Part shown: one piece after another, positions 1 through 64,000 of the stretch | Layout of the letters: the number at the start of each line of letters is the position of its first letter | How positions within the stretch are numbered: the first letter of the stretch is position 1 | IMG/VR virus record: IMGVR_UViG_3300021964_000022 | Coordinates: 46,013-110,012 of that record | Source of the DNA: a virus | Length of the DNA: 64,000 nt | Strand: one strand, 5' to 3' | Made by a program: the position numbers and the translations under genes | Notes under the pieces: model-generated | Seen by the model: the letters and a program-made list of their open reading frames with translations, nothing else | Databases searched by the model: none | What the model was told of the DNA's origin: nothing

Positions 1-10
1 CGGATAATTA

Positions 11-1459
11 ATGCAACATTTTTATGATGGACAAATAAGAAGGTATCTTACTCAAATAATTAGACTTATGAGTAATTTCTCATACAAAGACGGTGACGGT
101 AAACTTACACAAGTTCCTACAATGTATGGAGATATTACAAGGCAAGTTGCAAGTATTATACGTGACAATAGTGAAAACAAAATTCCAAGTGCTCCACGTA
201 TTGGTGTGTACATTCAAGACCTTGCAATAGACAGAGATCGTACTGCTGATCCAACGTATACAAGTAAAGTACATATTAGAGAACGTGGTTATGATAGCAA
301 CAATAACGAATATTTAAATACGCAAGGCAAGAATTATACTGTTGAACGACTAATGCCTACACCATATAATCTAACAGTTAAAGCAGATATTTGGTCAACT
401 AATACAGATCAAAAATTACAAATTATGGAACAGATTTTAATGCTGTTCAACCCAAGTTTAGAAATACAAACAACAGACAACTACATTGACTGGACAAGTT
501 TAACTGTTGTAAATTTAGATAGTGTTACATTTAGTAGTAGGAGTATTCCAGTTGGAACAGAGTCTGAAATTGATGTTGGGTCATTAGTATTTTCAACTCC
601 GATTTACTTGTCGCCACCTGTAAAAGTTAAAAAGATGGGTGTTATTACTAATATTGTGATGAGTATATTCGATGAAAGTAACGGAACAATTAATTTAGGC
701 AATTCAGGACCAAGCCTAAATGCATACAATGATAGTGCTAGTTTAGAATCAGGAAGTAAAATAGTTGAAAAAGCCGATGGTACAAAAGAACCTACTACAA
801 CTAAAAAATCTAACGAAGAAACTTTAGTATCAAATACATATCAAAACTATGATCTTATTGTATTAGGTAATATTGCAACACTTGGACGCAAAGGTCAGAC
901 TGGTGTTGAGGAATGGGCTAACTACTTCAAAGCAGTACCAGGAATGTATAATGCTGGAGTAACACAACTACAATTAAAACGCACAGACATTGCATCAAGT
1001 GTAAACGGTACAGTTGCTATTAACGCAAGTGACCCTACACAATTAATAGTTAATTGGGACGCAGATACAATTCCTAGTAATACAGTTATTGAAGGACCAA
1101 CAAAAACTTCTGGTACAATCGATTACATTATCGATCCTATGAAATTTAATCCGGCACAGTCTAAAGCAAACGGCATTAGATTATTAATACTAAGTGACAT
1201 TGGTGCAAAAGATAATACTGATGGACCAGATGCATGGAAAAATGACAATAATACTGATTTTATTGCAGGTGCTAATGATATAATTGAATGGAATGGCACT
1301 GCATGGGAAGTAATATTTGATGCTAGTGCTAACAAATCTGATAACGTTGTATATACGACAAACTTAAATACCGGTGTACAATACAAGTACGCTAACGAAG
1401 AATGGGTACTGAGCTTCGAAGGTGAATACCAAAACGGAACCTGGCGTATAGTACTCTAA
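11..1459 (+). CDS. gp15: T4 gp15-like tail terminator / sheath stabiliser with C-terminal extension
   Basis: N-terminus HFYDGQIRRYLTQIIRLMSNF and internal PTPYNLT...DIWS...QIMEQILMLFNP are typical of T4-like gp15; about 200 extra C-terminal residues. Confidence 0.7.
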   Translation: MQHFYDGQIRRYLTQIIRLMSNFSYKDGDGKLTQVPTMYGDITRQVASIIRDNSENKIPSAPRIGVYIQDLAIDRDRTADPTYTSKVHIRERGYDSNNNEYLNTQGKNYTVERLMPTPYNLTVKADIWSTNTDQKLQIMEQILMLFNPSLEIQTTDNYIDWTSLTVVNLDSVTFSSRSIPVGTESEIDVGSLVFSTPIYLSPPVKVKKMGVITNIVMSIFDESNGTINLGNSGPSLNAYNDSASLESGSKIVEKADGTKEPTTTKKSNEETLVSNTYQNYDLIVLGNIATLGRKGQTGVEEWANYFKAVPGMYNAGVTQLQLKRTDIASSVNGTVAINASDPTQLIVNWDADTIPSNTVIEGPTKTSGTIDYIIDPMKFNPAQSKANGIRLLILSDIGAKDNTDGPDAWKNDNNTDFIAGANDIIEWNGTAWEVIFDASANKSDNVVYTTNLNTGVQYKYANEEWVLSFEGEYQNGTWRIVL

Positions 1460-1472
1460 AATAAGTACTAGC

Positions 1473-1913
1473 ATGCCAGATATATCATGTAGTGGATCGT
1501 TAATTTATTCTTTAGAAACTAAACGTTTCTTAATGCTTCATAGAACAAAAACAAAACAAAACAATGTTTGGGGCCTTGTAGGCGGAAAAGGCAAAACAGC
1601 CGAAACCCCTTGGAAGACACTTGAACGTGAGATCAATGAAGAACTAGGATTCAATCCAGAGATTATAAAATCTATACCTTTAGAAACTTTTGTATCAAAT
1701 GATGAAAGGTTTAATTTTCATACATATTTGTGTGTTGTTAAAAAAGAATTTATACCAATACTCAACGACGAACATGATGGTTATGCATGGGTAAGTTTTG
1801 GCAAGTGGCCAAAGCCGTTGCATCTAGGCTTACGCAATACTTTGCAAAGCAAACAAAACATTACAAAATTACAAACAGTATTTGAATTAATAACGATATT
1901 AGAAAATGAATAA
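1473..1913 (+). CDS. Nudix hydrolase
   Basis: Nudix box GGKGKTAETPWKTLEREINEELG (GX5EX7REUXEEXG). Confidence 0.9.
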   Translation: MPDISCSGSLIYSLETKRFLMLHRTKTKQNNVWGLVGGKGKTAETPWKTLEREINEELGFNPEIIKSIPLETFVSNDERFNFHTYLCVVKKEFIPILNDEHDGYAWVSFGKWPKPLHLGLRNTLQSKQNITKLQTVFELITILENE

Positions 1914-3069
1914 AGTATTAGTGATCGGCGATGTCATTATTGACAAATATATTTACGGTACGTCTACACGTATCAGCCCAGAAGCACCTGTACCTGTAAT
2001 AACTTACATTGATGAAAAAGAAACAAGAGGCGGTGCAGGACTTGTATATGAAAATTTAAAAAGTTTAGGTGTTGATGTTGATATGTTTGAAACACCTGGA
2101 GACATTAGTGTTAAAACTAGAATAATCTGTGACGGACATTATATTACACGTATCGACGATGATGCATCGGCAAAAGGAATGGAAGTACTAAAACAAGTAC
2201 AAGAAACTGATTTTTCACAGTACGACTATGTTGTACTAAGTGACTACAACAAAGGTGTGTTAGATGAAGCAAAAGATATTATTGCACACATTAACAAGTA
2301 TAATTGTAAAGTAATTGTTGATCCAAAAGAAAATGCTTGGTTCTACGAAAATGCTTGGTTAGTAAAACCTAACTACAACGAATTCCATGATTTAGGATTT
2401 AATGAATGGCAGGGTAATATTATTACAACTAATGCCGGTGAAGAAGTTATTGCACACATTGATGGTAAAAACTATGAGATCCCAGTTGACAATTTAGAAG
2501 TAGCAGACGTAACAGGAGCCGGTGATTGTTTTCTAGCTGGGTTTGTTTATGCACTTACACAAGGATATGATTACGAAACTTGTTTAAAAATTGCTGTAAA
2601 AGGATCGTCTGAAAGTGTAAAACATAGTGGTACATATATCCTTACAAAACATGATGTCGAACATACAACAGTGTTTACAAATGGTTGTTTTGACATAATA
2701 CACAAAGGACATATTGAATTATTGAAATACGCTTCAACACTAGGACATGAATTAATTGTAGGTTTAAACAGTGATGCAAGTGTTAAAAAATTAAAAGGTG
2801 CAACTAGACCTTACAATGATGAAAAAACAAGATACGAAACTCTTTTTTCTTTACCATTTGTTAAAAAAGTGGTTGTATTTGATGACGAAACACCGTATAA
2901 TATAATAAAACAAATTAAGCCTAAGTACATTGTAAAAGGCGGAGATTATACTATAGAAGAAGTTGTAGGACACGATTTAGCAGAAGTTAGACTATTTCCT
3001 ACAGTTGAAGGCTACAGTTCAAGTTATACAATAGAGAGAATGAATGAAAATATTAGTAACAGGACATAA
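1906..3069 (+). CDS. hldE: Bifunctional D-glycero-beta-D-manno-heptose-7-phosphate kinase / heptose-1-phosphate adenylyltransferase
   Basis: PfkB kinase motifs (GDVIIDKY, RISPEAPVPV, SDYNKG, VTGAGD) fused to a nucleotidyltransferase domain (FTNGCFDIIHKGH, GLNSDASV, VKGGDY). Confidence 0.9.
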   Translation: MNKVLVIGDVIIDKYIYGTSTRISPEAPVPVITYIDEKETRGGAGLVYENLKSLGVDVDMFETPGDISVKTRIICDGHYITRIDDDASAKGMEVLKQVQETDFSQYDYVVLSDYNKGVLDEAKDIIAHINKYNCKVIVDPKENAWFYENAWLVKPNYNEFHDLGFNEWQGNIITTNAGEEVIAHIDGKNYEIPVDNLEVADVTGAGDCFLAGFVYALTQGYDYETCLKIAVKGSSESVKHSGTYILTKHDVEHTTVFTNGCFDIIHKGHIELLKYASTLGHELIVGLNSDASVKKLKGATRPYNDEKTRYETLFSLPFVKKVVVFDDETPYNIIKQIKPKYIVKGGDYTIEEVVGHDLAEVRLFPTVEGYSSSYTIERMNENISNRT

Positions 3070-3880
3070 AGGATTTATAGGCCAAAACTTAGTCTATTAT
3101 TTTTTAGGTAAAGGTCATAAGGTTGACGGATTTGATTGGGTACCAAACATTATACCCGATGTTACTCGCTATGATTGGATAATACATCTAGGTGCTATAA
3201 GTGATACTACTGAAAAAGATGTAGATAAAGTTTGGGAACAAAATTTTGAATTTACAAGTAGACTAATACAAGTATGTGACCAATTTGGAGTTAATCTACA
3301 ACTAGCAAGTACTAATGCAGTATACGGTCCTGGATTTGACGGCTTTAGAGAAGATTCAAAATGTTTGCCGCAGACACCTTATGCATGGAGCAAATACTTA
3401 ATTGACAAGAGTATAAAAGATGTCGGAGTAGAAAATTTTTCAAATTTAGTGCAATCATTTAGATATACAAATGTATACGGTCCTGGTGAAGGACACAAGA
3501 AAAACCAAATGAGCATGATTAGTAAATGGCAAGACCAAGCCGCTCGCAACGGTAGTATTGTTGTGTTCGAAGATAGTGATACCTTTCATAGAGATTTAAT
3601 TTGCGTATACGATGTTTGTAAAATACATGAAGCAATGATGGAAAAAGATGTAAGCGGTGTATTTAACTGTGGAACTGGAAAAGCAGTTAATCTAGAAGAA
3701 ACTGCTCAAATGCTTGCAAAGAAAATGAATGCTACAGTAATACACGAACCTATGCCAGTAACATTACGTCCCCAGTATCAACCATATACAGAAGCAGATA
3801 TGACACTAATACAAGAACATATTAAACTACCTAAATTTTGGTCAGTAGAGGAGTACTTAAATGATACAGGTGTTCGATGA
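3044..3880 (+). CDS. hldD: ADP-L-glycero-D-manno-heptose 6-epimerase-like extended SDR
   Basis: TGHKGFIG NAD motif, HLGAISDTTE, YAWSK (YxxxK), NVYGPGEGHK; overlaps hldE. Confidence 0.8.
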   Translation: MKILVTGHKGFIGQNLVYYFLGKGHKVDGFDWVPNIIPDVTRYDWIIHLGAISDTTEKDVDKVWEQNFEFTSRLIQVCDQFGVNLQLASTNAVYGPGFDGFREDSKCLPQTPYAWSKYLIDKSIKDVGVENFSNLVQSFRYTNVYGPGEGHKKNQMSMISKWQDQAARNGSIVVFEDSDTFHRDLICVYDVCKIHEAMMEKDVSGVFNCGTGKAVNLEETAQMLAKKMNATVIHEPMPVTLRPQYQPYTEADMTLIQEHIKLPKFWSVEEYLNDTGVR

Positions 3881-4367
3881 TGTATTAGATTATAATAGCT
3901 TTGAACATGCACAAGTTGCTGTTATGGAACAAACTCCATTTAAGTTTGGTTGGCGTGATAGACGTACTACCGACGAAGTTTATCTGCACAGTAGACTAGA
4001 TTTAGAAGCACTAAACGAACTTAACATATTGCCACATTTAACACATGAAAGGTATAAAAATTTTATAAAGCCTACATTATTTGACTTTGCTATTGTAAAT
4101 TGTGACAATATAGGCAGTGTACATTATAGTCATACACACAAAGATACTAATGTATTTTTATTATATCTTAACGAAACATGGAATCAAGAATGGGGCGGAG
4201 AAACTTTATTCTTTGATCAGGAATCAGGTAAAGAAATTGAATTTGCGTGTACTCCTAAACCAAATAGAGCTATTTGGTTCGACGGTGAAATACCACATAG
4301 TATTAGAGCGCCAATAATAAACAAATGGAGATTTAGTATCTCATTATTTTTTAGGAAAGAACAATGA
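3861..4367 (+). CDS. 2OG-Fe(II) oxygenase
   Basis: HTH ligand motif, W..EWGGET.F, PKPNRAIWFDGEIPH, RFSI. Confidence 0.8.
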   Translation: MIQVFDDVLDYNSFEHAQVAVMEQTPFKFGWRDRRTTDEVYLHSRLDLEALNELNILPHLTHERYKNFIKPTLFDFAIVNCDNIGSVHYSHTHKDTNVFLLYLNETWNQEWGGETLFFDQESGKEIEFACTPKPNRAIWFDGEIPHSIRAPIINKWRFSISLFFRKEQ

Positions 4368-4774
4368 CACAGTTGACAGGTAAAGTAGATAAAGGTTGGG
4401 GCTTTGAATTAATTTGGGCGACCAATGACAAATATTGTGGAAAAATTATGGTATTTGAAAAAGTTGGCAGTAAGTTTAGTTTACATTTTCATAAAGAAAA
4501 AGACGAAACTTGGTTTGTAAATAATGGAAGATTTTTATTAAAATGGATTGATACATCTAATGCACAACTAAATGAACTAGAACTAAAAGAAGGCGATACA
4601 TGGCACAATCCTCCATTACAACCGCATCAATTAATTGCACTAGAAGCCGGAAGTAGTGTTACAGAAGTTAGTACTGCGGACAGTGTTGAAGATAATTATA
4701 GAATTGTTAGAGGAGATTCACAGTCAGTTGAAAACACTCCTACTCCAGAAGAACCAAAAAGCGAAACAGAATAA
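4364..4774 (+). CDS. Cupin protein (sugar-phosphate/ketol isomerase-like)
   Basis: KGWGFELIW, SLHFHKEKDETW, HNPPLQPHQL cupin metal motifs. Confidence 0.75.
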   Translation: MTQLTGKVDKGWGFELIWATNDKYCGKIMVFEKVGSKFSLHFHKEKDETWFVNNGRFLLKWIDTSNAQLNELELKEGDTWHNPPLQPHQLIALEAGSSVTEVSTADSVEDNYRIVRGDSQSVENTPTPEEPKSETE

Positions 4775-4789
4775 TTAAAATTTAGATAT

Positions 4790-4820
4790 AAAAAAAGGAG
4801 CAATAAATGCTCCTTTTTTT
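4790..4820. terminator. Bidirectional intrinsic terminator
   Basis: AAAAAAAGGAGCA-ATAAA-TGCTCCTTTTTTT between convergent genes. Confidence 0.85.
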
Positions 4821-4839
4821 GTGATTCTGTAAAGAAGTA

Positions 4840-7800
4840 TTAAGCCTGAGCTTCACCCCATTTAATAATAATATTAGCATTAACTGCCGCACCTGAAGTT
4901 TTATAAACATTCACTGCTAGTACATCTGGTCCATTCGGGAATGTACCTCTACCACCTAGTGTAGTGTTTGTTAATTCTTTTAACTGTCCTAGATCAAGAT
5001 CTGATCTTTCACCTGGCGTAGCAATAAATGAAAATACTGTTTCACCTGGCTGTGCATACGGAGGTTGTCTAAACACAAAGTTAAATGCATCACCTGGACT
5101 AACTGTACCTGTTGCGGCATTGTTAAACGATACTCTGTAGTAGTTAACAAATTCACCCGGTACATCCGGATCACCAAATAGTAACGGTCCTTCTACACCA
5201 GACACATATGTTGATGCTGGAAACGCAATATCACCTTGGTCAGTTGGTGGATCATTAAGTTCTGTACCAGATTTTGCGCCACTTGCTGTCCATGATGCTT
5301 CAGTAAACAACGCAAAGTTTCTGTTATCAGAATCTCCGCCAAAAGCAAATGTAATGTTTTGGTTATCTACTAGGTTACTTGTTGAAGTTGTACTAAATCT
5401 TACAAATACATATGATCCTTGGTTTGTTATCTGAGTAATTGTTGTACCGTTTGCAAATTTTGAATCGTCAACTTCACTACCTACTACTAAGTTTTTGTCT
5501 AAGAAACTTGGGTAGAAGTAAGCATAGTTTCTACGTCTATTAGACTGGAATGTATTCATCTGTGCGTTGACTTGTGTTCTTGGAATGATTGTTGCTGTTG
5601 CAGTAGTTGATGTATCTCCTGAACTCCATACAACCGAACCACCTGATGCAACTTGTGCGAAACTTGGCTGTCCACCTTGTGCTAGTCCTGACAGTCCCTG
5701 CCAACCAACATCTGCTGGATTCAATGGATAGTTTTGTGGATTAAGAATACCTTCAACAACAATACCGCCTAAGATACTATTTCCACTACCGTCTTCACCA
5801 TCTGATGTAATCTCCATAGACTGCATAAGCAACTGAGCTCTGTTTAGTAGTTCTCTGTCACCTAAGTCGCCAACAATAGCGTTTGAAACACTAGGTGCTA
5901 GTCGTAATAAGAATGCTGTTTGTCTTGTAGTACTAATAGCCAATCCTGTTTCTGTATATGAGAAGATATATCCTCTATCATCATCAAAATTACCATCTGT
6001 AATAAACGCTGAACCCCAGTGTGATATAAGTGGTGTAATAGTATTACTTACAAGTACAACACCTGTTTTCTTATCGTGTGTTGTTGCTGGACCTGCTGTG
6101 TACTGTCTTTGGGCACCAGCTTGGAAGTTAAACATACTTACTGCTCTAGTCAATCCTGTTAATCTATTTTGTGCATAATCTACACTACTAAATGCAATTA
6201 GTTCGTTATCAATATAAACTGTTCCACTAGTTGGGAAGAAACGTGCATCATCTAACGGAACATATGCAGTATTGTCTGACATATTTTCTGATAGTTTTCC
6301 TGGAGGTCCTTCGTTAGTAACTTCATAACGTACAGGTAAGTTACCTGAACGCATAAATGCTTCTGTGTTTACGTTTGAGTTACGCATTCTGTGTGCAAAC
6401 ACAAAGTTACCATCTGCACCACGTAGCATCCAATCAATAAAACCAGCACCATACCAACTGTACTGAATTCCAATCATCTGCATGTATGCAATGTCAATTT
6501 TATATCCGCTTGGTCCTGTACCATCTAATCTATCTAAGTTGAATTCATCTTGTTTAACTTTTTTATCAGTTACCAAACATACCTTTGCCGCTAATACAGC
6601 ATTTACACCTCTGTAATCTGGTGTAACTGTACATTGAGTTTGACTGTTAACATGACTTACAACGTGTGTCATTCCTCTGATAACAATTCTATCACCTGCT
6701 TTTAGCTGATCTCTAAACTTAGTACCAGTTCCTGTAATAAGGTTTGCATCAGGAGCAATAGCAATAGTTCCTGCAATTTGTTTTGTACTTGTACGCTGTG
6801 CTACTGTAATATTAGAACCATCGTATTCCCAATAAATTCCGTTTTGATCATCAAAGATACCTGAACGCACAGTTGCACCGTGCCAACCTGTTACAGCAAC
6901 CTGAGCCGCAAATCCTAGTGTAGCTTCTATACTTCCTAAACGTCTTACACCTAGAACTTTAAATGTTCTTTCGTTTACAACTTGCGTAACTGTGTAATTA
7001 CCATTATAACCTTCTGTCTCTACACCTATAAGTCTAACTTTACCGCCAACCTGCATTCCGTGATCGTTATCATCACATGTTACAGTGATTGTTGATCCAA
7101 CTTCTGTTCCGTTTGAAGTAACACTTGCAATGTCATAACTTGGAGCAAATAGTGCACCAGTTGTGTACATAATACCTTTACCTGATTGGTATCTAATATA
7201 TTTCTTACTTTGACGTATTGCTTGTGCGCCGTGTTGTGGTCCGCCTGTTCCTAACTGAACACCACCATCATATGGTCTGTGAATAAAGAAACTGTCTGGA
7301 CGTAAGTAGATGTTAGCTAGAATACTATCGTTACCTGTAGTTGTTATAGCACCAGGTGCTCTTGCTGGGTATCTAATAGTATTAACTGTTGGAACTTGTG
7401 TTGCAATAAATGCGCCACTTGCTAATGAGTGATTGTTAGTTCCACCACCTTCTCCATCATCGGAGCTCACTGTTACAATAAATGTCGCGCCTGGAACAAC
7501 TCCGTGTGCGTTAGTAAATGTTGCTTCTAATGTTGCTAATGCTTCGAATGGAATCTCTTCAGCCGCTGTAATTGGAGCAGTTGTAAATTCTGACATTGTA
7601 ACTGAGTTAACTAATGATAAACTATCACCTGCAATACTTGTACCTGTTACTGATCCAGTTGAAATTGCACCAGTTGACACACCGGTTACAGTTACTACGG
7701 CATCATTTGCTGGACTTGCGCCACCTAAATCAGTACCTAAAATAGTAATAGTATTACCCACTCTATAGTTTGTACCGCCAGTTACATTAACTGCTACTGA

Positions 7801-10800
7801 AGCGTATGCGGAACCTGTTCTTGTAATATCTAAACTTGCGCCTGATCCGTTGTTTGCAACGTTTGTACCTGATACTCCCGTAAACACACTAGCTAATGTG
7901 CTAGGTGTACCAACTGAACTTATTGCTTCAACTTCACCTAAGTTACCTGCTGTAGTTACAGTTATGGTTATATCATTAGCCGGAGTTGATCCGCCTAATT
8001 GACTTCCTTCAATAACAAATGTTTGACCTAGGTGGTAATCTGTTCCAGCAGTAGCAATAGTTACTGTGTATGCCGCACCATCATTTTCAATATCAAATGT
8101 TGCACCTGAGCCTGCTAAGTCACTACCACTTTTACCAAAGAAGCCGCCTGAATCTGCCGCTGTTGCTTGTGATGATACATCAGCGCCTTCTATTCTAAAT
8201 CCTATTACTTCACCACTTGCACCTACATCGTTAATTCTTAAAACTAAGTTATTTGTTGGCGCTGTACCACCTAAATCAGCACCTGAACAAGTAATTGTGT
8301 CTGCTGTTGTATAACCTGTACCAGCCGCTGAAATATTTACACTGTAAATACCACTTGATGCTGTAACACCAAATTCAAAGCCCGAACCTGAACCACCAGT
8401 GTAACTTAATTCACTGCTGTTAAAGTTATATGATCTATCTTCTGGCGGTGGAGTACCTATTGACCAGTCGCCTGTATCAATAGCTGTACCTGTAATATTT
8501 CCTGAGCCGTCTACACTTGTTACTTTAAATACTAAATCGTTACCGCCAGCACTTTGATTACCGTCTACACCAGTTCCTGGTAATATACTGCTACCTAAGA
8601 CTCTAATTCTATCATTAACAGCATAACCTGCACTGCCGTTCGGTGAATTTAGTGTAACAGTAGCATATGCACCGTCTGCATAAGTAATGTCTATCTGTGG
8701 TAACGTACTACCGCCTGCGTTTGTATATGTTGTAGTTGGATTATTATATGTAATCGCACCGTCTAGTGCTGTACCTGAGATAGTTACTGCTGTAATACCT
8801 CCACTACCGTCAACTGTTGAAACTGTAATTGTTGCATCATTAGCAGGAGTTGTGCCGCCTGTGTTTGCTCCAGATACTAATATCTGATCGCCTGTAACAT
8901 ATCCGCTACCTGCTTGATCAATACTGTCAACACTATAAACTGCGCCAGCCTTGCTTACCGTAAATTCTGCGTTAATACCTGCGGCCGCTGTTGTTGTTCC
9001 TGAAACTGCTGTATAAGTTTGTTGGCTTTGTGTTAGTGCCGCTGTAAATTCGCCACTCATAGTTACAGTATTTCCTGTAACGTCTGTTACGAAAATACCA
9101 TCACCTGTACCATTATTTGCCGCTAGTCCGACTACAATACCTGTAGTACTTGATACATCAAATGTAGTATCACCTATACTAATAGGTGCAGTAGTTATCG
9201 GTACTAATGCATTTCCGTTTGGAGTACTTGAAACACCAGTTACCTGTGCGCCTTCTGGAATATCAGCATAAACAATCGGTGCGCCAATTTCTGGAACATC
9301 ACCTGTAAATGCTAATCTATTTTCACCAGTCTGAGCCGCTAAACTAAGTGTCATAGTACCCGCAGTACCGTTACTTACAACAGTAACAGCTGGGTTACCA
9401 ACTGCCGCTCCTGTATAAAAATCACCTTTACGTAATTGTGTATAAGTTGTTGAAAGAACATCACCGTTAGTTGTACCAACTTTTGCTTTTGCAAAAAATG
9501 TAAATGTATTATTTGTAGGAACAGTAGTAATAACAAAACTACCTTCTGCTCTACTTGCGCCGACTACACTGTCTTCAAGAGCTTTAATTGTAATTGGAGT
9601 ACCAGGAGTAAATCCGTGTGAACCCTGTGTAGTAACTGTAATTAAACTTGCACCAATTCCATCTGTGCCAGCTGAAGCGTCTGTAACAACTGATTGTACT
9701 TCTGTATCAGTGCCTGGAATTTCGTATATACTCGGATAACCACGCTGTGTACCAATAGCTGACCATTTAGTAGGCTGTAGTCCATATTCAAAGTCAGCGT
9801 CAAGCATTGACAATGGAGGAGCAATACGCATACGCTCAATAGCATCAGTACCAAAATCGTATGGTCTTGTTCTAATTTCTGGAGTTTCTACATAAATTTG
9901 TACATCATCTGTAGTTTCATGTGCCGATGTATTGTACTTAAGATTAAGTGTAACAACACCGTCTGTCATCTGTAGATATTTTTTAAAGTCATCATCAGCA
10001 TCTCTGTTTGCAGATGTAAAGTCGTATTTTAGTGTATAACCACTACTGTCTCGAGGTATGTCATCTGTTTTAAGTGCTAGTGTTGCTCCTTTAGCAGGGT
10101 CGCTAAAGTTATAAATTATTTCGTTACGTGTACTATTTGTAATTAAAAGTATATCACTTAAATCATAATTACCTTCAAATCTAATATGACCTAAACCTTT
10201 GTTTTCTAAAGTAGGTAAACTACTTAGACCATTTGTAATAACATCAATTACTATTCCAGAAAGTGTACTAATTCTAGTTGCACCATTTCCTTCTGCTGTT
10301 TTAGAAACATCAATAGTTTGAGCTATTTCTGATTGATATGGCGTAGCTTGTGCAGTATTTGTTAAGATGTTGTTGTTAATTAAGTTTCTTGTAAATTCTT
10401 TTGCACGTATTTCTGGAAGTCTGTCGCCATCAACCTGAGCTACACTTCCTTCCCAATATGTGCTTGCTATTCTATATGTTTCTTCATTACCATTATATCG
10501 TAAATCATGTAACCACGCTGTAAGGTTAAAGCCTGTATCACGTTCACACTTTTCTTGGTTATATGAGTATGCCGCTTCTGGAGTAACTTCAGAAATAATA
10601 GTTGTTTGGTTTGAATCAATAGCATTATAAGCAGTTGTTAAACTTGCACTTACCCAACCAATACTAGGTGTTGTTCTTGTTATACTATCAATTGATCCTG
10701 CTGTTGTAATTTCGTTTGCTGTATATTGAATTAATGTATTCCAATTAATATTACCAATAGTAACAATATCAGAACCGCCATCTTCGTCTTGAGCAACGTT

Positions 10801-11607
10801 GTTACCTGTTTGCGGAGTTACTGTATTACCTTGAATAATTTCTAAACCAATTGTTTTAAGATGTGCTATTGCCGCAAGCATTGCTGTTTGGTATTCTTCT
10901 CTACCAACTTCACTGTATGTTACCATACCTTTTGCCGCGTCCCAACTTGCCGCAGTTCCGCCATATATAATATCGTAAGTAGCGGCCATTGTTAAAATTT
11001 TAATATCGTTTTCAAATAAATCTTGATCGTAACCTAGTGTAGGATAGTTAACATTTACATATGCACTGACATCGTTTACAATAAAGTTTAAGTTAGCGTT
11101 AAGCTGATTTTTTGCTGATACATTGTCAACGTTTGCACTAGTTGGATCTGTCCATGTAACTGTATCTGCACTTAGATAACCGTTTTGTGCAACGTCAATT
11201 ACTTCATTCCATGCCGCGTTTAATCTTGCTACGGCTGTTGCATCTGCTTTTACACCACTTAGGTCAGCAAATCTTGCTTTAGCATTAACAAGAGTATTGA
11301 CAACAGTATTACTAATGTCGATAGAATATTGCTCCATAGTACCTTGGAATATTGCATTATAATTTGTTCCGAACGCCATATCATATTGTGTAGCGTCTGT
11401 AATGTATCCTAAGTCTCTAATACACTTTGCTCGATTAAATAAGAAGTCTGTGTTTCCGTTATCAACTTGTGCTTGTATCCAAGCCGCTACCTCTTTCTTT
11501 AAAAAGTTGTAGTTTTGATTAATTAAACTCCAAGCATTTGGATAAGCATTGTCGTCTATCCCTAGTCCAGGTCTAAACACATAATTTTCTATCTTTTTCT
11601 TTGCCAT
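4840..11607 (-). CDS. Very large virion structural / tail fibre-like protein (2255 aa)
   Basis: Thr/Gly/Ser-rich beta-repeat composition, internal GG.TP.ND.T.TV repeats, tail-gene context. Confidence 0.65.
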   Translation of the reverse strand: MAKKKIENYVFRPGLGIDDNAYPNAWSLINQNYNFLKKEVAAWIQAQVDNGNTDFLFNRAKCIRDLGYITDATQYDMAFGTNYNAIFQGTMEQYSIDISNTVVNTLVNAKARFADLSGVKADATAVARLNAAWNEVIDVAQNGYLSADTVTWTDPTSANVDNVSAKNQLNANLNFIVNDVSAYVNVNYPTLGYDQDLFENDIKILTMAATYDIIYGGTAASWDAAKGMVTYSEVGREEYQTAMLAAIAHLKTIGLEIIQGNTVTPQTGNNVAQDEDGGSDIVTIGNINWNTLIQYTANEITTAGSIDSITRTTPSIGWVSASLTTAYNAIDSNQTTIISEVTPEAAYSYNQEKCERDTGFNLTAWLHDLRYNGNEETYRIASTYWEGSVAQVDGDRLPEIRAKEFTRNLINNNILTNTAQATPYQSEIAQTIDVSKTAEGNGATRISTLSGIVIDVITNGLSSLPTLENKGLGHIRFEGNYDLSDILLITNSTRNEIIYNFSDPAKGATLALKTDDIPRDSSGYTLKYDFTSANRDADDDFKKYLQMTDGVVTLNLKYNTSAHETTDDVQIYVETPEIRTRPYDFGTDAIERMRIAPPLSMLDADFEYGLQPTKWSAIGTQRGYPSIYEIPGTDTEVQSVVTDASAGTDGIGASLITVTTQGSHGFTPGTPITIKALEDSVVGASRAEGSFVITTVPTNNTFTFFAKAKVGTTNGDVLSTTYTQLRKGDFYTGAAVGNPAVTVVSNGTAGTMTLSLAAQTGENRLAFTGDVPEIGAPIVYADIPEGAQVTGVSSTPNGNALVPITTAPISIGDTTFDVSSTTGIVVGLAANNGTGDGIFVTDVTGNTVTMSGEFTAALTQSQQTYTAVSGTTTAAAGINAEFTVSKAGAVYSVDSIDQAGSGYVTGDQILVSGANTGGTTPANDATITVSTVDGSGGITAVTISGTALDGAITYNNPTTTYTNAGGSTLPQIDITYADGAYATVTLNSPNGSAGYAVNDRIRVLGSSILPGTGVDGNQSAGGNDLVFKVTSVDGSGNITGTAIDTGDWSIGTPPPEDRSYNFNSSELSYTGGSGSGFEFGVTASSGIYSVNISAAGTGYTTADTITCSGADLGGTAPTNNLVLRINDVGASGEVIGFRIEGADVSSQATAADSGGFFGKSGSDLAGSGATFDIENDGAAYTVTIATAGTDYHLGQTFVIEGSQLGGSTPANDITITVTTAGNLGEVEAISSVGTPSTLASVFTGVSGTNVANNGSGASLDITRTGSAYASVAVNVTGGTNYRVGNTITILGTDLGGASPANDAVVTVTGVSTGAISTGSVTGTSIAGDSLSLVNSVTMSEFTTAPITAAEEIPFEALATLEATFTNAHGVVPGATFIVTVSSDDGEGGGTNNHSLASGAFIATQVPTVNTIRYPARAPGAITTTGNDSILANIYLRPDSFFIHRPYDGGVQLGTGGPQHGAQAIRQSKKYIRYQSGKGIMYTTGALFAPSYDIASVTSNGTEVGSTITVTCDDNDHGMQVGGKVRLIGVETEGYNGNYTVTQVVNERTFKVLGVRRLGSIEATLGFAAQVAVTGWHGATVRSGIFDDQNGIYWEYDGSNITVAQRTSTKQIAGTIAIAPDANLITGTGTKFRDQLKAGDRIVIRGMTHVVSHVNSQTQCTVTPDYRGVNAVLAAKVCLVTDKKVKQDEFNLDRLDGTGPSGYKIDIAYMQMIGIQYSWYGAGFIDWMLRGADGNFVFAHRMRNSNVNTEAFMRSGNLPVRYEVTNEGPPGKLSENMSDNTAYVPLDDARFFPTSGTVYIDNELIAFSSVDYAQNRLTGLTRAVSMFNFQAGAQRQYTAGPATTHDKKTGVVLVSNTITPLISHWGSAFITDGNFDDDRGYIFSYTETGLAISTTRQTAFLLRLAPSVSNAIVGDLGDRELLNRAQLLMQSMEITSDGEDGSGNSILGGIVVEGILNPQNYPLNPADVGWQGLSGLAQGGQPSFAQVASGGSVVWSSGDTSTTATATIIPRTQVNAQMNTFQSNRRRNYAYFYPSFLDKNLVVGSEVDDSKFANGTTITQITNQGSYVFVRFSTTSTSNLVDNQNITFAFGGDSDNRNFALFTEASWTASGAKSGTELNDPPTDQGDIAFPASTYVSGVEGPLLFGDPDVPGEFVNYYRVSFNNAATGTVSPGDAFNFVFRQPPYAQPGETVFSFIATPGERSDLDLGQLKELTNTTLGGRGTFPNGPDVLAVNVYKTSGAAVNANIIIKWGEAQA

Positions 11608-11613
11608 TCTTTT

Positions 11614-12174
11614 TTATACTCCAAGTGCTATTGATAAAGCTATAGCTTGACTGTCTACGTAACTTTTAGTAGTTACGTGATTGTTTATTGTAGGTGCTAC
11701 TGAAACTGAAGGAACGTTAGTAAATGTAATTCCTCCATTAAAAGTTGCTCCGTCTGCATTTAATACTGCCGCTGTACTGTCGCCTGCTGGAACAATATCA
11801 AGTTCATAAAACTTTGCTTGTCCAGGCGTAGTCTGACCAATATCCATATTATCTATAGATCCAGTATTTGTACTTGCTACAGTAACTATACCGTTAGCAA
11901 CACTTAAATTTGATACACTACTTTGTGTAACATTAAAGGATGTGTTTACAGATAAGTCTGCAATATTTTCAAAAGGATTAACAGCTTCGCCGCCACCGCC
12001 GCCATCATCATCGCCGCCATCGTCAACGGCTCCAACAAAAGGAACACCGTTTAGCAAAATTTGTTTGACGTTTAGTATTTCACTAGTAAGTCTTCCGTTA
12101 ATGTCAACAGTAAACTTAGGACTTTCAAATCCTTGTTCTGACTTAAACTTTTTTGTATTTACTACTGCCGCCAT
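11614..12174 (-). CDS. Putative tail structural protein
   Basis: HVTTKSYVD fibre motif, C-terminal AIALSIALG helix. Confidence 0.55.
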   Translation of the reverse strand: MAAVVNTKKFKSEQGFESPKFTVDINGRLTSEILNVKQILLNGVPFVGAVDDGGDDDGGGGGEAVNPFENIADLSVNTSFNVTQSSVSNLSVANGIVTVASTNTGSIDNMDIGQTTPGQAKFYELDIVPAGDSTAAVLNADGATFNGGITFTNVPSVSVAPTINNHVTTKSYVDSQAIALSIALGV

Positions 12175-12183
12175 TATCTATCC

Positions 12184-13680
12184 TTAAATACTTGCTATGT
12201 CTTTGATCACAATATTTCCACGCATTGCTGAGTGTACTGTACACTGATAAGCATATGTTCCGGTTGTACTTGCTGGAATTTTCCAGTAAAGTGTGCCGTC
12301 TGTTTTTCCTTGTGCTGAACTTCCTGTAGTTATATTGCCACTACCGTCAACATGTACAAGTCCAGTATTGTATGCAATACCACCACTTGTTTCAATTTGG
12401 AATGGATGATTACCTAAAGAAGAATCATTCAAATCAAATGCAATAGTAGTTCCGCTTATTGCGTAAACACTAGGATCTTGATTTGCTCCGTATTGATCAA
12501 ACAAGTAACCTGATGAGCCAGCCGCTGTAACTGTTAATCTAGTTATTGCAGGAAATGCTACTTGGTCAATTTTAATTTCGTTGTTATCTATTAAATTATC
12601 TGATCCGTCAAAATGTGCTAGTGCGCCTGTTGCAGGAGTTGTAATATTAGTATCACTTAGGCCAGCTAATGTTGGTGCCGCACCTGAATACGCAATTTCA
12701 ATTGTGTCTCCAGTAACAGTGGTTGTAATATTTGAGCCACCTTGTATTGTTAGTGTGTCAGTTGTTGTATCAGCTTCTGCAATACCGCTGTCACCTTGTA
12801 CAAAACTAAATGCATTCTGGTTAGCTTCTCCGGAAAGTGCATCACCTGCATAGTTAATAGTAAGAGTATCTCCTACAACAGTTGTACTAATATTTGTACC
12901 GCCTGCTATAGTAAGTGAGTCTGTTGCACTATTTGCAGTTGTAGTTCCATTGTCGCCGTTAAATGTTTCGAATAAATTTTGTGTGCCGCCAGATGCTACT
13001 GTTGTAAAACTAAAGTTGCCTGCGCCATCTGTTTGTAATACTTGATTAGCTGTACCGTCAACAATTGATAAATCAGTTAACACTGCTGGAATAGTAGGCT
13101 TGTTTGAAAAGTTGTTCCAGTTTAAATAATATGAACCGTCTTGACCATCAAGTGTATCAGCGTCTGTTCCGCCTCCGCCAGTTGTTACGTCAGTACCTGG
13201 TGCCCATTTTGCTCCATCCCATTTAAGAACTGCTCCAGTGAATGGCGTTACTGAAGTTGTGTCTACGTCTGTTAAAGAGTCAATGCCACCATTATAAGCT
13301 ACTGATGCTAATGGATCTGTATAGTTTGGAATTGCGCCGCCGCTTGTATCTAAAAGCAATTTTCTCCATTGATTACTATGTGCAACAACAACATTACCTG
13401 TTTGGTGTACATGTAGTATTGCTCCATGATAATCTGCTGGATTAATTGCATTCAGTGCCGCTGTTGATTCACAAAGTAAACTTATTTTGTTAACTTTATT
13501 TGATACAGGAGGAACATCAAGTTCTAGAGTTGAATTGACCAAATCTTTTAAACTAGTTCCGTCACCTAGCGAATCGTATATTTCGTTTGTGTTTGCGTTT
13601 ATTTTGGTAGCACCTGCTCTGATGTTATCTCCGGTTCCATCATTAGCGGCTGTACCTATATTAATTATGCTTTTTGCCAT
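12184..13680 (-). CDS. Baseplate/fibre protein with gp9/gp10-type N-terminus and C-terminal cupredoxin-like domain
   Basis: INIGTAANDGTGDNIRAG..KIN.N..EIY (T4 gp9/gp10 N-terminal motif); DADTLDGQDGSYYL; C-terminal HPF...YQCTVHSAM. Confidence 0.7.
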   Translation of the reverse strand: MAKSIINIGTAANDGTGDNIRAGATKINANTNEIYDSLGDGTSLKDLVNSTLELDVPPVSNKVNKISLLCESTAALNAINPADYHGAILHVHQTGNVVVAHSNQWRKLLLDTSGGAIPNYTDPLASVAYNGGIDSLTDVDTTSVTPFTGAVLKWDGAKWAPGTDVTTGGGGTDADTLDGQDGSYYLNWNNFSNKPTIPAVLTDLSIVDGTANQVLQTDGAGNFSFTTVASGGTQNLFETFNGDNGTTTANSATDSLTIAGGTNISTTVVGDTLTINYAGDALSGEANQNAFSFVQGDSGIAEADTTTDTLTIQGGSNITTTVTGDTIEIAYSGAAPTLAGLSDTNITTPATGALAHFDGSDNLIDNNEIKIDQVAFPAITRLTVTAAGSSGYLFDQYGANQDPSVYAISGTTIAFDLNDSSLGNHPFQIETSGGIAYNTGLVHVDGSGNITTGSSAQGKTDGTLYWKIPASTTGTYAYQCTVHSAMRGNIVIKDIASI

Positions 13681-13683
13681 TTC

Positions 13684-14193
13684 TTATGTCCTATCAAATG
13701 TTACTGTTGAATTATCAAATGTTCCACCAGTCTCATCAAATGTATTTATGCTTCCTGAGTCAGTACTCACATCAGCAACGGCACTTGGTGATACCAGTTG
13801 ATGTATAGTCTCTGCGTATGTAGCATGAAAGATTAACTTTGCCCCTGCGTAAATATTGCTTGCTGGATTAACAATAACTTTACATATAGTTTGATCTACT
13901 GTTACACTGATGTTAATTAAATCGTTTGTTAGTGAAGAACGTCCATAAACATTGTAACTTGCTAAGTCTGGTCTTGCAACAACTGAAAGTTGAAGTATTT
14001 CTTTATTATTACTATCAAACTCTACTGTTATTTGGTATATTGCACTACTTATTTGACCAACATGGAATTGATCCATGATAGTATTAGTGTGTACACCCAA
14101 CCAGTTACCTCTATAAGAGAAGTTACTTCTCGAAGGAAGGCTTATGGATTCATTAACACCCTTTTTAAATAGATTTGTTACGGTCTTGTTCAT
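13684..14193 (-). CDS. Hypothetical virion-associated protein
   Basis: ORF with AAGGAG RBS and upstream TAAATA; C-terminal TFD repeats. Confidence 0.55.
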   Translation of the reverse strand: MNKTVTNLFKKGVNESISLPSRSNFSYRGNWLGVHTNTIMDQFHVGQISSAIYQITVEFDSNNKEILQLSVVARPDLASYNVYGRSSLTNDLINISVTVDQTICKVIVNPASNIYAGAKLIFHATYAETIHQLVSPSAVADVSTDSGSINTFDETGGTFDNSTVTFDRT

Positions 14194-14212
14194 ATGGAGC
14201 TCCTTACTGTAT

Positions 14213-14785
14213 TTATCCAGTAAGCGCCGTTAAGCTCTCTGCGAATTCATAAAGGTTTTCGTACACTTCAGTTTGTTTTTTAAGATCTTTGTTTGCAAAA
14301 GTGTTAAGTTTCTCTAGGGTTTCAAGGCCGTAACCTGTTTTAACAAGTACTGGCTTTGCTTTCGCCTTTACAGCCGCCTTTAAGTCCGATATTTTATCTC
14401 CTACGTATAATCCGTTCTTCCAATTTACACCAATCTGTGTTTCAGCACGACGAAACATTCCTATATTAGGTTTAGCATATATGTCATCTTTTAAATTAGT
14501 TGTACTATAATACAATCCGTTAATACTGCTACAACCTACTTGTCCAAATAATCTTAGCATGTGTTCGTGAACTATATCAACATCCTCTGCCGTCATGTTT
14601 CCCTTAGTGATACCTGCTTGATTAGTCAATATTACTACATCGTAACCCTTATCCCTAATCATTTTAACTGCTTCTAAGCTACCTGGAATAGGTTCAAATT
14701 GTTCTGGTTTTGTTACATACGTTCCGATATCTTTATTAATTGTTCCGTCTCTATCTAATCCAATTACTGGTGGTGTTTTAGTCAT
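14213..14785 (-). CDS. gmhB: D,D-heptose-1,7-bisphosphate phosphatase (HAD IIIA)
   Basis: GLDRDGTIN, TNQAGI, AKPNIGM, VGDKISDLKAA, LVKTGYG. Confidence 0.85.
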   Translation of the reverse strand: MTKTPPVIGLDRDGTINKDIGTYVTKPEQFEPIPGSLEAVKMIRDKGYDVVILTNQAGITKGNMTAEDVDIVHEHMLRLFGQVGCSSINGLYYSTTNLKDDIYAKPNIGMFRRAETQIGVNWKNGLYVGDKISDLKAAVKAKAKPVLVKTGYGLETLEKLNTFANKDLKKQTEVYENLYEFAESLTALTG

Positions 14786-15653
14786 CTGACCATCCTATCT
14801 TATCTGTGTTTAATTCTATCCATCCAAGTTTACTTAAAACTGGTAGGTAGTTCTCTGTTATTTTAGTTTGATAATGTTCTGCTAATTCTATTGCCTTTTC
14901 ATTTAATTCAGTTTCACCTAGCAGAGGTAAAATATATTCTTCTAAGTATTTTAAATACTCAAACGGTAAAGGATGCATCTCGGCTCGAGCTTCTTCTAAA
15001 GTATCTCCCATATTTGCTAACGTCATTGGGCGACTGTCAACATATTTTTCCGGATCTTTAGGATTATATCCGTTCCAATCCATAATTGCAGGAGCATCAG
15101 AAGTTAAATAATTTTTATATTGATTAAGAACTCCGTTTACACTGCTCGGAGTAAGTGGCTCAGTGTAGTCGAGTTTACTATTTTTATCAGTTAAATTATT
15201 ATAATGATCTGCATAAGCAAATTTTATATATTTACAACCTTTTTGTTTTAAAAATATTTCTATACTTGCAATCATAGCACAGTCTCTCATTACACAATGT
15301 ACTTGATCTGCCCATTGGTACTGATCTCTATAATCAAAATTATTTAATGTCATTGGTTCGTGTTTTAATTGGCCGTGATATAAATTTCCTGCATTATGCC
15401 AGCCCGTTCCTTCGATCCACCTATCATCTCGTAGCATACTTGTCCATTGTACTATAATGATATCGTCTTTTGTAAAATTATAAATCGAATCTGCTTCAAA
15501 TATTCTAGTAAAAATATATTGATTACCGGCACCTGACTTCCCCCAGTTCTCTGATTTTTCAAGTTTATCTCCAAAATGCCAAATTAATAAGTCGGCCCAT
15601 GTAGGATAAAAAAATTGTGTTAAACTACACCCGAAGGTAAAAAGTCTAGCCAT
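14778..15653 (-). CDS. SGNH-hydrolase-like hypothetical protein
   Basis: FTFGCSLT...WAD...NWGKSGAGN...IIVQWT...R...MHP pattern resembles SGNH blocks. Confidence 0.45.
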   Translation of the reverse strand: MARLFTFGCSLTQFFYPTWADLLIWHFGDKLEKSENWGKSGAGNQYIFTRIFEADSIYNFTKDDIIIVQWTSMLRDDRWIEGTGWHNAGNLYHGQLKHEPMTLNNFDYRDQYQWADQVHCVMRDCAMIASIEIFLKQKGCKYIKFAYADHYNNLTDKNSKLDYTEPLTPSSVNGVLNQYKNYLTSDAPAIMDWNGYNPKDPEKYVDSRPMTLANMGDTLEEARAEMHPLPFEYLKYLEEYILPLLGETELNEKAIELAEHYQTKITENYLPVLSKLGWIELNTDKIGWSDD

Positions 15654-17118
15654 TTAAAAGCCTTACTAAACGTATAATTTCTTTGTGAGGTATTGTTCTA
15701 TAGTTGCTTCGACTGTATTCTGAATCATTTACTACCCGTTGTGCAAGTTCTTTTTGGCTTTGTGGTAACATTTCATATTGTTCTTTAATTTTTTCAATAT
15801 TAAATAGTCCTAACCCGTGCATTACTAAAATATAATGCATCTTATCAAACAATTTGTAGTCACTTGTACTATCAAAGTCTCCGGTAGTTGGTAATCTATT
15901 TTTCCATTGCGTTAAATTTTCTTCTAGGTTAGGAGGAAGAGGAACATTTTTTTGGTCTTTCCAAAAATCACTGTCGTCTCTATCTGTAATATAATGTAAA
16001 GCAATAAAATCTCTAATGTCATTGAGTATGCTTGTAACTTCTTTATTGTACTTGTTAACAGTAACTTCGTTATAGTTTAAAATTCTGTCAGTAAGTAAAA
16101 AACTTTGTTGAATGCTTGTTCCGATACTAGTTGCCTCGAGAGGTTCTACAAAACTTGCACTTAATCCAATGGCAACACAATTTTTAATCCAAGGATTTTT
16201 AACTGCACCAGGATCAAAACTAATTTCTTTGCGGACATCAATACCTTCCCCAAGCATTTGCTCAACTTCACGTTGTGCTTCATCGGCATTTATATAGTTA
16301 CTGTCAAAAATATAACCGTTGCCTTTCCTTCCCCAGACAGGTATCCTAAACATCCAACCATATTTCATTGCTTGTGCCAATGTCCACATAGGGTAAGTGT
16401 CTTCGTCTGGTGTTTGGAATACTATAGCCCGGTTCATTTTTAAATACTTGCTATAACTTTCCCACTCTGCACCTAACGTGTTTAATAACATACGTTTGAA
16501 CCCAGTACAGTCAATAAAAAAGTCTGCTTCGTATGTATTTTCTTTACTGCTTATACTTTTTATACCATTTTCATCAGTAACTACATCTTCTATTATATCA
16601 TCTACAATCTTTATACCTATACTCTGTGCTTTTTCATGTAGGTATTCATTTAGCTTTGCGGTATTAAAATGGAATTGAGCAACAGGAAACTCTGCAAGTA
16701 TTTCTTCAACGTCATTTGTCCAAAAAATATTACCAGTCCAACTTTCATCTTCAACTAGATCCTTAGGAGCTCGACCATCGCCGATTAATTTACCATAAAG
16801 TACAGGGTAATCATGTGCTAGTATATTATAGGCTCCTTCAACTGTTTGTAAATAGTCGTTCTTTGACCAGTCCTTAAACATTATGCCTGCTTTGAATGTT
16901 GCATCACTCTTTGTAAGCATCTCTGCTTTATTGAATCCCATATACTCCATAAATTCTTTCCAATGTTCAGTAGATCCTTCACCTACACCTATTGTTCCTA
17001 TTTTACTAGATTCAACAATTTGGATTGATATACTCGGATAGGCCTTTTTTAAAATAAGTGCGGCAACAAATCCAGCTGTCCCGCCTCCTACTACACATAT
17101 ATTTTTTGGTAATTTCAA
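15646..17118 (-). CDS. Flavin-dependent (tryptophan-type, PrnA/VirX1-like) halogenase
   Basis: VGGGTAG, IGVGEGS, ATFKAGI (catalytic Lys), FIDCTGF, GWMFRIP, FVEPLEATSI; start revised to the TTG at 17118, which follows GGAGA (the track start at 17244 overlaps the divergent gene). Confidence 0.85.
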   Translation of the reverse strand: MKLPKNICVVGGGTAGFVAALILKKAYPSISIQIVESSKIGTIGVGEGSTEHWKEFMEYMGFNKAEMLTKSDATFKAGIMFKDWSKNDYLQTVEGAYNILAHDYPVLYGKLIGDGRAPKDLVEDESWTGNIFWTNDVEEILAEFPVAQFHFNTAKLNEYLHEKAQSIGIKIVDDIIEDVVTDENGIKSISSKENTYEADFFIDCTGFKRMLLNTLGAEWESYSKYLKMNRAIVFQTPDEDTYPMWTLAQAMKYGWMFRIPVWGRKGNGYIFDSNYINADEAQREVEQMLGEGIDVRKEISFDPGAVKNPWIKNCVAIGLSASFVEPLEATSIGTSIQQSFLLTDRILNYNEVTVNKYNKEVTSILNDIRDFIALHYITDRDDSDFWKDQKNVPLPPNLEENLTQWKNRLPTTGDFDSTSDYKLFDKMHYILVMHGLGLFNIEKIKEQYEMLPQSQKELAQRVVNDSEYSRSNYRTIPHKEIIRLVRLLNG

Positions 17119-17191
17119 GTTATTCTCCGTTGTGTAATATTTATTGGCCTCAGACCTAATAATTGTAGAGTCTGAATCTCGTAAATACATT

Positions 17192-17806
17192 ATGCACAAT
17201 TTAACCATAGACAGTAGTCCAATAATAGAATGTAATGTTGACAAAATACAAGTACAGGATCATAGTGACATTAAAGATCAACTAATGCACATTGTACACG
17301 ACTTGTATAAGAGCAATGTCAACTATAACACAGCAAATCATAGCAGTGTTTGGTCAAGTCCTAACGGATTACAAAGTATACACAGTTTTAATCGTATTGC
17401 AAGCGGTCCTGAAATACAAACATATGCTAATCTTATGGTTGATCGATATAAAATTAAAAGTAATAGACAGATTGCTATTACAGACATGTGGATTACTATA
17501 ATTCCGCCGGGAGGGATGACTGTTCCTAAGAATAGAATTAAAAGTTTAGTAACAGGTATCTATTTTCTTAATGCTCCGGCAGAGAATGCCAGTATAAATT
17601 TTAGAAAACCAATTGATACACACTGGTACGACAAAGTTTATGATCCTTTTAACCGTACTCACTATAATTGTCCTGAAGAATTATTACAAATGCAAGAAGG
17701 ATATATGTACTTCTACCCTAGTTACATAGAATCTCATCAAACTACTAATGTGAGTGAGCACGAAAGGGTGTGTATTGAATTTATTTTAGATTCTGTAGAC
17801 AAATGA
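17192..17806 (+). CDS. 2OG-Fe(II) oxygenase-fold protein, iron ligands apparently lost
   Basis: W.TI.PPGG....., TG.Y.L, FYPSY.....N...R pattern of phage 2OG oxygenases; start revised to ATG 17192. Confidence 0.6.
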   Translation: MHNLTIDSSPIIECNVDKIQVQDHSDIKDQLMHIVHDLYKSNVNYNTANHSSVWSSPNGLQSIHSFNRIASGPEIQTYANLMVDRYKIKSNRQIAITDMWITIIPPGGMTVPKNRIKSLVTGIYFLNAPAENASINFRKPIDTHWYDKVYDPFNRTHYNCPEELLQMQEGYMYFYPSYIESHQTTNVSEHERVCIEFILDSVDK

Positions 17807-18237
17807 AACATATAGATAAATTATTTGACGATAATAATCAACATAAGTTTAGTTTTTTGCTATTAGCAAAGGATTTAGTTGATCACGACACTATAATTTA
17901 CTTAGAACATAAATTGAAAGACAAAATAAACGTAGTAAGTATCAAAAGTAGTAAATACAGTCACGATGAGCTACAGTATGCTATTAGTAGGAGTGATTTT
18001 ATAGTTACAGGACTAGGAAAAACTTTAGATATTGCAATTAATGAAGATAAAAAAATATTAGTTGATGTGAATTCAAATAAAGTTTCAAAATCTTATCCTA
18101 ATACTGTAGATTTTTTTGATCCTTACAGAAATGAAGAAACAAAACCGTTTTATAAAGATAAAGAATTAAAGTTGTTGCTTAAAGAAGTATATAACCAACT
18201 AGATAGGTACGAAATAGATTATGTCAACTTTATGTAG
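17803..18237 (+). CDS. Hypothetical protein
   Basis: ORF coupled to the previous gene (ATGA-type overlap) and overlapping the next. Confidence 0.55.
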   Translation: MKHIDKLFDDNNQHKFSFLLLAKDLVDHDTIIYLEHKLKDKINVVSIKSSKYSHDELQYAISRSDFIVTGLGKTLDIAINEDKKILVDVNSNKVSKSYPNTVDFFDPYRNEETKPFYKDKELKLLLKEVYNQLDRYEIDYVNFM

Positions 18238-19162
18238 TGCATTTTGGAAACATACAAACATAAGACCAGGTGGCCGAGTATATCCGTGTTGTCGGTTTAA
18301 ACATCCTATTGGAAAAACTAACGGAGATATCGAAAACGTATTACACAGTCCTGAATACCAAGAACTTCGTGATTTAAGTGCTTCGGGCGAATATATAAGT
18401 GGATGCGAAAAGTGCTATTATGAAGAAAGTATTCAACATAGAAGTTTACGTCAAGAATTTAATGAAAAATACAACACTGATTCAGTCGGATTAGAATATT
18501 TAGAAATAGGTATTGATAATCTTTGCAATCTAACTTGCGACGGATGTAATAGTGAGTTTAGTACTAGTTGGAGAGCTAAAGAAATACGTGAAAATGGTAA
18601 AGCAAAATATGATTATATGACTATTGACACTATTACTAGTATTCCTAGTACTGTAAATAAAATTTTATTCCTAGGTGGCGAGCCATTAAGTACAACACGA
18701 CATTTAGAATTACTAAAATTAGTAAAGGATCCGAAAAAAGTTGATGTTGTATACAATACTAACGCAATGTATATGCCTAATAGTGAATTGGAAGTAATTT
18801 GGAAGTTATTTAAATCAGTTATGTTTATTGTAAGTATTGACGGAGTAGGTAAGGTTGCTGAAAAAGTAAGATCAGGAACAGTATGGACTAAAGTAAGACG
18901 ATTTATAGATTATGTAGTTAATAAAAACTATAAATTAGAATTTAATACTGTTATGCACTTAAATAACTATCAGGATATTGAAAATATTACAGAGTATGTA
19001 CGTAAATTTAATGCTGACTGGTATATCAATGTACTTACATATCCAGAATTGTTGGATATTAAGAATTTACCAATTGCTGAGAAAGAAATTATTAAGAAAA
19101 AAGCAGTAGATTTGGATTTACCAACTAAAGACTTTATTGTTAATCATTTGAATACCAACTAA
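18221..19162 (+). CDS. Radical SAM enzyme with N-terminal twitch/SPASM-like Cys cluster
   Basis: CNLTCDGC (CX3CX2C), GGEPL, YNTN, SIDG; N-terminal C...YPCC...CEKC. Confidence 0.85.
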   Translation: MSTLCSAFWKHTNIRPGGRVYPCCRFKHPIGKTNGDIENVLHSPEYQELRDLSASGEYISGCEKCYYEESIQHRSLRQEFNEKYNTDSVGLEYLEIGIDNLCNLTCDGCNSEFSTSWRAKEIRENGKAKYDYMTIDTITSIPSTVNKILFLGGEPLSTTRHLELLKLVKDPKKVDVVYNTNAMYMPNSELEVIWKLFKSVMFIVSIDGVGKVAEKVRSGTVWTKVRRFIDYVVNKNYKLEFNTVMHLNNYQDIENITEYVRKFNADWYINVLTYPELLDIKNLPIAEKEIIKKKAVDLDLPTKDFIVNHLNTN

Positions 19163-20327
19163 TTAAATCATTTGCTAGTTTATTAGGTGCTGGCATGCTG
19201 TTTATTACTTTATATGTTTGATAATTATGATGTAATATAGGCATTAGATCATTATATATATTTTTTAGTTCGTTTATATTATATGAATTTAATTTATCTA
19301 TTTCTTTTAGACACATCGACAAACGTTTTTCGTCATCAACTTCATTATCATAGCTTTCATCAATAATAGAACTAAATGTTATAAATCCTAAATTTTGTAG
19401 TAAGCTAAGTGTTCCAGGTAGACCAATTATTACAAAAGGATGCCCATAAAGGAAACACTTTAATACTTTTTCAGTAAACATTTGTCGTTGTTCGCCTCTA
19501 GAAAAATCACCTTCAGTTATAATACTAAAGTAACTTTGTTGGAAATAATTTTCAAGTGTTGGCATATTAACTTTAATTGCATGATGCTGACTTTCCTCTA
19601 CATCTAGCTGTAACGGTAAGCAAGACAATCTATCCTTTTGTTCTTGTGTAAGTTCTAATTTATCAAGATCAGGATCAAGAAATCGTCTTAGATTTTTTTC
19701 ATCTTCAGACCATTGTTTCTTTGAATTGTTTATAAGAGCTTTATATTCTCCTAACATACAACTTAAGAAAGTATGTTTTGCTATGTCATTTTTCAATAAA
19801 TGATCAACTGTAAGTATTCTATGATATCTTTCTTGTCTGTTAACACACATAAACTTTTTATCTCGTAATTGTGCGTTAACTGCCCATTCGTGTTCTTGTA
19901 TATCTATATTATCGTAACTATTAAGATGAAGATGTATATTAAAATATTGAAAGTTATCTGAATGCCCAAATACTTGTTTACATATGTCATTCATTTTCAT
20001 ATTACTAGATAATATTCTCCAATGCTTTACACATTTACTTTGCGTAAGTGCATCTTTAAACATTTGCATAAACTCTTTGTCTGCTAGTCCTTCATAACTA
20101 TCATCTAATATTAAAAATAATTCACTATCTTTAAAACGTTCTAACATTAATGGCATTTGTTGTAGCATATATGCGTTATTGCCCACAAATTCAAAGAACA
20201 ATATCATTTTAGGATGTACAACAAAGTTTTCTTGGTCGATATCAAAGCCTAGTATGCCTTCATATTTGTTTACAAGTGTTTCGTATGTTCGTGCGCCGCC
20301 CTGTAAGAAAGCTGATGGTATTTTCAT
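19140..20327 (-). CDS. Putative glycosyltransferase (GT10-like C-terminal motif)
   Basis: YFSIITE...FTEK..K...GHPFVIIG...LGF.TF...IDESYD. Confidence 0.45.
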   Translation of the reverse strand: MKIPSAFLQGGARTYETLVNKYEGILGFDIDQENFVVHPKMILFFEFVGNNAYMLQQMPLMLERFKDSELFLILDDSYEGLADKEFMQMFKDALTQSKCVKHWRILSSNMKMNDICKQVFGHSDNFQYFNIHLHLNSYDNIDIQEHEWAVNAQLRDKKFMCVNRQERYHRILTVDHLLKNDIAKHTFLSCMLGEYKALINNSKKQWSEDEKNLRRFLDPDLDKLELTQEQKDRLSCLPLQLDVEESQHHAIKVNMPTLENYFQQSYFSIITEGDFSRGEQRQMFTEKVLKCFLYGHPFVIIGLPGTLSLLQNLGFITFSSIIDESYDNEVDDEKRLSMCLKEIDKLNSYNINELKNIYNDLMPILHHNYQTYKVINSMPAPNKLANDLISWYSND

Positions 20328-21196
20328 AATTTTTCTACTCTGTGTTTTACTATTGCATCTTGTTGTGGCTTTAGTTGAGGGTTAGCTGGGCACATTGCAC
20401 AAATAGAATTTGGTTTTCGTATATTATCTATAAACTCTTCTAATTGTGTTTCTTCAAAGTCTATTCCTAGACCTTTATATTTTAAATAAGGTGCCCAGTC
20501 GTCATCACCTAATTGAAAACTTTTTGTTAAATGTGTTTCTAACATACTAATCGGAGGACATTTGTACAAACGATTTTTATATATTATAGGATATACATTT
20601 GCCATACAATTAGCATAGCTTTCATCTGGTTTATTATCTGTCCAAGGTTTAAGTATTCCGTTTATATTTTGTCTATAATCATACCAGCCACCGTCTGTAG
20701 GATCAGTAGTTTCAAACGTAACATCTTTATATTTCCAAATGTTTGGTGCTGTTTGATAAAATCCGTAATGTTTAAAAATATATTTCTTAATATTACGATC
20801 AATAATATTTCTTATTTCAGGATCTTTATTATGATATGTTAAACTAACTTTAGCATTACCTAACTCTAATAATAATTCTATTAGCTTAGGTCTTTTTGGA
20901 AACAATAATCCATTTGTGTATATTTCAATAGTTGCATGATCAAAGTGTTTACGTGTACTACGAATAATATCGTAAATGTAAGGGTGTAATAAAGGCTCTC
21001 CACCTATAAGTGTGAAGTTATCTGGGTCTAAATGTTTAGACCAAAAGGACATATTCTTATCGATATCATCATAACTTTCTGTCCAGTTATGATTATAATC
21101 AATAAAACGATCACAACCAGGGCAAGCTAAGTCGCAACTGGTTGTGATCATCCATTCTAAAAATGGAAGCCAATGTCCTCTGTTATTATCACGCAT
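20324..21196 (-). CDS. Radical SAM enzyme with C-terminal Cys cluster
   Basis: CDLACPGC, GGEPLLHP, YTNG; C-terminal C...YKCP...CAMCP. Confidence 0.85.
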   Translation of the reverse strand: MRDNNRGHWLPFLEWMITTSCDLACPGCDRFIDYNHNWTESYDDIDKNMSFWSKHLDPDNFTLIGGEPLLHPYIYDIIRSTRKHFDHATIEIYTNGLLFPKRPKLIELLLELGNAKVSLTYHNKDPEIRNIIDRNIKKYIFKHYGFYQTAPNIWKYKDVTFETTDPTDGGWYDYRQNINGILKPWTDNKPDESYANCMANVYPIIYKNRLYKCPPISMLETHLTKSFQLGDDDWAPYLKYKGLGIDFEETQLEEFIDNIRKPNSICAMCPANPQLKPQQDAIVKHRVEKL

Positions 21197-22257
21197 TAAT
21201 TAAAGTAATCTTCTCGTGTTCCTTTACGTTTAGTATCTAACGTAACACAATGAAAACCGCCTGACAAAGTACGTGCTTGACGCATAGGTAATCCGATTGA
21301 TTCAATACCATGCTGGTCTAATACTTTACGAAGTTCGTGTTGGTTCTCATCACAAATAACAAGTTCCTCATTAACACTCATAAAGTTTAAGCCAATGTAC
21401 TTACTGCAAGGTGATACACCATTTGCTAAATTAGTACCAATGTCGTGTACTTTGTCACCTGGGAAGAAAATCTTATCCCATGATTCAAAGATAGGTGGGT
21501 ACCAATCTTCGTTGATTCTGTCACCATTAAACAATACAAGTCCAGGACGTAGTGGAATAACTGTACTATCAAAATGTGAATAACTATAAAACTTTTCAGC
21601 AAGATGAATACGGTATCCTAAAGGTTCAAGGATAGTTTTTAACCACTGTCCGCCTAATAATGTACCTGAATTACTTACTTGATACAACAAATCATTACCT
21701 AAACGTACTACATTAGGTGCATCAAATACAATTTCTTTGTTTACAAGTGTAGGAATACTTAGATCTTCAAGTTGATAAATGTCATCAAGCAATTTAGGAC
21801 GTGGCGCACTAATCCATTGTGAACCGCCTTCCATTGCTTCGTACAAAAACTCTCTGTATGCTGTTGTTTCATACTGTCTTGCTCTCATAGCACCCGGACA
21901 ATCAATAATAACATTATCTAAAGGCAGTAATAAGTCTCTTGGACAATATGTATACCAACCTGTAGTTTTCCAATCTGGTGATCCAAACTCCACGCTGTGA
22001 TCAATTGATTCAGGGCGTCTTACCTTTACACCTAAGTCTGTTAATACTTTTGCAAAACCGTCAAGGTCTTCATTTGCTTCGTCAATAACCCATTTAGGAC
22101 TAGGACCTTCTAAGTCTTTGATATGTTCATATTTGCAATCTGCAAAACCAAAACTGTGTGTTGATTTATCTACTGTTGGAATACGTGCATGATCTGCAAT
22201 TCCTACAAACACTTCTTCTAGTGGATCCCAGTCATTGTGACTGCTTACTATTGTCAT
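21196..22257 (-). CDS. Amidinotransferase (glycine / inosamine-phosphate amidinotransferase family)
   Basis: SHNDWDPLEEVFVG, CPRD, FDAPN, HFDST, GGFHCVTLD (Cys-His-Asp triad). Confidence 0.9.
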   Translation of the reverse strand: MTIVSSHNDWDPLEEVFVGIADHARIPTVDKSTHSFGFADCKYEHIKDLEGPSPKWVIDEANEDLDGFAKVLTDLGVKVRRPESIDHSVEFGSPDWKTTGWYTYCPRDLLLPLDNVIIDCPGAMRARQYETTAYREFLYEAMEGGSQWISAPRPKLLDDIYQLEDLSIPTLVNKEIVFDAPNVVRLGNDLLYQVSNSGTLLGGQWLKTILEPLGYRIHLAEKFYSYSHFDSTVIPLRPGLVLFNGDRINEDWYPPIFESWDKIFFPGDKVHDIGTNLANGVSPCSKYIGLNFMSVNEELVICDENQHELRKVLDQHGIESIGLPMRQARTLSGGFHCVTLDTKRKGTREDYFN

Positions 22258-22811
22258 TTGTTCTCCTTTGTCTTCATTGTTATGTTTATTACTATTCTTC
22301 TATAATTATTGAATGGGTTAGTGCTACTATGTAATTTATTACTTGGAAAAAATACTGCATTACCTTGTTCAAAAATACTTTGATCTATTTGGTTTAATTT
22401 ATTATCAAACATTACAGTTGGACCATCGCTTTTGTTTACATAATAAACTAAACTTGTCCATTCATCATCATGTACGTCAATATGTGGTGTATTGTAACTG
22501 TTTGATGTTGTTGTATCTTGAAATAACATATTTGCTTTTATTCTGCCAAGTTCGCACACTTGAAGTTTTTTATGATATTCAAAAAAATGTATTAATGGTC
22601 TTACTCCTTCCCATAAATGACTTACAGGCTGTCCTTGATCGTAAAGTAAATGTACAAACTGATGACTGTCTTCAATACCATCTACTTTGTTTACTTCTTG
22701 ATAATTTACAGTACTAGGTGTATATATCCATGATACTTTGTCGCCTGTAAATATGTTGTCTAGTTCGTTTACTAATGTTACAGGTAGCCAGTTTTGTAAT
22801 TTGTTAAACAT
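22254..22811 (-). CDS. 2OG-Fe(II) oxygenase
   Basis: RIKAN, PHID, YYVN.SDGPT, HSS, RIVIN. Confidence 0.8.
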   Translation of the reverse strand: MFNKLQNWLPVTLVNELDNIFTGDKVSWIYTPSTVNYQEVNKVDGIEDSHQFVHLLYDQGQPVSHLWEGVRPLIHFFEYHKKLQVCELGRIKANMLFQDTTTSNSYNTPHIDVHDDEWTSLVYYVNKSDGPTVMFDNKLNQIDQSIFEQGNAVFFPSNKLHSSTNPFNNYRRIVINITMKTKENK

Positions 22812-23667
22812 TTATTTTTTGTCCTATAAGGTCTGAAACAGTTACCCTATTGTACTTTCCGCCTCTATTGTTTTCTGCATATTCTTCGCCGCCTTGTCCA
22901 AACATAATACAATCTGTTTCTTCTAAATTGTTTTCTGCACAAACTTGCATATATACATTGCCGTAAGTATTCCAATTATGGTCTATACTAAAGTTTTGTA
23001 CTAGATTGTTAGCAATACTTAACGGTATTCTATTAATCATTTCAACAGAATTGAATACGTCAATACCGTCGTCTTCATCTTTACGCTGTAAACGCATACC
23101 TACACGCAAAAATTCACAACCGTAAAATGCCTTTGAAATTGAAAATGTAATCGTCTCTACTGCACTAAATTTTTTTAAGTTTAAGTTAATATTTTTTGTA
23201 CACGGAAAGTATGCAAAATCTAATAGTACAGGTATATCCATTCCAGCACAATTATATAAAATGTTCTCCATTGGTAGTTGTATACCTGCATCGCTAAACG
23301 GAACACTAATAATAACAGCATCGTTATTATCTAGTTTACTATCTTCTATGTAAGCCCAATCAAAACCATGCTTTAAACAAGCACTGTGGTACATAAATTC
23401 GCCCTTATAAAATCTAAAGCGTTTGGCCTTGTGTTTTAGATAAAAATGGTCAAATGCTTGTGCTGTGCCGCATACAAGACGTTTACTAGGAAATAGATCT
23501 AATCCTTGTAAGTTGTTTAACTTACTACTGTTAATCCAATTATAAAAGTTTTCAGTAAACTCTTGTGGTAAACTGTCATTGTATAGCTCTGAGCTACAAT
23601 CTAAATTGCTAATATAATGTTTAAAGTAGTAGTCTACTACAGGTTTAGCGCCTCGTAAATTCATCAT
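22804..23667 (-). CDS. PLP-dependent fold-type I enzyme (aminotransferase class I/II-like)
   Basis: GTAQAF, LLDFAYF (DxAY), TFSISKAF (SxSK Schiff-base Lys), LRVG. Confidence 0.7.
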   Translation of the reverse strand: MMNLRGAKPVVDYYFKHYISNLDCSSELYNDSLPQEFTENFYNWINSSKLNNLQGLDLFPSKRLVCGTAQAFDHFYLKHKAKRFRFYKGEFMYHSACLKHGFDWAYIEDSKLDNNDAVIISVPFSDAGIQLPMENILYNCAGMDIPVLLDFAYFPCTKNINLNLKKFSAVETITFSISKAFYGCEFLRVGMRLQRKDEDDGIDVFNSVEMINRIPLSIANNLVQNFSIDHNWNTYGNVYMQVCAENNLEETDCIMFGQGGEEYAENNRGGKYNRVTVSDLIGQKINV

Positions 23668-24163
23668 AAACTCCAGTTACTTGCATAGTATACTTTGTGG
23701 TCATACCCATATTTCCACTCAAATGCAGTTGATTTCTTCTTATTATTATAGCATCACCACGCTTCCAATGCAAGAAACTTTTTTCATTTATTTCAAAATA
23801 ATGTCCACTTTTCCAATCTTCTAAAAAAATATTAACCCTACAACACTTGTACGGGTCGATATTATTTTTATTTGCAAATTGAAAATAAGTATCTTCGTGA
23901 TTTGGTAATGTTTGACCTGGAGGTTGTTTCATTATTCCTACGCTATATCTAGGAAATAATGTTTTGCAGAAATTATGTATTTCTTCAGTAACTTCAAATG
24001 CACGATAGTACATACTATTGTCAGTATGATATCCTGCATCAATGTATTTTAAATTTTGTTGTTCAAACTCGTCTGTACGATCTGATATAGTTACATTATC
24101 TTCATGCACCCATTTAAGATTCTTATAATCAAAGTCTGGTAATTGTAAGTTTATTTTTCCCAT
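23645..24163 (-). CDS. 2OG-Fe(II)/cupin-fold oxygenase
   Basis: PGQTLPNHED, FLEDWKSGH, LHLSGN, YTMQVTG. Confidence 0.65.
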   Translation of the reverse strand: MGKINLQLPDFDYKNLKWVHEDNVTISDRTDEFEQQNLKYIDAGYHTDNSMYYRAFEVTEEIHNFCKTLFPRYSVGIMKQPPGQTLPNHEDTYFQFANKNNIDPYKCCRVNIFLEDWKSGHYFEINEKSFLHWKRGDAIIIRRNQLHLSGNMGMTTKYTMQVTGVYDEFTRR

Positions 24164-24903
24164 GGCTTATCGTATGGAACCTTTTCTTTATCGTCAAACC
24201 AGTATAAACTTCTATGTGGTGGAAATTTATCATCATGTTTAGCGTTACTAACATAGTAAAATAGACGAAGATTTTTTCTACTATGATTTTGTGGTAACTT
24301 CATTGGTTCGGGGTATCCATGATATGCTAAATTATTATAACTCCATACTACTAAGTTACCTGCGTCTGGTACAACTCGACTTACAACTGTTTTTCTATCA
24401 GTGTCATAAAAGTCTAAATTGCCTCCCCAACTTTCTTGCCATTTAGGATTTAAGTAAATTATAACACTTAAACGTCTATGCAATCTAAGTTGCTCATTCC
24501 AATTAAAATCTGTGTGTACTTTTAAACTATCACCTGTAAATGCTTTGCAATATCCTGCTCCTACTAAATGGGGATCGGGTATTAAATCAACAGTGTCGGT
24601 TATTTCTTGTAACCATTTTAAAAATGTTGCTCCGTGTAATGCACTTACAACAGCATCTTGAATAGGCGTATTATCAACATTATTATATTCATACATACGA
24701 CTACCTTTACGTGTAAATTTTTTACAATCCTCTAAAGGAATTTCGTCTAGTTCTTTAGCCATATTTTGTACAAGATCTATAGGTAAAAAGTTTTTTATTT
24801 CTAGTTTACTATATCCTGGATGACTTCTATATTCTTGTTGTAAAGAAAACGTGTCGGAGAAGTTATCTTGGATATGATCCAATATCTGCTTCTTAATGGT
24901 CAT
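24151..24903 (-). CDS. 2OG-Fe(II) oxygenase (prolyl-4-hydroxylase-like)
   Basis: PDPHLVGAG, LKVHTDFN, YLNPKW..SWGG.L, YHGYPEP, RKNLRLFYY. Confidence 0.85.
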   Translation of the reverse strand: MTIKKQILDHIQDNFSDTFSLQQEYRSHPGYSKLEIKNFLPIDLVQNMAKELDEIPLEDCKKFTRKGSRMYEYNNVDNTPIQDAVVSALHGATFLKWLQEITDTVDLIPDPHLVGAGYCKAFTGDSLKVHTDFNWNEQLRLHRRLSVIIYLNPKWQESWGGNLDFYDTDRKTVVSRVVPDAGNLVVWSYNNLAYHGYPEPMKLPQNHSRKNLRLFYYVSNAKHDDKFPPHRSLYWFDDKEKVPYDKPWEK

Positions 24904-26703
24904 TTAATTTCTCACACTAATTAATTTTTTATACTCAGGTAAGTATAGGTACTCTATATCACTATCATATAATGTTCTTATCGCATCGTCAAGTGTTTCT
25001 ACTAATGGTTCGCCGCCTAAGTTAAAACTTGTATTAAACAAAATAGGTAATCCTGTTTCATTATAAAAATCTTTTATTAAATTATAATAATTTTTATTTT
25101 GTTCTTCTTTTACTGTTTGTATACGACATGTACCGTCAACGTGTATGATACTAGGAATCTTTTCAGCAATACCAGGTTGACAATTCATTGCATACATCAT
25201 GTGCGGTGTTTCTTCTAATCCACGCATATCAAACCATTCGTGTGCATGTTCGTGTAGTATACTACCAGCAAACGGACGGAAATATTCTCTACGCTTAACT
25301 TTGTTAACATGATCTTTACCATCTTCGTATGATGGGTCAAACAATAAACTACGATTACCTAATGCTCTCGGTCCTGATTCCGAACGTCCTTGGAACATTG
25401 CTACAATATTTTTATTTGTTAATAATTCTATAACATCTTTATTTTCTGCGTCTTTTATTTCTGCATCATATTTTTCTACTACTGATGTTATTTCCTTATC
25501 AGTATAAGAGTACGCAGGGCCTAAATATAAACTATCTGCATATGTACGCTGTTTATCATCTTGCATCATATGATGATAATGTAACATTGCCGCACCAATA
25601 CATGTTCCAGCATCGCTTGAAATTGGTTCAACATACAATTTAATACCATGTTCGTTAAGTGTTTCTAAGAAGAAATAGTTTGCTACACAGTTTAGTCCAT
25701 AGCCGCCGCTGAGTACAACGTTTTTATTCCCGGTCATTTCAACTGCATTTAATATAAGTTCTAGTACACGCTGTTGTGATTCTGTTTGTACTGCATACGC
25801 CATATCTCTACGACTTTGTAATGTTGTTAAATCTTCACCATTTTCATAAACTGATTGTTCAGTTTTTAAGGCTTCATATCTGTTTTCATTTACAACAGCA
25901 CCGTTTGGATAAGTTGGAATAATTAAATTTCTATTTGCAGACACCCATTCATTACCGCCATCATCTGTATATACTGGAGGTATACCATCGTTTGGTTTGC
26001 CGTATGGTGATAGACCCATAGTTTTACCTGCTTCAATTGGTTGCCAGCCGCAGTATTGTGTTACTGCTTCATATGCTTTTACAATTCCTGCTGTATCGTC
26101 AAGTACTAATTCGTGTGTTCCACTTTCGCCTTCACGCTCACTAGGTATATTCATCTTAGCACCCATATAAGGTCCACGACCGCCTTGGTGCTTCCATATT
26201 GTTTTAATATTTGCAGGGTATTCACAATTAAATATTGTTTCTAACTCCCATGTCATTTCAGAGGTATTACCAAAATTCATAGGAATGTATGTGCCTGCTC
26301 CGTCTACAATAACTGCTGTTGCACTTTTAAATCCTGAGCGATAAAATGCACACGCCGCATGTAGTTTATGGTGTACAAATGCATAATCTAATACTTGAGG
26401 GTGTTCAGTACCTTCGTACTTCCTATCAATTAATCCTAATTTACGAGCAAGTCCAGTGTATATATCGTCACCGCTAAAATCAATTTTACCTGCTGTCTCA
26501 CCTAATGGTTGTGTATGTGCAATTATTAAGTAATCAATTTTATCTGTATAGTCGAGTATTTTAACCATACCTGCTAAAGGTCCGCCATCATACTTTTGTC
26601 TACTTAATCGTTCTTCTTCTAAACTAAAAATAACTTCACCGTCTTTTAATAGACAAACTGCTCCGTTATGACCTCGTGTTATACCTGCTATCCATTGTGC
26701 CAT
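24904..26703 (-). CDS. Carbamoyltransferase (NodU/CmcH/TobZ family)
   Basis: EEERLSRQK, HHKLHA, DGAG, GKTMGLSPYG, SGGYGLNC, GPRALGNRS, VKRREYFRPFA, HVDGTCRIQTV, NTSFN. Confidence 0.92.
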   Translation of the reverse strand: MAQWIAGITRGHNGAVCLLKDGEVIFSLEEERLSRQKYDGGPLAGMVKILDYTDKIDYLIIAHTQPLGETAGKIDFSGDDIYTGLARKLGLIDRKYEGTEHPQVLDYAFVHHKLHAACAFYRSGFKSATAVIVDGAGTYIPMNFGNTSEMTWELETIFNCEYPANIKTIWKHQGGRGPYMGAKMNIPSEREGESGTHELVLDDTAGIVKAYEAVTQYCGWQPIEAGKTMGLSPYGKPNDGIPPVYTDDGGNEWVSANRNLIIPTYPNGAVVNENRYEALKTEQSVYENGEDLTTLQSRRDMAYAVQTESQQRVLELILNAVEMTGNKNVVLSGGYGLNCVANYFFLETLNEHGIKLYVEPISSDAGTCIGAAMLHYHHMMQDDKQRTYADSLYLGPAYSYTDKEITSVVEKYDAEIKDAENKDVIELLTNKNIVAMFQGRSESGPRALGNRSLLFDPSYEDGKDHVNKVKRREYFRPFAGSILHEHAHEWFDMRGLEETPHMMYAMNCQPGIAEKIPSIIHVDGTCRIQTVKEEQNKNYYNLIKDFYNETGLPILFNTSFNLGGEPLVETLDDAIRTLYDSDIEYLYLPEYKKLISVRN

Positions 26704-26704
26704 C

Positions 26705-27244
26705 TTAAAACTCTCCTACGTCAAATGTAAAGTCACTTACAAAGACTTTTCGTTGTTGTTGTGTAGGATATGTGCCATGCCATACTCTACCATCTAGTAT
26801 TATTAACTTACCTGCTTCAGGCTTCCATTCTTCATAACTCATTCTATTATCATTATTCAATGTAGCATACAAATATCCTGCATGTGGGTATTTTTCTTCT
26901 TCTATGTAATCATTTAAAAATAACACACAAGTAAATTGCCTACCCGGTGTATGTGAATGCATACCAGCATAACTATGTTTTGGATAATCTATCCACCAAC
27001 TTTTACTATGCTGTATATTTTTATATGGTAAATTTTTAACATGTTTTTTTATATGTTCTTGATAATCATTACTAATTATAGCAGGAAATTCCCAATTATG
27101 CAAGTGAAAAATTGTACTATCACCACTATCTCTATGACTTTCTGCTTCTATATCAAATAGTTGCATAAAGTCGTTATAATTGTCGTACTTACTTTCTATG
27201 TAATACGTAGGCAACAAACTATGAGCGTAAGTATCAAAGTCCAT
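26705..27244 (-). CDS. 2OG-Fe(II) oxygenase-like protein
   Basis: SWW, HSH, CVLFL, WHGTYP, RKVFV. Confidence 0.65.
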   Translation of the reverse strand: MDFDTYAHSLLPTYYIESKYDNYNDFMQLFDIEAESHRDSGDSTIFHLHNWEFPAIISNDYQEHIKKHVKNLPYKNIQHSKSWWIDYPKHSYAGMHSHTPGRQFTCVLFLNDYIEEEKYPHAGYLYATLNNDNRMSYEEWKPEAGKLIILDGRVWHGTYPTQQQRKVFVSDFTFDVGEF

Positions 27245-28302
27245 TAACTTCCTGTTCTATTTAAAATTTGTGCTGGTTGTTGTTGTTGACTGTGGTCATG
27301 ATTAGGATTGTCACAACTTTGTGATTGAGGTGCCATCGGAATAAATGTTCCGGTAAATTTTTCACTTTTTCCTAATGCTTTTTTACAACTATTAACTACC
27401 TTAGAAATATTATCTTTTCCTAATTCCATTACTTCGTCATTTACACGATCTTGCCAATCTTCCATTGTTGTTCTAATGGGACTATATGTTCTTTTACCTT
27501 CGCCAACATCAATAATATCAAATGTATTATCATTAGGATAAGATATGTTGATTGGAAAAGTACTTCCAGTAACAATAGTTGCTGATTTACCTAGTGCCTT
27601 TGCTAGGTGTTGTCCTAAACTATCACAACCTAAAAAGTGATCTGCAATTTCAATTATACTTGCCCAAGTTCTTGTATCTGGAATCTGTGGCATAGCTACT
27701 GGAGTTTTATTACTGTCATTATCATCTAATGCTACAGGAAATTCACTCATTAATATAACAGCATATTCTTTTTTAAGTTGATTAATTATTTCAATAACGT
27801 CATTTAGATGAAAGCTTCTACTAGTTGGATCAATTATAAAATCGCCCATGTTTTGTGTACTTCTTCCAAAAGGTTGAAATACCAATACTTTATCTAATTT
27901 AGTTTTGGCTTTAATTTCTTGTACAATGTTAAATCCATTGACTATTTCTTGTTTATTAAGAATTACTTTAGGATCGCCCATATCTCTTAAACCTTTGTTA
28001 TTAATAATAATATCAAATGCTTGTGCAATACTTGCTTGTTGGTTGTAATACTCCCAAACCCTATACGGTTCTGGACTTACACAATCTCTATGTTTAATAT
28101 AATCTTCGAATAGATTCTTATGCCAAACGTCATATGCACGTTTATGTAATGTAGGATGTCCTTTATAAAAGTCCATACCACCTTCGCATACAATGATAAA
28201 ATCGTTATCTGGGTTTTCTTCTTCGAATTTTTCAAACGCAGGTATTGATGTGATTACCCGGCCTGCGCCACCATTGATAAAAAATGCTGTTGATCTAGAC
28301 AA
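27244..28302 (-). CDS. GT9 (heptosyltransferase)-like glycosyltransferase
   Basis: NGGAGRVITSIPA N-terminal loop and ADHFLGCDSLGQHLAKALGK (cf. GT9 G.DSG..HLAAA); TTG start after GGAGGA. Confidence 0.65.
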   Translation of the reverse strand: MSRSTAFFINGGAGRVITSIPAFEKFEEENPDNDFIIVCEGGMDFYKGHPTLHKRAYDVWHKNLFEDYIKHRDCVSPEPYRVWEYYNQQASIAQAFDIIINNKGLRDMGDPKVILNKQEIVNGFNIVQEIKAKTKLDKVLVFQPFGRSTQNMGDFIIDPTSRSFHLNDVIEIINQLKKEYAVILMSEFPVALDDNDSNKTPVAMPQIPDTRTWASIIEIADHFLGCDSLGQHLAKALGKSATIVTGSTFPINISYPNDNTFDIIDVGEGKRTYSPIRTTMEDWQDRVNDEVMELGKDNISKVVNSCKKALGKSEKFTGTFIPMAPQSQSCDNPNHDHSQQQQPAQILNRTGS

Positions 28303-28305
28303 AAA

Positions 28306-28348
28306 ACGTCCTCCTATAATATTGTTAAAATATTTATAGTGAGGACGT
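28306..28348 (-). promoter_or_regulatory. RBS-sequestering hairpin containing late promoter TATAAATA (28331-28338)
   Basis: Minus strand ACGTCCTC-A-CTATAAATATTTTAACAATATTATAG-GAGGACGT-TTT-TTG(start); the arms are complementary and the SD lies in the 3' arm. Confidence 0.75.
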
Positions 28349-28379
28349 CTTTAAAATGATAAAAGCGAAATAGGTTTAA

Positions 28380-29105
28380 TTAGTCTTGATTGTTTAGTTC
28401 AGCATCATCAACCATGTCGTCACCTTTTGGAGCACTTAATGGTGGACGTGGCATCATTTGTATTGCTAAACCTGCATCATGTTCAGCTAATGCTGTTGGT
28501 GCGTCTCTTAATAACTGTCTATAATCAAGCCATTTTTGACGAATTGAATCTGGCATTCCGTCGTCGATAACACCGTCTGCATCTTCGAGCATTCTATTTC
28601 TTAATTTTCTAAATTCATCCCAACTAAAGCTATCTGGTACACCATGTGTATCATGATTCTTTACTGGAATGTTAAACTCACCTGTGTCAAAATCGTAAGT
28701 AATGTTAAACTCATCGTAAATATCACGTGGTTCAAAATCTTGATCTCTTAATGTTTGTACGTTTTCATAACCGTCTGGACTAGTTGCAAAATCTTGCCAT
28801 TCGCGTGTTTCGCGTAATTGCAGTGCAGAATGTTTTCCTGCATCATTTGCTATTTCACATAACAGCGGATTTGTTTTACAATCTACAGTGACTCTAGTTA
28901 CGTCTAACGCACACGGTCTCTCTAGATCTTCATCTAACCATAAACACCACCCAGTTTCTTTTCCTGATGTGTTATCTATTTCAAATGTTAAAAATTCTGG
29001 ACCTTCATATGTCCAAGTTCCTGTCTTACCCGCGGTAAACTGATCTGAGATCCATGCATCCGGAATAGGGTATGTAAACTCTTGTTCTATATAATTTACT
29101 GGCAT
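28380..29105 (-). CDS. Tail fibre assembly chaperone-like protein
   Basis: C-terminal RKLRNRMLEDAD...WLDYRQLLRDAP matches phage tail assembly chaperone domains. Confidence 0.7.
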   Translation of the reverse strand: MPVNYIEQEFTYPIPDAWISDQFTAGKTGTWTYEGPEFLTFEIDNTSGKETGWCLWLDEDLERPCALDVTRVTVDCKTNPLLCEIANDAGKHSALQLRETREWQDFATSPDGYENVQTLRDQDFEPRDIYDEFNITYDFDTGEFNIPVKNHDTHGVPDSFSWDEFRKLRNRMLEDADGVIDDGMPDSIRQKWLDYRQLLRDAPTALAEHDAGLAIQMMPRPPLSAPKGDDMVDDAELNNQD

Positions 29106-29140
29106 TTTATTTCATTGCTCCTTATTCGTATTTATCATTA

Positions 29141-29977
29141 TTACATAAATGTAATTCTTACTACACCAGATCCAGCCTGGCCTCCACCCGCACAACATTT
29201 GTGTGCATTGTCGTAATAGCTGTTTTCACCTGACTGTCCGCCACCTGCGGGCCAGTTAACATAACAACCACATACACACCAAGTCTCAGATGCAGAGTTG
29301 AACGAACGTTTACCAATTATTGGTGCCGCTCCAGTCCATTGTCCACGTCTTCTACAGTGGTGATATCCGTTACCAAAACGCATACCTGAATCACCCATCA
29401 TGCCCATATCTGCACCCCAGAATCCGCAAATATTACAGTTTGCACAACCCCATGATCTATCATATACGCCCCATGCATCTGAGTTACAGTTCCACCCACC
29501 ACATGCTCCTGTTACACAGAAGTTTGATAAGTTGTATCCATTTACATATGAACGACATCCTATACCGCCAGTACAAGTGTGTGATTTTTCACACGGCCAT
29601 GCACCGCCTGCACATACTGTATATGTACAACCTGGTTGAGTCGATACTGTTTTTATAGCATAGTTTCCGCCTTGTCCTGATATTGTATACATACAACAGT
29701 TAGCACAAGTACCGCCAGCGCCACCGCCGCCGCCGCTCCAAATTTCAAATGTTACTGTTCCAGTATTTGCTGGTACAGTCCAGTTACAACACATTCCGTT
29801 AGTTTGTCCACAACAATCACCTGCCATAGCACATTGGTGACATTCTAAACCTCTTTGGTTATAGATCCATTGTACACCTAAATTGTGTCCTGCTCCCGGC
29901 TCTAGCTGTGTTGCTGTTATCGATCCGTTGTCGATACTATCAACATCAACTTTTTTATAACTTGCATATGTTGCCAT
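29141..29977 (-). CDS. Cys/Gly-rich tail-tip-like protein, paralogue 3
   Basis: WTVP..TFEIWSGGGGG...GGNY...GSGVVRITF; 26 Cys by manual count. Confidence 0.6.
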   Translation of the reverse strand: MATYASYKKVDVDSIDNGSITATQLEPGAGHNLGVQWIYNQRGLECHQCAMAGDCCGQTNGMCCNWTVPANTGTVTFEIWSGGGGGAGGTCANCCMYTISGQGGNYAIKTVSTQPGCTYTVCAGGAWPCEKSHTCTGGIGCRSYVNGYNLSNFCVTGACGGWNCNSDAWGVYDRSWGCANCNICGFWGADMGMMGDSGMRFGNGYHHCRRRGQWTGAAPIIGKRSFNSASETWCVCGCYVNWPAGGGQSGENSYYDNAHKCCAGGGQAGSGVVRITFM

Positions 29978-29992
29978 AATATTTCCTCTTTC

Positions 29993-30838
29993 TTAAGCAA
30001 ACGTAATTTTTACGATGCCCGATCCGCCTTGTCCTTGTCCACCACCACAACACTTTTCAGCGTTGTCACAGTAGCTTGATAATCCTGTACTTGATCCACC
30101 TGCAGGCCAGTTAACATAGTAACCGCAACCACACCAGGCTTCTGTTAAACTCATTTGGTGTACCATTCCGCCTAACATAGGCGCTCCACCTGTTGAAGTA
30201 TGGTCTGCACCTTGACAATGACAACCTGAGTGTCCTAGTCTGTTTCCAACAAATCCCATAATTCCAAAATCAGCTCCAAACATACCACAAATGTTACAGT
30301 TAGCACAGCCATATGATTTATCATATGTACCCCATGCATCACCGTTACACATCCAGCCTCCACAGCCGCCAGTAACACAAAAATTACTTAGGTTATGTCC
30401 GTTAATGTAAGATCTACACCCCATGCCCGCTGAACATGTATGTGATTTATTGCAAGGCCAACTGCCTCCTGCACATACAGTGTACTGACATCCTGGAGTT
30501 GTACTAATACTTTTCATAGCGTAGTTACCACCGGCACCACCACCTGAGAAACTACAACAGTTACAACATGTTTGTCCTGCGCCGCCTCCGCCGCCTGACC
30601 AAATTTCAAAAACTAATTTACTTACGTTGCTTGGTACTGTCCATAAACAACAACGTCCACATGACTGAGCACAACAACTACCGTTAGCCGCACATGCTTG
30701 ACATGCTAGACCTCTATCTGCATAAATGTATTTAATACATGCTTGGTTACCAGCGCCTGGCTGTAACTTAGCACCTGAGATAGAGTTATCATCAAATTGT
30801 GCTGTTGTTACTTTCTTATAACTTGCGTACGATGCCAT
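29993..30838 (-). CDS. Cys/Gly-rich tail-tip-like protein, paralogue 2
   Basis: Same scaffold; 30 Cys by manual count. Confidence 0.6.
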   Translation of the reverse strand: MASYASYKKVTTAQFDDNSISGAKLQPGAGNQACIKYIYADRGLACQACAANGSCCAQSCGRCCLWTVPSNVSKLVFEIWSGGGGGAGQTCCNCCSFSGGGAGGNYAMKSISTTPGCQYTVCAGGSWPCNKSHTCSAGMGCRSYINGHNLSNFCVTGGCGGWMCNGDAWGTYDKSYGCANCNICGMFGADFGIMGFVGNRLGHSGCHCQGADHTSTGGAPMLGGMVHQMSLTEAWCGCGYYVNWPAGGSSTGLSSYCDNAEKCCGGGQGQGGSGIVKITFA

Positions 30839-30854
30839 TAATTATTCCCCTATC

Positions 30855-31691
30855 CTAAACAAACGTTATCTTTACTATACCAGAACCACCTTGGCCTGAT
30901 CCACCTGCACAGCATTTTTCAGCAGTTTCACAATAAGGTGAAACGCCTGACTGTCCGCCGCCAGCTGGCCAATTAACATAACAACCACATGCACACCATG
31001 CTTCAGAAGTTGATACAGCTTGCATTTTACCTATCAATGGCGCCTGACCAGTAAAACTTGTTTGTCCATGACAACGACATGCTGAACCACCTGTTCTAAA
31101 TCCTGTTGTACCCATAATTGTGAAATCTGTTCCGAAACCTCCGCAAATGTTACAGTTTGCACATGTACCTTGATGTCTTGGTCCCCAAGCATCACCGTTA
31201 CACATCCAACCACCGCAACCACCTGTTACGCAGAAGTTTGATAGATTATGTCCATTTACATATGAACGACATCCCATACCTGCACTACAAGTATGTGCTT
31301 TTTCGCATCTCCACGATCCTCCTGCACATATAGTATATGTACAACCAGGTTGTGTTTCAATAGTTTTAGTTGTATAGTTACCACCTGCTCCGCCAGCACT
31401 AAAAGAACAACAGTTACAGCAAGTATGGCCTGCTCCGCCACCTCCGCCACTCCATAATTCAAATGTTACTTTGCCAACGTTTGCTGGTACTGTCCAGTTA
31501 CAACACTTACCATTAGCTTGTTCACAACAGTTACCATTGTTGGCACAGTTATGACATAGTCTACCACGTTCGTTGTAAATCCATTGAACACCGTATGCAT
31601 TTCCAGCACCGGCCTGTAATTTAGCGCCTGTGATAGCGCCTGCCGAAATACTTTCTGCTTTTACTTTTTTATAACTTGCATAAGATGCCAT
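30855..31691 (-). CDS. Cys/Gly-rich tail-tip-like protein, paralogue 1
   Basis: Same scaffold; 29 Cys by manual count. Confidence 0.6.
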   Translation of the reverse strand: MASYASYKKVKAESISAGAITGAKLQAGAGNAYGVQWIYNERGRLCHNCANNGNCCEQANGKCCNWTVPANVGKVTFELWSGGGGGAGHTCCNCCSFSAGGAGGNYTTKTIETQPGCTYTICAGGSWRCEKAHTCSAGMGCRSYVNGHNLSNFCVTGGCGGWMCNGDAWGPRHQGTCANCNICGGFGTDFTIMGTTGFRTGGSACRCHGQTSFTGQAPLIGKMQAVSTSEAWCACGCYVNWPAGGGQSGVSPYCETAEKCCAGGSGQGGSGIVKITFV

Positions 31692-31714
31692 TTACTAATT
31701 TCCTCTATATAATA

Positions 31715-32170
31715 TTATACAGACAATAGTCTCCAGCCCTGACTTGATCCACTATATACCATATCGAAGGAAGCACCTTCGGAATCAATAGTCATGTCTG
31801 AACTATCACCCATTATCTTCTCACCGTTACGTCCAATTGTACATGCATTTGAATCAAAGGTTCTTGCTACATCAAATATTCTAATTGTGTCGCCTAACGC
31901 TGGACTTGATGGCAATGTAATTGTACGTCCGCCACTTGTTGTATCTAAAAAGATTGCTTGTCCTGCTGATGCAGTAGTATTTGAACTTGTGCTTACAGTT
32001 TGGAAAGTACCTACAGGTAACCATGCTGTTCCGTTGTAAAATTCAAGAAAATTTCTGTCAGTGTTGAATCTTAAAAATCCAGCACCTGCGGTATCTGGTC
32101 TTTGGGCAGTGCTACCATAAGCAATAGTATTACCTCCTGGTGCCGCTCCAATTGATATTCTTCTTCCCAT
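31715..32170 (-). CDS. Tail fibre-associated protein
   Basis: GSTAQRP...G.LRFNT....EFYNGTAW fibre motif plus DTTSG..TITLP.SP..GD domain. Confidence 0.65.
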   Translation of the reverse strand: MGRRISIGAAPGGNTIAYGSTAQRPDTAGAGFLRFNTDRNFLEFYNGTAWLPVGTFQTVSTSSNTTASAGQAIFLDTTSGGRTITLPSSPALGDTIRIFDVARTFDSNACTIGRNGEKIMGDSSDMTIDSEGASFDMVYSGSSQGWRLLSV

Positions 32171-32181
32171 AATACTATCCT

Positions 32182-32505
32182 TTACGCCGGTAATGTAGTT
32201 TCGATACCATATGCAACTGCCGAAACACTTGCTTGACTCGATCTACAAATTAATATTTGGTTTTCACCAATAACCAAACCAGTTCTTTCTAAGACCCCGT
32301 TTGGTGCTAGTGATACATCAAATTCAATATATTCACTATTTGCTGGTGTTCCAGAAGCTCCAATAGCAATTCTAATGCTTGCTGTGTTTGAGCCTCTATT
32401 ACATATGTTTATTGATGCTACAGTATACGATCCACCTGGTACAGTATAAACTGAGGTGTTAGTATTAGCTGATAGATCATTTTTTCCTAGTACGCCATTT
32501 GCCAT
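32182..32505 (-). CDS. Small beta-sandwich virion protein (paralogue of 43113-43442 and 51908-52240)
   Basis: YTVP...TV..I.ICN pattern, about 110 aa. Confidence 0.55.
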   Translation of the reverse strand: MANGVLGKNDLSANTNTSVYTVPGGSYTVASINICNRGSNTASIRIAIGASGTPANSEYIEFDVSLAPNGVLERTGLVIGENQILICRSSQASVSAVAYGIETTLPA

Positions 32506-32534
32506 TTTATTTTATCTCCATTTGTATTTATCAG

Positions 32535-35500
32535 TTACTTTAAGAAGTATTGTAGTGCTACCGGATCGCCGGATATGCCTCCTGTAAAGTTCATTTGAGC
32601 ATTTACGTTTATCGGTACATCAGTTGATGTACTAATTGTATCACCAGTAATATTTACCACACCAGCAGTAATGGCGTTCACGTTAAGTGAACTAGATCCA
32701 CCACCAATCTGTGAGTTAATATAAGCAATTATTGCTCTCTGTGTAGGTACAACATTATCTGAGTCTGCACTCATTGTACCATCTGTAGAAAATTCATTAA
32801 TTACTGCGCCGCCAGCTCCTAAGCCAACTGCACCTAGTGATAATTCTTGCAGTCCTGCTAGTGAGAATGCGTTAACATTCAAGCTCGCTTGTCCTGTAGC
32901 CTGTTCAACGTTGAACAATCTACCTACTCTAAAGTTACCATCTTGGTCGGTACTTGTGTAGAATACTCTTCCGCCTCCATACTCTTTAACTTCGTCAGTT
33001 GCGTCTGGCGCTTGTAAAGGTGTATTAGGATAATTTGTATCTGCAAGTCCACCTGTACCAATATCTAGGAAATCGTGTCCTGTCAAACGTACCTGTGAAT
33101 ATCTAATTCTTACTTCAATAGTTGAATCATGTGTAGGAGCAGTTTCAATTCCTAAATCAGGGCTAACTTGAAGATTTGCTGTTTGGTTACCAACACTACC
33201 TAAAAGTTCTCTTACTGCAACAATTTTAAAGAATCTGCTATCTCCGTTAATTGTTAAGTTAGATCCTTCTTGCGGTGTTGCTGTTAATCCTTTAACATTT
33301 ACATATTGTCCTGTTTGGAATAAATCTGCAAAACCATCACCTGTTGTAATTTCAGCACTTGCTGTTTCATAATCAACACCTCTGTTACTAAATGTTGGTT
33401 GTGTTAAAACACCGTCGCCAAATCTTACTGTATGCGGAACATCTAATGTTGAACTTGGATCTGTTACAGTCATTGTAGGAGCACTTGTATATCCACTTCC
33501 TGGATTAACAATTCTAAATTCAGTAATTCTTCCATCACTAACTTTAGCTCTTACTAATGCACCTGTACCGCCGCCACCAGTAAATGAAACTCTTGGTTCA
33601 ACAATGTATGCTGTTGTAGCATCAAGTGTTGTTTCAATTGCGTTACTAAAATGGAAAGTATCCCAACCTGCTGTTCCATCTGATTCTTTTGCTACAGTTG
33701 CAACTTTTGTATTTGCATTATAAGTTACAATTCTTGCATACTGTCCAACGCCTTTACCTGCTGTTACAACAACTCTCATTCCAACATAGTCGCCAGCCGC
33801 GGCTGATTCTGTGTTTGAAAGAGTAATTTGTGTAGTAGTTCCAGCCTGTGCTGTGTTTGTACTTGTGTTAAATCCACGTCCACCAAATGAATCTGCGTTG
33901 CCATTTGCATCGTATGTAGATCCATCATCTGGGTTACGTAGTCTAATTTCATTAATACCACCAGTAACTACGTTTGCCGCACTTACTGCCGCTCCAAAAC
34001 CTGCACCACTAAATCCATATGTTGCCGCAGTGTAGTCTTGTCCTGCATGACTATATTCTACATGAATAATAGCTTCTCCGTCAGTTAAAACATTTGTAAT
34101 TTGTGCTTCTAATTTTTGGTTATCGATATTTCCTTCGATAGCTACTTCTGTCTCATCAACACCTTCAGCTACTGCACCTTGATCACCGTATGAACAGTTA
34201 CCATTAGTACCACGTATCTTACCGCCGTTTTCTGAAAGGTATCCAATATGTCCGTAGTATGAGAACACTGAAACAAGTTCTGCTCTACCTAAGTTTGTTA
34301 CCCATGCACCAATACCATCACTTAGTACTTGTGTAAAGTCGTTAGCAACAATAGAGTCGTTACCGCCATCATGTAGTGATCCGTCAACTTTAATACCTAC
34401 ACATGCTGTACCAAAGTTTGTTACACCTTGTACATATGGAGATCTTTTGTTGATCCATACTGCTGTATCTGCTGGTCCCCAGCCCGGATCAAGTGATGCA
34501 TAAGCACCTGCACTTGGACGTTTAGTTCCATATGCGTTGGCTGATCCTAATGTACCTGTCAAACCACTTAGTGTTGCATTACGTACACCAGTACCGTCTC
34601 TTAGCAAGAACATGTTTTCTAATGCTGAACCGCTAACGCTATTGTGGTAGAATATTCCAGACATTAATGTTTTATAGTTACCTGTGTATACTAGATCGTA
34701 TATAAATGCACTAATATATTCTCTTACATCTCTTTCACAAGCTACTGAGTCAAAATTGTATGCTGGATAGTTAACTTCGATATACTTTGTTACGTCTCTA
34801 GCAATAAAATCTTTATTAAGTTCTAGCAATCTTACTGCCGCCATTACATCTTGATCATCAACTCTTGTATTAGTTCCGCCAAATGCTGGAGCACTTGAGT
34901 CACTTGAAACACCATTAACTTTATAGTCAATATAATCATAAAGTTGTTGTGCAAGATTTGTTAAAGTTGTTGCTGTACCTGCATTTGAATGGGGCTTAGT
35001 TACATTTTGCGTAAGTGTATTTCCAGTTTGTGCTGTAACTGATGACCCTTGAATAATGTCATCAATAATACTTTGCATATGTAATATACCTGCTAAACTG
35101 TAAGTAGTGTCACTACTGTCTGTAAGTGAACCTGCTGGCTTAATTCTTGTACTACGTAATTCGTCACCTAGTATAACAGTTAATGCTGGTACTCTGATTG
35201 GAAGTACTTCTTTAAATTCACCTGTCATTACACGTACTGTTTTGTGTATTTCTTGTAGTGCAGGAATAGTATAACCTCCACCTAGTGTAATTGCATTTTT
35301 TGCGTATGTGTTGTAAGTATCAAGTAACGCATAAATTCCTGTTTCAGCTGGTTTTGTTGAATCGGTAATTTGTATTGACTGATCACCTACTGGAACACTA
35401 CGTTCGTCTTGATAATTAGTTGCCGGTGCAGTACTATTAATTACATTTTCTATTAGTGTGTACATGTAATTAAGTGCCGCAACGTTTTGTGCTTCGCCAC

Positions 35501-37337
35501 CTACGTTAAACCAATCGCCGTCTGTTTGATTTGCAAATGTTGTTGCAACTCTACGCATATTTGTGTTTCCACCATGCCTTAAGTCTAAGGCCATTGCATC
35601 TACTACAAATCCAATTAGTCTTTCAAACTCTGCTTGGCTAAAGTTAAATCCAATAAAGAACGGAGTAATCTGGTTAACAATTTGTTCTAAACACCAGTTA
35701 CCTAATTCTTTTTGTATAAAGCTTCTGTTTATTTCTAAAAGATATGCAGAGTTTGGATTTTTTGGTCCGTTTAATATTTGTTCACATGCATATCTAACTG
35801 TTTTAAATGGTCTGTCAAGTGTTACACCGTATGTAGGTGCTTTACTATCTACACCATTACTTGCAACATAATAAATATCTTCTTGCTTACCAAAATCTAC
35901 CCATTGCGGAATACCTGCACTGCTAACTGAAAGAACTTGACCTTCATCACCAATTGGTAATCTTGCTGGTCCTGATCCACTAAAGTAAAGTAAATCGCCG
36001 TCAGTTGTTAATGCACTTTCTTCAGCACCTGATGCTAGGTTATTCCAATATGTACCTGCTGAATCAACTGATGGTTTATTTCCTGCCGCTGATGTGTGTG
36101 CAAGGATACAAATGTAACTTATTAATCCTTCACGTACTGCATCACCTGCATCGTAGAAAGTAGCATCTGTCCAAGTATTTTTCCATTCAATACCTTGGTT
36201 TAATCTTTCCCAATAAGACGCATTTGGCGGACGGAATCCGCTGTGGTTAGATGTAGCAAGATAAGTATATCCACCTAGTCTAACAACATCACCAACTCTG
36301 TATTCTTGGTTAGTTGAGTCATCGCCCCAAAGGCCTCTATTTCTAAATCCTGTTGTTAATAATTCCCAAGTTGAATCAATACCTGGTTGAATATTAAAGT
36401 TGTTGCTTGCCGCAACATACATATATCCACCAAAAGTAACAAAGTCACCTGGTTGATAATTTGTATTATAATCCCATGTATCTTCAAATTCTAAACCTGG
36501 AACAAAAACTGCCCAATTATCTTCGTCAGCTTTTAATGTACCTGTTCCTGAATCATCAGCCGCTACAACTGAAGTATGATAAGTTGTACAAATCCAAAGT
36601 GTTGCACCGTATTTTACAACGTCATTAATTTTATATCTTGTATTATTTCCCCAAGCGCCTTTGTATTCAAAGCCTTGGTTCATATAATCCCATTTAGATT
36701 GATCTGCTTCTAAGCCAATTGCATTAGTTGCACCTGAAGTATGACCTTGGTTACAAACATATACAGTTCCGCCATATTTTACAATGTCTTGACTTTTATA
36801 TCTTGTGCTAGGAGCCCATGGGCCTTTCCAGTCAACACCTTCTGAGAACAAATCCCAACTTACAATATTAGCTTCAAGTCCTAATGCATCAGTAGCCGCG
36901 GCAGTGTGACCAGTGTTACAAAAGTAAATGTTTCCGCCATATTTGACCAAGTCGTTTGCTTTGTATGTTTGTCCAGCTAACCATGCGGAGCGCCATTCGA
37001 TAGATGTAGCAAACAAATCCCATTTTTCTTGATCGTCTTCTAGAATTGAACCAGCAGTATGTCCTGTGTTACAGATATACAAAATACCACCATATGCAAC
37101 AATATCGTTTTGTTTATAAAAAGTTGCTGTGGTCCAATCGTTTTTCCATTCTTGACCATCACTAAATTTATTCCAGTTACTTTCGTCTGTGTAAAAATTT
37201 GATGTAGATGTGTGTCCCGTAATACAAACGTATGTACGACCACCATATCTGATTATGTCATCTTTTAGGTATGAAGTAGAACCTGTCCAGTCCCCTTTCC
37301 ATATAAACCTAATTCTTCCTAATTTAAATTCTGCCAT
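32535..37337 (-). CDS. Large tail fibre/spike protein with N-terminal CBM5/12-like repeats (1600 aa)
   Basis: Tandem W...T.Y..ND.V.YGG..Y.C..GHTS repeats; GDELRST and VFYTSTDQDGNFRVG modules. Confidence 0.7.
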   Translation of the reverse strand: MAEFKLGRIRFIWKGDWTGSTSYLKDDIIRYGGRTYVCITGHTSTSNFYTDESNWNKFSDGQEWKNDWTTATFYKQNDIVAYGGILYICNTGHTAGSILEDDQEKWDLFATSIEWRSAWLAGQTYKANDLVKYGGNIYFCNTGHTAAATDALGLEANIVSWDLFSEGVDWKGPWAPSTRYKSQDIVKYGGTVYVCNQGHTSGATNAIGLEADQSKWDYMNQGFEYKGAWGNNTRYKINDVVKYGATLWICTTYHTSVVAADDSGTGTLKADEDNWAVFVPGLEFEDTWDYNTNYQPGDFVTFGGYMYVAASNNFNIQPGIDSTWELLTTGFRNRGLWGDDSTNQEYRVGDVVRLGGYTYLATSNHSGFRPPNASYWERLNQGIEWKNTWTDATFYDAGDAVREGLISYICILAHTSAAGNKPSVDSAGTYWNNLASGAEESALTTDGDLLYFSGSGPARLPIGDEGQVLSVSSAGIPQWVDFGKQEDIYYVASNGVDSKAPTYGVTLDRPFKTVRYACEQILNGPKNPNSAYLLEINRSFIQKELGNWCLEQIVNQITPFFIGFNFSQAEFERLIGFVVDAMALDLRHGGNTNMRRVATTFANQTDGDWFNVGGEAQNVAALNYMYTLIENVINSTAPATNYQDERSVPVGDQSIQITDSTKPAETGIYALLDTYNTYAKNAITLGGGYTIPALQEIHKTVRVMTGEFKEVLPIRVPALTVILGDELRSTRIKPAGSLTDSSDTTYSLAGILHMQSIIDDIIQGSSVTAQTGNTLTQNVTKPHSNAGTATTLTNLAQQLYDYIDYKVNGVSSDSSAPAFGGTNTRVDDQDVMAAVRLLELNKDFIARDVTKYIEVNYPAYNFDSVACERDVREYISAFIYDLVYTGNYKTLMSGIFYHNSVSGSALENMFLLRDGTGVRNATLSGLTGTLGSANAYGTKRPSAGAYASLDPGWGPADTAVWINKRSPYVQGVTNFGTACVGIKVDGSLHDGGNDSIVANDFTQVLSDGIGAWVTNLGRAELVSVFSYYGHIGYLSENGGKIRGTNGNCSYGDQGAVAEGVDETEVAIEGNIDNQKLEAQITNVLTDGEAIIHVEYSHAGQDYTAATYGFSGAGFGAAVSAANVVTGGINEIRLRNPDDGSTYDANGNADSFGGRGFNTSTNTAQAGTTTQITLSNTESAAAGDYVGMRVVVTAGKGVGQYARIVTYNANTKVATVAKESDGTAGWDTFHFSNAIETTLDATTAYIVEPRVSFTGGGGTGALVRAKVSDGRITEFRIVNPGSGYTSAPTMTVTDPSSTLDVPHTVRFGDGVLTQPTFSNRGVDYETASAEITTGDGFADLFQTGQYVNVKGLTATPQEGSNLTINGDSRFFKIVAVRELLGSVGNQTANLQVSPDLGIETAPTHDSTIEVRIRYSQVRLTGHDFLDIGTGGLADTNYPNTPLQAPDATDEVKEYGGGRVFYTSTDQDGNFRVGRLFNVEQATGQASLNVNAFSLAGLQELSLGAVGLGAGGAVINEFSTDGTMSADSDNVVPTQRAIIAYINSQIGGGSSSLNVNAITAGVVNITGDTISTSTDVPINVNAQMNFTGGISGDPVALQYFLK
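32923..32975. repeat. 53-bp direct repeat, copy 1 (copy 2 at 37792-37844)
   Basis: CCTACTCTAAAGTTACCATCTTGGTC(G/A)GTACTTGTGTAGAATACTCTTCCGCC, one mismatch. Confidence 0.85.
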
Positions 37338-37373
37338 TTTATGCTCCGTTTCCCTAGCTTATACTATTTATCC

Positions 37374-40300
37374 TTACCCGTTAAACTCATTGCGATCATC
37401 CATTCCGTGAATGAAGAAACCGTGTGCCGCCATATCACCATCTGGTGATCCGCTTGTTAAGTTCATCTGGTTGGTTACGTTTATTATACCTTCAGTAGTT
37501 GATATCTCTTGTCCTTGCACTACTACAACACCTGCTGTAATTGCGTTAGTAAACAATGTTGCACCACCGCCTGTAATTCTATTTTCTAAGTATGCTTTGA
37601 TTGCTCTTTGCGTTGGTATTACACTATCGCTATTAGCAGTCATTGTATTATCTGTTGAAAATTCTTTAATTGTTGCTTGAGTACCACCAACTTGGATACC
37701 ACCCAATCTCAATTCATCTAATCCACCTAAGTCAAAGAAATCTGCATTAAGTGTTACACCACCTGTTGACTGTGAAACTCTAAATAGTTCGCCTACTCTA
37801 AAGTTACCATCTTGGTCAGTACTTGTGTAGAATACTCTTCCGCCATTATTTTCAACAATTTCATTTGCTTGTCTTGTTTCATTTGCGGCAGATCTACCAA
37901 ACTTATATAATGTTGGATAGTTTGTATCTGTAAAGTTACCAGTACCAATATCTAGGAAATCATGTCCTGTAAGTCTACAGCTACTATATCTTTCTCTAAA
38001 TGTAATTGCTTCTTCATGATCCGGAGATGTAGCTACTGCTAATATCGGACTAATTTGAAGTTGAGCACTAAAGTTTGGTGCAGTTCCTGAACTACTTAAT
38101 ACTTTAACAATTTTATAAAGTGTATCAGGTTGTCCTGCAAAGTTAATGTTTGATCCTGCTTTTGGTACTTTTGTTGCACCTTTAATTTGAAGTTTATTAC
38201 CTTTTTGGTATTCATCTGCAAAACCAGTTCCAGTCAATGTAGCAATCATTGTTAAGTAATCTGATCCTCTATTATACATTTCCGGTTGTGCAAGTACTTT
38301 GTCATTTAAGTTTACTACAAGAGTTGGTTCTGTATACTCTTCAGGATCAAATACAACAACACTAGGTTGTGTAGTGTATCCACTACCTGGATCCATAATA
38401 ACAAACTCACTAATATTATTGTTTGCAATATTAACTCTTAAATGTGCAGTTTTACCACCTTGTATTCTTTCACCAGTAGCACTTGTACCTTTTGTTAAGA
38501 ATGTTGGTCTGTCTAAATATATTCCACCTGCAACAGATGTTTGGTTAGCATTAGGACTTCCAATTACTGTCCAATGTTTACCTTCATTACTGTATGCATT
38601 TGTACCTTGAGCACTTGCTACTACAAATACACCACCTGCATATGCTATGGTCCAATCTTCTCTAACGCTGTCGCCTTTGATATCGGAATCTTGCCAATTA
38701 ACAGCATCATCACTATAAAACATTCTATCACTGTTGTCCATTGTTAGTGTCCAAGTATTATTACCATATGCAACATCACTGTACACTTCTGGTGAACTAG
38801 GTGCTGGTAAAGTTCCAGCCGTCCAGCTTGATCCGTCATTTGTTGAATATTCATAATATCCATCTGAACTAAACACAAACCAAATTCCTTGTCCAAACTC
38901 AACGCCTGTCCATGCTCTGCTTGCATTTAATGTTAGTGCTGTCCAACTTGTAGGAGCAACTGTACTATCTCCGCCTGTTCCAATCGTACCAATATATGCT
39001 GTGTCTGATCCGGTAGCTACAACCATAATTTTATCATCATTAGAACCACCTTGTGCAATACCAGTCCAGTTAAGTGTATCAGGTAAAGTAGAAGTGTCCC
39101 ATGATGTTCCATCATTTGAATAATGGAAGTTTGCTGAGCCGCCTGCCGCAAACATCATTAAGTCGCCGCGTTTTCCTCTAGCGTCCCATGTATCACTTTC
39201 GCTAACGTTAGTTGTTGTCCATGTATCGCCACCGTCTGCTGTAACATAAACATCGTTAGTTCCACTTAATGGATAATAAAACTTTCCTGCGCCAAACCCA
39301 GAAAGTCCAAGTCCTGCTTGAACAACTGTTCCTGTTTGTGTCCATGGAGGACTACTTACTGTAACACGAGGTTCAATTTCGTAGAATGTACTATCATCTA
39401 GTACAAATTGTATTGGTCTACCCGGAATAAGTTGATCCCATCCTGCTGTTCCAGTACTATACCTATAAATTGTTGCAGTATTAGTATCTTCATCGTATGC
39501 TTGTATATAACCGTATTGACCTGCTCCTGCACCGTTTGTAATATAAACTGCCATTCCTGTTAACTGTGCCGAAGTTCTTGCTTCAGCGTTTGCAATTAAT
39601 AATGTACTATCTGTGCCGCCTCTAGCATAGTTGCTAATAAACTTATATCCAGCTCCACCTATTTGAGATGAATCACTTGGTACTGTTAAACGAATATTGC
39701 TAATAGCATTATTTCTAAACTCAGTCCAACGTGCATCAATGCCTGTTCCTGGACCAGTATAACTTGCTGTTACAGTTGTATAATCTTGACCTGCATGTTC
39801 ATATGCATAATGAAGTATTTCATTACCATCAGTCATTATTCTATCAATTCTTGCTTCGCCACTTTGGTTATTTACTTGTGCTGAAATTGGAACTTCGTTT
39901 GCATCGAATCCTTCAGCAACACTACCAAATGTTCCGTAAGAGTTGTTACCGTTTGTTGCACGTAATATACCACCATTCTCTGCTAGATATCCAATATGGT
40001 TATAATATGTAAACACACTAACAAGTTCTGATTTACCTAAATTAGTTGCCCAATATCCGATACCGTCACTTAATACTTGTGTAAAGTCGTTAGCAACCAT
40101 AGATTTATTACCACCGTTGTGTAATGCTCCATCAATTTTCATTCCTACACAAGCAGTACCTATTGTTGTAACACCTTGCACATAAGTTGATTTATTTCTA
40201 ACCCAAACACTTTGATCTTCTGGACCAGTGCCCGGATCTAATGAAACATAAGCACCTGCTGTAGTTCTTTTTGTGCCATAATCATTAGCATCTGTTAACA

Positions 40301-42725
40301 CTCCAGTTAATCCTTTAAGTGTTAGTCTTCTTAGACCACACCCGTTTCTAGCTAGGAAGAAATTAGATTGTGCGTTACTAGATGGAACAATTAATTGTTC
40401 TTGAGGTTGTGCTATTCCATGTACATAAGTTTTTTCACCTAGTATAATATCTTGTCCAGTAATTGCTGGACGTATTGTAGTTGAACGTAATTCGTCTCCA
40501 ACAATAGCTACATCTTCTGGAATACTAATTGGAAGTATTTCTGCATACTCGCCTGTCATTACACGTATAGTTGCTCCGCCTCTTGCTGGTGGTGCAACCA
40601 GTGTAGGTAGACTACCTAAACCGTTTGTAATTGTATCTGTAATACCTGTAAATAATGTTGTAATTCTAGTAGATACACCTGTTTCCGCTTCTACGCCTGC
40701 TGGAATATTTTGTGTGTATACTAGTCCTAATGCTGTGTGTGCATTTCCTGGAAGAATGAAATTATTAATTAAATCTCTTGCATATTCCAAAGCCGCTACA
40801 GTTTGAGCTTCTTGTCCATCAACTAAACTTACTGCACCATTATAATATGTTTTAGCATGTTCTCTTGAAAATAAGTTTCCACTGTATGTTAAATCTTGTA
40901 TCATACCAGCAATAATTATTGCTGTATCTCTTTCGCATTTTGCACTGTCGTATGTAAATCCAGACCATATACCTGCACCGCCTGCAATTTGTGCATCGAC
41001 CCAAGCAACAGTTTCTTGTGCAACATAGTTTTGATTAAGTTGCATTCTGTATGTTGCATTATCGTAATATCTTGTTCTTAGTCCTGAACGTGTTGCTTCG
41101 TCTGCAAGAATATAGTTACATGCGTATCTAACTGTTCTGAATGGTGCATTTAATGTTCCGCCTACAGTTGGATCATCAACACCGTTTTCACCGACGTAAT
41201 AAACTTTGTCAGCAAAATCAATTGTGTCCCATGAAGGTAATCCACTAGTAGATCTTATAATTTGACCTGATTTACCAATTGCTAGTCTCAGTGTGTCAAC
41301 TGCTGTTGAATCTTGATCATCAAATGTTTTTAAGTCACCCTTTACAGCTAGTTTATTTGTAAGGGTACCTTGAATCATAATTTTCCAATATGTTTCATCT
41401 GGTACATCTTGGTCTAAGTCTGGTCTACTAGCAGACGCATCTGATCTGTGGTAGGCTAATGCAACATAACTTGTACCTCTCCAAGTTACAATGTCGCCTT
41501 CGTAATACTCTACGTTGTCTTCCCATGAATCTCTAAAATCACGTCCGTCGATTAATTTTTCCCAAGTTACAGAAGAACTATCAGGTCTTACGTTTAAATT
41601 ATCAACTAATGCAATATAAATATTTCCAGCCCATCTTACAACATCACCTGTTAGGTATTGTACAAAGCTACTGTCTTCACCTTGCATGTTCCAAGTTTGT
41701 CTAAATTTATAACCAGTAAATGTTACATCCCAGTCATCAGTACTTGTGCTAGGTGCGGAAGATACATTATAAGTTTTTGCTTTGTAAGTATAACCACCAT
41801 ATTGTACAACATCGCCTGGTTGATATCTTTCAGCTGGTTGCCAATTTCCTTCGTATTCTGTTCCTGGTAAGTATATTTCCCAGTTTGCTGTATCTTCAGC
41901 AAAAGTTGTAGATGTGTGTGCAGTAATACATTTGTTTAGATTTGGTCCGCGTCTTACAATGTCATTAACTTTATATTTTGTATTGCCTTCGTGTAAACTT
42001 TTGTATTCGATACCATCTATTAAAATTTCCCATTTGGATTGATCTTGCTCTAATCCAAGAGTAATATTATCAGCAGATGTATGTCCTAAGATACAACGGT
42101 AAGTAATACCACCATATTTTACAAGATCACCTACTCTATATCTTGAACCAATGCTCCATGTGCCTTTCCAAGCATCACTGTCTGCAATTACAGCCCAATC
42201 ACTTTGGTTTGCTTCTAAGCCTGATGCAACAGTACTGGCAGAAATATGTTGATTCAATGCTTTATAAACAATACCGCTATATCTTACAATATCATTTCTT
42301 TTGTAAAGTGTATTAACGCTCCAAGTTGTTTTCCAGTCTGCATCAGAAACAGCAACAATAATCCATTTATTTTGGTCTGCAACTAATCCGTCTGTGTCTG
42401 AACTAAATGTAGGTGAACTTGTATGTCCTTCGATACATTTGTAAATACCTGAACCATATTTTACAATATTACCTGCAGAATAGTTAGTTGAAACTGTCCA
42501 GTTTCCTCTCCATTCAGAACCGTCTGATTGTAGTTGCCATTTTGGACTTGCTGGTGAAACATCTGAACCTTCTAAGTCATTTTCGAAAGTTGCTGATGTA
42601 TGTACTCTTAATGAGACAAACGTTTTACCGTCAACTTCGATCATATCATCTATGTTATAGTCATAGCCTGAAATCCAAGGACCTCTCCACGTAAATCTAA
42701 TTCTACTTAATTTAAAATCTGCCAT
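37374..42725 (-). CDS. Large tail fibre/spike protein, paralogue of 32535-37337, with BNR/Asp-box propeller insert (1783 aa)
   Basis: Same N-terminal W/Y repeats; TADGGDTW, SNDGTSW, STNDGSSW Asp-boxes. Confidence 0.7.
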   Translation of the reverse strand: MADFKLSRIRFTWRGPWISGYDYNIDDMIEVDGKTFVSLRVHTSATFENDLEGSDVSPASPKWQLQSDGSEWRGNWTVSTNYSAGNIVKYGSGIYKCIEGHTSSPTFSSDTDGLVADQNKWIIVAVSDADWKTTWSVNTLYKRNDIVRYSGIVYKALNQHISASTVASGLEANQSDWAVIADSDAWKGTWSIGSRYRVGDLVKYGGITYRCILGHTSADNITLGLEQDQSKWEILIDGIEYKSLHEGNTKYKVNDIVRRGPNLNKCITAHTSTTFAEDTANWEIYLPGTEYEGNWQPAERYQPGDVVQYGGYTYKAKTYNVSSAPSTSTDDWDVTFTGYKFRQTWNMQGEDSSFVQYLTGDVVRWAGNIYIALVDNLNVRPDSSSVTWEKLIDGRDFRDSWEDNVEYYEGDIVTWRGTSYVALAYHRSDASASRPDLDQDVPDETYWKIMIQGTLTNKLAVKGDLKTFDDQDSTAVDTLRLAIGKSGQIIRSTSGLPSWDTIDFADKVYYVGENGVDDPTVGGTLNAPFRTVRYACNYILADEATRSGLRTRYYDNATYRMQLNQNYVAQETVAWVDAQIAGGAGIWSGFTYDSAKCERDTAIIIAGMIQDLTYSGNLFSREHAKTYYNGAVSLVDGQEAQTVAALEYARDLINNFILPGNAHTALGLVYTQNIPAGVEAETGVSTRITTLFTGITDTITNGLGSLPTLVAPPARGGATIRVMTGEYAEILPISIPEDVAIVGDELRSTTIRPAITGQDIILGEKTYVHGIAQPQEQLIVPSSNAQSNFFLARNGCGLRRLTLKGLTGVLTDANDYGTKRTTAGAYVSLDPGTGPEDQSVWVRNKSTYVQGVTTIGTACVGMKIDGALHNGGNKSMVANDFTQVLSDGIGYWATNLGKSELVSVFTYYNHIGYLAENGGILRATNGNNSYGTFGSVAEGFDANEVPISAQVNNQSGEARIDRIMTDGNEILHYAYEHAGQDYTTVTASYTGPGTGIDARWTEFRNNAISNIRLTVPSDSSQIGGAGYKFISNYARGGTDSTLLIANAEARTSAQLTGMAVYITNGAGAGQYGYIQAYDEDTNTATIYRYSTGTAGWDQLIPGRPIQFVLDDSTFYEIEPRVTVSSPPWTQTGTVVQAGLGLSGFGAGKFYYPLSGTNDVYVTADGGDTWTTTNVSESDTWDARGKRGDLMMFAAGGSANFHYSNDGTSWDTSTLPDTLNWTGIAQGGSNDDKIMVVATGSDTAYIGTIGTGGDSTVAPTSWTALTLNASRAWTGVEFGQGIWFVFSSDGYYEYSTNDGSSWTAGTLPAPSSPEVYSDVAYGNNTWTLTMDNSDRMFYSDDAVNWQDSDIKGDSVREDWTIAYAGGVFVVASAQGTNAYSNEGKHWTVIGSPNANQTSVAGGIYLDRPTFLTKGTSATGERIQGGKTAHLRVNIANNNISEFVIMDPGSGYTTQPSVVVFDPEEYTEPTLVVNLNDKVLAQPEMYNRGSDYLTMIATLTGTGFADEYQKGNKLQIKGATKVPKAGSNINFAGQPDTLYKIVKVLSSSGTAPNFSAQLQISPILAVATSPDHEEAITFRERYSSCRLTGHDFLDIGTGNFTDTNYPTLYKFGRSAANETRQANEIVENNGGRVFYTSTDQDGNFRVGELFRVSQSTGGVTLNADFFDLGGLDELRLGGIQVGGTQATIKEFSTDNTMTANSDSVIPTQRAIKAYLENRITGGGATLFTNAITAGVVVVQGQEISTTEGIINVTNQMNLTSGSPDGDMAAHGFFIHGMDDRNEFNG
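37792..37844. repeat. 53-bp direct repeat, copy 2
   Basis: See 32923-32975. Confidence 0.85.
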
Positions 42726-42756
42726 TTTTTTCTAACCTTTATAATATATGTATTTA

Positions 42757-43113
42757 TTAGACACCACTCGGATATGTGTAATCTTCATTAACTCTAGCAA
42801 CTAATTGCCCACTATCGTCAATATAATACAATAAACTCCTGTTATCCCATTTATACTGTTCATAATTAAGGTTCTTATAAACCTTTTGATGTTTTACATC
42901 TCTACCTTCGAAAAAGTCTTCGCCTTGTTCGAAATCTTCTAAGTTATCAGCTGGATCACCTGGAGTGTTAATTTCAACTGCTTCTCCGGATTTTAATTGA
43001 TCTATTTTTACTAGATAAATTTCACCTTGATCTGTTCTTCTTAAACCATAAAAATATCTTGCGTCTGTTTGACTTACAAGTTCACTTACACTTTGACCTA
43101 AAAAATTACTCAT
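42757..43113 (-). CDS. Hypothetical virion protein
   Basis: Coupled ORF (TAATG overlap) in the tail operon. Confidence 0.55.
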   Translation of the reverse strand: MSNFLGQSVSELVSQTDARYFYGLRRTDQGEIYLVKIDQLKSGEAVEINTPGDPADNLEDFEQGEDFFEGRDVKHQKVYKNLNYEQYKWDNRSLLYYIDDSGQLVARVNEDYTYPSGV

Positions 43114-43442
43114 TATACTATCTCCACCAAACTAGTTATTACGTCTAACGAATCTGTAATATTAGATTCAACAAACAAAGTGTCACCAGCTTGCATTATT
43201 ATTTTTTCACCTTTACCGATTGGCTTTAATGTACTATTTGCAGGTATAGGCATCTCTTTAACTAGATATCCAACACTACTTCCGCTATCACCAATTAATA
43301 TACTTGCGGAAACAATACTGTCTGTAATATTAGCAACACTTAAACCGATAACAGTTGTGTTGTTAGCGGGAGGAGTTGTATATACAGCAACTCGTACAGT
43401 TCCTACTTCTTTTGTAATTACATTTTTAAAATTTGTTGCCAT
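43113..43442 (-). CDS. Small beta-sandwich virion protein
   Basis: YTTP...TTVIGLSVAN; paralogue of 32182-32505. Confidence 0.55.
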   Translation of the reverse strand: MATNFKNVITKEVGTVRVAVYTTPPANNTTVIGLSVANITDSIVSASILIGDSGSSVGYLVKEMPIPANSTLKPIGKGEKIIMQAGDTLFVESNITDSLDVITSLVEIV

Positions 43443-43451
43443 TCTTCTTTC

Positions 43452-46400
43452 CTAAATTGTTAATGCAAGTTTAATTGCTATTTCCTCTGCATCATTATAA
43501 GTAACAGCACCTGTTGCACCAGCTACTGACACCCAGTTATTTGAAACATCGTATATTTCAACTCTGTCTTCAATACTATTGTAACGCATCATACCCGTTT
43601 CTGGTGTAGGATGTCTGTTTGCGTTAGTACCAACCGGAATAACAAATCCGCCAGTACCTTCAAGTTTAAAGTATCCTGTTCCTTGTTGACGTAAAATTGT
43701 TGTTTCGCCGTCAATTAAGTTAGTTATAGTACTTCCGTTAAAACTAAAGTTTTCAATACTTATTGTACCTGTACCATTAGCTCTTAATTCAAGGTCCTCG
43801 TTAGTAGTGATAGTTTCTAATACATTACCATGTACAGCAATATCATCAACTTCTAATCTAACAACATTAAATCTTTGCTCACTAACATCAGCTACTAGTG
43901 CTCCGCCTGCATAAAAACGTAGTACGTTATCGTTTGCACCTGGAGTTAATTCTGGTGTAATATACGTGTCTCTATCAACATCATATACACCACCTAAGTT
44001 AGTCCATGCACCGTCATATGCTTCAAAAACTCCTGCTTCGGTATTGTATCTAATCATACCTGGTTCAGGACTTGCTGGACGTTGAGCAGTTGTACCTTTT
44101 GGTAGAACTAAACTTCCTGTACCTGTTACAGTAACAATCTCCGAACTTGGATCAAGAACTATATCTCCGCTTGCATTACTTATCGTATTATTAGCAAATT
44201 CTAAGTTATCAATTACAATTTTACCAGTTCCGTTTGCAGATAAATTGATATCACCGTTACTTGAGTTACTTTGAATGTAATTGTCATTGATTTCTAACGT
44301 ATCAACAAGCATTTTTCCTACATGGAATTCTGACCAACTTAGTACATCAGTACCTATTGTATATGTGTCATCTGTTGCTGGTATTAAATTACTGTCAATT
44401 CTGCCGCCAATTTGTATACTATCTGTAGCTTCATCGCCAATTGTAATATTGCCGCCGATTGTAACATTACCTGTAACATCTAAGTTACCTGTAACATTTA
44501 CATTATCTTGTAGATTAATTATTCCTGTACTAGCATCTAAGTTTAAATCTCCTGAAACAGTTTCAACTGTATTACCACTAAATTTAACATTTCCTGTTTG
44601 TACTTTTGTACCGTCAATAATTGTTGTATTTGACCCGTCTGTAAAAGTAATACCTTGGTTATTATTGAATAAAAATTCTGCATTAGTAAAAGATACTTCG
44701 CCAGTTGATTGATCTACTCTAAATAAATCGCCAACTCTAAAATCACCTTTATGGTCAACTGTACTGTAATAAACATTAGCACCGTTTGCTTTTACAACTT
44801 CATTAGACTGTACAACTGAACTTACATCATTGCTGTTGTCTTTGCCTGCACCTATATATGCTAAGTTTTGTCCTATTAAGTACATTACTACGCCTGGACC
44901 GTCTCCGTATACGCCATATTGTCCATACACGTTTGCACTTGCAATACTTCTTATTTCTGCACCAAAGTCACTAAGATCTGAAAGTGTAATATTTGTTGCT
45001 GTTCCGCCACCACTAAATCTTACATCTTGTACAAATGTATCATCGTCATCCATAATTACACTTCCAACATCTCCGTCAAAATGTAATAGTAATACTGTGT
45101 TTAATGTTCCTGGTAGAGCCGCAGTTGGTGTAGTTAATGATGTTACTCCTGCGCCTTTTTGTATTCTAAATTCGTCAACTTTTGCAGTTAAGAAATTTGT
45201 TAAACTATAATCTGTTCCAAACTTAAATGGTTTCGTTGTGCCAAAATCTGTTGTGTTAGCTGTAGTTGCAACAAGCGTTCCGTCAATAAACATTCTTAGT
45301 GTTCCACTTACTCTGCTTATTGCAATATGATACCAAGCACTGTCATTAAGAACATTTGCTGGATTTACAATATTAGTTGTACCGTTATCTAAGTAAAGTT
45401 GATTGTCTGCACCTACATATAAATGAAGTGCATTATCTGTTGCACTGCCAGCTCTAAAATCAAACAAAGTTTGAACTGCATCAACTGCATCTAAGTTAAC
45501 AAAAAATTCAATTTGTAAATCGCCAGTGCCAAACCCAAAGTCTGGTTGAGAAATTGTTTCTAAATAATCTGTTGAGCCTAGTAAGTATAAAGATTCTGTA
45601 CCAATTTGACTAATTGCTCCAAGTGCGGCATTTCCTTTAGCACTTACAGTTTTCTTTGCTCTACTAGGTGTAGTTACAAATCCTGTAACTTTACCATCTA
45701 TAAAAAAGTAGTTTCCATCTCTTGAACTAATTGTTCCTGATGCTACACTAGAACCGCCTGCATCGTACAATGTAATTGTTTCACTTGCACTAGGATTACC
45801 TGTTAGTCCTGAAACTTTTAATCTTGTTTTACCGTTACCTTTTAGGCCAGCGGCACTATCAAATGCATCAATACCTCTATCAGCATAGTATGAAAAACTG
45901 TTTAACCATTCTACTCTTGCACCGTTAGTTGCTCTTAAAACTTTTGCACCCGGACATATAAATGTACAACTATGGAACAGCATTGCCGCTTCTCTACTTG
46001 AAGCAGTTGCAACACTACCGTCTAGATATATACCTGCGCCTGCATCACCTTCGTCATATCCTAGTGGATCGTCGCTTGATGTTACTGTACCTTTTGTGAT
46101 TACACTTACGTTTCTAACGTAAGGTGATCTTTCTGTTACTGTAAAGTTTGGTGCAAATCTAAATGCATAACCTTTGTTGTTACCTGAATCAAAATAATAA
46201 TTTTTAATAGTAACTTCTTCAACAGTTGTTTCACCATTCATATGAAATACGTCTTCGGATTGTGTTGTACTATCTGGAGTAATTGTTACACTTCTTAAAC
46301 TTTGTCCTCTAATTGTAACTCCTGCCGGAACTACTAATGGTAATGTTTCGTTGTAATCACCTGGATAAATGTAAACTGTGTCACCTGCTGTTGCAAGTTG

Positions 46401-47159
46401 TAATGCTTTTCCAATAGTAAAAACAGGATCCTGAGGATGTGTTCCTGTTGCTGTGTCAAGACCTTGACTTGATACGTATAATATATTTCCTGGTCTAGAA
46501 ACTAGATCTAAATCGCCAAAGTCAATGTCGTTTGTTTGTAATGTGTCAACATATGTATTGTTTAAGTATGCTGTTGACCAACGCTTAGTTGCTGTACCTA
46601 AACTATATGTGTCGTTTGCATCTGGAATAATATCACTAGCAATCTCTGCATTAAGGATAATATTGTCTGTGTCAGCGTCACCAATTTGAATATCACCGTC
46701 TGCTGATATATTTCCTGTTGCATGAAGGTTACCTGTAATGTTTGTATTACCTTCAATGTTTATTGTTCCAGTTCCGTTTGCACGAATATACAAATCTTCG
46801 TTTGTATTTTTATTTTCGATAAAACTGTTATTAATTTCTAAATCACCGACTTCAACTCTGTTACCAATTAAAACACTGTCGGCTGTAGTTACTGTAAATT
46901 CTTGTGCGGTTGTCGTAATGGAGTTATTGTTACCGTCAATAGTAACATTACCTACATTAAAAACATTATTTGTAATTTCTAGATCGGATACACGAGCAAC
47001 ACCTGCTACGTCTAATGCATATTGAGGATTAGTTGTCCTAACGCCTATGCGACGGTTTGTAACATCTAAATATAAAAGGTCTGTCTCAAAAGCTAGATCT
47101 ACACCGTTACGTAATAGATCGGACTTTAAGAGCGGACCGGATATGCGACCAATTGCCAT
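43452..47159 (-). CDS. Tail fibre/structural protein with LamG (concanavalin-like) domain (1235 aa)
   Basis: FGTGDLQIEFF...WYHIAISR..G.LRMFIDG...DEFRI LamG motif; P.GT.A.RP...G.IRYN repeats. Confidence 0.7.
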   Translation of the reverse strand: MAIGRISGPLLKSDLLRNGVDLAFETDLLYLDVTNRRIGVRTTNPQYALDVAGVARVSDLEITNNVFNVGNVTIDGNNNSITTTAQEFTVTTADSVLIGNRVEVGDLEINNSFIENKNTNEDLYIRANGTGTINIEGNTNITGNLHATGNISADGDIQIGDADTDNIILNAEIASDIIPDANDTYSLGTATKRWSTAYLNNTYVDTLQTNDIDFGDLDLVSRPGNILYVSSQGLDTATGTHPQDPVFTIGKALQLATAGDTVYIYPGDYNETLPLVVPAGVTIRGQSLRSVTITPDSTTQSEDVFHMNGETTVEEVTIKNYYFDSGNNKGYAFRFAPNFTVTERSPYVRNVSVITKGTVTSSDDPLGYDEGDAGAGIYLDGSVATASSREAAMLFHSCTFICPGAKVLRATNGARVEWLNSFSYYADRGIDAFDSAAGLKGNGKTRLKVSGLTGNPSASETITLYDAGGSSVASGTISSRDGNYFFIDGKVTGFVTTPSRAKKTVSAKGNAALGAISQIGTESLYLLGSTDYLETISQPDFGFGTGDLQIEFFVNLDAVDAVQTLFDFRAGSATDNALHLYVGADNQLYLDNGTTNIVNPANVLNDSAWYHIAISRVSGTLRMFIDGTLVATTANTTDFGTTKPFKFGTDYSLTNFLTAKVDEFRIQKGAGVTSLTTPTAALPGTLNTVLLLHFDGDVGSVIMDDDDTFVQDVRFSGGGTATNITLSDLSDFGAEIRSIASANVYGQYGVYGDGPGVVMYLIGQNLAYIGAGKDNSNDVSSVVQSNEVVKANGANVYYSTVDHKGDFRVGDLFRVDQSTGEVSFTNAEFLFNNNQGITFTDGSNTTIIDGTKVQTGNVKFSGNTVETVSGDLNLDASTGIINLQDNVNVTGNLDVTGNVTIGGNITIGDEATDSIQIGGRIDSNLIPATDDTYTIGTDVLSWSEFHVGKMLVDTLEINDNYIQSNSSNGDINLSANGTGKIVIDNLEFANNTISNASGDIVLDPSSEIVTVTGTGSLVLPKGTTAQRPASPEPGMIRYNTEAGVFEAYDGAWTNLGGVYDVDRDTYITPELTPGANDNVLRFYAGGALVADVSEQRFNVVRLEVDDIAVHGNVLETITTNEDLELRANGTGTISIENFSFNGSTITNLIDGETTILRQQGTGYFKLEGTGGFVIPVGTNANRHPTPETGMMRYNSIEDRVEIYDVSNNWVSVAGATGAVTYNDAEEIAIKLALTI

Positions 47160-47171
47160 CTTCTCTCCTCA

Positions 47172-47268
47172 ATACGGGGATCCTGTCCCTCTAGCCCGAT
47201 TTTCAACATACGTTCTTTGCCGGCTAACCACAGTTTGTCCTGCAGGACTTGGTCCGTCTTATCTGCAT
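47172..47268 (-). ncRNA. Candidate structured 5' leader RNA
   Basis: GC-rich ~115-nt UTR between TAAATA (47275-47280) and the RBS; nested pairings GGA/UCC, CUGU/ACAG, UAGCC/GGCUA. Confidence 0.45.
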
Positions 47269-47294
47269 TAGTAGTATTTAGCCAAAAGGTGGAT

Positions 47295-50200
47295 TTAGTC
47301 TAGTATAATGTTCCAAAGGAAGCTCAAATCACTGACATCCTCTTCAAGGATTGCTTCAACTTGTCCAGCCGCATTTATCCATTGTGTGCCGTTATAAGTT
47401 TCAAGATATTCGTTTGTTGTACTAAAACGTGTATGGCCAACTTCTGGAGTTGACGGACGTTGTGCATCTGTTCCAAATGGTACAACCATACCACTTACGT
47501 TGTCAAATTTAACAAATGCTTCGCCATTATCATTTGTTAAATTAAATGAAAATGTTGGTGCATTAGTAGTATCAGTAAGTATACTATCTCTAAATGTTAA
47601 AGTTTCTATATTAGTTGTACCAGTTCCGTTTGAACGTAATATTACATTTTGGTTATCACTTACTGCTGATACAGTATTTCCGTCAATATAAAATTGGTTG
47701 CCTGAACTAAATCCGTTTGATTCTAATAATGTGCCATTTAGAGTGTGATTAGTAACATTGTTTGTTGTAAACTGGAATTGATTATTTGATAGATCTAAGA
47801 ATGTATTACGGTCTGTATCAAATATTCCTGCAAGAGATACTGCGCCGCCGCCGACTACACCTTCAAAAGAATCATAAACTGTATTATATCTTATTGCTCC
47901 AGTTGTACTAGGACGCTGTGCATTTGTACCTTTTGATAAAGTAAGGTTACTAGTAGCATCCATTTTTAATGAATTTGTTACTGAAATCTCTACATCTCTA
48001 TTTGTTCCGCCAACGTTGTTAGTTACTGTAGTCCAATAATCTAATACAGGTTGTGTTAAAGGAAAATCATATGTTTCATTTTCTATAATAGGAATAATAG
48101 TAGTATCAGTTGCTTCTAGTATTGCTCTTGTATAGGTACTCCATTTATTTGTAAGCGTACTATCTCCACTTCTCCAAGCCTGTGATCCTGCATAAGAACT
48201 AATACCTAAATACAAGTATTCCACAACAAGTTTGTCATAGCTAATACCTATTGGATCTGTGTACCATGCAAAATCAGGATAACTATAACCAGGTAAGCCA
48301 CCTGCTTGATAGCCTCCTCTAGCAATATCCATTGCCGCCGTAAGCACTGTAGGTCTCGATGTTCCTAAGTCACTATATGCATTTACATATCCTTTTTCAA
48401 TTATAAAATATCTAAGCAATCTTTCTAATGTAACGTCTCTTAATCCTCCTACACTATCTCCTAAGAAACCGTTCATTTCATTTTCATAAACACTTGTAGT
48501 TCTTAGTTTCCAATTGCCTAAAGCAGATGTAATTGCAGTTTCATCTGCAACATTTCCATAAATTGCAATTCCTTTAAGGCCATCTGAAAATTCTGCGTAT
48601 AAAGTACTATTATCAATTACATTGTCGTAATCATTATCAAAATATCCTGCTATTAAATTTGCTGTATGAAACAGTGCATCTCTACTTACACTAGCAGTTG
48701 CAAATATAGGAATATTATTCCAAACTATACAATATGGAAAATATTGTTTAAGTGATTCAAAACTATTAAAAATAGGAATCACATTTTCGTCTGTTTCAAT
48801 AATAGTAAATTCTCCTGTTGGACTAAATCTACCAATAATTTTATTATCTTTTAATTCAACATTTTCAAAATTTACACTACCAGTTCCGTTAGCTCTAAAT
48901 TCTAAATTACTGTTTGAGTCTGTTGTTGAAATTGTTGTTGGAGTTAATCTAATATCATTTACATTAACCTGTGAGCCATATCCTGTACGCCATGCAAGAT
49001 CTTCTGTTCCTAATACGTTACCTTCGCTTGAACCAGGTACTAAATTTTGACTAAATGGTGTGTTAAAGTCAATAGTATCTGTAGGATCATCTCCGATTGT
49101 AATTATACTTCCGTTAATTACACCATTTCCTGTAATATCAAAATTGCCTGTAGTGTTTACATTTCCGTTAAAATTAATTTCGGTTGTAGCTGACTTTAAA
49201 TTTAAATCAGCATTAGTACTATAAATTGTATTTCCAGTAACAACAATATTATCTAAACTTAAACGATTACTATCAATAAACACTTCGCTAGTATCTGTTA
49301 ATATCCTTACGACAGAGTTACTTGCAAAGATGCTTTCAATATCAAAACTTGTTCTGCCATTCTTTTGATCAACTGAAAATAAATCACCAACATTAAAATT
49401 GCCAGCTTCGTCCTGCGATGTATAATAAACTTTGCCGCTATTTGCTTCTACAACTTTATTTGCATCAATAGTTAATGTATTATCATTAGAAAGATCTTTT
49501 CCTGCACCTATGTATGCAAAATTGCCGTTAATAACATATGCTAAACAATCAGCACCATCTGATTTAATACCATAATTTCCATACACTGCGGCACTTGCTA
49601 TACTTCTCAATTCGCCGCCAAATATACGTGTACTATCAGGTAATAAATTACCTACTGTACCTTGTTCAATTAAAATTCCGTGATTAGCAAAATAACTAAA
49701 ACTGTTTAACCATTCAACTCTAACACCGTCACGCATGGTCAATGCGTCAACACCAGGAGTAATAAATGTAACTCCATAAAATAACATACTAGCTCTTGGA
49801 CTTGCTTGAGTTACTGCACTTCCGTCCACTAAGCATCCTTTACCTGCATCTCCGCTTCCAAAACCTCTAGGATCACTTGCACTTATAGCTGTACCTTTTG
49901 TTAAAACTGTACAATTTTTAATGTAAGGACTACGTTCCATAATACTTGCATTTTCTTTAAATCTAAATGCATACCCTTTGTCATTACCGCTGTCGTAAAA
50001 GAAATCTTTGATAGTAATATTTTCGATTGTTGTTTCGCCTTCAATCAAAAATGCATCTTCAGATTGTGTTGCAGTTGTTGGATAAACTTCAACACCGCGG
50101 ATAGTGTCGCCTTGAATTGAAACACCTTGCGGTACTGTTAATGGAAATGCTTCTTGATATTGTCCAGGATAAATGTTAACTATTGTATCCGAAGTAGCAA

Positions 50201-51356
50201 CGCTTAGAGCTTTTTGTATAGTTGCATATGGCGCACCAGGATGTGTACCTCTGTTAAGATCACTTCCGTTACCTTGTGACACAAATATGTTTTTTACATC
50301 TTTTGTTAATCTTACACCTTGATAGATAATATCAATAACATTTAGATAATTTGTTTCAAGTGTGTTTGCATATAAACTAAATCTTTTTCCAGGATCTGGT
50401 CCTGTACTATCGTCATCTCGTCCTAATGAATAGGTTAAGTCAGCATCGGGTACTATTGGATTTTTAAATTCTGCAAAAAATCTTGCACTATCAGTACTGT
50501 CGTCACCAATAGTTAGTGTACTGCCGCCATAGGTAATATTACCTGATGCATGTATATTTCCTGTTACATTTAAAGTTCCGCCTGTTTGTAATTGAAGTTG
50601 TCTTGGATAACTATCAGGATAGTTTGCAATAATATAATTTTTTAATGCAGTTGGATTAGGATGATCTGCTAGTGTTCTTGATGCTTGAAAATATGTTCCT
50701 CCACTAAATTGAGTATTAAGTGTAAGTGTTTTAAGGACATCATCGGCTTGAATATCACCGTCTTGGTCCCAGTCAAATACATCTAATTCTGTTGACGTAA
50801 ATGGAGCACCTCTGGTTGAAATAGATTGGGCTTCTGCATATAATCTGTCACCATCATTATCTACTGCTGATGCACTATTTTTTGGACCTGGATACCAATA
50901 TGTACCGTAATTGCCGTTACCATTCCATGCCTCAGTTTGTCCAGCAACGTATGTAGATCTAAATCCTAAATTACCGTTTGTATTTAATGCTTCAATTGCA
51001 CCGTTAGCCTTTACTGCAAAGTTTAAACTACCTATACCACCTGCTGATATAAATCCGTCAGCATGTGTTGATTCTAAAGTAATGTTTCCAGTTGGTGCTG
51101 TGGCGCCGGTTGTACTAACTGTAAGGTCTCCTACAGTTAAACTATTACCAAATATGATGTCTGGATCACTATTGCCCGAAGCTGTACGTAGTGTACCATT
51201 AATTGTTAAATTTCTTGGAGTTGTATTTGTATTAACACCTAAAGTGCCGTCACGTTTAATGACAAGTAGATCAGTATCAAACTTTAGATCTGCTAATTCT
51301 CTTTGTAGGTTTGCGGCAAGTAACTGGCCGCCAATTCTTTGGACCTGTATTGGCAT
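47295..51356 (-). CDS. Tail structural protein, paralogue of 43452-47159 (1353 aa)
   Basis: Shared RI.G.LL...L.R...DL.F.TDLL N-terminus, GYAFRF, RSPY.N, RVEWLNSFSY, E.RSIASA.VYG modules. Confidence 0.7.
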   Translation of the reverse strand: MPIQVQRIGGQLLAANLQRELADLKFDTDLLVIKRDGTLGVNTNTTPRNLTINGTLRTASGNSDPDIIFGNSLTVGDLTVSTTGATAPTGNITLESTHADGFISAGGIGSLNFAVKANGAIEALNTNGNLGFRSTYVAGQTEAWNGNGNYGTYWYPGPKNSASAVDNDGDRLYAEAQSISTRGAPFTSTELDVFDWDQDGDIQADDVLKTLTLNTQFSGGTYFQASRTLADHPNPTALKNYIIANYPDSYPRQLQLQTGGTLNVTGNIHASGNITYGGSTLTIGDDSTDSARFFAEFKNPIVPDADLTYSLGRDDDSTGPDPGKRFSLYANTLETNYLNVIDIIYQGVRLTKDVKNIFVSQGNGSDLNRGTHPGAPYATIQKALSVATSDTIVNIYPGQYQEAFPLTVPQGVSIQGDTIRGVEVYPTTATQSEDAFLIEGETTIENITIKDFFYDSGNDKGYAFRFKENASIMERSPYIKNCTVLTKGTAISASDPRGFGSGDAGKGCLVDGSAVTQASPRASMLFYGVTFITPGVDALTMRDGVRVEWLNSFSYFANHGILIEQGTVGNLLPDSTRIFGGELRSIASAAVYGNYGIKSDGADCLAYVINGNFAYIGAGKDLSNDNTLTIDANKVVEANSGKVYYTSQDEAGNFNVGDLFSVDQKNGRTSFDIESIFASNSVVRILTDTSEVFIDSNRLSLDNIVVTGNTIYSTNADLNLKSATTEINFNGNVNTTGNFDITGNGVINGSIITIGDDPTDTIDFNTPFSQNLVPGSSEGNVLGTEDLAWRTGYGSQVNVNDIRLTPTTISTTDSNSNLEFRANGTGSVNFENVELKDNKIIGRFSPTGEFTIIETDENVIPIFNSFESLKQYFPYCIVWNNIPIFATASVSRDALFHTANLIAGYFDNDYDNVIDNSTLYAEFSDGLKGIAIYGNVADETAITSALGNWKLRTTSVYENEMNGFLGDSVGGLRDVTLERLLRYFIIEKGYVNAYSDLGTSRPTVLTAAMDIARGGYQAGGLPGYSYPDFAWYTDPIGISYDKLVVEYLYLGISSYAGSQAWRSGDSTLTNKWSTYTRAILEATDTTIIPIIENETYDFPLTQPVLDYWTTVTNNVGGTNRDVEISVTNSLKMDATSNLTLSKGTNAQRPSTTGAIRYNTVYDSFEGVVGGGAVSLAGIFDTDRNTFLDLSNNQFQFTTNNVTNHTLNGTLLESNGFSSGNQFYIDGNTVSAVSDNQNVILRSNGTGTTNIETLTFRDSILTDTTNAPTFSFNLTNDNGEAFVKFDNVSGMVVPFGTDAQRPSTPEVGHTRFSTTNEYLETYNGTQWINAAGQVEAILEEDVSDLSFLWNIILD

Positions 51357-51386
51357 TGTAACTCCTCTATGTTGTATTTATAGGAA

Positions 51387-51908
51387 TTACTTGTCAAAGT
51401 TATGTAGTATATTAACAGGTTTTCCTGAAGGTACTGGAGTACCAAATACAATATACCAGCCAGTGGCATATGGAGCATTAGGTCCTGCTGAAGGATTTTG
51501 TACCAGTGTATAGTTACTAACTGGTAACTGAAAAACGTTTTCAACAAAAACTAAAACATTAGCTTCTGCAATTGGTACAGGGTAAAAACTATCACCACTA
51601 TTTAATGGACCAAAGGTTGTTTCAGTTCCGTCGCCGTCACCTAAATTTTGATTTGTTATAGTAACAGGTTCTCTAAAACGTATTGGTTTCCAAACTGAAC
51701 CTTGATAAACTTCAAAGTTATTTTCATCTGTATTGTATCTTATTAAACCTTCTTCTGCTGTAAAAGGTCTTTTATTTTGAGGACCTTTTGGAATTAGTAA
51801 ACTGTTTTCACTTTCCATTCGTACTTGTCCAGATACATCATTATTAATGCCTTCTGAATATGCCCCCATTTGTCTAGGATTTAATCTGTGACTTTTTAAA
51901 AATCTCAT
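51387..51908 (-). CDS. Tail structural protein
   Basis: PKG...RP....G.IRYNT....FE.Y fibre motif; GDG.ETTF, LVFVENVFQ.P. Confidence 0.6.
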   Translation of the reverse strand: MRFLKSHRLNPRQMGAYSEGINNDVSGQVRMESENSLLIPKGPQNKRPFTAEEGLIRYNTDENNFEVYQGSVWKPIRFREPVTITNQNLGDGDGTETTFGPLNSGDSFYPVPIAEANVLVFVENVFQLPVSNYTLVQNPSAGPNAPYATGWYIVFGTPVPSGKPVNILHNFDK

Positions 51909-52240
51909 TAAACTTCCAAATAACTTACTGTAGCAGATAAGTTTGCTGGTGCTTGACTAACTAACACTACAGTATCTCCTGCATCAATTACTATTTTTTC
52001 AGTATCAAATGTAAATGTATCTGCACCTTGTACAGTTATATTGTTACAGATTTGATTCTGTGCACCTTTTGCTTGACCGCTTTTGATAATATGCAGATCA
52101 AATGATGTATCATTATTACCACTAACGTCATATGTTGCAGTATTGCACACAAGTAAAGTAGTAATAGCGAAAGTTTTACTAGCTGGTACAGTTAATAATG
52201 TTGTATCTGTTAATCCTATTGTTGCGTTTGCTATTGCCAT
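51908..52240 (-). CDS. Small beta-sandwich virion protein
   Basis: LTVP...AITTLLVCN; paralogue of 32182-32505. Confidence 0.55.
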   Translation of the reverse strand: MAIANATIGLTDTTLLTVPASKTFAITTLLVCNTATYDVSGNNDTSFDLHIIKSGQAKGAQNQICNNITVQGADTFTFDTEKIVIDAGDTVVLVSQAPANLSATVSYLEV

Positions 52241-52254
52241 CTTTTTTCTTTCCT

Positions 52255-53199
52255 TTAAAACAACATACTGTATAGTAGTGATCTATTTCTACCTACTACT
52301 TCGTCAGTTTTATTGTTTGTATTTACATAATATAATCCTGTATCACCAAAACCTGGAGTATCACCATATAGTATTACTCCATCACTTGCCGCAGGAACAC
52401 TTGCTTGATTAGGTAATTTTAATACACTTTCTAAAGTTATTGGAGCTGAACCAAAGTTTCCTAATACAAATTCGTTACCACTAGTTGCATTACGTATTCT
52501 ATTACCTTCAAATTCAAACCCTTCAATCTCTGTAATTTGTGGTCCAAATGTTGCTACTACACTATTATCGATCTTAATCTCAAAGTTACTAACTCCGCCA
52601 TCGATACTACTGTCTGATAATTCAACTTTTGAATCAGCCTGTGTAATACTTTTAATTGTAATAGTTTGAATACCTGCTACAATCGCATCATCAACATATT
52701 TTTTATTTGTTAAAATGTCATCAGTTGTAACTTGATTTTCGTAATCAGCTGTTCCGTCTACTCTTACTACTCCGTTACCAGAATTAATTAAGTTTAGATC
52801 GCCTCCACCTGTTGAAATAGAATTTACTCTTAATCCAATCAGTGCATTGTTTGCATCTCTAAAAGTAAATGCACCTGTCTTATTTGTATTAGTTATAGGA
52901 TCATTGTATGATAAAGTTTCATCAAACAAGATATTGACATCTGTTTCTGTACCTCTATCAATACGTAATCCAGCTGTATTAAGTGTAACTCCAGCACCTG
53001 TTTCACCATTGTTTACTTCAATGATGTTGTCTCTAACAATTAAGTTTTCAGACTGTACTGTTGTTGTATCACCTTCAACAACTAAATCTCCTGTAACTTT
53101 AACATATCCAGTTTCTGTACCTGTGTTAAGAGTTATAACTCCGCCACTTTGTACGCTTACTGTATAGTCACCGTTGGGTATATTTACAAATTTTGACAT
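52255..53199 (-). CDS. Tail structural protein
   Basis: GDLVVEGDTTTV.S....V.DNII, AGL.IDRG, NKKYVD fibre motifs. Confidence 0.6.
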   Translation of the reverse strand: MSKFVNIPNGDYTVSVQSGGVITLNTGTETGYVKVTGDLVVEGDTTTVQSENLIVRDNIIEVNNGETGAGVTLNTAGLRIDRGTETDVNILFDETLSYNDPITNTNKTGAFTFRDANNALIGLRVNSISTGGGDLNLINSGNGVVRVDGTADYENQVTTDDILTNKKYVDDAIVAGIQTITIKSITQADSKVELSDSSIDGGVSNFEIKIDNSVVATFGPQITEIEGFEFEGNRIRNATSGNEFVLGNFGSAPITLESVLKLPNQASVPAASDGVILYGDTPGFGDTGLYYVNTNNKTDEVVGRNRSLLYSMLF

Positions 53200-53214
53200 T
53201 CAAGATCCTCTATT

Positions 53215-53236
53215 ATAAGGGGCCGTAGCCCCTTAT
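53215..53236 (-). terminator. Stem-loop with cUACGg tetraloop (terminator or processing/stability element)
   Basis: ATAAGGGGC-TACG-GCCCCTTAT; no strong U-tract. Confidence 0.55.
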
Positions 53237-53243
53237 TCTAAAC

Positions 53244-53600
53244 TTATATTGCTGTTAGTACCAATAAAGATTCACTTGAATCGTCTTGTGCTTCCCATGT
53301 ATAAGCATTGCCATTCCAGTCAATTGCTTTTCTATTAAACAATTTACTTAAAATAGTTGCTGTACCACCTGGTGCAATACCAACAAGCGATGCTTCGCCT
53401 GCCGCATTAGGTGCAATTTCGTTAACAAGTCTACAAACATATGTAGTTGACCCGTCAGTTGTAACAGTAAATTTATTTGATCCTTTTTGATTTACAATGT
53501 ATCCTTCAACACTAGCTGAACCATTGTGATATCTTACCGGAATCGTTGCCGCCGCGGCGCCTGTTGCACCGAAGTTTCTTTTATTAATTGGACGTCCCAT
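53244..53600 (-). CDS. Conserved-looking late (probably virion) protein
   Basis: MGRPINKRNFG N-terminus, GYIVNQKGSNKF; strong RBS AAAGGAG. Confidence 0.6.
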   Translation of the reverse strand: MGRPINKRNFGATGAAAATIPVRYHNGSASVEGYIVNQKGSNKFTVTTDGSTTYVCRLVNEIAPNAAGEASLVGIAPGGTATILSKLFNRKAIDWNGNAYTWEAQDDSSESLLVLTAI

Positions 53601-53616
53601 TTTTTTCTCCTTTGTT

Positions 53617-53680
53617 ACGTTCTAGGTAATACGCGGTGGATTTCCGCATAAAGTATGTACCTACATACTACTAGACACAT
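53617..53680 (-). ncRNA. Candidate three-way-junction cis-regulatory RNA in 5' UTR
   Basis: P1 AUGU-G-UCUAG/CUAGA-ACGU, P2 AGUAUGU/ACAUACU, P3 UAUGCGG/CCGCGUA, between TAAATA (53682-53687) and the SD. Confidence 0.55.
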
Positions 53681-53719
53681 GTATTTATCATTTAACAGCA
53701 TTAAGGAAAAATAGTCAAG

Positions 53720-53744
53720 AAAAAAGACTCCGAAGAGTCTTTTT
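53720..53744 (-). terminator. Intrinsic terminator (cUUCGg loop)
   Basis: AAAAAGACTC-TTCG-GAGTCTTTTTT. Confidence 0.85.
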
Positions 53745-53749
53745 AAATT

Positions 53750-53965
53750 ATAAGCAAAATAGGTAGGACTTGGTTACACCTACAAGCACGTACCCGAATA
53801 CCATTCTAATACGTACAACCTAACCCCGCTAGTGACTGCGATGTGATACTGCGTATTTCTACTACAGCACCTGGGTACCACCCCTGGCTAGTCAAGTTCG
53901 ACCCTTCTGGTAAAGGCCTCTTCCTTGCACTATAAACAAAAATTAATTACTTTTTTGTTGCTTAT
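53750..53965 (-). ncRNA. Candidate stand-alone non-coding RNA (~215 nt)
   Basis: Flanked by a sigma70 promoter and a terminator, no credible ORF, GC-rich core, 5' AUAAGCAA pairs with 3' UUGCUUAU, several internal hairpins. Confidence 0.6.
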
Positions 53966-53971
53966 GTACTT

Positions 53972-54000
53972 AATATAACAGACTTTATATATAAAGTCAA
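53972..54000 (-). promoter_or_regulatory. Sigma70-type (early) promoter with overlapping 18-bp palindrome
   Basis: TTGACT-17 nt-TATATT with TGn extension and upstream A-tracts; perfect palindrome GACTTTATATATAAAGTC at 53981-53998. Confidence 0.8.
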
Positions 54001-54060
54001 CCTCTTTTTTACCAAAATATTAAATTTTTTGTAATCTAGGTAGATACTAATATAGTTTGA

Positions 54061-54210
54061 CTATTTCTTGTTTACAAGTGTATTGTAATGATGTAAGCGT
54101 TGTTGCAGTAGTTCACGTGCCATAGGGTCACGTTCACGCTTTAACTGATCCAATATCTGCTTGCGTATGTCACTAGGACGTTGATGTGTGTTTTTCTTTT
54201 TGTTTTTCAT
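54061..54210 (-). CDS. Small basic helical protein, 49 aa (not in ORF track)
   Basis: MKNKKKNTHQRPSDIRKQILDQLKRERDPMARELLQQRLHHYNTLVNKK; fills the intergenic gap, no clear SD. Confidence 0.45.
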   Translation of the reverse strand: MKNKKKNTHQRPSDIRKQILDQLKRERDPMARELLQQRLHHYNTLVNKK

Positions 54211-54217
54211 TTATGTG

Positions 54218-54243
54218 TAGGGGGCCTATTATGACCCCCTAGT
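54218..54243 (-). terminator. GC-rich stem-loop right after the riboswitch-controlled peptide
   Basis: TAGGGGG-TCATAATAGG-CCCCCTA; no U-tract on the minus strand. Confidence 0.45.
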
Positions 54244-54246
54244 TTG

Positions 54247-54441
54247 CTACCAATTGTTTGTAGAACGTGCTGTGCGATGTGCTAGTACCATACCTTGGTT
54301 AGTACCCTGCTTGACAGCGTATCCACTTGTACCATTTCCGTTCACATTAACTTCACTACGAGATTTCATAAGGATTTTTTCCTTGCGTTCTCTTATTTTT
54401 TGCTCGCGGTATGATTTAAGTAGGTGATCGTATCTGTTCAT
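54247..54441 (-). CDS. Glutamine-riboswitch-associated basic peptide, possible IF7/GifA-like GS inactivating factor
   Basis: 64 aa, SD AAGGAGAG; IRERKEKILMKSRSEV resembles the IF7 core as recalled (IKNRQQSMLSRAAAEI). Confidence 0.55.
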   Translation of the reverse strand: MNRYDHLLKSYREQKIRERKEKILMKSRSEVNVNGNGTSGYAVKQGTNQGMVLAHRTARSTNNW

Positions 54442-54464
54442 TACACTCTCCTTGTTACAGTTAA

Positions 54465-54515
54465 GTGCGTTCCTTCAGCATATTTGCTTACTTCCGGGCT
54501 ATGTCGCCTGAACGT
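54465..54515 (-). promoter_or_regulatory. Glutamine riboswitch (glnA RNA motif, glutamine-I)
   Basis: ACGUUCA-GGC-GACAUA-GCC-CGGAAGUA-AGCA-AAUA-UGCU-GAAGGAACGC: P1 CGUUC/GAACG, P2, E-loop, P3 and trailing C all as in the glnA consensus. Confidence 0.9.
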
Positions 54516-54522
54516 TGTATTA

Positions 54523-54894
54523 TTATTTAGTATCTAATACTTGAATAAATTCAGTTTCTCTGTCCAAATATTTAAAGTCAATCTTTACAGGATCAAACTT
54601 ATCTAATGCATCAAATACTATTCGTGTGTCTAAATCACCGCAAGTGTAGACATCTAATTGGATTAGTTTTGGAGATTGTTCGTCCCATATGTGTATTGCT
54701 ACGTGTGATGTTTCAATAATAGTAACACAAGTAAATCCTTTGTTACCTTCCATATCACAATACTTAACATAAGGACCCATCATAATCTTCATACCAATGT
54801 CTCTAATTAAATTAGAAGTCCAATCAGTAATAGTTTGTTCGTATATTGGAGGATTACTTACTTCTGCTCGTACTATTAAATGTTTATGTTTCAT
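54523..54894 (-). CDS. speD: Pyruvoyl-dependent S-adenosylmethionine decarboxylase-family proenzyme
   Basis: HKHLI, GFT.V.IIETSH.AIH.W, LDVYTCG. Confidence 0.85.
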   Translation of the reverse strand: MKHKHLIVRAEVSNPPIYEQTITDWTSNLIRDIGMKIMMGPYVKYCDMEGNKGFTCVTIIETSHVAIHIWDEQSPKLIQLDVYTCGDLDTRIVFDALDKFDPVKIDFKYLDRETEFIQVLDTK

Positions 54895-54958
54895 AAATTA
54901 TTATTTGTATATAATTTATACCTTATTTGCAACAAAAAGTCAACCAGAAAATTTAGCC

Positions 54959-54987
54959 AAAAAAATAGGCGCCGTAGCGCCTATTTT
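54959..54987 (-). terminator. Intrinsic terminator after major capsid gene
   Basis: AAAATAGGCGC-TACG-GCGCCTATTTTTTT. Confidence 0.88.
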
Positions 54988-55009
54988 AATATATTTTTCT
55001 AGTCTAAGA

Positions 55010-56182
55010 TTAGCTAAAGCTAACGTTTGCTGAAGTAATAGCAACTTTAGATAGATAGTCTGCCGCATTACCCAAAGATGATGCAGTGTTTGTTAACTCA
55101 ACATATCCGTATCTAGTCATGAAACTCACAACTGGCTCGAATGATGCCGGGTCAAGTACAACACCACTACTCATTAGTGGAATGTATGGGCAGTAAAACG
55201 CTGGTGCATCTGATTCAGATGAACCTTTGTAACCAACTAATACATCAGCTGTATCAGCCGCATATGAATCAACATAAACACGCATTGCGTTGTTTAGTGT
55301 ACCTACAAACTTAGTGTTTGTTGGTGCTTCAAATGAGCCTTCAGTTGTTCTTGCAAAAGCAGAAGTTGTTGCTGATTGTAGGATTGTCAACGCAAACGGT
55401 GAAACTACTGCGTAGTTACCCGCGCCACGACGTGTACGCTGTGCAATCAAGTTTGCAACTCTGTTGATTTGAACTGCTAAAGCCGCATGTTCGTCACCAA
55501 CGAAAGTAGCAGTACCTGATACTGCGTTTTGATCGTATGTTAGCGCCGCTGATCCTGCTAATGAACGAAGTGATCCTAGGATCTCTTGGTCAATTTCAGC
55601 AGTTATTTCTTGTGCTAGTGCCGCCATAATCTCAGCTTCGATGTCAATGCCCTGTTGAGCTTGTGCATCTTGAGCCGCTTCAAAAGTCCAGCGAGCTGAT
55701 AGCTTTCTAGATTTTGCTTCGACTGTTTGCTTTAAGATTTGGATGCTTAGTCTGTTTCCAGCTGATCCTTCAAGTGCCGCAGTTGCATTTGCTTTACCAG
55801 CATCTGAACCTGCTTCATCGCCGGAATAACCCATTGCGATTTTGAAAGGACTTAAAGCCTCTTCACCTGCGGATGCGTCATCAGCTGTATCGCTGTAACG
55901 TACACGTAGAGTGTGAATTTGGCCCACTGGACCCGTCATTGGTTGTACTCCAACAAGTTCATTTGCGATGACTGTTGGCATTACACGTCTGATAACTGGT
56001 AGGATAACACGATTAAGAGTTGCGACATTACCTGCAGAAGTAGCACCTGCTGTTGCACTCTCAGCCAAATACTTCTTAGTATTCTCAAGTGTAACGTCCA
56101 TTACTGATTTCTTGTGTCCGCTAAGACCTTCAAGTAGGGCACTCTTTGTATCCTGCCAGCGACCGTTTAATAGTTCTGACAT
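55010..56182 (-). CDS. gp23: Major capsid protein (T4 gp23 family)
   Basis: LPVIRR..P..IA..LVGVQPMTGPVGQI..LR, VEAKSRKL.A.WT.E.AQD, EI..EID.EI, FYCPYIPL, SFEP...FMTRYG. Confidence 0.95.
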   Translation of the reverse strand: MSELLNGRWQDTKSALLEGLSGHKKSVMDVTLENTKKYLAESATAGATSAGNVATLNRVILPVIRRVMPTVIANELVGVQPMTGPVGQIHTLRVRYSDTADDASAGEEALSPFKIAMGYSGDEAGSDAGKANATAALEGSAGNRLSIQILKQTVEAKSRKLSARWTFEAAQDAQAQQGIDIEAEIMAALAQEITAEIDQEILGSLRSLAGSAALTYDQNAVSGTATFVGDEHAALAVQINRVANLIAQRTRRGAGNYAVVSPFALTILQSATTSAFARTTEGSFEAPTNTKFVGTLNNAMRVYVDSYAADTADVLVGYKGSSESDAPAFYCPYIPLMSSGVVLDPASFEPVVSFMTRYGYVELTNTASSLGNAADYLSKVAITSANVSFS

Positions 56183-56193
56183 AGTTTTTCTCC

Positions 56194-57294
56194 TTATTTG
56201 ATTCCCGCTAGGCGTTTAATGTCAACTACATTACTGTAGCTTTGCATAGCGTCATTACTATCGATAGTTTCTTTTCTGTTGCCTGTTATTTCTTTGCCTT
56301 CTGTGAGTGTCGCCTTCTTCTTCGCTGGAGTGTTACCCGCTAAAACTGCTGGTAGGTACTTATCAAAAGAACCTTGTAATTTTGCAGTTTGAACTGATTC
56401 CAGTAAGTCTGTCATTATTTCTTTTTGGTCTCTGTTAAGAGGTCCAACAAGACTGTTTAGTACTTCGTTGCGTTCAACAAGATCTTTTGCACGTTTAATT
56501 TCAGCATTTTTGCTTTCAACTAGTAGTGCCTTTTCATCTGCTAACGCTTTTGCTTCAGCCAGTTGTTTGTCTTTTACGTCAACAACTTTCAACAATTTAG
56601 CTGTTTCTGACTTTTCGTTAAGATAGGAATTAGTATATTCGTTGCTAAACGCTTCGAATAATCTACGTCCAAAGTCATTTCTGCGAGCTGATTCAATATC
56701 TTCTTTAAGAGTTTTAATCTCTTTATTAAGACCTTTATCAACTGCTTCCATTACAGCTTTTGAAGATTTTTGGATGAAGTCTGCTTTCACTTTTTGTAAG
56801 TGAGACTTAGCTTCGCGTACTAAACGAACTTTTGTTTCTGCTAAATCTTTCTTATCTTCGTAGAATTCTGCAAGTTCTTTACTTAGAGCTTCAACAATAA
56901 ATTCTTCGAGCTTGGAAAAGTTTCCGGCCATAGCCTTTTGATCTTCATGAAGTTCTCCGACTTCTTTGCCTAACTGATGTAGAACAAATTCTTTTAGTTT
57001 GCCAGCGTTTTCACGCATAGCAACTGCATATTTTGCTCTTGCTTCTGCTAGTTGCTTACGATCTTCTGCAAGCTCTGCAATTTCTTCGGATAGTTTTGAC
57101 TCAAGCATTTTATCAACTGCTTCAGTCATTAACGATTTGTCATGCTCGTATTTTTGAGCAAACTCTTCACGGAGTTCAGCCGTTGCCGCTAGACGGTTTT
57201 CTTTAACCTTCTGTTCCCACGCTTCTTGAATCTCTGCTTTAACTTCTTCGCTAAGTGCAGTTCCTTCAAAGAGTGTTTTTAATGCATCCAACAT
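56194..57294 (-). CDS. gp22: Prohead scaffolding/core protein
   Basis: Coiled-coil E/K-rich protein between protease and MCP. Confidence 0.8.
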   Translation of the reverse strand: MLDALKTLFEGTALSEEVKAEIQEAWEQKVKENRLAATAELREEFAQKYEHDKSLMTEAVDKMLESKLSEEIAELAEDRKQLAEARAKYAVAMRENAGKLKEFVLHQLGKEVGELHEDQKAMAGNFSKLEEFIVEALSKELAEFYEDKKDLAETKVRLVREAKSHLQKVKADFIQKSSKAVMEAVDKGLNKEIKTLKEDIESARRNDFGRRLFEAFSNEYTNSYLNEKSETAKLLKVVDVKDKQLAEAKALADEKALLVESKNAEIKRAKDLVERNEVLNSLVGPLNRDQKEIMTDLLESVQTAKLQGSFDKYLPAVLAGNTPAKKKATLTEGKEITGNRKETIDSNDAMQSYSNVVDIKRLAGIK

Positions 57295-57308
57295 TTATTT
57301 CTCCTTAA

Positions 57309-57941
57309 TTACTGGAGGCCTCTAATTATATTAACTAGAGATTCCTTTAAGTATTTTTGTGCCTTGTTATCATGTTTTGTAGCCTTTGCGAGTTCGTATG
57401 CCTTATACCCGCCACGTGCATTCATTAAATGCTCGTAGATGGGCGTTGGATACGCCCCCGGTGCACTGGGTTGTGCAACTACATCCACTGTGATGATTTC
57501 AAAATCTGAAACTTCACCGCTTCCGTCTTCTTTAACGTTACCCGATCCCCTTGATGAAACACCTAATTTAACTCCGCTTTGAAGCATTGTTGTAACTAGT
57601 TGTCCCATCGGGGTAGGTAAAATTTTCATTTTGCCATAACCGTTGGAGTCTTCCATATACATGTTAGTAATCATATGGCTTACTCTGTCAAGGTTAATAT
57701 TAAGTCCTTCTGGATGATCAACTTCTCCGAGTACACTATATCCACCGCTGATTTGATCGTTGAGCGTAGTTACAGCCCTACTGATCTCACTTACAGGATA
57801 TACACGCTGGTTAGCGTTTCGCACACCGCCTTGTATACAAATTCCTTTAAGATAAAGGTCTTTGCCTCCAGTAGCATTTTCAGTTGTCTCAACAACCATT
57901 TTAGCTTGGTCGAAGGATAGAGTTTCGGTTAAGTTAAACAT
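57309..57941 (-). CDS. gp21: Prohead protease
   Basis: NANQRVYP, LGEVDHP, NLDRVSH, LPTPMG, LGVSSRGSG, DVVAQPSAPGAY. Confidence 0.93.
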   Translation of the reverse strand: MFNLTETLSFDQAKMVVETTENATGGKDLYLKGICIQGGVRNANQRVYPVSEISRAVTTLNDQISGGYSVLGEVDHPEGLNINLDRVSHMITNMYMEDSNGYGKMKILPTPMGQLVTTMLQSGVKLGVSSRGSGNVKEDGSGEVSDFEIITVDVVAQPSAPGAYPTPIYEHLMNARGGYKAYELAKATKHDNKAQKYLKESLVNIIRGLQ

Positions 57942-57946
57942 ATTTC

Positions 57947-58900
57947 TTATGATCCGATGTTAGACTTTTTGTCAGTAGCAGTTTCACCTGCACCTTTTTT
58001 CTCTGCGCCATGACCTTTTGTATTTTTAGTCATTGACTTTGAAGCTTTTCCGCCTGGTACGTTAACGTTCCCTGCATTATCTTCTTTAGGTGCTTGTGCC
58101 TTGCCACCGCTCTCGTCACCACCTTGTGCAATGTTACCGGCTGTTCCGCCCATATCATTTTTACTTGCAACTGGTGATGTCGCTTTGTTGTCTTCGCCTT
58201 TTGGCTCAGCAACTTTCTCTACATACTCACGCATTGTTTCCGTTGCGGATTTCTGTACAGATTCTTCAACTTCATCTTCTGAAGCTTCCATAGGTGCAAC
58301 TTCTGGTGCGTATGCTTCTTCTTCAGCATCGTCTTCGTCGTCGCCTGCATCATCCATGTCACCCATGTCGTCGCCTGCTTCGTCGTCACCGCCGTCTTCG
58401 TCACCCATCATTTTTTCAAATTCTGCTTTTAAGTCATCTAAAGCGTCTTCTAAGTCAACTACACGATCTTCTAGCTCTTCTTCGCCTTCTTCATCGCCCA
58501 TGTCGCCGTCTGCTTCAATGTCACCCATCATGTCATCTGCTGGATCGCCGCCCATGTCATCCATTGGCGCTTCAATAGCTGGTTCCATAAAGTTTTCATC
58601 TACTTCTTCGTCTGATGCTTCATCAACTTCTTTGTCTGATGCTTCATCAACTTCTTCGTCAGTAGCTTCGTTAGTTTCTTCGTCGTCATTATCTGACGCT
58701 TCATCTACTTCTTTGTCATCTTCATCGTCTTTTTCATCATCTTTCGATGCTTCTTCGATATCTAGATCGTCTTCTAGTAGATTTTCATAAATTTCTCTTG
58801 ATTTTTCAATCACGTACTCGTGAAATAAATCTTCAGCACCTGCTTTGTCCTCGTTTACGAGTTTTTCTAGCATTGCTTCAATTTTATTAATGTCTGCCAT
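57947..58900 (-). CDS. Highly acidic prohead core protein (gp67/gp68-position analogue)
   Basis: D/E-rich low-complexity protein with EVDEASD repeats, immediately upstream of the protease. Confidence 0.6.
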   Translation of the reverse strand: MADINKIEAMLEKLVNEDKAGAEDLFHEYVIEKSREIYENLLEDDLDIEEASKDDEKDDEDDKEVDEASDNDDEETNEATDEEVDEASDKEVDEASDEEVDENFMEPAIEAPMDDMGGDPADDMMGDIEADGDMGDEEGEEELEDRVVDLEDALDDLKAEFEKMMGDEDGGDDEAGDDMGDMDDAGDDEDDAEEEAYAPEVAPMEASEDEVEESVQKSATETMREYVEKVAEPKGEDNKATSPVASKNDMGGTAGNIAQGGDESGGKAQAPKEDNAGNVNVPGGKASKSMTKNTKGHGAEKKGAGETATDKKSNIGS

Positions 58901-58980
58901 TTTATTCTCCTATAATTGTTGTGTTATCGTAAGGCTGTACACATATTTACATTATTATTAATATATGTATGGATAATAGG

Positions 58981-59001
58981 CTCAAAACAGCTCGTTTTGA
59001 G
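58981..59001 (-). other. Intergenic stem-loop
   Basis: CTCAAAAC-GAGCT-GTTTTGAG after stop of 59008-59613. Confidence 0.4.
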
Positions 59002-59007
59002 TGCATG

Positions 59008-59613
59008 TTAGGATTTTTGCCAAAACTTAATGAATTCTGGCACAGTTTGATGCTCTAGATTGGCGACATCTTTCAATGATTTAGGTAAGAATGAATCTCC
59101 TTCTTCAACTACTCTTATATATCTCGTATCAGGATGACTTTTCATTGTAGTTAATGTTTGTCTTTCCCAATTACCAAAATAAGTAGCTGGATCATAGCTT
59201 TTTTTGTAGTTTTGTGTGTCAGCAAACAAATTGTTTACCCTTTTATATTCGCCATTAGCATCTTTTGATCCTCTAAAATCAAAGCCTAATACATATATTT
59301 CGTCATATCCATGCATATGACTAGCCATCCATAATGCTGTTGGACCGCTACTCCAACCCTTTGACGGGTTAAAAAGATTTAAATTTGGCATACTGTTAAA
59401 CGTTCGATTAGGATTTGTCCATACTTCGTTATCTAGTTGCCATCTATGTTTTGTTATTTCTAATATCATCTTTACATCGACTGCAATTAAGTAATCAGGT
59501 CTGAAAGTTCTGTATACTGCATTACAAGCATACACTTTTCCAAACTGTTTTAGATGATTTAGATCAATTGGTTCACGGCTCGTGCCGTTACCTACGACAA
59601 ACGCTACAGACAA
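59008..59613 (-). CDS. Sialyltransferase (GT42/CstII)- or Maf-like fold protein
   Basis: VVGNGTS, YACN, WSSG..AL, GYDEIYVLGFDF. Confidence 0.55.
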   Translation of the reverse strand: MSVAFVVGNGTSREPIDLNHLKQFGKVYACNAVYRTFRPDYLIAVDVKMILEITKHRWQLDNEVWTNPNRTFNSMPNLNLFNPSKGWSSGPTALWMASHMHGYDEIYVLGFDFRGSKDANGEYKRVNNLFADTQNYKKSYDPATYFGNWERQTLTTMKSHPDTRYIRVVEEGDSFLPKSLKDVANLEHQTVPEFIKFWQKS

Positions 59614-59614
59614 A

Positions 59615-59860
59615 TTACGCTCCTGGTTCAGCGTTAGCGGCTAAGCCGTACATTTGTCTTACAAAAAATAATTCTTTTTCGTTTTCTTCGTTGTGTAGTT
59701 CAGATGCTTTACGTGCTTTATTAATCATACGTAAGCTAAGTCTTGTTTTACGAGTGTCATCGTAATCCATTGGTGATTCGTCTGATAAAGGATCGTATCC
59801 CTTATCTTCAATTGGATCTAAGTTCTGTTTATCAAAATAAAAAAATTCTCGTAAGTTCAT
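59615..59860 (-). CDS. Small head-module protein
   Basis: MNLREF, DTRKTRL.L..IN..R, QMYG; directly downstream of portal. Confidence 0.6.
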   Translation of the reverse strand: MNLREFFYFDKQNLDPIEDKGYDPLSDESPMDYDDTRKTRLSLRMINKARKASELHNEENEKELFFVRQMYGLAANAEPGA

Positions 59861-59865
59861 GTTAG

Positions 59866-59873
59866 TATTTATA
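59866..59873 (-). promoter_or_regulatory. T4-type late promoter TATAAATA (one of about 13 TAAATA sites)
   Basis: Exact TATAAATA here and at 28331 and 51375; core TAAATA upstream of genes at 14210, 17138, 17182(+), 29129, 32525, 37365, 42751, 47275, 53682, 54524, 58944. Confidence 0.75.
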
Positions 59874-61611
59874 CCGTTTGTTGAGTTGCGTCGGCTTCTG
59901 CGCCGCCACCTGCGCCAGGATCTGTAACAGTTTCCGGTGGAGTACCTTCGCCTGCGGCTCCAGCATCTTCGCCTTCAGGCATTTCATCTTCAATTCCGCC
60001 TAAGTCGTCTGCTATACCTGCACCACTTACACCTGCTGTACGCATTTCTGCACTTGCATCTGTTGGTGGTTGTTGTAAAGTTTCATCGTTTTCTTCTCTC
60101 CACAGTCTTTCATTTTCTGCAACTTCTTCTTTAGAAAGTCCTAAGAATCTTTCTAGTGCAAATCTATTTGAAATATATGGAACTGCCATCATCTGTGTAA
60201 ATGTTGGCACACGAGTATTATCTAATTCACTTTGTCTATAACTTGCAAAGTTTTGTGGTGGTTGAAAACTAACATCAAACATGCTTACATCAATGTTAAC
60301 ACCTTTTTCCATTAGATATCGTTTAAATTCTTGGTTAAAGTCTTCAATTAAAAGACCTTGTAATCTCATACAATACTGATTAAATCTTAATTCTTGAATA
60401 TATGCTGTGCCTACTCTGCCGTCATTGTATTGACTTTGTCCTTCGTCTTGTGCCGCAGTTGGCAAGTAACTACTTGGAATACGTAAGCCTCTAATTAGTT
60501 TATTAGTAAAATATTTTAAGTCGTCAATTTCACCTAGGTTTGTTCCGCCCGGTAGTGTTTCAACTTTAGATCCTCTGCCTTCAGCAGTTTGTGGGAAAAA
60601 GTAATCTTCATTGGTTGACAGCGGATTGTAAGAACTGTCTATGACTGATGTGCCTCCGCCTGTCTTCGATGGGATACGTCTTTGATGTATTTCCGTTTTT
60701 ACACGCTCCACAAATTGCATAGCAAGGTGTGATGGCATGTTGCCCACATCAACGTAGAATACTCTTCTCTCTGGAGCTCTCTGTGTTCTGTAAATAATAA
60801 TTGCGTCTTCAAGCAATTCTTTCTGCTTGTAAACTTTAAAAATACTTTCAAGTAATGAATTACCAAAAGGATGATTGTTGTCTAAACCTTCACTTAAACT
60901 TAAATGTATCATGTGTTCTGCATCAACTGCAATTTCATGCTCTTGATCCATACCGAAACGTCCTTGTCCTCCGGAGCCTCCTGTAGATGTATTACCTACC
61001 ATGCCTCGAACACTACCTGTTAGATAGCCGTCGCCGCCGCCGGTAACATTTCCGTTTGTTTGGAAAGGTGTTGTTGCTACTTTATCTGCAAAATTAAAAT
61101 TAATATCTTTTACAATATATTGTTCAGGCTTTTTGCCTTCACTTTCATTAACAATAATTCTTGATACTTTTGCAGGATCAACATGAAACCATTTTTTAGT
61201 TTCTGGATCTCTAATAAAGAATTGATCTCCATATTTAAAAACGTTACGCACAATTCTAAACATACGTGTTTCAAAATTATTCATTTTAGTCCACTGTTGT
61301 AAATAGTTTTCTAAAATTTTAATTTCAGAATTTGTTGCGTCTTTTTTAAAGTTTAGTAAAAAATTTGTTTTGTTTGTTTTATTAAATTGAGTACAAAATT
61401 CTGAAAGGATATCTAGTGCCGCATTTACTTCACTGTCGTTATCCATAGTGTTATATTGTCCATAACGCTCTACTCTATTAGGAGCACCAACATACACATC
61501 AGGTAAAAAAGAACTATAGTTGGTTCTTGCTGGACCTGGTTGATTGCCCCCTGATCCTAAAGGACTATTAGTTCCTTGCTGGACTTCTGTAAAATATCTT
61601 TTCCAACTCAT
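59869..61611 (-). CDS. gp20: Portal vertex protein
   Basis: LLEDAIIIYR..RAPERRVFYVDVGNMP, EDYFFP...GRGSKVETLPGG.NLGEIDDL.YF..KL..GL.IP. Confidence 0.95.
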   Translation of the reverse strand: MSWKRYFTEVQQGTNSPLGSGGNQPGPARTNYSSFLPDVYVGAPNRVERYGQYNTMDNDSEVNAALDILSEFCTQFNKTNKTNFLLNFKKDATNSEIKILENYLQQWTKMNNFETRMFRIVRNVFKYGDQFFIRDPETKKWFHVDPAKVSRIIVNESEGKKPEQYIVKDINFNFADKVATTPFQTNGNVTGGGDGYLTGSVRGMVGNTSTGGSGGQGRFGMDQEHEIAVDAEHMIHLSLSEGLDNNHPFGNSLLESIFKVYKQKELLEDAIIIYRTQRAPERRVFYVDVGNMPSHLAMQFVERVKTEIHQRRIPSKTGGGTSVIDSSYNPLSTNEDYFFPQTAEGRGSKVETLPGGTNLGEIDDLKYFTNKLIRGLRIPSSYLPTAAQDEGQSQYNDGRVGTAYIQELRFNQYCMRLQGLLIEDFNQEFKRYLMEKGVNIDVSMFDVSFQPPQNFASYRQSELDNTRVPTFTQMMAVPYISNRFALERFLGLSKEEVAENERLWREENDETLQQPPTDASAEMRTAGVSGAGIADDLGGIEDEMPEGEDAGAAGEGTPPETVTDPGAGGGAEADATQQTV

Positions 61612-61615
61612 TTTT

Positions 61616-64000
61616 TTATCCTGTCATTAAGTCGCCCTGGCCGTTAACACCAGTTTTGACGCCTTTTGTCAATTTATTGTTTTCTGCCATTAGCTCTGCA
61701 ATTTTAAGCATATTAGTATTTAACAGATCTAACGATGCATTCGCCTGTTTCTGATTGGCTCCTAAACCACTCAAATCACCCATTTTTGTACTTAAATCTG
61801 CAATCTGAGTACCAACACTAGTCATGGTATCGCCTATAGTGCTTAGTTCTTCTGGTGAAAATTCTGCCATCATTTTAGCTGTATCAGGAGCTTTTGTATT
61901 AGATGCTGAAGAAGTTGGTTCAGGTGGATCGTCGTCGCCTCCTCCAAATAGTGACTTACCTTTACCACCTAACCATTTTGGTAGATAGTCTGTAAAGTCT
62001 GGAAGTTTAAAATCAAAACTAAAGAATCCTTTAACTTTATCTACAATAGAGTTAAACATATCAGATATACTTGGAAATGAAAATTCTATTCCAAATACTT
62101 CTTTAATTTTGTTGATAGGCCACATAATCATATCTTTAGCAGATTGAAATATATCTCCTACACTTAGATCAAATATGCTTAGTATCTTATTAGGTATAAA
62201 CATGATAGCGTCCCAAGCGGCAGATATTACATCACTGAAACTAGTTTCTCCAGAAAACAGTCCTATGATTGCATTAGGCACTGCCATTATTGCGTCCCAT
62301 GCATCTGTGAAGAAACTACTTACACCTTCCCAACTAAACATTTCCATTATTGCTGTGCCTAGTCCTATTATTGCATCAATACCTGCACTTATCCAACCTT
62401 TAATTGTTTCATAACTGAACATTGCCACCAATGCCGCTCCTATTGCTAAGAATGGTGCCGCTACTGGTGCAAATATTAATGCCGCAATACCTGCAACTGC
62501 ACCAACAAGTACTGTATCTAAACTAGGTAAGAATGAACTAAACAATGCTTTTATACCATCACCTAACCAGCCCATTATTTTGTCACCTAGGTCTGACATT
62601 GCCTGTTGCGGATCTGCCATAAAGCTAGTTATAAATTTACTTAAACTTGTAAACACCTTGTCAAGTGTGGGTTTAATTTTTACAAATACATCATCTAAGA
62701 AACTTCCGCTTGTGCCCAGTCCGTCAAACATACCTGTTATTTGTTCAAATAACGGACTATCTAAGAAGTATTCTTTTAGTTTTCCTCTAAATCCTTCAAT
62801 TGCTTGTTCAACACCGCCCATAACTGTTGTCATTTTTGCGTTTTGTTTTTGTTCAGCATCAATATCTTCTTTACTTTTCTTTGTTATTCTATTAATTTGT
62901 CCTGTTGCACTAGCAATAGCATACAACGCCGGATTGGTTGTTTTTAATGCTTCTAATTGAGCACCATTCATTCCACCAAAGAATTTGTCCATCTGTGGAC
63001 CCATGTCTGCTAACATATTATTAAGTGTAGCAGGGTCTACACCTTCTTCAAGTGCTTTTGCAACTTCATATGCTTTATCACCAACAGCGTTAACAAGTGC
63101 AATACCTTCATCAGTTTGTGCAACACCGTCACGTAAGTCATCAAATGCTGTTGCCATTCCTGGCATTGTGGTATTCAACATAGTCATGTTGTTTAAGAAG
63201 TTTTCTCTAGCATCGCCATCTAAGGTATTAGCATGAAGACGTATTCTAGCATCATCCATTTGTGCAGATCTTGCTTTTTCTAATTCTTGTCTATTCAGAC
63301 CTGTTACTTTTGATAACTTGTCCATTTCTTGTAGATAATTTTGTGAACCAGCAATAAGTTGAGCATTAGACATATTTTCTAATCTACCCGACTTTGCCAT
63401 CTCTTCGGAGTACGAAACAAAACCTTCGTTAATAGTATCCATGGTATACCCCATGCTCATTAACTGTTCGCCAATTTTACCTGTTCTTAATCCTTTTGAT
63501 ACAACTGCAAATCTCTTTGCACCTTCTGTTGTACTTGCTCCAAACAAACTCATTGTTTTAGCGTTTTCTGCAACAAATCCTGTAAATCTTTCTAAGCTCA
63601 TACCAGCACTACCAGCAACTCTGCTCATTTCAAACATATCGTTTCCAAATGAAGCACCAGATGATGCTACTGTTCTAAATGAATCTATTTGATCATCTAG
63701 TACACCTGTTAGTACAGATAGGTAATCTCCTACTAATGGTACTGCACTAGCAAGGTCAGTGAGCCTATTACCGCCTGTGAGTAGTTCTTTACCAAATGAT
63801 GTAATGCCTCCGATTGCCGCGCCGATGCCACCTAATACTAGACTTTGCATCATTTGCTCGGCATAAACAGCCGCTTTGCCCATATCGTCAAGGGCTGTAG
63901 TTGATTCAGCTACTTCTTTTTCAAATTTTCCTAGCTCTTTACCAGCTTTTCCGGCCGCACCACCTACGCCGCCGCCACCACCTGCGCCGCCACCACCAAG
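61616..64000 (-). CDS. Tape-measure-like protein (5' end beyond window)
   Basis: Long helical A/G/M-rich protein with W/F-spaced repeats (AWDAIM, FSFP); the frame stays open from 63883 to 64000 (LGGGGAGGGGGV...). Confidence 0.65.
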   Translation of the reverse strand, partial: LGGGGAGGGGGVGGAAGKAGKELGKFEKEVAESTTALDDMGKAAVYAEQMMQSLVLGGIGAAIGGITSFGKELLTGGNRLTDLASAVPLVGDYLSVLTGVLDDQIDSFRTVASSGASFGNDMFEMSRVAGSAGMSLERFTGFVAENAKTMSLFGASTTEGAKRFAVVSKGLRTGKIGEQLMSMGYTMDTINEGFVSYSEEMAKSGRLENMSNAQLIAGSQNYLQEMDKLSKVTGLNRQELEKARSAQMDDARIRLHANTLDGDARENFLNNMTMLNTTMPGMATAFDDLRDGVAQTDEGIALVNAVGDKAYEVAKALEEGVDPATLNNMLADMGPQMDKFFGGMNGAQLEALKTTNPALYAIASATGQINRITKKSKEDIDAEQKQNAKMTTVMGGVEQAIEGFRGKLKEYFLDSPLFEQITGMFDGLGTSGSFLDDVFVKIKPTLDKVFTSLSKFITSFMADPQQAMSDLGDKIMGWLGDGIKALFSSFLPSLDTVLVGAVAGIAALIFAPVAAPFLAIGAALVAMFSYETIKGWISAGIDAIIGLGTAIMEMFSWEGVSSFFTDAWDAIMAVPNAIIGLFSGETSFSDVISAAWDAIMFIPNKILSIFDLSVGDIFQSAKDMIMWPINKIKEVFGIEFSFPSISDMFNSIVDKVKGFFSFDFKLPDFTDYLPKWLGGKGKSLFGGGDDDPPEPTSSASNTKAPDTAKMMAEFSPEELSTIGDTMTSVGTQIADLSTKMGDLSGLGANQKQANASLDLLNTNMLKIAELMAENNKLTKGVKTGVNGQGDLMTG

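Follow-up and report, generated by a model that had tools for sequence, protein, structure and literature searches.

What does the interval at positions 53720-54010 of this viral DNA produce: a small protein, a regulatory leader for the gene that follows, or an RNA molecule that works on its own? The interval is read from the minus strand of the window, by which we mean the whole stretch of 64,000 nucleotides that was analysed, and the window is in turn part of a 110-kb viral contig that is estimated to be 30% complete. The initial annotation had proposed a stand-alone non-coding RNA with an early promoter and a terminator of its own, placed among late genes, and had left it without a family. 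The base composition that it remarked on is borne out, as the GC content is 0.45-0.47 over positions 53750-53950 vs 0.24-0.33 in the flanks. Overall, we consider it reasonably likely that the interval is a self-contained promoter-RNA-terminator cassette, which yields a divergent manA RNA, releases it early as a free molecule and allows its copies to join through their loops into pentamer-based oligomers.

At the curated thresholds of Rfam, only two matches were found in the window, both of which flank the interval. At the gathering thresholds there is none within the interval itself, and a match to the manA family surfaces only when hits are reported by E-value.

54516-54464, minus strand: glutamine riboswitch (Rfam curated threshold)
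53957-53753, minus strand: match to Rfam manA (RF01745), covering model positions 1-192 of 192, at 44.4 bits and E = 3.8e-8 (whole window)
53668-53598, minus strand: freshwater-2 leader (Rfam curated threshold), after a late-promoter-like box

The window copy falls marginally below the manA gathering score of 55.2 bits, and its score is the same when the whole contig is searched. No other Rfam family, RNase P, SRP and 6S included, matches at E < 0.1 in 53720-54010, and an ARAGORN search of the window for tRNA and tmRNA genes was negative. Thus, the initial annotation was right to set these five classes aside and wrong to hold that the RNA could not be assigned, since the Rfam search that it had proposed as a check returns manA over its full length.

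The relatives of this RNA bridge the gap to the threshold. Using blastn we found one phage record, that of Pelagibacter phage Mosig, in which the matching segment lies between genes and carries no annotation. It is collinear with the window RNA, has 73% identity to it over 224 nt and scores 64 bits against manA, above the cut-off. Relatives with 73-84% identity to the window score 57.9-64 bits. With a short pattern based on the core that these RNAs share, more than 119 viral contigs were collected; they contain 107 full copies, 86 of them distinct, whose identity to the window grades from 99% to 42%. When 15 homologous loci were scanned, 14 gave a full-length manA match at 41.7-65 bits, 4 of these above the cut-off. 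These observations indicate that the window RNA is a sub-threshold, divergent member of manA within a lineage that is continuous across the Rfam threshold. Because of this membership we class it within a known kind of RNA and not as a new RNA class; its lineage is marked by an additional helix that closes the RNA, and the window copy forms a stand-alone unit.

The manA motif has been a riboswitch candidate since 2010, owing to its location in 5' UTRs, and its original description drew a possible pseudoknot (PMC2864571). The window RNA shares with the family (Rfam RF01745; PMC2864571) all helices of the 192-position model, over its whole length and in an unchanged order, the conserved AGUG, an L5 of the GGUGGU type, a GNRA loop at L6 and an occurrence in marine tailed phages. 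In addition, some homologues of the window lineage adjoin a gene of the mannose-6-phosphate-isomerase/cytidylyltransferase type, from which the motif takes its name. The differences are more specific. The outer helix is AUAG/CUAU in the window and GGGAG/CUCCC in the consensus, while the bases of L8 and L9 are UGGU/ACCA, as opposed to the CUGUA/UACAG offered by the Rfam consensus loops. The ends of the RNA are joined by the closing helix P0 in the window lineage, whereas classical copies seem to lack P0, given the shorter distance from their -10 box to AGUG. Finally, the window RNA is set apart from the next gene by a terminator and by that gene's own late promoter, such that it departs from the 5'-UTR position by which the motif was recognised, a difference that is contextual and not structural.

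To examine the fold, we aligned 51 non-redundant homologues (mutual identity below 92%), all taken from viral contigs, with MAFFT and without regard to structure, and onto this alignment we projected the structure of the window RNA, namely the nine manA helices, the closing helix and two loop-loop helices. The main elements are as follows.

53965-53750, minus strand: folded RNA body of 216 nt, defined by fold and covariation and closed by P0
53965-53960 (AUAAGC) with 53755-53750 (GCUUAU), minus strand: closing helix P0, whose pairs change on both sides (AU/UA, GC/AU, CG/UA/GC)
53959-53935, minus strand: 5' hairpin P1, AACAAAAA/UUUUUGUU, with double changes in 7 of 8 pairs and a hairpin fold in every variant
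53891-53820, minus strand: three-way junction domain, in which P4 encloses P5 (with L5), P6 (GAAA tetraloop) and P7 (with L7)
53891-53886 (CUAGCC) with 53825-53820 (GGUUAG), minus strand: P4, with double changes in 6 of 6 pairs

All parts of the nine-helix architecture (5' hairpin, outer helix, P3, the P4-P7 junction with its GNRA-capped P6, P8 and P9) are present in the window. Double compensatory changes occur in 58 of the 78 proposed pairs, a count that none of 500 shuffles reached, although these shuffles, like the permutations used below, leave phylogenetic relatedness in place and the figure is thus uncorrected for phylogeny. Standard pairs fill 88.7% of the alignment cells, compared to 73.1% after shuffling and 38-49% when the structure is slid by 1-3 columns, and the covariation score is 0.438 vs 0.167 for shuffled and about 0.1 for slid structures. 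For all five measures the observed value was reached in 0 of 500 shuffles. RNAalifold, given only this alignment, predicted 42 pairs, 33 of which carry compensatory changes, and hairpin segments cut at conserved anchors each refold as a hairpin in every sequence variant. The 249-nt stretch of the window has a minimum free energy (MFE) of -76 kcal/mol (z = -3.7), and none of 200 shuffled versions is as stable.

Several helices had been proposed from the window sequence alone. The complementarity noted between the two ends corresponds to P0, which covaries and takes the forms AAGC/GCUU, AUGC/GCAU and AUAG/CUAU in homologues. Covariation also backs the proposed CCUU/AAGG (P3), the long hairpin capped by GAAA (P6), GUAC/GUAC (P8) and GUAGG/CCUAC (P9). 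One further proposal, a helix UGACU.GC/GCAGUCA, is rejected because P4 covaries strongly in its place, with the remaining bases taken up by the loop of P7.

Could the region instead code for a small protein? The candidate is a frame of 33 codons that starts with GTG at 53881-53780 (minus strand) and is open in the window and 17 close relatives. These 18 are, however, the only ones among 86 distinct homologues in which it is intact; in the other 68 it lacks the start codon, has a length not divisible by three or is interrupted by a stop. The substitutions instead track base pairing, and the frame has no spaced ribosome-binding site ahead of it in the sequence, in agreement with the earlier statement that no open reading frame here has one. 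Conservation of a reading frame by homologues had been named as the observation that would count against an RNA, and what is found is covarying base pairs. We therefore regard a coding function as extremely improbable.

The next question is whether this RNA is transcribed as a unit of its own. The signals before and behind it are listed here, along with those of the next unit.

54000-53972, minus strand: sigma-70-type promoter, with -35 TTGACT at 54000-53995, a 17-nt spacer and -10 TATATT at 53977-53972
53744-53720, minus strand: intrinsic terminator AAAAAGACUC-UUCG-GAGUCUUUUUU, with a 5-bp G+C core and an A/U extension, a UUCG loop and a U6 tail
53689-53682, minus strand: late-promoter-like box GATAAATA for the next unit, outside the RNA, marking the boundary and directly ahead of the freshwater-2 leader
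53600-53244, minus strand: open reading frame of 118 aa, after the freshwater-2 leader

The promoter was correctly picked out in the initial annotation. Its hexamers match the consensus at 10 of 12 positions, it has a TGn extension at the -10 box and an A-rich upstream region, and it ranks first among promoter-like sites in the 4 kb scanned (52000-56000). The predicted start, near 53965, coincides with the first base of P0. Moreover, of the 80 distinct upstream regions compared among homologues, 70 contain a promoter of at least 10/12 at a constant position, mostly as TTGACA/T, N16-17 and TATAAT/TATATT with TGn, while the spacers between the hexamers are unconserved. An equivalent promoter precedes 73 of 80 classical manA loci, which were retrieved with a second sequence pattern. 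The distance from the -10 box to the conserved AGUG is 39-42 nt in the window lineage vs 23-31 nt in classical manA.

The terminator, also proposed earlier, was accepted on its sequence, fold and conservation and is absent from the output of a consensus terminator scan; our guess is that the scan missed it on account of the A/U extension of the stem, which leaves fewer than 5 T in the tail window. A terminator, defined as a hairpin followed by a U-run, starts within 20 nt of the end of the RNA in 53 of the 105 loci that have enough sequence. These terminators have 26 distinct stems (GACUC/GAGUC, GGCGC/GCGUC and GGACC/GGUCC, for example, as well as longer ones) and are linked to the RNA by unconserved A/U. 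Downstream of the terminator, the box GATAAATA is one that we take to be a late-promoter box of the T4 type, and among 40 distinct downstream regions, GATAAATAC recurs behind the terminator in 18. Taken together, the host-type promoter, the terminator and the GATAAATA box of the next gene bear out the view of a stand-alone non-coding RNA unit with an early-type promoter amid late structural genes.

A different use of the same elements has to be weighed at this point. The RNA could be a cis-acting manA riboswitch or leader, in which a ligand or protein, once sensed, adjusts how much transcription continues through the terminator (53744-53720) towards the freshwater-2 leader and the gene for the 118-aa protein. 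The family was put forward as a candidate for this role from its 5'-UTR location (PMC2864571), about half of the homologues directly precede a gene without a terminator, and an aptamer followed by a nearby terminator is the classic layout of an expression platform. A switch of this kind needs two mutually exclusive pairings, and these are not seen. The terminator is part of the MFE structure in 35 of 35 distinct terminator-bearing transcripts, where it coexists with the complete fold, and P0 is also present in 28 of the 35. Since terminator and full fold coexist and the linkers are unconserved, no alternative pairing is apparent such as a termination riboswitch would require; 26 different terminator stems beside a constant RNA likewise leave no conserved anti-terminator. 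In addition, the gene that follows is served by a separate late promoter and a separate leader RNA, and no ligand for manA has been reported in the literature found, from 2010 on.

The genes behind the RNA also argue against a shared regulatory target. Those downstream of the homologues fall into at least 10 unrelated families with no function in common. The gp32 single-strand-binding protein follows in 34 loci, none of which has a terminator, and the 118-aa family in 24 (the window and 23 others, with relatives of 92-221 aa). Further downstream genes encode a cold-shock protein, a cytidylyltransferase/mannose-6-phosphate-isomerase fusion, rubrerythrin, peroxiredoxin, a radical SAM protein and a TonB-dependent receptor. 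The 118-aa protein itself has no significant Pfam or PHROG match, its sole Pfam match being Alliinase_C at 17.9 bits, below the cut-off of that family. We favour an autonomous early transcript over a riboswitch because the promoter is conserved, the terminators vary, a separate late promoter lies downstream and the downstream genes are unrelated; for the window, regulation in cis appears distinctly unlikely.

The other part of the family has a leader-like arrangement. A terminator is absent after the RNA in 52 of the 105 loci, and the next gene (gp32 in 34 loci, or rubrerythrin or peroxiredoxin) begins 22-107 nt downstream. In the gp32 loci (L006, L007, L023, L035 and about 30 more) the 70-107 nt between RNA and gene hold a conserved A/U-rich leader, similar to AAUAAUAAUGUCGAUUAAUACAGACACAUACAAAUACAAU, and no terminator; in 34 marine loci this conserved tract ahead of gp32 measures 70-80 nt. 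The combination of a folded element and an unstructured A/U tract recalls the translational operator of T4 gene 32, and a role in cis could apply to this terminator-less part of the family.

The genes near the RNA further inform how such a cassette is distributed among phages. The gene for the major capsid protein lies upstream of the RNA.

55010-56182, minus strand: major capsid protein, with about 70% identity to those of Sinorhizobium phage Phosso, Vibrio phage 2.275.O and Pseudomonas phage PA5oct

The genomes of these three phages are 287-469 kb in length, and no manA match is found in the three cultured giant-phage records, so these relatives yielded no culturable model. A match is present in Mosig, a member of the Kyanoviridae, and in a second large contig. 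Given its occurrence in the giant-phage window, in Mosig and in the second large contig, the cassette is therefore common to unrelated phage lineages, and the manA family is extended to a giant phage lineage.

Contigs assembled from the RNA-seq data of four studies span the RNA; we take this as weak evidence, since such contigs give no ends, strand or level and DNA carry-over is possible. One such contig, of 210 nt, is identical to 53766-53975. Where RNA-library contigs of relatives diverge from the window, they do so at 54040 and 53712-53713, exactly where the promoter-RNA-terminator block has its edges. The segment 54079-54283 is without contig cover in four RNA-library runs, a gap to which we attach no meaning.

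If the RNA is released as a free molecule, what might it do? The only property of the manA family that has been shown experimentally is self-assembly in vitro. In an unreviewed preprint of July 2026, Ren et al. (bioRxiv 10.64898/2026.07.01.735769) used cryo-EM to solve several manA RNAs, which form pentamer-based decamers, octamers and, in one case, an icosahedral cage of 60 subunits. These assemblies are held together by intermolecular kissing loops, L5-L7' and L8-L9', while one variant uses L3-L8' and a contact of the GNRA loop L6 instead (10.64898/2026.07.01.735769). The oligomers were obtained in vitro only, at 10 mM Mg and about 3 mg/ml RNA, and the preprint, which holds no in-vivo data, still terms manA a putative cis-regulatory element (10.64898/2026.07.01.735769).

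To relate the window lineage to these structures, we derived helix and loop numbers from the Rfam structure, not from the figures of the preprint, and tested 21 loop pairs for complementarity that co-evolves. Two pairs stand out.

53880-53877 with 53833-53830, minus strand: L5 UGGU with L7 ACUA, a candidate kissing loop supported by co-evolution, with double changes in 3 of 4 pairs
53803-53800 with 53774-53771, minus strand: L8 UGGU with L9 ACCA, a second candidate kissing loop supported by co-evolution

For L5-L7, complementarity of each loop to its own partner is 3.75 vs 3.23 +/- 0.16 for permuted partners, and for L8-L9 it is 4.12 vs 3.45 +/- 0.15; in both cases none of 2000 permutations, which are uncorrected for phylogeny, reaches the observed value. 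These are the only two of the 21 pairs whose co-evolution lies beyond all 2000 permutations. That of L3-L8 is marginal (19 of 2000 permutations reach it), and L3-L5 shows none in the same 2000-permutation test; pairing of L3 (UACCA) with either L5 or L8 would yield about -5.3 kcal/mol. In the alignment, the L5-L7 columns switch among U-A, G-U, A-U and G-C, and between G-C and A-U, and a divergent subgroup has CAGA/UCUG at L8-L9. The L6 loop of the window is GAAA and hence of the GNRA type.

The loops that make contacts in the preprint are thus the complementary, co-evolving loops of the window lineage, with L3-L8 marginal, and the GNRA L6 is shared as well. The solved constructs differ in being other members of the family, and the window RNA has the additional P0.

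We propose the following sequence of events for the window. Signals of the type recognised by host RNA polymerase place the start of the unit near 53965, and its 216-nt body folds into the manA architecture, with P0 sealing its ends and the non-competing UUCG terminator behind it. The RNA would then be set free early in infection, as a compact molecule that does not serve as a leader, a step to which promoter, terminator and fold lend good support. Copies of the RNA may pair through L5-L7' and L8-L9' into pentamer-based closed oligomers, by analogy with the in-vitro work on other manA RNAs, and the resulting assembly might act in trans, be it as a scaffold, by sequestering a factor or in some other way.

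The loop data also fit a second arrangement. The RNA could remain a free monomer, acting as a protein decoy or sponge or as a base-pairing regulator, with its loop-loop pairs being tertiary contacts within one molecule. Everything that speaks for autonomy (the promoter, the terminator and the non-competing fold) applies to such a monomer equally, the original description of the motif had drawn a possible pseudoknot (PMC2864571), and covariation does not separate pairing within a molecule from pairing between molecules, both of which would leave the pattern seen in the loops. What tells against it is that L5-L7' and L8-L9' are intermolecular in several manA members (10.64898/2026.07.01.735769) and that the variable gene neighbourhood suggests no target or partner protein. 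As for the more specific roles offered in the initial annotation, nothing in our analysis points to a decoy for RNA polymerase or another protein, an anti-defence RNA or a tRNA mimic. We consider a purely monomeric RNA fairly unlikely and prefer oligomer formation through the loops.

Comparable behaviour occurs among other RNAs. ROOL, GOLLD and OLE also stand free; they are non-coding RNAs with a high degree of structure, are often encoded by phages and assemble into symmetric multimers made only of RNA. They are several hundred nt long and unrelated to the window RNA in sequence and fold, and no Rfam match to any of the three is found in the window.

Extended to the family as a whole, the genomic context evidence added here indicates that manA RNAs are probably autonomous, self-associating molecules and not riboswitches. 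The locus and its roughly 100 relatives supply the genomic side that is absent from the in-vitro work on cages, namely a strong promoter devoted to the RNA and placed at its first base, a non-competing terminator in half of the loci, unrelated downstream genes and covariation of the loops that build the cages. They also provide a concrete, testable case for manA as a free, self-associating molecule during infection. It is tentatively possible to go one step further and view manA as a horizontally mobile early cassette instead of a riboswitch, whose free RNA self-assembles in the cell into cages or rings that act in trans. If true, this cassette would be common to T4-like cyanophages, pelagiphages and a giant phage, would be driven by host-type promoters, and its cages might, for example, enclose or scaffold a host or phage factor.

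A number of minor observations concern the sequences around the RNA. A possible second sigma-70 promoter, beginning with a TTGAC that abuts the terminator, is clear in only 8 of 40 distinct downstream regions and has a poor -10 box in the window, and we make no claim for it. With a late-type box directly upstream, the freshwater-2 element may mark the 5' end of a late message. In L005, L030, L055 and L116 the 5' half of a window-type terminator (AGACUC) is kept, whereas unrelated sequence stands in place of the 3' half, which suggests that recombination had its breakpoints within the terminator. The sharing of the cassette between unrelated lineages is consistent with module exchange at that point, given two loci in which only the 5' half of the hairpin persists. 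A conserved hairpin of about 40 nt (AGACCUAAGAUGCAACUC...GAGUYGGGCAGAUGGUCU) occurs 5-15 nt past many classical manA copies (L137, L139, L147, L152, L173, L180, L181, L187, L190, L211 and others) and may represent a further RNA module instead of a terminator.

Finally, the window RNA has a recurring set of neighbours. A glutamine riboswitch with small open reading frames, the manA-type RNA, and freshwater-2 with a small gene follow one another over 54516-53598 (minus strand) in the window, with this order repeated in at least 7 other viral contigs (L004, L094, L076, L046, L042, L034 and L078). This three-element stretch looks like a conserved RNA-rich island.

What the first reader, a model, noticed from the sequence alone, without database searches (positions are those of the whole stretch)
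54247..54529. Phage-encoded glutamine riboswitch in front of an IF7-like peptide: a possible viral nitrogen-sensing switch on host glutamine synthetase
Seen: a near-consensus glnA/glutamine-I aptamer (CGUUCA...CGGAAGUA...GAAGGAACGC, with P1, P2 and P3 all pairing). It lies just downstream of a TAAATA promoter-like site and about 12 nt upstream of an AAGGAGAG SD for a 64-aa basic peptide. Established: in cyanobacteria this riboswitch class switches on a glutamine synthetase inactivating factor (gifB/IF17), and IF7 is a basic ~65-aa protein. Inference: IRERKEKILMKSRSEV aligns with the IF7 core as I recall it (IKNRQQSMLSRAAAEI), keeping I, R, L, R/K and E. The phage may therefore make a GS inhibitor or decoy only when glutamine is high, tuning host N assimilation during infection. 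The adjacent speD adds a second nitrogen/polyamine gene.
Basis: partly seen in the sequence, partly recalled or inferred. Interest (0 to 1): 0.92.

Follow-up and report, generated by a model that had tools for sequence, protein, structure and literature searches.

The report
Phage glutamine riboswitch gating SpeD-linked peptide
A giant marine phage carries a genuine glutamine-sensing RNA switch that most likely turns on a small basic protein when nitrogen is plentiful, but that protein is not an IF7-like inhibitor of glutamine synthetase: it is the detached tail of the neighbouring polyamine enzyme SpeD, to which it is fused in many other phages.

Summary
Window 54516-54464 (minus strand) is a full-length glutamine riboswitch (Rfam RF01739, 50.9 bits against a cut-off of 35). 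It sits behind a conserved late-type CTAAATA box and in front of a 64-aa basic ORF under purifying selection (dN/dS about 0.24).

The conserved C just 3' of P1, plus four more bases, pairs with the 3' half of the SD and the spacer. This helix covaries across 102 related leaders. It competes with the glutamine-induced G-C pair known from the crystal structure, so a translational ON switch is the best reading.

The IF7 reading is not supported. The peptide has no DUF4278, NCBIfam or PDB match. Instead it is clearly homologous (hhalign 99.4 %, E 5e-22) to a C-terminal module fused to SpeD in uncultured phages (64 of the 80 best loci), and speD is the gene directly upstream here. The window therefore looks like a split SpeD fusion with a promoter and riboswitch placed between the halves.

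The same leader drives other short basic peptides in more than 100 viral contigs, in SAR11 phage Mosig, in OM43 phage Melnitz (published as tmRNA control) and in SAR116 chromosomes. First readers of this scan noted like cassettes on other genomes. What the peptide does is unknown.

The parts
54524..54530 (-). Late-promoter-like box CTAAATA (TAAATA at 54529-54524), overlapping the speD stop codon
   Evidence: Read from the sequence. An (A/C)TAAATA box lies 12-15 nt upstream of CGUUCA in 62 of 73 distinct related upstream contexts, whatever gene lies upstream. That it acts as a promoter is inferred.
54464..54516 (-). Glutamine riboswitch aptamer (glnA RNA, type I): P1 at 54514-54510 with 54472-54468; G22/G23 at 54495/54494
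   Evidence: Rfam RF01739, 50.9 bits against 35, E 3e-8, full model. P2 and P3 covary in 102 related leaders.
54463..54467 (-). 5' strand of the expression-platform helix (CACUU). Its first base, C at 54467, is the conserved C that pairs with G23 in the glutamine-bound structure.
   Evidence: In the CM-fitted alignment A2, helix 4 is 96.7 % paired, with both-side changes in 5 of 5 pairs. Permutation test. Linchpin G23-C pair described in PMC11477058; platform model in PMC6212724.
54444..54448 (-). 3' strand of the expression-platform helix (GAGUG): the last three bases of the SD plus two spacer bases
54446..54453 (-). Shine-Dalgarno sequence AAGGAGAG
   Evidence: Read from the sequence. GGAG-type SDs are conserved in the related leaders.
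54247..54441 (-). 64-aa basic protein (class A): predicted helix at residues 3-27, then a conserved NGNGTSGY..G.N.G..L.H segment. Homologous to the C-terminal module of SpeD fusion proteins.
   Evidence: ORF; phrog_32989 at E 2e-11; dN/dS 0.24; AF2 helix 3-27; hhalign 99.4 % to the fusions; BLASTP against P0030 residues 133-193, 49 % identity, E 2e-19.
54220..54239 (-). GC-rich hairpin (GGGGGUC-AUAAUA-GGCCCCC) after the stop codon, without a U-run
   Evidence: Read from the sequence. In relatives L004, L027 and L083 a hairpin with a U-run follows the ORF. Function inferred.
54523..54894 (-). speD (S-adenosylmethionine decarboxylase proenzyme, 123 aa), the upstream partner
   Evidence: Pfam PF02675 at E 1.5e-13. 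BLASTP against P0030 residues 7-124, 49 % identity, E 2e-43.

Best explanation
This is a self-contained late transcription unit.

1. Transcription. A CTAAATA late-type box starts the transcript a few bases before a type-I glutamine riboswitch.

2. OFF state (no glutamine). The conserved C that follows P1 (54467) and the next four bases pair with GAGUG (54448-54444). That covers the 3' half of the Shine-Dalgarno sequence and the spacer. In this class the 5' strand of P1 can also pair with UGAAC at the start codon.

3. ON state (glutamine bound). Glutamine closes P1 and draws that C into the G23-C pair. The small helix opens and the ribosome can start, so this is an ON switch.

4. Product. The product is a 64-aa basic protein: one long helix and a conserved Gly/Asn-rich tail. 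In many uncultured phages the same module is the C-terminal extension of SpeD. Here SpeD stops where the fusion's linker begins, and the promoter and riboswitch sit in the gap. The phage therefore makes SpeD unconditionally and its accessory module only when host glutamine is high. This most likely ties the polyamine/polycation side of late infection to nitrogen supply.

Shown: the aptamer, the conserved promoter box, the covarying helix, purifying selection on the ORF, and homology to the SpeD fusions.

Inferred: the ON direction, and that the module works with SpeD. Its molecular activity is unknown.
For: - Aptamer.
- Promoter box: conserved in 62 of 73 upstream contexts.
- Linker and RBS pairing: native -4.98 kcal/mol against -3.0 +/- 0.16 in 500 cross-locus permutations, none reaching the native value.
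- Covariation: helix 4 is 96.7 % paired, with both-side changes in all 5 pairs, and the signal collapses when the partner is slid by +/-1.
- Folding: the MFE of the leader (-20.1 kcal/mol) buries the SD 3' half and the AUG, against -11.3 for the aptamer fold alone.
- Literature: glutamine inserts G23 to pair with the C at the base of P1 (PMC11477058). The gifB riboswitch is ON with glutamine, and the same C plus downstream bases are proposed to mask the RBS (PMC6212724).
- Same linker type in front of SAR116 gltB, where induction by its substrate makes sense.
- Real gene: dN/dS 0.24 over 89 pairs; 21 homologs at 61-95 % identity.
- SpeD link: fusions P0030, P0048 and P0052 carry PF02675. 340 viral stretches encode a relative, and 64 of the best 80 are single ORFs. 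hhalign 99.4 %, E 5e-22. Window SpeD aligns to fusion residues 7-124 and the peptide to 133-193. No riboswitch was found in 20 fusion or split loci.
- RNA-library contigs from three studies cover the leader and the 5' end of the ORF.
Against: - No experiment shows ligand binding or the direction of the switch.
- The alignment used for the pair counts was fitted to the structure.
- The second OFF contact (GUUCA/UGAAC) is specific to some peptide classes.
- In the window's own phage clade, the slot after speD more often holds a class-B peptide, which is not detectably related to class A (hhalign 1 %). Most class-A cassettes there follow the capsid gene with no speD. Adjacency to speD here could therefore be a matter of an insertion hot spot.
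- The fusions lie in a different group of phages with about 32 % GC, and none is in an isolated phage.
- AF2 gives the module low confidence next to SpeD (pLDDT 41-59), so no interface is shown.
- RNA-library contigs may include DNA carry-over.
Confidence: 0.6

Rival explanations
1. One reading: the peptide is a functional analogue of cyanobacterial IF7/IF17. It is made at high glutamine, binds host glutamine synthetase and inhibits it or acts as a decoy.
For: - The riboswitch class controls gifB/IF17 in cyanobacteria (PMC6212724).
- IF7 and IF17 are small basic proteins that bind GS electrostatically through conserved arginines, and they co-evolve with GS so sequences diverge (PMC6316151).
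- The peptide is 64 aa with net charge +8.
- SAR116 chromosomes put a short basic peptide under the same riboswitch, alongside gltB and an Amt-like gene, and those genomes have one GS.
Against: - No DUF4278, NCBIfam or PDB similarity.
- Class A is homologous to a module of SpeD, not to any GS-linked protein.
- Relatives occur fused to SpeD or free, without any riboswitch.
- The OM43 host of Melnitz is reported to lack GS (PMC9004378).
- SAR116 already has GlnE and PII for GS control.
Confidence: 0.12
2. The peptide is itself a polycation that binds nucleic acid, for example by neutralising the charge of packaged DNA in parallel with the polyamines made through SpeD. The riboswitch limits this nitrogen-expensive product to nitrogen-replete cells.
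For: - Late-type promoter, and a position right after the capsid gene and speD.
- 96 % of the riboswitch-linked peptides are net positive, with a median charge of +7.
- Very different sequences occupy the same slot behind one leader, as expected if charge matters more than exact sequence.
- The module is fused to a polyamine enzyme.
- AF2 shows a single basic helix and a disordered tail.
Against: - No known DNA- or RNA-binding domain was detected.
- Class A has an invariant non-basic motif (G37 T38 S39 G40 Y41, G46, H55), which points to a specific fold or partner.
- The SAR116 chromosomal peptides cannot be explained by capsid packaging.
- No proteomic evidence that the peptide is in virions.
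Confidence: 0.2
3. The aptamer is an OFF switch or a non-functional relic, and the ORF is expressed constitutively from the late promoter or by read-through from speD.
For: - Direction was not measured.
- The glutamine-II class has its SD inside the ligand-bound pseudoknot.
- The thermodynamic gap between the OFF fold and the aptamer fold is large.
Against: - The aptamer core is invariant, with covariation in P2, P3 and the platform helix across 102 leaders.
- Pairing of the conserved C with the RBS region excludes the ligand-bound G-C pair.
- The only tested member of the class is an ON switch (PMC6212724).
Confidence: 0.08

Closest known systems
Synechocystis sp. PCC 6803 gifB leader (type-1 glutamine riboswitch controlling IF17; Klahn et al. 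2018, PMC6212724)
   Same: Same aptamer family (RF01739). Control is translational. The conserved C after P1 and the bases downstream of it are complementary to the RBS region. The product is a small basic protein.
   Different: The protein here has no DUF4278 and no detectable relation to IF17. The unit is driven by a phage late-type box, not an NtcA promoter. The gene is phage-borne and next to speD, and the host is probably not a cyanobacterium.
Glutamine riboswitches of OM43 phage Melnitz and SAR11 phage Mosig (Buchholz et al. 2022, PMC9004378)
   Same: The same aptamer in myophages of marine heterotrophs. In Melnitz the linker is the same (GCACUUAAC..GGAGAGUGUnAUG) and in Mosig it is an anti-SD linker (CUCUUUUUAAAGGAG). 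Both are followed by a short basic ORF.
   Different: The paper reads the Melnitz element as control of the tmRNA and does not mention the downstream ORF. The peptides there are class C (32 aa) and class B (51 aa), not the SpeD-related class A. In Melnitz there is no TAAATA box; the aptamer follows ssrA directly.
Downstream-peptide / glutamine-II riboswitches with DUF4278 (YRG) micro-proteins of marine picocyanobacteria and cyanophages (Weinberg 2010, PMC2864571; PMC6212724)
   Same: A glutamine aptamer in front of an ORF of 17-100 codons. Many phage copies exist.
   Different: Those peptides carry the YRG motif and match PF14105 at E 1e-4 to 1e-5. The window's peptide does not match.
SpeD-module fusion proteins of uncultured phages (P0030, P0048; loci L281-L346), found here
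   Same: The window's speD and peptide together align to fusion residues 7-124 and 133-193, at 49 % identity each.
   Different: In the fusions both parts are one polypeptide with no riboswitch. Here they are two genes separated by a promoter and a glutamine riboswitch.
SAR116 chromosomal tandem glutamine riboswitch with a 38-aa basic peptide (L259-L265), found here
   Same: Same aptamer and the same type of platform helix (CACCU/GGGUG). The product is a short basic helical peptide in a stand-alone unit. Phage class G is 56-63 % identical to it.
   Different: It is cellular and usually has tandem aptamers. Homology to the window's class A is not supported (hhalign 1.6 %).

Membership tests
Glutamine riboswitch, type I (glnA RNA, Rfam RF01739) | Covariance-model score at or above the curated gathering score, over the full model | tested here: met
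   50.9 bits against 35, model positions 1-53 of 53, E 3e-8
Glutamine riboswitch, type I (glnA RNA, Rfam RF01739) | Three stems (P1, P2, P3) with conserved junctions CGGAAGUA and GAAGGAACGC, and covariation in the stems | tested here: met
   Sequence. In 102 related leaders P2 and P3 show both-side changes in all pairs; P1 is invariant.
Glutamine riboswitch, type I (glnA RNA, Rfam RF01739) | The bases of the ligand-induced long-range G-C pair (G23 and the C after P1) are present | tested here: met
   G at 54494 and C at 54467, read from the sequence. The role of these bases is taken from PMC11477058.
Glutamine riboswitch, type I (glnA RNA, Rfam RF01739) | Selective binding of L-glutamine and glutamine-dependent gene control | not testable with these tools
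   Needs in-line probing or ITC, and a reporter assay.
GS inactivating factors IF7/IF17 (gifA/gifB) | DUF4278 (PF14105), the N-terminal domain of IF17 and IF17-like proteins | tested here: not met
   No Pfam hit at E<=1. YRG-type phage peptides do hit PF14105.
GS inactivating factors IF7/IF17 (gifA/gifB) | Sequence homology to IF7 or the C-terminal moiety of IF17, including the three conserved arginines | not tested
NCBIfam and PDB searches gave no hit.
GS inactivating factors IF7/IF17 (gifA/gifB) | Small, strongly basic protein | tested here: met
   64 aa, net charge +8. This feature is not specific to the family.
GS inactivating factors IF7/IF17 (gifA/gifB) | Binds and inactivates glutamine synthetase | not testable with these tools
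   Needs a GS activity or binding assay.
SpeD C-terminal module / phrog_32989 small proteins | Profile similarity over the helix plus the NGxGTxGY..G.N.G..L.H segment | tested here: met
   phrog_32989 at E 2e-11; hhalign against 33 fusions 99.4 %, E 5e-22, 50 columns; BLASTP E 2e-19.
SpeD C-terminal module / phrog_32989 small proteins | Genomic linkage to speD (fused or adjacent) | tested here: met
   speD ends 82 nt upstream of the peptide's start codon. 64 of 80 related loci are fused and the rest are mostly adjacent.

The most novel reading that the evidence does not exclude
A riboswitch has been placed between the two halves of what is elsewhere a single fusion protein. The phage makes SpeD constitutively but adds its C-terminal accessory module in trans only when glutamine is high. 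That would be a nitrogen-gated subunit tuning polyamine synthesis, or polycation supply for DNA packaging, during late infection. More broadly, the late promoter plus glutamine riboswitch would be a portable 'nitrogen-replete only' expression module. Marine phages of SAR11, OM43 and SAR116-type hosts, and the SAR116 cells themselves, would use it for a set of uncharacterised basic micro-proteins.
Probability: 0.3. Interest if true: 0.8.

Novelty: new variant of a known kind. Interest (0 to 1): 0.62.

Why it matters
- **Reach of the riboswitch class.** Glutamine riboswitches are described as a cyanobacterial device for controlling GS through IF17. This case shows the same aptamer and the same kind of expression platform in a giant phage, in many phages of marine heterotrophs, and in SAR116 chromosomes in front of gltB, an Amt-like gene and a micro-protein.
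- **An unexpected target.** It links one regulated peptide family to SpeD by gene fusion, which gives a concrete, testable partner other than GS.
- **A correction to the literature.** In phage Melnitz the riboswitch precedes an unannotated small ORF, so control of the tmRNA is not the natural reading.
- **Ecology.** If the ON-switch reading holds, these phages read host nitrogen status late in infection. That bears on how nutrient limitation shapes viral production in the sea.

Tried and rejected
- **GS binding.** Complex prediction with a SAR116 GS dimer and the SAR116 38-aa peptide from the same genome gave no verdict (score 0.00). It counts neither for nor against binding.
- **Getting IF7/IF17 sequences.** The search for homologous proteins (longer) with a YRG peptide found nothing. 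The direct IF7 comparison was therefore not run.
- **Language-model look-up.** ESM Atlas gave no usable hit.
- **Structure.** AF2 of the peptide gives only a helix at residues 3-27. AF2 of the fusion gives the module pLDDT 41-59. No fold search was worth running.
- **Homology between peptide classes.** Class A against the short classes and the SAR116 peptides gave hhalign 1.6 %. Class A against class B gave 1 %. Only position and composition are shared. A permissive BLAST single-linkage cluster was set aside as composition-driven.
- **P1 5' strand pairing with the start codon as a general OFF contact.** Rejected as general, because the second codon varies between classes.
- **Host assignment.**
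  - No tRNAs in the window.
  - No close isolated relative.
  - A class-A cassette on a Flavobacteriales MAG contig (L245) may be a mis-binned phage contig.
- **Parts of the window without cover in the RNA-library contigs** (54109-54310). This is no evidence of absence.
- **Ren et al. 2015** could not be read. Its result is cited through PMC11477058 and PMC6212724.

Full report
**1. The observation**

The element lies on the minus strand. cmscan against Rfam places a full-length glutamine riboswitch aptamer (RF01739) at 54516..54464. It scores 50.9 bits against a gathering score of 35, with E 3e-8. It is the only copy in the 110-kb viral record that holds the window.

Numbering the RNA from 54516 as base 1:
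- P1 is C3-G49 to C7-G45.
- P2 is GGC/GCC and P3 is AGCA/UGCU.
- The junctions CGGAAGUA (with G22 and G23 at 54495 and 54494) and GAAGGAACGC match the consensus.
- The SD AAGGAGAG lies at 54453-54446 and the AUG at 54441-54439.
- The 64-aa ORF ends at 54247.
- The TAAATA box is at 54529-54524 and overlaps the stop codon of speD.

**2. What kind of phage this is**

- The neighbouring gene is a Gp23-type major capsid protein (Pfam E 3.5e-99). Its best matches, at 69-71 % identity, are jumbo myoviruses such as PA5oct, GAP32 and Phosso. The record is estimated to be about 30 % complete.
- speD is closest to pelagiphage speD.
- Near-identical DNA occurs in estuary and marine metagenomes from 11 studies.
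- Nothing marks the phage as a cyanophage. The host remains unknown.

**3. The cassette is widespread and modular**

- All but one of these carry the full aptamer, a linker ending ..GGAG(A)AGUGUnAUG, and a short ORF of 32-81 codons.
- A second scan for aptamers with other linkers returned 120 more. Many precede YRG-motif peptides that match DUF4278 at E 1e-4 to 1e-5.
- Of 140 distinct peptides, 96 % are net positive, with a median charge of +7.
- In a clade with scaffold and capsid genes 42-96 % identical to the window's, the order is conserved: scaffold, capsid, optional speD, riboswitch, peptide, then the same downstream structural genes. The peptide class differs even between phages with 96 % identical capsids.
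- RNA-library contigs from three studies follow the leader to the start codon and then continue into other peptide classes.
- An (A/C)TAAATA box lies 12-15 nt upstream of CGUUCA in 62 of 73 distinct upstream contexts. It occurs after capsid-gene terminators, inside speD 3' ends, or after other genes.
- In several relatives a terminator follows the ORF.

The unit is therefore an autonomous, monocistronic, late-type cassette.

**4. How the switch most likely works**

- The nine bases after P1 are complementary to the RBS window far more than chance allows. The native mean is -4.98 kcal/mol, against -3.0 +/- 0.16 for 500 cross-locus permutations, none of which reaches the native value.
- In the window, C50-U54 (54467-54463, CACUU) pairs with G69-G73 (54448-54444, GAGUG).
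- Other classes keep the helix through compensatory changes:
  - CGCCU/AGGUG
  - CAUCU/GGAUG
  - CUCUUUA/UAAGGAG
  - CGAAAUGU/ACAUUUCG
- A covariance model built with P1, P2, P3 and this helix aligned 102 leaders. On that alignment the helix is 96.7 % paired. All five pairs change on both sides, and the signal collapses when the partner is slid by one column. The alignment is fitted to the model, so this leans towards the structure.
- The first base of the helix is the conserved C. In the glutamine-bound structure that C pairs with G23 (PMC11477058). Klahn et al. proposed that this C and the bases after it mask the RBS of gifB, and they showed that the gifB riboswitch activates expression (PMC6212724).
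- The two pairings exclude each other, so glutamine should free the SD.
- The MFE of the window's leader (-20.1 kcal/mol, z -2.0) forms the helix. It also pairs the 5' strand of P1 with UGAAC at the start codon. The aptamer fold alone is -11.3 kcal/mol. That second contact depends on the second codon and is not general.
- The direction of the switch is inferred, not measured.

**5. What the protein is**

- It is a real gene. There are 21 homologs at 61-95 % identity, and dN/dS is about 0.24 over 89 pairs.
- It has no Pfam, NCBIfam or PDB match. Its only family hit is phrog_32989, of unknown function (E 2e-11).
- AF2 predicts a basic helix at residues 3-27 (pLDDT 85-89) and nothing confident after it.
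- A profile search over 1.84 billion representatives found 82 clusters.
- Three of these clusters (P0030, P0048, P0052) are SpeD domains (PF02675) with this module at the C-terminus.
- A scan of viral contigs found 340 stretches encoding relatives of the fusion. Of the best 80 loci, 64 have both parts in one ORF of 179-209 aa. In most of the remaining 16 the module is a separate gene after a gap of 29-199 nt.
- None of 20 such loci has any Rfam hit.
- hhalign between the class-A alignment and 33 fusions gives 99.4 %, E 5e-22, over 50 columns.
- The window's SpeD aligns to fusion residues 7-124, and its peptide to residues 133-193, at 49 % identity each.

The window is therefore the split form, with the promoter and riboswitch in place of the eight-residue linker.

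Caveats:
- The fusions lie in a different phage group with about 32 % GC and without the window-type capsid.
- No isolated phage has the fusion.
- AF2 does not show the module packed on SpeD.
- In the window's clade, class-B peptides follow speD more often than class A does.

**6. The IF7 idea**

- IF7 and IF17 are defined as small basic proteins that bind GS electrostatically through conserved arginines. DUF4278 forms the N-terminus of IF17 (PMC6316151, PMC6212724).
- The peptide shares only size and charge with them. DUF4278 is absent.
- I could not obtain an IF7 sequence, so the recalled alignment remains untested.
- Against a universal GS target: the relatives fused to SpeD or lacking a riboswitch, and the reported absence of GS in the OM43 host of Melnitz (PMC9004378, not checked here).
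- In favour of some nitrogen-regulatory role: the cellular parallel described next.

**7. A cellular counterpart**

- Scanning species-representative genomes for the 17-mer gave a SAR116 single-cell genome. There the same aptamer and linker precede gltB.
- RF01739 occurs in 14 of 121 genomes of that order, mostly in tandem.
- The downstream genes are gltB, an Amt-like membrane protein, or a stand-alone 38-aa basic peptide on chromosomal contigs of up to 1.2 Mb.
- Phage class G is 56-63 % identical to that peptide.
- These genomes also have GS, GlnE and PII.
- Homology between the SAR116 peptide and the window's class A is not supported.

**8. Isolated phages**

- Melnitz (OM43 host) has the same aptamer and linker, followed by an unannotated 32-aa ORF. 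The paper reads the element as control of the tmRNA.
- Mosig (SAR11 host) has an ATAAATA box, the aptamer, an anti-SD linker and a 51-aa class-B protein annotated as hypothetical.

**9. Verdict**

- The riboswitch is real and belongs to a known family.
- The regulated protein and the split-fusion layout are new to the literature I could search.
- First readers of this scan noted like cassettes on other genomes, without follow-up.
- The best-supported reading is a glutamine-ON, late-expressed accessory module of SpeD.
- A role as a GS inhibitor is possible but has no specific support.

Noticed in passing
window 53598-53668 (-): freshwater-2 RNA motif (RF02980), 61.2 bits against a cut-off of 49.9. 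It lies directly upstream of the 118-aa ORF 53600..53244, and its conserved AAGGAGAAAA..AUG end is the RBS of that ORF.
   Followed up: no
L250/L252, L254-L265 (SAR116-order genomes G001, G008-G111): Glutamine riboswitches, mostly tandem, in 14 of 121 SAR116-order genomes. They lie upstream of gltB, an Amt-like membrane protein, or a stand-alone 38-aa basic peptide. This looks like a glutamine-riboswitch regulon in a marine heterotroph, although the literature describes the class as cyanobacterial or of unknown affiliation.
   Followed up: partly
L001:1484-1648 (Methylophilales phage Melnitz-1, MZ577095.1): The published 'tmRNA-controlling' glutamine riboswitch is followed, after the same linker and SD, by an unannotated 32-aa basic ORF (P0022). 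The record annotates a CDS on the opposite strand there.
   Followed up: yes
L279:1329-1560 (-) (Pelagibacter phage Mosig, MT647606.1 about 92025-92260): An ATAAATA box, a glutamine aptamer with a variant P1 (CGUUU/AAACG), an anti-SD linker, and the 51-aa class-B peptide Mosig_00116.
   Followed up: yes
window 53705-54007: The neighbouring non-coding region, which is the subject of another finding in this scan. It has high depth in RNA-library contigs of four runs, and part of it (53903-53977) is 80 % identical to an unannotated stretch of pelagimyophage Mosig.
   Followed up: no
window 54061-54210 (-): A 49-aa basic ORF after the hairpin. It has no SD and no homolog in about 240 related loci, so it is doubtful as a gene.
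   Followed up: partly
L131, L135, L138, L162, L174, L187, L192 and others: Tandem glutamine aptamers in viral contigs. Also hybrid peptides that combine a basic helix with a YRG motif, for example in L187 and L223.
   Followed up: no
L189, L234: Glutamine riboswitches in front of a 31-aa peptide with a hydrophobic, probably membrane-spanning C-terminus. Not all the regulated micro-proteins are soluble basic helices.
   Followed up: no
window 54962-54987: A perfect 11-bp palindromic hairpin with T-runs on both sides, between the capsid gene and speD. It is probably a bidirectional terminator.
   Followed up: no
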